From the IMG/VR virus record IMGVR_UViG_2563367158_000003: DNA of 22,812 nucleotides; one strand, 5' to 3'. This stretch comes from a virus. Lineage: Duplodnaviria; Heunggongvirae; Uroviricota; Caudoviricetes. Both the position numbers and the translations under genes were made by a program. The notes under the pieces are model-generated. The model was given only the letters and a program-made list of their open reading frames with translations. It made no database searches and was not told the DNA's origin. Every line of letters starts with the position of its first letter. Within the stretch, counting starts at the first letter, position 1. Shown here in pieces: positions 1-22,812 of the stretch.

Positions 1-1098
1 TTAAATGCGCTGGTCATTTGATATAGGTAAAATGCTTGTAAAGAGTTTTTCGTCATATAGTGCGTACTCAGGTATGTAATCACTGCTTTTACCTGTTTGG
101 AAGATAGAGGGGTCCTTGTCGATTAAAACATATAACTCAATGAGAATATTTCTTAGTCCCCAAAGCATTTGCTTTAGTTGTTTTTCATCATTGAATGAGA
201 TGCTTATGGCTTCCGTATCTGGTTTTGGATGTTCAGGAATTATTGAGAAAAGATGTTCTTGGTATTTATAATCAATTCCAAGTAGTCTGCAAAGTTGAAT
301 TATGTTTGATTCTATGAGTTGTAGGCTAACTAATTGGTTGTCATGATTTTTTTTGTTGGACTTAAGCGATTTGTTTATGTTGTTATAATGATTTGTTGTT
401 TTTCGAATAAAATCTTCTTCGACAGCGGTGCTATAGCCATTATCAATGGAAGATGATTTGAAAATATTTTTATAAAGAGTGTACGGATGAACTACAGATA
501 GTTCAATACTGTCTATATCACTAGTTTCTTTATTTAATCTTGATAATTTAAATGTTGGTAGTGTTTGGAATATATCAGCGAAGCTTTTCAGATGTGAGTA
601 ATATGAATCAGTGGTGTTTTTTTCAATAACAAGATTGATTTGCTTTTGTGTTTTTTCTATTTGGTTCTCTGTTTGTGTGGTTCTATGTATATTGTTGACG
701 ATTGCTGCAAGAGGTACCGAAGAAGCTAAAATAAATAATGGCAATTTAGAGATGTCAAGAAAGTGATTAAAACCGTCTGATGTGAAATTTAAATCGTGGC
801 CTTTCCAAGCCCAGAGGCCATACAAAACAAACATTTTTAACGGTACGATAATAGATGCTATGAATAATGGTTGTTTTAATAGATTTTTCTCATTTAGTTT
901 AAGCCAATTGAAGCAATAGAACATAAGTATCAATCCAAGTATATAAGCTACACTAAAGAAGATAAAAACTCTTGGACGATTAGTGTATATCAATGCTAAG
1001 GCAATTAAGATAGTAATGATTGCGTAGGTAATGATTAATGTGAGCTTTTTTTTCATTCTATTAAACCAAATTATGTAAAGGATTTTTTGTAACAGCAT
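1..1098 (-). CDS. Hypothetical membrane-anchored protein (365 aa; about four N-terminal hydrophobic helices, then a roughly 230 aa soluble domain of unknown function); possible cargo gene
   Basis: Complete ORF with stop at 1-3 on the minus strand. Hydrophobic segments TLIITYAIITILIALALIY, VFIFFSVAYILGLILMFYCF, IASIIVPLKMFVLYGLWAW and LPLFILASSVPLAAIV are visible in the translation. The region is visibly AT-rich relative to the phage backbone. An alternative in-frame ATG at 1054-1056 lies 4 nt after the int stop (1061-1063). No family recognised. Confidence 0.55.
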   Translation of the reverse strand: MLLQKILYIIWFNRMKKKLTLIITYAIITILIALALIYTNRPRVFIFFSVAYILGLILMFYCFNWLKLNEKNLLKQPLFIASIIVPLKMFVLYGLWAWKGHDLNFTSDGFNHFLDISKLPLFILASSVPLAAIVNNIHRTTQTENQIEKTQKQINLVIEKNTTDSYYSHLKSFADIFQTLPTFKLSRLNKETSDIDSIELSVVHPYTLYKNIFKSSSIDNGYSTAVEEDFIRKTTNHYNNINKSLKSNKKNHDNQLVSLQLIESNIIQLCRLLGIDYKYQEHLFSIIPEHPKPDTEAISISFNDEKQLKQMLWGLRNILIELYVLIDKDPSIFQTGKSSDYIPEYALYDEKLFTSILPISNDQRI

Positions 1099-2077
1099 CT
1101 TCTAGATGGTCTGGAGAAAAGTGTGCGTAAACCATCGTCATTTTTATATCGGCATGGCCCAATATTTCTTTAAGGACAAGAATATTCCCGCCATTCATCA
1201 TAAAATGACTGGCGAATGTATGACGCAGCACGTGGGTGCATTGGCCCTCTGGTAGCTCGATGCCTGCTCGCTTTACTGCTCGTTCAAAGGCTTTTCTGCA
1301 CGGTGTGAATAGTTTCCCTCTGTTCTTGGGGAGTTCATCATACAGATTTTGAGATATCGGCACGGTACGATTTTTCTTACCTTTTGTCTTGGTATAGGTG
1401 ATCCGGTATTTTGATAACTGATGGCCCTGCAAGTTTTCTGCTTCACTCCATCGCGCACCAGTAGCCAGGCATATTTTTGCAATCATTAGTAGGCTGGTGT
1501 TTTGAGATTCGGCGCAGGCATTAAGCAGGCGTTTGATTTCGTCCGTGGAAAGAAAAGCCAATTCACCTTCAGCAATTTTGAAGGTTGGAAGCCCTGCCAG
1601 CGGGTTTGGTGCGGACCAGTGCCCTAGTTTTTTCAATGTACCGAACACCGATGACAGGTTACGCTGCTCAAGATTAACTGTGCGAGGTTTAACGGGTGAC
1701 ATGAACGAGCCGTCTTCATTTTGGACCTCCCCCTTTAATCTGGCTTCCCGATATTTTGTGAAATCACCTGCTGTCAGCTCAGAGGCGATGGGATCGCCTA
1801 GACCATTACAGATAATTCTAAGTTTCGCCATCAGGCGTTTGGGGTCTGCGAGTGTTTGACCATATAGGGAATACCACTGCTCAATCACTTCTGATAATCG
1901 CCGCCGATCTTCCTTCTCACCAAGCCATGGCTTTTTGTTTACTTCGTCCATGGTGAAGCTTTCAAATGCAATGGCTTCGCCTTTGGTAGCAAATTGCTTA
2001 CGCACGCGCTTACCATTGCGTCCATTGGGATAGCACTCACACAACCATTTTCCGTTCGGCTGTTTTCTGATGGTCAT
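1061..2077 (-). CDS. int: Phage tyrosine integrase (P2/186 Int family)
   Basis: 338 aa; ATG at 2075-2077 (minus strand). C-terminal catalytic region with R...H-x-x-R...Y (HVLRHTFASHF ... MTMVYAHF) typical of tyrosine recombinases; sits directly downstream of the repressor as in the 186 cI-int operon. Confidence 0.93.
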   Translation of the reverse strand: MTIRKQPNGKWLCECYPNGRNGKRVRKQFATKGEAIAFESFTMDEVNKKPWLGEKEDRRRLSEVIEQWYSLYGQTLADPKRLMAKLRIICNGLGDPIASELTAGDFTKYREARLKGEVQNEDGSFMSPVKPRTVNLEQRNLSSVFGTLKKLGHWSAPNPLAGLPTFKIAEGELAFLSTDEIKRLLNACAESQNTSLLMIAKICLATGARWSEAENLQGHQLSKYRITYTKTKGKKNRTVPISQNLYDELPKNRGKLFTPCRKAFERAVKRAGIELPEGQCTHVLRHTFASHFMMNGGNILVLKEILGHADIKMTMVYAHFSPDHLEDAVTKNPLHNLV

Positions 2078-2080
2078 AAG

Positions 2081-2713
2081 TTAGAGGTTCTTGATTACTT
2101 TGACTGCACGTCCTACGACTTCCACATCATCTACAGAACATTCAAATGAAGTGTCATCTTGGTTAACTACTATTTTGTTTCCGGGTATGCGCGCAATTTT
2201 GACGATGCTTTTAACTCCGTCCATATCGACTAACCAGAAGCCATTACTGACTTGTTTAACGGACGTATCCACTACAAAGCTATTATTAGCTGTTTTAACA
2301 AATAAAGCGTTGGATGAGTCACCATCGAGCAGGCTGCTATCAAGAAGAATTTCATCACTTGCCTGCAGTTCGCCGTTCTTCAGTTCAACACGTTTGATGC
2401 TAGGAGCAACGATCTTAGAAAGTGGTCTTACAGTGACGGGAGGTTCATTTTTGAGATTTGTATCTTCGTTCTCACACGCATACATATCTCCTTGACCAGT
2501 AGCCAGCCATAGAAGGGAAACTCCTGTTTCAAGGGCACATTGAATTACCCATTCGGCAGGAAAGCTATCCCTTAAGTATCTGTTAGCCATAGTGCTTTTG
2601 GATACCTCCAGATGTTCGCAGAGCTGCTGTCGTGAGCTGAAGTTGTAAGCCTTAATAAGCCTGTTAATTGCATCGCGCCCACCACTATCATTTCCCGCCT
2701 TGATCAAACTCAT
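2081..2713 (-). CDS. cI: CI-type immunity repressor (186 CI-like, N-terminal HTH)
   Basis: ORF track starts at a TTG (2719); the first ATG is at 2711-2713, giving about 210 aa. Helix-turn-helix-like segment near the N-terminus; position between int and the divergent early operon. Stop is 3 nt before the int start. Confidence 0.8.
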   Translation of the reverse strand: MSLIKAGNDSGGRDAINRLIKAYNFSSRQQLCEHLEVSKSTMANRYLRDSFPAEWVIQCALETGVSLLWLATGQGDMYACENEDTNLKNEPPVTVRPLSKIVAPSIKRVELKNGELQASDEILLDSSLLDGDSSNALFVKTANNSFVVDTSVKQVSNGFWLVDMDGVKSIVKIARIPGNKIVVNQDDTSFECSVDDVEVVGRAVKVIKNL

Positions 2714-2724
2714 AATCAAACCCC

Positions 2725-2753
2725 TTGACGTATATAAAAAGTGATCCTAATAT
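2725..2753 (+). promoter_or_regulatory. Sigma70-type early (lytic) promoter, pR-like: -35 TTGACG (2725-2730), 17 nt spacer, -10 TAATAT (2748-2753)
   Basis: Near-consensus hexamers with optimal spacing read directly from the sequence, about 75 nt upstream of the apl-like start at 2830. Confidence 0.55.
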
Positions 2754-2829
2754 CCATTTATGGTTTGAAAAGCAAAACCAAACCACATAAAACAAGATAA
2801 AACGAAACCAAACTAAGAGATACTGCACT

Positions 2830-3072
2830 ATGAGTACTGATATTTCAATTCGTGTACCAAAAGAGATGGCTACGCCTGCAGAGTTCGCGGAATGGGAAGG
2901 TATCTCCCGCGGCTCCGTGTATCAAAAAATTCACCATGGTCAGCTTGCTAAATACATGGTCAAGAAAGAAAAAAACAAAGGCCGCGTAAGCCTGCGTTAT
3001 TTAATGTACAAAACCGATCAGGTCCGTGAATCCCTCGGTCATTCCAACTTCCGCGTCATTGTTGGTAAGTAA
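2830..3072 (+). CDS. apl: Apl/Cox-like excisionase and switch regulator (small HTH protein)
   Basis: 80 aa, first gene of the rightward operon opposite cI, as for 186 apl / P2 cox; HTH-like stretch AEFAEWEGISRGSVYQKI. Assignment is by position and size. Confidence 0.55.
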   Translation: MSTDISIRVPKEMATPAEFAEWEGISRGSVYQKIHHGQLAKYMVKKEKNKGRVSLRYLMYKTDQVRESLGHSNFRVIVGK

Positions 3073-3104
3073 GTTCAATTATGAGAACTTTCTAAGGGGG
3101 TAGC

Positions 3105-3614
3105 ATGTTTGATTATAAGATTTCCAAACACCCGCATTTTGATGAAGCCTGTAGAGCTTTTGCACTTCGTCACAATATGGCGAAGCTGGCAGAACGTGCA
3201 GGAATGAATGTCCAGACTCTGCGAAACAAACTCAACCCAGATCAACCGCATCAGCTCAATGCGCCAGAAATCTGGCTGCTTACCGATCTGACTGAAGATT
3301 CAACGCTGATAGATGGTTTTCTGGCACAGATTCACTGCCTGCCATGTGTACCGATTAATGAGGTAGCAAAAGAGAAACTGCCGCATTACGTCATGAGTGC
3401 AACCGCAGAGATCGGGCGTGTTGCTGCAGGTGCGGTATCTGGCAATGTAAAAACCAGTGCAGGTCGTCGTGATGCTATCAGCAGCATTAACTCTGTAACA
3501 CGACTGATGGCGCTGGCTGCTGTTTCATTGCAGGCCCGTTTACAGGCTAACCCGGCGATGGCGAGTGCAGTTGATACCATGACTGGCCTTGGTGCTTCAT
3601 TCGGTTTGCTGTGA
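3105..3614 (+). CDS. cII: CII-like lysogeny establishment regulator (186 CII family)
   Basis: 169 aa, the length I recall for 186 CII; position immediately after apl; strong RBS (AAGGGGG) upstream of the ATG at 3105. Confidence 0.7.
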   Translation: MFDYKISKHPHFDEACRAFALRHNMAKLAERAGMNVQTLRNKLNPDQPHQLNAPEIWLLTDLTEDSTLIDGFLAQIHCLPCVPINEVAKEKLPHYVMSATAEIGRVAAGAVSGNVKTSAGRRDAISSINSVTRLMALAAVSLQARLQANPAMASAVDTMTGLGASFGLL

Positions 3615-3621
3615 GGTGCTT

Positions 3622-3822
3622 ATGCTTACGAAAGAACCATCATTTGCATCGCTGCTGGTTAAACAAAGCCCGGCAATGCACTACGGTCACGGCTGGATCA
3701 TGGGTGAGGATGGTAAACGCTGGCATCCGTGCCGTTCACAAGATGAATTGCTGGCAGAACTATCTACGAAAAAACGGGGGAACAAATGGCTATTGAAGGC
3801 GCTGCGGCGACTGTTCCATTAA
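3622..3822 (+). CDS. Small early-operon protein of unknown function (66 aa; in the position of 186 fil)
   Basis: In-frame ATG at 3622 preceded by GTGAGGTG; the ORF track's extended start at 3589 is a non-ATG codon overlapping the cII end. Confidence 0.45.
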   Translation: MLTKEPSFASLLVKQSPAMHYGHGWIMGEDGKRWHPCRSQDELLAELSTKKRGNKWLLKALRRLFH

Positions 3823-4127
3823 GCCCCGGTCAACGCCTGAATGGACTTAATCACATTGCGGAGTTAAGGGCGAAAGTTTTTGGTCTGAATATTGAGTCAG
3901 AGCTTGAGCGGTTTATTAAAGATATGCGTGATCCACGCGATATTAATAGCGAACAAAATAAACGGGCACTGGCTGCCATATTCTTTATGGCAAAAATTCC
4001 AGCTGAACGTCATAGCATCAGCATTAATGAGCTGACCACTGACGAAAAGCGGGAGTTGATTAAAGCAATGAATCATTTTCGTGCAGTAGTGAGCTTATTC
4101 CCCAGACGGCTAACCATGCCGAATTAA
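3786..4127 (+). CDS. Early-operon hypothetical protein (113 aa)
   Basis: ORF with ATG at 3786 preceded by a GGGGGA Shine-Dalgarno; overlaps the end of the previous ORF, consistent with operon coupling. Confidence 0.5.
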   Translation: MAIEGAAATVPLSPGQRLNGLNHIAELRAKVFGLNIESELERFIKDMRDPRDINSEQNKRALAAIFFMAKIPAERHSISINELTTDEKRELIKAMNHFRAVVSLFPRRLTMPN

Positions 4128-4194
4128 CCAACTAATGAAATTCATGGCGTAAACCCGCCGGGTATCCCTTTAGCTAAATTCAGGAGAATTGATT

Positions 4195-4428
4195 ATGCGT
4201 AATATTGAAACCCTCACGACTAAAACCGGACCGGATGATGCAGGGCTTAATATTTTACTGACAGAGGCTCGTCTGGAAGAACGCCGGGAAAGAGCTGAAG
4301 CAATGGCAGCTCGCCTTGATAGCCTTGCGTGCCATATCACATCCCGCCAGCTAAACCACGTTGAAGCGGCTGAACTGCTGCGTGTGGCAGCTGAAGCAAT
4401 CCAGAACGAAGCGCAGGAGATCCACTAA
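4195..4428 (+). CDS. Early-operon hypothetical protein (77 aa)
   Basis: ATG at 4195 with AGGAG 8 nt upstream; the track's start at 4189 is a TTG. Stop overlaps the next start (TAATG). Confidence 0.5.
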   Translation: MRNIETLTTKTGPDDAGLNILLTEARLEERRERAEAMAARLDSLACHITSRQLNHVEAAELLRVAAEAIQNEAQEIH

Positions 4429-4655
4429 TGGCTGATGCAATGGATCTCGTACAGCAGCGCGTTGAAGAAGAACGCCAGCGCCATATCCGTTCTGCCCGTG
4501 CCAAAACGCCGGGCGTGTCCCGCCTGCTTTGCATTGAGTGTGAAGCGCCAATTCCGCCAGCACGCCGCCGCGCCATTCCGGGTGTGCAGCTTTGCATTAC
4601 CTGTCAGGAAATCGCAGAGCTGAAAGGCAAACATTACAACGGAGGTGCTGTATGA
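4428..4655 (+). CDS. TraR/DksA-family C4 zinc-finger protein
   Basis: 75 aa with CxxC-N17-CxxC (CIECEAPIPPARRRAIPGVQLCITC), the signature of phage and plasmid TraR/DksA-like zinc fingers common in P2-like early regions. Confidence 0.75.
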   Translation: MADAMDLVQQRVEEERQRHIRSARAKTPGVSRLLCIECEAPIPPARRRAIPGVQLCITCQEIAELKGKHYNGGAV

Positions 4656-5509
4656 GCACCATCCTGAAATGGGCGGGAAATAAAACCGCCATTATGTCCG
4701 AACTGAAAAAGCATCTTCCTGCTGGCCCGCGACTGGTTGAACCTTTCGCGGGTTCCTGTGCAGTGATGATGGAGACGGAGTACCCCAGCTATCTTGTTGC
4801 GGATATTAATCCTGATTTAATCAACCTCTATAAAAAGGTTGCTGCTGATTGTGAATCGTTTATATCTCGCGCCAGAGCTTTATTTGAGGAAGCAAACAGG
4901 GAGGTGGCTTATTACAACATAAGGCAGGAGTTTAATTACTCAACTGAAATTACTGATTTCATGAAAGCGGTATATTTCCTGTATCTCAATCGTCACGGTT
5001 ACCGTGGTTTATGTCGCTATAACAAGAGCGGGCATTTCAACATTCCCTACGGTAATTATAAAAATCCGTATTTCCCTGAAAAAGAAATTCGCGCATTTGC
5101 AGAAAAAGCCCAGCGAGCAACGTTTATCTGCGCCAGCTTTGATGAAACGCTGGCGATGTTGAAGGCGGGGGATGTGGTGTATTGCGATCCGCCGTATGAC
5201 GGTACGTTTTCCGGCTATCACACTGATGGTTTCACTGAAGATGACCAGTATCACCTGGCATCCGTTCTTGAACATCGGTCATCAGAAGGACATCCGGTCA
5301 TTGTTTCTAACAGTGACACATCCCTGATCCGTTCGTTGTATCGCAATTTCACCCACCACTACATCAAAGCAAAACGCAGCATCGGTGTGGCAGCTGGCGA
5401 GGGTAAATCAGCAACAGAAATCATTGCTGTTTCCGGGCCGCGCTGCTGGGTGGGATTTGATTATTCGCGTGGCGTGGACAGTTCTGCCGTGTACGGAGTA
5501 CGTGCATGA
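4652..5509 (+). CDS. dam: DNA adenine methyltransferase (Dam-like, N6-adenine)
   Basis: Start chosen at ATG 4652 ([11 protein letters not shown]..., typical Dam N-terminus) rather than the track's upstream start; AdoMet motif EPFAGSCAV and catalytic DPPY ([10 protein letters not shown]) present. Start overlaps the upstream stop (ATGA). Confidence 0.9.
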
Positions 5510-7920
5510 GTCATGCCGATATGAACAACTGCTGCGGCTTTAACGAGGCTGCCGCAGCATTCTCATGGAACAGCCCGAAAAAGGCCATTAACCCTTATCT
5601 GGACCCGGCGGAAGTTGCGCCGGTTTCTGCGCTTTCAAACCTGATCACTCTGTACGCTGCCGATAACGAGCAGGAACAACTGCGCCGCGAGGCACTGAGT
5701 GATCAGGTCTGGGAGCATTATTTCTTTAATGAATCCCGTGATCCTGTCCAGCGCGAAATGGAGCAGGATAAGCTAATTAGCCGGGCAAAGCTGGCGCATG
5801 AGCAGCAGCGTTTTAATCCGGACATGGTCATTCTGGCGGATGTCAACGCCCAGCCTTCCCATATCAGCAAGCCGCTGATGCAACGTATTAAATACTTCAG
5901 CAACCTGGGCAGGCCAAAGGCTTATTCCCGCTATTTGCGTGAGACGATTAAGCCATGCTTGGAACGACTGGAGCATGTACGCGACAGCCAGCTATCTGCA
6001 TCTTTTCGTTTTATGGCAAGCCATGAAGGGCTGGACGGTCTGCTGATCCTGCCTGAAATGAGTCAGGATCAGGTGAAACGCCTGTCCACCCTTGTCGCTG
6101 CGCATATGAGCATGTGTCTTGATGCCGCTTGTGGTGATTTGTACGCCTCCGATGATGTTAAGCCGGAAGAAATCCGCAAGACATGGGAAAAGGTGGCAGC
6201 AGAAACCCTGCGACTGGATGTCATACCGCCTGCGTTTGAGCAACTCCGCCGGAAAAGAAACCGCCGCAAACCTGTGCCCTATGAACTCATTCCGGGTTCG
6301 CTGGCGCGTATGCTGTGCGCCGACTGGTGGTATCGGAAATTATGGAAGATGCGTTGCGAATGGCGGGAAGAGCAGTTGCGTGCTGTCTGTCTGGTCAGCA
6401 AAAAAGCATCTCCCTATGTCAGCTATGAAGCCGTGATGCATAAACGTGAGCAGCGCCGTAAGTCGCTGGAGTTTTTCCGTTCTCATGAACTGGTGAACGA
6501 AGACGGCGACATGCTGGACATGGAGGATGTGGTAAACGCCAGCAGCAGCAACCCGGCGCATCGCCGCAATGAGATGATGGCCTGCGTTAAAGGTCTGGAG
6601 CTTATCGCGGAAATGCGTGGTGACTGCGCCGTTTTCTACACCATCACCTGTCCGTCACGTTTCCATTCCACGCTAAATAACGGCAGGCCAAACCCGACCT
6701 GGACCAACGCGACAGTAAGACAAAGCAGCGATTATCTGGTCGGCATGTTTGCTGCATTTCGTAAGGCTATGCACAAAGCCGGATTGCGCTGGTATGGCGT
6801 GCGGGTGGCTGAGCCGCATCATGACGGTACAGTTCACTGGCACCTGTTGTGTTTTATGCGCAAAAAAGATCGCCGCGCCATTACTGCTTTGTTGTGTAAG
6901 TTTGCCATTCGTGAAGACCGCGAGGAGCTGGGGAATAACACGGGACCACGCTTTAAGTCTGAGTTGATTAACCCGCGCAAAGGAACGCCGACAAGCTACA
7001 TCGCGAAATATATCAGCAAGAACATTGACGGGCGTGGTCTGGCTGGCGAGATCAGCAAGGAAACGGGTAAATCTCTGCGTGATAACGCTGAATACGTGAA
7101 TGCCTGGGCGTCTTTGCATCGTGTTCAGCAATTCCGCTTCTTTGGCATTCCGGGGCGTCAGGCTTACCGTGAACTGCGATTGCTGGCTGGTCAGGCGGCA
7201 AGGCAGCAGGGTGACAAAAAAGCAGGTGTGCCGGTACTGGATAACCCGCGCCTTGATGCCATTCTGGCTGCTGCTGATGCTGGTTGTTTTGCCACCTATA
7301 TCATGAAGCAGGGAGGTGTACTGGTTCCCCGTAAATATCACCTCATCAGAACTGCTTATGAAATTAACGAAGAGCCGACCGCCTATGGCGATCACGGTAT
7401 TCGTATTTATGGCATCTGGTCACCCATTGCAGAGGGCAAGATCTGCACTCATGCAGTGAAGTGGAAAATGGTTCGTAAGGCCGTTGACGTTCAGGAGGCG
7501 GCAGCCGACCAGGGCGCTTGCGCCCCTTGGACTCGTGGCAATAACTGTCCCCTTGCTGAAAATTTGAACCAACAAGGGAAAGACAAATCAGCTGATGGGG
7601 ATACCAGGACGGACATTACCCGCATGGATGACAAGGAGTTGCACGATTACCTGCACAGTATGAGCAAAAAAGAGCGCCGGGAACTGGCTGCAAGGTTACG
7701 CCTGGTGAAACCGAAATGGCGTAAAGACTACAAACAGCGAATTACAGACCATCAGCGACAGCAGCTCGTCTATGAACTGAAGTCCAGAGGATTTGATGGC
7801 AGCGAGAAAGAGGTCGATTTACTCCTTCGCGGCGGCAGTATTCCGTCAGGAGCAGGCCTGCGTATCTTCTATCGGAACCAGCGTTTGCAGGAAGATGATA
7901 AGTGGCGAAACCTGTATTAA
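5506..7920 (+). CDS. A: Replication initiation protein A (rolling-circle nicking endonuclease, P2 gpA family)
   Basis: 804 aa; HUH-like motif (GTVHWHLL) and paired active-site tyrosines (YIAKYISK); follows the early operon as in P2/186. Start overlaps the dam stop (ATGA). Confidence 0.92.
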
Positions 7921-8014
7921 TTACGCGGGTTAACAATTCGTGCTCTTAATAATACCAGGCATATCAGGCTGATGAACGTAAAAAAACGTTTTACATCAGT
8001 AAGATTATTATATA

Positions 8015-8030
8015 CTGTAAATATAAACAG
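8015..8030 (+). promoter_or_regulatory. LexA (SOS) box CTGTAAATATAAACAG within a promoter-like AT-rich region upstream of the tum-like ORF
   Basis: Matches the CTGT-N8-ACAG LexA consensus exactly, with an AT-rich spacer; lies 44 nt upstream of the ATG at 8074. Phage 186 tum is known to be LexA-controlled. Confidence 0.7.
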
Positions 8031-8073
8031 TGGTTATACATACAGTATTTCTTGTGGTGTCATAGGAGGAAAG

Positions 8074-8262
8074 ATGCAGGACTATTTTTTGGAGTCTTTG
8101 AAGCTCCAGCGCATTGATTTTTTTCTTAAACTTGTAGCGGCTAGTGAGTGTAGTGATGAAGAGAAGGGGCTGGCTTTGCAGTGGGTTTCTGAACTGACAG
8201 ATGAACTCATGGCAAAAATCAGAACCCACGAATACAACCGCTCAATGGATGTCATCAGCTGA
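8074..8262 (+). CDS. Small SOS-operon protein (62 aa), possible N-terminal (antirepressor) part of a Tum-like protein
   Basis: ATG at 8074 with GGAGG upstream, directly downstream of the LexA box; the track's longer ORF from 7972 would include the operator, so the shorter start is preferred. Confidence 0.45.
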   Translation: MQDYFLESLKLQRIDFFLKLVAASECSDEEKGLALQWVSELTDELMAKIRTHEYNRSMDVIS

Positions 8263-8272
8263 GGTGACTTTT

Positions 8273-8506
8273 ATGCGCATTGAAATAATGATCGATAAAG
8301 AGCAGAAGATTAGCCAGTCTACCCTGGACGCCCTTGAATCCGAGCTTTACCGCAATCTGCGCCCCCTATATCCAAAAACGGTAATTCGCATCCGCAAAGG
8401 TAGCTCTAACGGTGTGGAACTGACCGGACTGCAACTGGACGAAGAAAGGAAGCAAGTGATGAAAATTATGCAGAAGGTGTGGGAAGACGACAGCTGGCTG
8501 CATTAA
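8273..8506 (+). CDS. DinI-family protein (77 aa)
   Basis: ATG at 8273 (MRIEIMIDKEQ...); length and sequence pattern resemble DinI (MRIEV...start, acidic C-terminus ending W-x-x-DD-W); second gene of the LexA-boxed operon. Confidence 0.75.
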   Translation: MRIEIMIDKEQKISQSTLDALESELYRNLRPLYPKTVIRIRKGSSNGVELTGLQLDEERKQVMKIMQKVWEDDSWLH

Positions 8507-8628
8507 GAAACGTTGCTGGCGTCTGAACTTGCTTCTGGCGTCAGCAAGGTTGAACAACGAGCTGTGCGAGGCGTTAGTTGATATAGTATCAATATATAAA
8601 AGGTTTCTCGAAGTTTTAAGGTAAGGTT

Positions 8629-22812: not shown

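Follow-up and report, generated by a model that had tools for sequence, protein, structure and literature searches.

A hypervariable, AT-rich gene for a predicted membrane protein as one-gene cargo between int and the attP arm of 186-like prophages

The described systems closest to the gene considered here are membrane proteins encoded in the lysogeny operons of temperate phages and the cargo genes of P2-like phages. RexB, of the RexAB system of phage lambda, is a multi-pass inner-membrane protein whose gene shares a transcript with that of the immunity repressor in the lysogen. Sie2009 of lactococcal phages, Ltp of the S. thermophilus phage TP-J34, and Glo of the P2-like Vibrio phage K139 are membrane-associated, are encoded beside int and the repressor, and are expressed in the lysogen. 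In P2-like genomes cargo hotspots include old/tin between gpA and the portal gene, Z/fun, and the int-att interval, and according to a 2026 survey of P2-like prophages the int-att interval is a minor defence hotspot, accounting for 3% of the recognisable P2 systems (PMC13586616). In phage 186, leftward lysogenic transcripts pass through int, and an int-lacZ fusion serves as the reporter of leftward transcription (PMC7708051). The attP of phage 186 contains core, arm, IHF and Apl sites (PMC7498355).

The gene described here lies at the left end of a 22,812-nucleotide stretch of prophage DNA (IMG/VR record IMGVR_UViG_2563367158_000003; hereafter the window), directly after cI and int. Its likeness to the P2-like hotspots and to the membrane proteins of lysogeny operons is one of position and architecture only. 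It shares with the cargo of the P2-like hotspots its accessory nature, its AT-richness and variability, and a fixed place in an otherwise conserved Peduoviridae genome, but its product matches none of the recognised P2-hotspot systems. It also forms a strict single-gene cassette that runs from the int stop codon to the first arm repeat, a detail that was not found in the available part of the survey (PMC13586616). Like RexB, the product is a multi-pass membrane protein by prediction and is encoded downstream of a repressor gene with which it would be co-transcribed, and its four-transmembrane module joined to a cytoplasmic domain resembles a fused effector and sensor. However, no sequence or profile similarity to RexB was found in any library searched, and there is no separate RexA-like partner at this locus. 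Sie2009, Ltp, and Glo are far smaller proteins of unrelated sequence, some of them outward-facing lipoproteins, whereas the large domain of the window protein is predicted to be cytoplasmic.

The full open frame (1-1098, minus strand) would encode 365 aa, and its stop codon is formed by the first three bases of the window. A second in-frame ATG gives a protein of 351 aa that begins 4 nt past the int stop codon (1061-1063), and the letters at the junction are TTGGTTTAATAGAATGAAAAAAAAG. Translation begins at this second ATG (MKKK) in the PGAP/RefSeq annotation of a 99.7% identical E. coli copy and in every aligned homologue, and therefore the gene was taken as positions 1-1056. The 365-aa form, which overlaps the 3' end of int and is not conserved in homologues, was rejected. 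An open frame of 366 codons would arise by chance with a probability of about 1e-13 (our own arithmetic, for 32% GC and a stop probability of ~0.076 per codon). The ORF is a genuine gene, since a profile search of 1.84 billion cluster representatives (family clusters counted at 50% identity) gathered a family of 957 representatives at E ≤ 1e-3, and 171 at E ≤ 1e-30. The plus-strand genes that follow cI (apl/cox-like, a CP76-type cII, Dam methylase, gpA, and portal) are those of a 186-like Peduoviridae prophage.

The composition of the gene sets it apart from the rest of the window. GC content was 0.326 in positions 1-500 and 0.312 in positions 501-1000, versus at least 0.39 in all other 500-nt blocks. 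The ORF had a GC content of 0.317 and a GC3 of 0.295, while int had a GC content of 0.46. The original prediction had described a 365-aa frame on the strand of cI and int, starting within int or 4 nt after its stop, and had called this the most AT-rich stretch of the window and a foreign gene tightly joined to int. The open frame, the base composition, and the 4-nt gap all agree with this description. Coordinates of the gene, its neighbours, and the parts of its product are collected in Table 1.

Table 1. Features of the window at and around the membrane-protein gene. Residue and transmembrane (TM) numbers refer to the 351-aa form.
Feature	Position	Strand	Basis or remark
Membrane-protein CDS, 351 aa	1..1056	-	Stop codon at 1-3; start ATG at 1054-1056 as in homologues and PGAP; PHROG match
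int junction	1057..1098	-	4-nt spacer 1057-1060 after the int stop; upstream in-frame ATG 1096-1098
int, 186-type tyrosine integrase, upstream operon partner	1061..2077	-	Pfam Int_N and Phage_integrase
cI, CI repressor, first gene of the leftward lysogenic operon	2081..2719	-	Pfam Phage_CI_repr and Phage_CI_C
Predicted TM1, residues 5-24	985..1044	-	Hydropathy; AlphaFold2 helix 2-24
Predicted TM2, residues 28-48	913..975	-	Hydropathy; AlphaFold2
Predicted TM3, residues 63-84, within conserved core	805..870	-	Hydropathy; AlphaFold2; alignment
Predicted TM4, residues 105-123; conserved K104, P106, P115, N122	688..744	-	Hydropathy; AlphaFold2; alignment
Juxtamembrane signature NNIHRTxQTExQI (residues 121-133) and stalk helix to residue 163	568..696	-	
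Variable C-terminal alpha/beta domain, residues 164-351, predicted cytoplasmic	4..567	-	

About four N-terminal transmembrane helices and a soluble C-terminal part with no recognised motif had been expected, and this was the outcome of hydropathy analysis, of structure prediction, and of searches of Pfam, NCBIfam, and PADLOC, none of which named the C-terminal part. The AlphaFold2 model, a check that had been proposed along with the original prediction, had a mean pLDDT of 80.5. All four hydrophobic segments were modelled as helices, and the fourth runs on unbroken as a stalk to residue 163, after which there is a mixed alpha/beta domain of roughly 190 aa. By the positive-inside rule alone, the N terminus (MKKK), the TM2-TM3 loop, and the C-terminal domain would all be cytoplasmic. 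The TM1-TM2 loop (TNRPR) is also positively charged, which is weakly against this N-in/C-in topology. The predicted periplasmic loops are short.

The one positive family match was to the PHROG phrog_17460 (E = 1.4e-48, residues 46-275), a direct profile match to a group that carries no annotated function and so names the family only. The 351-aa protein had no Pfam match at E ≤ 1, no NCBIfam match, and matched 0 families at E ≤ 10 in PADLOC-DB 2.0.0. When 84 diverse members of the family were compared with Pfam and PADLOC, there were only stray, non-significant matches, including KwaA, 2TM, and Longin_2; the PADLOC matches among these members all had E > 4e-5, and none was lower. KwaA, of the Kiwa system (KwaAB), has the same four-transmembrane N-terminal architecture, but its matches came from single distant family members at E values of 0.004-0.009, which are not significant over 84 x 5027 comparisons. 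The window protein itself did not match KwaA, and its slot holds one gene, with no KwaB-like (DUF4868) partner. A profile search of PDB sequences returned only low-complexity coiled-coil noise, and a structural search gave no convincing fold match for either the whole protein or the C-terminal domain. The C-terminal domain was also used alone as a query, in search of other domain architectures, and found only 2 close relatives, which was uninformative. A literature search on the protein accession found nothing.

A word-indexed search found 52 close homologues, all from Enterobacterales and all unnamed. Alignment of the 84 diverse members placed the conserved region from the TM2-TM3 loop through TM3 and TM4 and into the first part of the stalk. 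Five residues were invariant (L59, Q62, P106, H124, and Q128), and nearly invariant were F65, P72, G80, W84, G95, F99, L110, R125, T126, Q132, and I133, with K146, N147, D150, H155, K157, and Y195 from the stalk onward. Many members of the family do not have TM1, or have neither TM1 nor TM2. Judged by these searches and alignments, the family is large, uncharacterised, and very fast-diverging.

The window stops short of the attachment site, and the leftward search for it that had been proposed was carried out in related genomes, where the core is the 3' end of ssrA and lies distal to the ORF. E. coli BE2-5 (L002) carries a copy of the gene that is 82% identical, and its element is flanked by a perfect 49-nt direct repeat of the ssrA 3' end (L002 7826-7874 and 12437-12485). 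The right repeat is part of the real tmRNA gene, and the left repeat is 114 nt beyond the ORF stop (7988). E. coli ECL27977 (L001) is 99.7% identical to the window across 2.1 kb; its ssrA core is ~112 nt past the ORF stop, and the letters beside the stop are TAA-TGGCGACAAAGTGGCGGCA. Klebsiella loci and Kp4865-2 had the order int, family gene, arm repeats, core, and the core was distal to the gene across L003-5, L008-9, L183, and 16 aligned loci.

This last alignment covered the 135 nt that precede the core in 16 loci with different slot contents. An arm of ~112 nt was conserved in all 16, starting with two TGGCGRCA repeats 11 bp apart, and homology stopped directly on the int side of these repeats. 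The stop codon of the window ORF abuts the first repeat, just left of position 1. Tandem copies of TGGCGRCA were also found on the ogr-side arm (L002 12373-12396), in addition to those on the int side (L002 7968-7991, and within L001 7889-8000). Because they occur in tandem on both att arms, as expected of such sites, the repeats are candidate arm-type sites for Int.

In all of the loci examined the conserved arm and the core come after the ORF, which places the gene within the 186-like prophage, with int on one side of it and the attP arm on the other. The neighbouring island at ssrA starts only past the att core. Among the prophage-bearing loci examined, the ORF never occurred at ssrA unless the integrase was present too, and where the slot was empty int lay directly at att. 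The original prediction had allowed that the ORF might lie outside the prophage, in a host island, and the core ~112 nt beyond the ORF in the 99.7% identical twin and in related loci removes this caveat. Its expectation that no att core would separate int from the ORF held, and in none of the loci examined was the core found between them.

The contents of the interval between int and att were surveyed by searching IMG/VR with the window integrase, which gave 80 loci with integrases 90-100% identical to it. For every locus a script determined where int stops, which ORF comes first after it, and where the core lies; the products of these ORFs were then grouped by clustering. The membrane-protein family occupied the slot in 19 of the 80 loci (hmmsearch E values of 1e-77 to 1e-96). 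A protein of ~400 aa with weak similarity to the RES domain was found in 23 loci, a protein of ~510 aa with no annotation in eight, and a transmembrane protein of 218-222 aa, also with no annotation, in two. Two other loci had a dCTP-deaminase-like protein with a C-terminal transmembrane segment (Pfam DCD), and one had a SMEK-domain protein (PADLOC Aga_REase-PNTD, E = 2.7e-30). The slot was empty in ~16 loci, with the core 118 nt after the int stop. For the rest, the contig ended first or there was nothing scorable.

In all, at least seven alternative occupants and the empty state were found beside integrases that were 90-100% identical, and the ~112-nt arm was common to occupied and empty states. 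Defence-type domains were present in only 3 of the ~64 occupied slots, and the other occupants were mostly unknowns. Two isolated phages, RE-2010 and Cartapus, carry the ~400-aa gene in the slot rather than the membrane-protein family; the layout in Cartapus is ogr, a 160-aa gene, the attP region, cargo, int. From the alignments, the slot is a site for a single-gene cassette, with the int stop at one end and the first arm repeat at the other. These two boundaries add detail to a known kind of feature, and the finding as a whole would not greatly surprise a specialist.

The Klebsiella aerogenes alleles (L003-L005 7184-8377) had a second slot gene, of 397 aa, between the family gene and the att core. 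Its product had no Pfam or PADLOC match and may be a partner protein.

The association of the gene with int was examined starting from the family profile, which found 57 loci in IMG/VR. A 186-type int was directly upstream on the same strand in 56 of them, and these integrases were 66-100% identical to that of the window. The gap from int to the gene was between -43 and +8 nt in 53 of the 56, and many of the loci had 4-nt ATGA overlaps. The same arrangement of int and family gene was repeated in Cedecea, Kosakonia, and Citrobacter genomes. Divergence was compared over 907 pairs of loci with integrases at least 88% identical. Median identity was 92.6% for int and 29% for the whole family protein; within the latter it was 50% for core residues 51-160, 21% for TM1-2, and 19% for the C-terminal domain. 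The GC content was 0.29-0.36 across all of the family genes compared. The integrase is thus conserved, whereas the gene beside it is hypervariable and uniformly AT-rich.

The E. coli prophages that carry the gene are decayed (L001 8001-18103; L002 7875-12436), with a truncated cII, an IS66 fragment, and most of the morphogenesis genes gone, and the one in BE2-5 is reduced to 4.6 kb. The membrane-protein gene, int, and cI are intact in these decayed prophages. Members of the family were also found in other settings. In Dickeya there was one in an ICE-like island beside SNF2, SEC-C, and UvrD-type genes, in Pseudomonas one followed umuDC, and in Xenorhabdus one was at a prophage remnant. In Budvicia aquatica (L100 7374-8885) a member is paired with a DUF4875 gene of the same orientation, with rpoD on one side of the pair and the gpD end of a P2-like prophage on the other. 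Vinavirales elements of Vibrio have a homologue directly after a LexA-like repressor, on the same strand, at the element end, and it has in common with the rest of the family the motif GFNNFL..K.PL..LA.S.P......HR..QT..QI. The homologue in Vibrio phage 10N.286.52.F6_PE001 (L014 4317-5996) has two transmembrane segments and follows a LexA/S24-type repressor in an autolykivirus-like element of ~15 kb. A scan of genome contigs from an exact-pattern seed gave 8 loci only. A circular 37-kb 'plasmid', CP019275.1 (L013, L182), was considered as an excised form of the prophage and discarded: it carries recN, bamE, rnfH, nadK, and many frameshifts, and is probably a misassembled piece of chromosome.

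There was no terminator-like site on the minus strand between int and the ORF and no convincing promoter immediately upstream of the ORF, so the gene would be carried on the cI-int transcript. Because leftward transcripts of phage 186 read through int, the leftward lysogenic promoters are likely to serve the ORF as well as cI and int, and so to drive its expression in the lysogen. No Shine-Dalgarno sequence was apparent by eye before the ATG of the ORF. The 4-nt gap at this locus and the ATGA overlaps of other alleles suggest that the ORF is probably translationally coupled to int. An antisense promoter-like site (TTGAGA-18-TATAAT, 11 of 12 matches) is located within the ORF at 243-272 on the plus strand; it may simply reflect AT-rich DNA, since promoter-like sites in the region were fewer than in shuffled sequences.

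Taken from sequence comparison, this is a dispensable, exchangeable, phage-carried gene for a membrane protein. An anti-phage role of some kind, such as the superinfection exclusion or abortive infection suggested in the original prediction, is probable, a view that rests on context: it is favoured because the int-att interval is a minor defence hotspot, the alternative occupants of the slot include conflict-type proteins, the family is extremely diversified, and a homologue is linked to a repressor in Vibrio. Against it, there is no defence HMM or fold match, and the alternative slot genes are mostly unknowns. The charged TM1-TM2 loop and the lack of a visible Shine-Dalgarno sequence also weigh against this explanation, and conflict or surface functions of other kinds could likewise account for hypervariability and AT-richness.

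The best explanation, to which we give about an even chance, is a phage-borne accessory cassette gene whose product would be made in the lysogen as an anti-phage protein with a cytoplasmic sensor and a membrane effector. The gene would fill the one-gene cargo slot between the int stop and the attP arm sites of an ssrA-integrating 186-like prophage and would encode an inner-membrane protein with four transmembrane helices and both termini predicted to be in the cytoplasm. Transcribed from the leftward lysogenic promoters, the gene would give the lysogen a low, constitutive supply of this protein and with it protection against other phages. The variable cytoplasmic domain may recognise a component of the incoming phage, and the conserved membrane core may then permeabilise the inner membrane (abortive infection) or block genome entry. 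A variable part in the cytoplasm and a conserved part in the membrane suit a sensor coupled to a membrane effector, of the abortive-infection type. A broader proposal is more tentative, and we hold it to be possible but on balance doubtful: that the whole family is an unrecognised single-gene, membrane-anchored anti-phage system, with a variable sensor and a TM3-TM4/HRTxQ effector, which would have been recruited independently into the lysogeny operons of 186-like Peduoviridae and Vibrio Vinavirales and exchanged as a cassette.

Classical superinfection exclusion without cell death, in which ejection or translocation of the genome is blocked at the inner membrane as by P22 SieA, T4 Imm, or HK97 gp15, differs from the sensor-effector explanation in mechanism only. 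Membrane-bound Sie proteins are often encoded in lysogeny modules, and a predicted inner-membrane protein within a lysogeny operon, with a homologue after the repressor in unrelated Vibrio elements, would be in keeping with such a role. However, in an entry blocker one would expect the periplasmic or membrane parts to be the variable ones, whereas here most of the protein, like its hypervariable part, is predicted to lie in the cytoplasm and the periplasmic loops are short. That the window protein is without any Pfam match at E ≤ 1, including to exclusion families such as Imm_superinfect or SieB if these are in the copy searched, also counts against it. We regard non-lethal exclusion as unlikely, though it is the chief rival in mechanism.

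A lysogenic-conversion factor unrelated to phages is improbable; it might confer immunity to a membrane-acting bacteriocin or to a contact-dependent toxin, act in the envelope or in stress, or help the host to colonise. It would account for a membrane protein with no fold match, for a gene kept intact in decayed prophages, and for members in non-phage islands (the ICE-like island of Dickeya, and next to umuDC in Pseudomonas). It does not sit well with slot alternatives that include conflict-type domains (dCTP deaminase-like, SMEK, and RES-like) or with extreme diversification beside a conserved int, and the slot of the window has no toxin partner gene.

The tight coupling of the gene to int and its position against the attP arm sites could point to a role in the phage's own cycle, such as modulation of integration or excision, membrane anchoring, or lysis timing. 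This is contradicted by the empty and alternative states of the slot: near-identical integrases have an empty slot or unrelated genes, and RE-2010 and Cartapus are without the gene. Homologues also occur without any 186-type int, and we consider such a role very improbable. That the ORF is a host or neighbouring-island gene outside the prophage, as might be thought from a window that stops with the ORF and does not include an att site and from an ssrA locus that carries tandem islands, has a negligible chance and is refuted by the core and conserved arm, which come after the ORF in all of the loci examined.

If the defence reading is true, this would be a compact one-gene family of ~1 kb, widespread in prophages of Enterobacterales and beyond, that current annotation tools have missed. 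It is a sizeable and directly testable candidate family with many natural variants, and the many natural allele swaps beside near-identical integrases would be ideal for tracing specificity to the variable domain. Irrespective of function, the present comparisons define a precise one-gene cassette site in the int-attP interval of 186-like phages that target ssrA. This offers a simple rule for mining further cargo, which starts 4 nt from the int stop and has a stop codon abutting the arm repeats, and prophage-boundary calls that end at int would miss such cargo.

Twelve of the 80 IMG/VR prophage contigs (L015, L017, L018, L020, and others) end exactly at the stop codon of the membrane-protein gene, as the window does, which indicates that automated prophage boundaries drop the att arm and the core.

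Other cargo positions were also seen. Window positions 7920-10490 are the classical P2 gpA-portal hotspot, with a GC content of 0.39-0.46. Its genes encode a DinI-like protein (8201-8506), a 239-aa HNH-domain protein (8629-9348), and a 223-aa protein with no match (9769-10440), and none of them matched PADLOC. The att flank on the ogr side is a cargo position as well (L002 11835-12317; L012 2001-2483; L009 8656-12422). The 160-aa ogr-side protein of the E. coli loci and Cartapus had a weak BRCT match and a weak match to PADLOC PDC-S48. In a Klebsiella locus, a HamA and helicase pair (Hachiman-like) was encoded beside the ogr of a second P2-like prophage.

Follow-up and report, generated by a model that had tools for sequence, protein, structure and literature searches.

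A two-cistron tumA/tumB locus as the probable SOS-induction operon of a 186-like prophage of the Fels-2/DuoHS type

The locus at positions 8015-8506 of the window, by which we mean the whole stretch of 22,812 nucleotides that was analyzed, is very probably the SOS-induction operon of a 186-like, P2-family prophage of the Fels-2/DuoHS type, in the split form that is usual for these phages. Its two cistrons, a tumA-type gene (ORF1) and a tumB-type gene of the DinI family (ORF2), lie in different reading frames, and this two-cistron arrangement is natural, widespread, and already described. A sequence-only reading of the same DNA had noted a perfect LexA box followed by a 62-aa ORF and a 77-aa DinI-like ORF, all of which are present as it stated, and had proposed a LexA-controlled tum-like operon, an assignment borne out by the LexA box, by the homology of ORF1 to the N-terminal half of 186 Tum, and by the DinI match of ORF2. 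It had left three options for the break in frame: a natural pair of cistrons, a tum gene inactivated by a frameshift, or expression that depends on frameshifting. The first of these is upheld, since the inducible relatives Fels-2, SopEPhi, DuoHS, and PSP3 are similarly split. The coordinates of the features are collected in Table 1.

Table 1. Features of the SOS locus and of its surroundings in the window
Feature	Position	Strand	Basis or remark
Integrase	1061-2077	-	
186-type CI immunity repressor	2081-2719	-	Maximal ORF; the true start may be internal
Replication gene A	5506-7920		Pfam Phage_GPA, 1.4e-126
Putative -35 TTTACA of the SOS promoter (equivalent of 186 p95)	7990-7995	+	Analogy with 186 p95
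Putative -10 TACTGT, overlapping LexA box 1	8013-8018	+	Inferred from 186 p95
LexA (SOS) box 1, CTGTAAATATAAACAG	8015-8030	+	Perfect CTGT-N8-ACAG
Second LexA-like box, GTGGTTATACATACAG	8030-8045	+	One base in common with box 1
Shine-Dalgarno AGGAGG of ORF1	8064-8069	+	Read from the sequence
ORF1, tumA-type, 62 aa, ATG start	8074-8262	+	Homology, conservation
Shine-Dalgarno GAGGTGA of ORF2, overlapping the ORF1 TGA stop	8261-8267	+	Read from the sequence
ORF2, tumB-type DinI-family gene, 77 aa, ATG start	8273-8506	+	Pfam, PHROG, PDB

The gene content of the window, as judged from Pfam, PHROG, and BLASTP matches, is that of a P2/186-like prophage. In addition to the integrase, the immunity repressor, and replication gene A, it includes a Cox/Apl-like gene, a CII gene, and two cargo genes followed by portal, terminase, and capsid genes. 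The locus under study lies directly downstream of gene A, and the order of gene A followed by the SOS locus is common to 186, PSP3, Fels-2, and DuoHS; the locus therefore corresponds in position to the p95 SOS operon of 186. The CI ORF matches the Pfam profiles Phage_CI_repr (3.9e-33) and Phage_CI_C (5e-40) and is 29% identical to 186 CI over 193 aa (E 1e-36), and a Pfam profile search found no Peptidase_S24 domain in it. By analogy with 186, this 186-type CI, which is without a self-cleavage domain, is the presumed target of an ORF1 antirepressor.

The sequence of LexA box 1, CTGTAAATATAAACAG, is the sole perfect CTGT-N8-ACAG across the 22.8-kb window, and the corresponding 20-mer, TACTGTAAATATAAACAGTG, has three mismatches to the LexA consensus, TACTGTATATATATACAGTA. 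The loci of 186, PSP3, Fels-2, SopEPhi, and ESSI-2 have a CTG-N10-CAG box at the equivalent place, as do 28 of the 31 bacterial genome loci that were surveyed (see below). In 186 p95 the annotated -10 is likewise TACTGT, placed in the same way with respect to the LexA box, and the putative promoter of the window (TTTACA, 17 nt, TACTGT) can be set beside the annotated p95 promoter (TTCACA, 18 nt, TACTGT); the TTTACA element is kept in most related loci. A generic sigma-70 promoter scan did not call the SOS promoter, because TACTGT fits TATAAT at only three of six positions, and the promoter is placed putatively at 7990-8018 by analogy with 186 p95. A LexA box that overlaps the -10 element directly upstream of ORF1 is the arrangement of Tum/TumA-type promoters.

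The second LexA-like box is the less perfect of the two, its 20-mer having five mismatches to the consensus. It is kept in about 27 of the 42 operators tabulated, the Fels-2-type ones, and in the same tabulation 186, PSP3, ESSI-2, and Pantoea-type loci lack it. Two 16-bp boxes with one base in common, combined with a likeness to colicin promoters, are what distinguishes the colicin-type tandem operator, and judged by its sequence the operator at 8015-8045 is a tandem overlapping SOS box of that type. LexA would bind at box 1 and probably at box 2, and the tandem box suggests that Fels-2-type prophages have a higher threshold for induction than 186 does. The segment 8008-8053 shares approximately 85% identity with the colicin N (cna) and pesticin (pst) promoters; its matches, to hundreds of small Col-type plasmids at approximately 85%, fall in these promoters.

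ORF1 is 98% identical to Fels-2 STM2728 and nearly identical to E. coli HS ECHS_RS04495, and in related loci either AGGAGG or GGAGGG is kept ahead of its ATG. It matches phrog_698 (3.6e-38) and phrog_8554 (2.4e-8), and the N-terminal half of 186 Tum matches the same two families (6.6e-6 and 3.4e-12, respectively) as well as phrog_1993, the family of PSP3 TumA (4.8e-23). In hhalign comparisons, the ORF1 family was collinear with 186 Tum (E 7e-5, residues 3-42 to 3-42) and with an alignment of 186-type N-terminal halves (E 1e-4, residues 3-42/44), the probability for the link between ORF1 and 186 Tum being only 55-63%, and the ESSI-2 homologue of ORF1 matched the N-terminal half of 186 Tum by BLASTP (2e-7). 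ORF1 and the N-terminal half of 186 Tum are only approximately 20% identical, and have in common the motif R-[IV]-x2-[FI]-x2-L-x5-C-x3-[EDR]-[KR]-x-[LI]-A-L/I. Direct BLASTP gave no match of ORF1 to 186 Tum or to PSP3 TumA, and none between the 186 N-terminal half and PSP3 TumA; hhalign, with the ORF1 family set against PSP3 TumA alone, gave no significant match (E 0.036, probability 1.4%). The homology thus rests on the PHROG profiles, hhalign, and the ESSI-2 intermediate, and these profile and transitive matches place ORF1 with Tum/TumA. ORF1 is remotely homologous to the N-terminal half of 186 Tum, to which it is joined by links that are moderate but consistent. AlphaFold2 predicts ORF1 with confidence (pLDDT 90.8) to be a two-helix hairpin, the conserved Cys lying at the turn.

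The assignment of ORF2 to the DinI family comes from a match to the full length of the Pfam DinI profile (PF06183; positions 1-63 of 63, 6.6e-23, 81.3 bits against a cut-off of 24.2), together with matches to phrog_189 (1.5e-29) and to the E. coli DinI structure 1GHH (2.7e-6 over residues 1-75, the full length), in which the C-terminus ...QKVWEDDSWLH aligns to ...QETWESADDW of DinI. The protein is identical in sequence to STM2726.1 of Fels-2, and the record of the latter mentions a likeness to PSP3 TumB. ORF2 is also 41% identical to residues 71-145 of 186 Tum (E 3e-24). Residue 71 of 186 Tum is an internal GTG start, to which the 186 record assigns a 76-aa product, 'truncated Tum - modulates SOS induction'; the alignment with ORF2 coincides exactly with this internal-start product. 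186 Tum thus joins in one protein the two modules that the window encodes separately. The sequence-only reading had held that the layout would be simply the normal one if inducible relatives carried the same two ORFs and 186 Tum aligned with only one of them. Inducible relatives with two ORFs do exist, but 186 Tum aligns with both ORFs.

Among the closest known systems, the DuoHS prophage of E. coli HS is approximately 97% identical in DNA over the promoter, the operator, and both genes, and its tum (ECHS_RS04495) and DinI-like (ECHS_RS04500) genes have the dimensions found in the window, a 189-nt gene, a 10-nt gap, and a 234-nt gene; it differs by a few point substitutions and by other cargo genes past the DinI gene. 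Fels-2, also at approximately 97% DNA identity, has in STM2728 and STM2726.1 the gap, the frame relation, the LexA box, and the second box of the window, whereas the next gene encodes the 243-aa STM2726 in Fels-2 and an HNH-like 239-aa protein in the window. SopEPhi has the same layout, but with an 11-nt gap. PSP3 resembles the window in having a LexA box, a 60-aa tumA, and a 77-aa DinI-like tumB after gene A, and its TumB is close to ORF2 (equal length, conserved start, C-terminal WEDDSWLH), whereas its TumA belongs to a different subfamily from ORF1 (phrog_1993). PSP3 also differs in having a 3-nt gap, both genes in the same frame, and only one LexA box. The likeness to 186 lies in the LexA-repressed promoter with its -10 inside the LexA box, the position after gene A, and the type of CI, and 186 makes the DinI part separately too, from the internal GTG start; in contrast to the window, its modules are fused in one frame, it has one LexA box, and orf97 lies downstream. 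The lambdoid phages Gifsy-1/2/3, as described in PMC3121763, also pair a LexA-controlled DinI homologue with a small antirepressor that acts against a non-cleavable repressor, but in the reversed order, with the dinI homologue preceding gfoA/gftA.

The separation of tum into two genes has been recorded before. In the PSP3 GenBank record, tumA is 'similar to 5' end 186 tum; UV induction of prophage' and tumB is 'similar to dinI and 3' end of 186 tum'. Lemire et al. 2011 (PMC3121763) described tum as split in two in Fels-2 and PSP3 and remarked that Tum has the look of an antirepressor joined to DinI; the naming of PSP3 TumA as the antirepressor goes back to a personal communication (PMC3121763). 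The DuoHS 'tum' of the Phollow study (PMC12055606) is ECHS_RS04495, and inspection of the locus shows this to be a gene of 189 nt, encoding 62 aa, that immediately precedes the DinI-like gene. In-frame deletion of ECHS_RS04495 did away with both the lysis and the viral foci that MMC otherwise induces, and lexA(Ind-) likewise abolished MMC induction of DuoHS (PMC12055606). SopEPhi is induced via SOS-driven Tum expression (Diard 2017, as cited in PMC9827884). For 186, the GenBank record states that Tum 'inhibits CI DNA binding', and inactivation of CI through binding by Tum is credited by citing papers to Shearwin et al. 1998. Extrapolated from these near-identical or related phages, the 62-aa gene of the window would be required for induction.

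To see how far the layout is conserved, related loci were compared from 10 phages and 31 species-representative bacterial genomes, 41 loci in all. The sequence-only reading had suggested asking whether the break in frame is conserved, and it is not: the intercistronic gap is 3, 9, 10, 11, or 12 nt, and therefore all three relative frames (0, +1, +2) occur. The layout of the window, with a 10-nt gap and frame +1, is that of Fels-2 and DuoHS, and the same gap and frame are found in five genome loci. A gap of 11 nt and frame +2 are found in SopEPhi, SEN8, Klebsiella ST437phi4.1, and seven genome loci, while frame 0 results from a gap of 12 nt in Yersinia MLG42 and three genome loci, of 9 nt in another three genome loci, and of 3 nt in PSP3 tumA/tumB. 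The lengths of the two products in the window are the usual ones, ORF1 being 62 aa in 27/31 genome loci and ORF2 77 aa in 15 of the 18 genome loci that have it. Each of the 25 split loci carrying ORF2 provides it with its own ATG and a Shine-Dalgarno-like spacer, and in all relatives with the DinI cistron the 9-12-nt spacer is taken up by a purine-rich GGGGA/AGGGA/GAGG element. Purifying selection acts strongly on both ORFs, dN/dS being 0.04-0.10 over 11 pairwise comparisons (0.04-0.09 for ORF1 and 0.05-0.10 for ORF2).

ORF1 is found without a DinI gene, and with unrelated genes downstream, in 15 of the 41 loci (2 phage, 13 genome), and three further genome loci have a truncated DinI cistron beside an intact ORF1. 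ESSI-2-type phages have the LexA box and the ORF1 homologue alone, and the 186-type Tum N-terminal half also exists by itself, in a 63-aa gene that has a methylase next to it downstream. Apart from 186 itself, none of the 41 surveyed loci has the fused form, and there is no fused close homologue of ORF1 among the 120 database matches listed. The longest ORF1 homologue among those matches is 109 aa, and the longer entries are due to the call of an upstream start located before the promoter. Likewise, none of the 120 matches listed for the N-terminal half of 186 Tum is a full-length 146-aa Tum, the entries being mostly short or partial. Approximately a fifth of the complete E. coli genomes (1125 of 5426) carry the locus, and it is annotated in them as two genes.

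The ORF2 frame is +1 relative to that of ORF1, and it is open from 8198, the TGA at 8195 closing it. Both frames are indeed open together, as the sequence-only reading had it, over 8198-8259 and not over 8201-8262. A one-base shift within this overlap would, as was also proposed, fuse the ORFs into a product of approximately 143 aa, about the size of 186 Tum, whose length of approximately 146 aa in the sequence-only reading agrees with the 146 aa of the 186 record. One could therefore suppose that a programmed +1 frameshift or transcriptional slippage in the overlap yields the fusion as the active antirepressor, the more so as GCA AAA ATC at 8212-8220 would let tRNA-Lys re-pair in the +1 frame. 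We consider this extremely unlikely. The sequence-only reading had proposed looking for slippery heptamers in 8201-8262; no canonical heptamer X XXY YYZ was found in 8198-8259, the only run being the A5 of GCA AAA ATC. Two heptamers, with T6 and T7 runs, are at 8085 and 8118, upstream of the 8195 TGA, where the ORF2 frame is closed. RNA structure at the junction (-12 kcal/mol, z -0.95) is not significant and is not kept in three relatives. The relative frame varies among homologues, and where the open-frame overlap was measured in them it is 62, 28, or 0 nt. In the 11-nt-gap loci checked (SopEPhi, SEN8, and Klebsiella ST437phi4.1), the ORF2 frame is open only 42 nt before its start, and in the frame-0 loci a stop codon separates the two ORFs. 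Neither the slippery sequence nor the stimulatory structure of a recoding site is thus present, and an independent start for ORF2, with its conserved purine-rich spacer and ATG, is not missing. The many loci with no DinI gene at all, and the loss of DuoHS induction on deletion of the 62-aa gene alone (PMC12055606), likewise speak against a fusion as the active species. A +1 shift in the overlap is neither conserved nor required, and frameshift-dependent expression, one of the three options of the sequence-only reading, is not upheld. There is very little chance, too, that a few ribosomes shift to +1 at GCA-AAA-AUC in the 10-nt-gap lineage and make a TumA-DinI fusion as a third, regulatory product. 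The sole terminator-like match in the region is a weak hairpin at 8251-8268 over the ORF2 Shine-Dalgarno sequence; as an attenuator or frameshift stimulator it was rejected, being neither significant nor conserved.

Another of the three options, that an indel has inactivated tum, would make the two ORFs the remains of one 186-like gene and the prophage no longer SOS-inducible. Both modules are one gene in 186 and the window ORFs are in different frames, as a broken gene would have it, but the largely constant lengths of the two products, each with its own start signals, and the purifying selection on both, with no sign of the relaxed selection expected of a pseudogene, are contrary to decay. 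DuoHS, SopEPhi, and Fels-2/PSP3 (PMC3121763) are inducible with the split layout, and at approximately 20% identity between ORF1 and the 186 N-terminal half the locus is therefore not a recent break of a 186-type gene. Inactivation is scarcely credible on this evidence. It is also conceivable that ORF1 is not an antirepressor and has some other SOS-induced role, with induction brought about by another gene, either ORF2 or downstream cargo. The lack of any Pfam, PADLOC, or PDB match for ORF1 and its remote homology to the N-terminal half of 186 Tum would allow this, but we judge it very unlikely, as deletion of the near-identical ECHS_RS04495 alone blocks MMC induction of DuoHS, a LexA-box ORF1 precedes unrelated genes in the 15 loci that have no DinI gene, the DinI cistron is truncated in three loci with an intact ORF1, and the PHROG cross-matches link ORF1 to the families of the 186 Tum N-terminal half and of PSP3 TumA.

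For the split operon, then, the following sequence of events can be proposed. In the lysogen, LexA would sit on the promoter-overlapping operator, at box 1 and probably also at box 2, and upon DNA damage LexA cleavage would allow the operon to be transcribed, as the sequence and the analogy with related phages suggest. Two separate proteins would be translated, each from its own ribosome-binding site. The 62-aa TumA-type helical hairpin would bind the 186-type CI that lacks a self-cleavage domain, in line with the literature on the relatives; with TumA bound to CI, the lytic promoter would no longer be held off and the prophage would be induced. The 77-aa TumB-type protein would act on RecA filaments and modulate the SOS signal, a role suggested by its DinI family membership, and it would not be needed for the switch itself, because many loci have no DinI gene. 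Box 2 may give Fels-2-type prophages a colicin-like, high-threshold induction without counterpart in 186 or PSP3, which we consider more likely than a low-level, lineage-specific +1 shift.

The break in frame makes the prophage neither non-inducible nor dependent on recoding, and the prophage is to be treated as SOS-inducible. Among P2-like prophages of the Fels-2/PSP3 type, the SOS-induction module commonly takes this split tumA/tumB form, and in the near-identical DuoHS prophage the split module has been shown genetically to drive MMC induction (PMC12055606). TumA and DinI are separable modules, which occur fused, as in 186, adjacent, as in the window, or with TumA alone.

The DinI cistron downstream of the tumA-type gene ORF1 looks, from sequence comparison, as if it were a module gained or lost by clean insertion or deletion. 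At L025, L034 and L046, genome loci that have no DinI gene, the sequence directly 3' of the ORF1 stop codon reads ..aggaacgttgctggcgt.., which is similar to the sequence that follows the DinI stop codon in the window, gaaacgttgctggcgtc (8507-8540). The cistron is truncated to 28, 60 and 26 codons at three further genome loci (L020, L030 and L045, respectively), and in all three the upstream 62-aa ORF1 is intact, a pattern consistent with ORF1 as the operon's essential component. The features discussed here are listed in the table.

Features in and around the tum operon of the window
Feature	Position	Strand	Remarks
96-aa form of ORF1, extended at the N-terminus	7972-8262	+	start codon (ATG) lies 5' of both promoter and LexA box
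Tandem tum operator, colicin-type	8015-8045 (context 7986-8060)	+	box 1 plus a second LexA-like box
6-bp hairpin GTCATC/GGTGAC, then TTTTAT	8251-8268		spans the stop codon of ORF1 and the Shine-Dalgarno sequence of ORF2
239-aa cargo protein, HNH motif at the N-terminus	8629-9348	+	Pfam HNH 2.4e-5; phrog_6544 2.5e-111
223-aa cargo protein	9769-10440	+	

Extended ORF1-type forms of 87-109 aa are annotated in many database entries and in phage 500465-1; such calls are probably start-site mis-annotations. In the 500465-1 record itself (L002, NC_049342.1, 1-3152), IS21/IS100kyp-family transposase fragments break replication gene A, and because of this interruption the "phage" is probably a defective prophage.

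At the junction of the two cistrons, the hairpin is the sole terminator-like match of the tum region. Through it, translation of ORF2 might be weakly coupled to the termination of ORF1, but with a z of -0.95 the hairpin is not significant, and it was not found in relatives whose intercistronic gap differs in length from that of the window.

Both cargo genes lie downstream of the tum operon and ahead of the portal gene. This position is a variable slot, since different genes occupy it in relatives: STM2726 in Fels-2, a TIR-domain protein gene in phage 500465-1, and a DNA methylase gene at the related locus L012. The HNH cargo protein belongs to a PHROG of unknown function, and searches of Pfam, PHROG and PADLOC returned no match for the 223-aa protein. 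No terminator was predicted in 8506-8629, so transcription of the SOS operon might continue into the cargo genes, as it does into orf97 in phage 186.

Upstream of the operon, the second LexA-like box, GTGGTTATACATACAG, has one base in common with box 1. The operators of the colicin N (cna) and pesticin (pst) promoters, from small Col-type plasmids, are ~85% identical to the tum operator segment of the window. Among the related tum loci compared, the tandem arrangement is kept across those of the Fels-2 type, and the second box was not found in the operators of 186, PSP3 and ESSI-2. Compared with 186, the SOS threshold set by the predicted tandem operator may be tighter or later.
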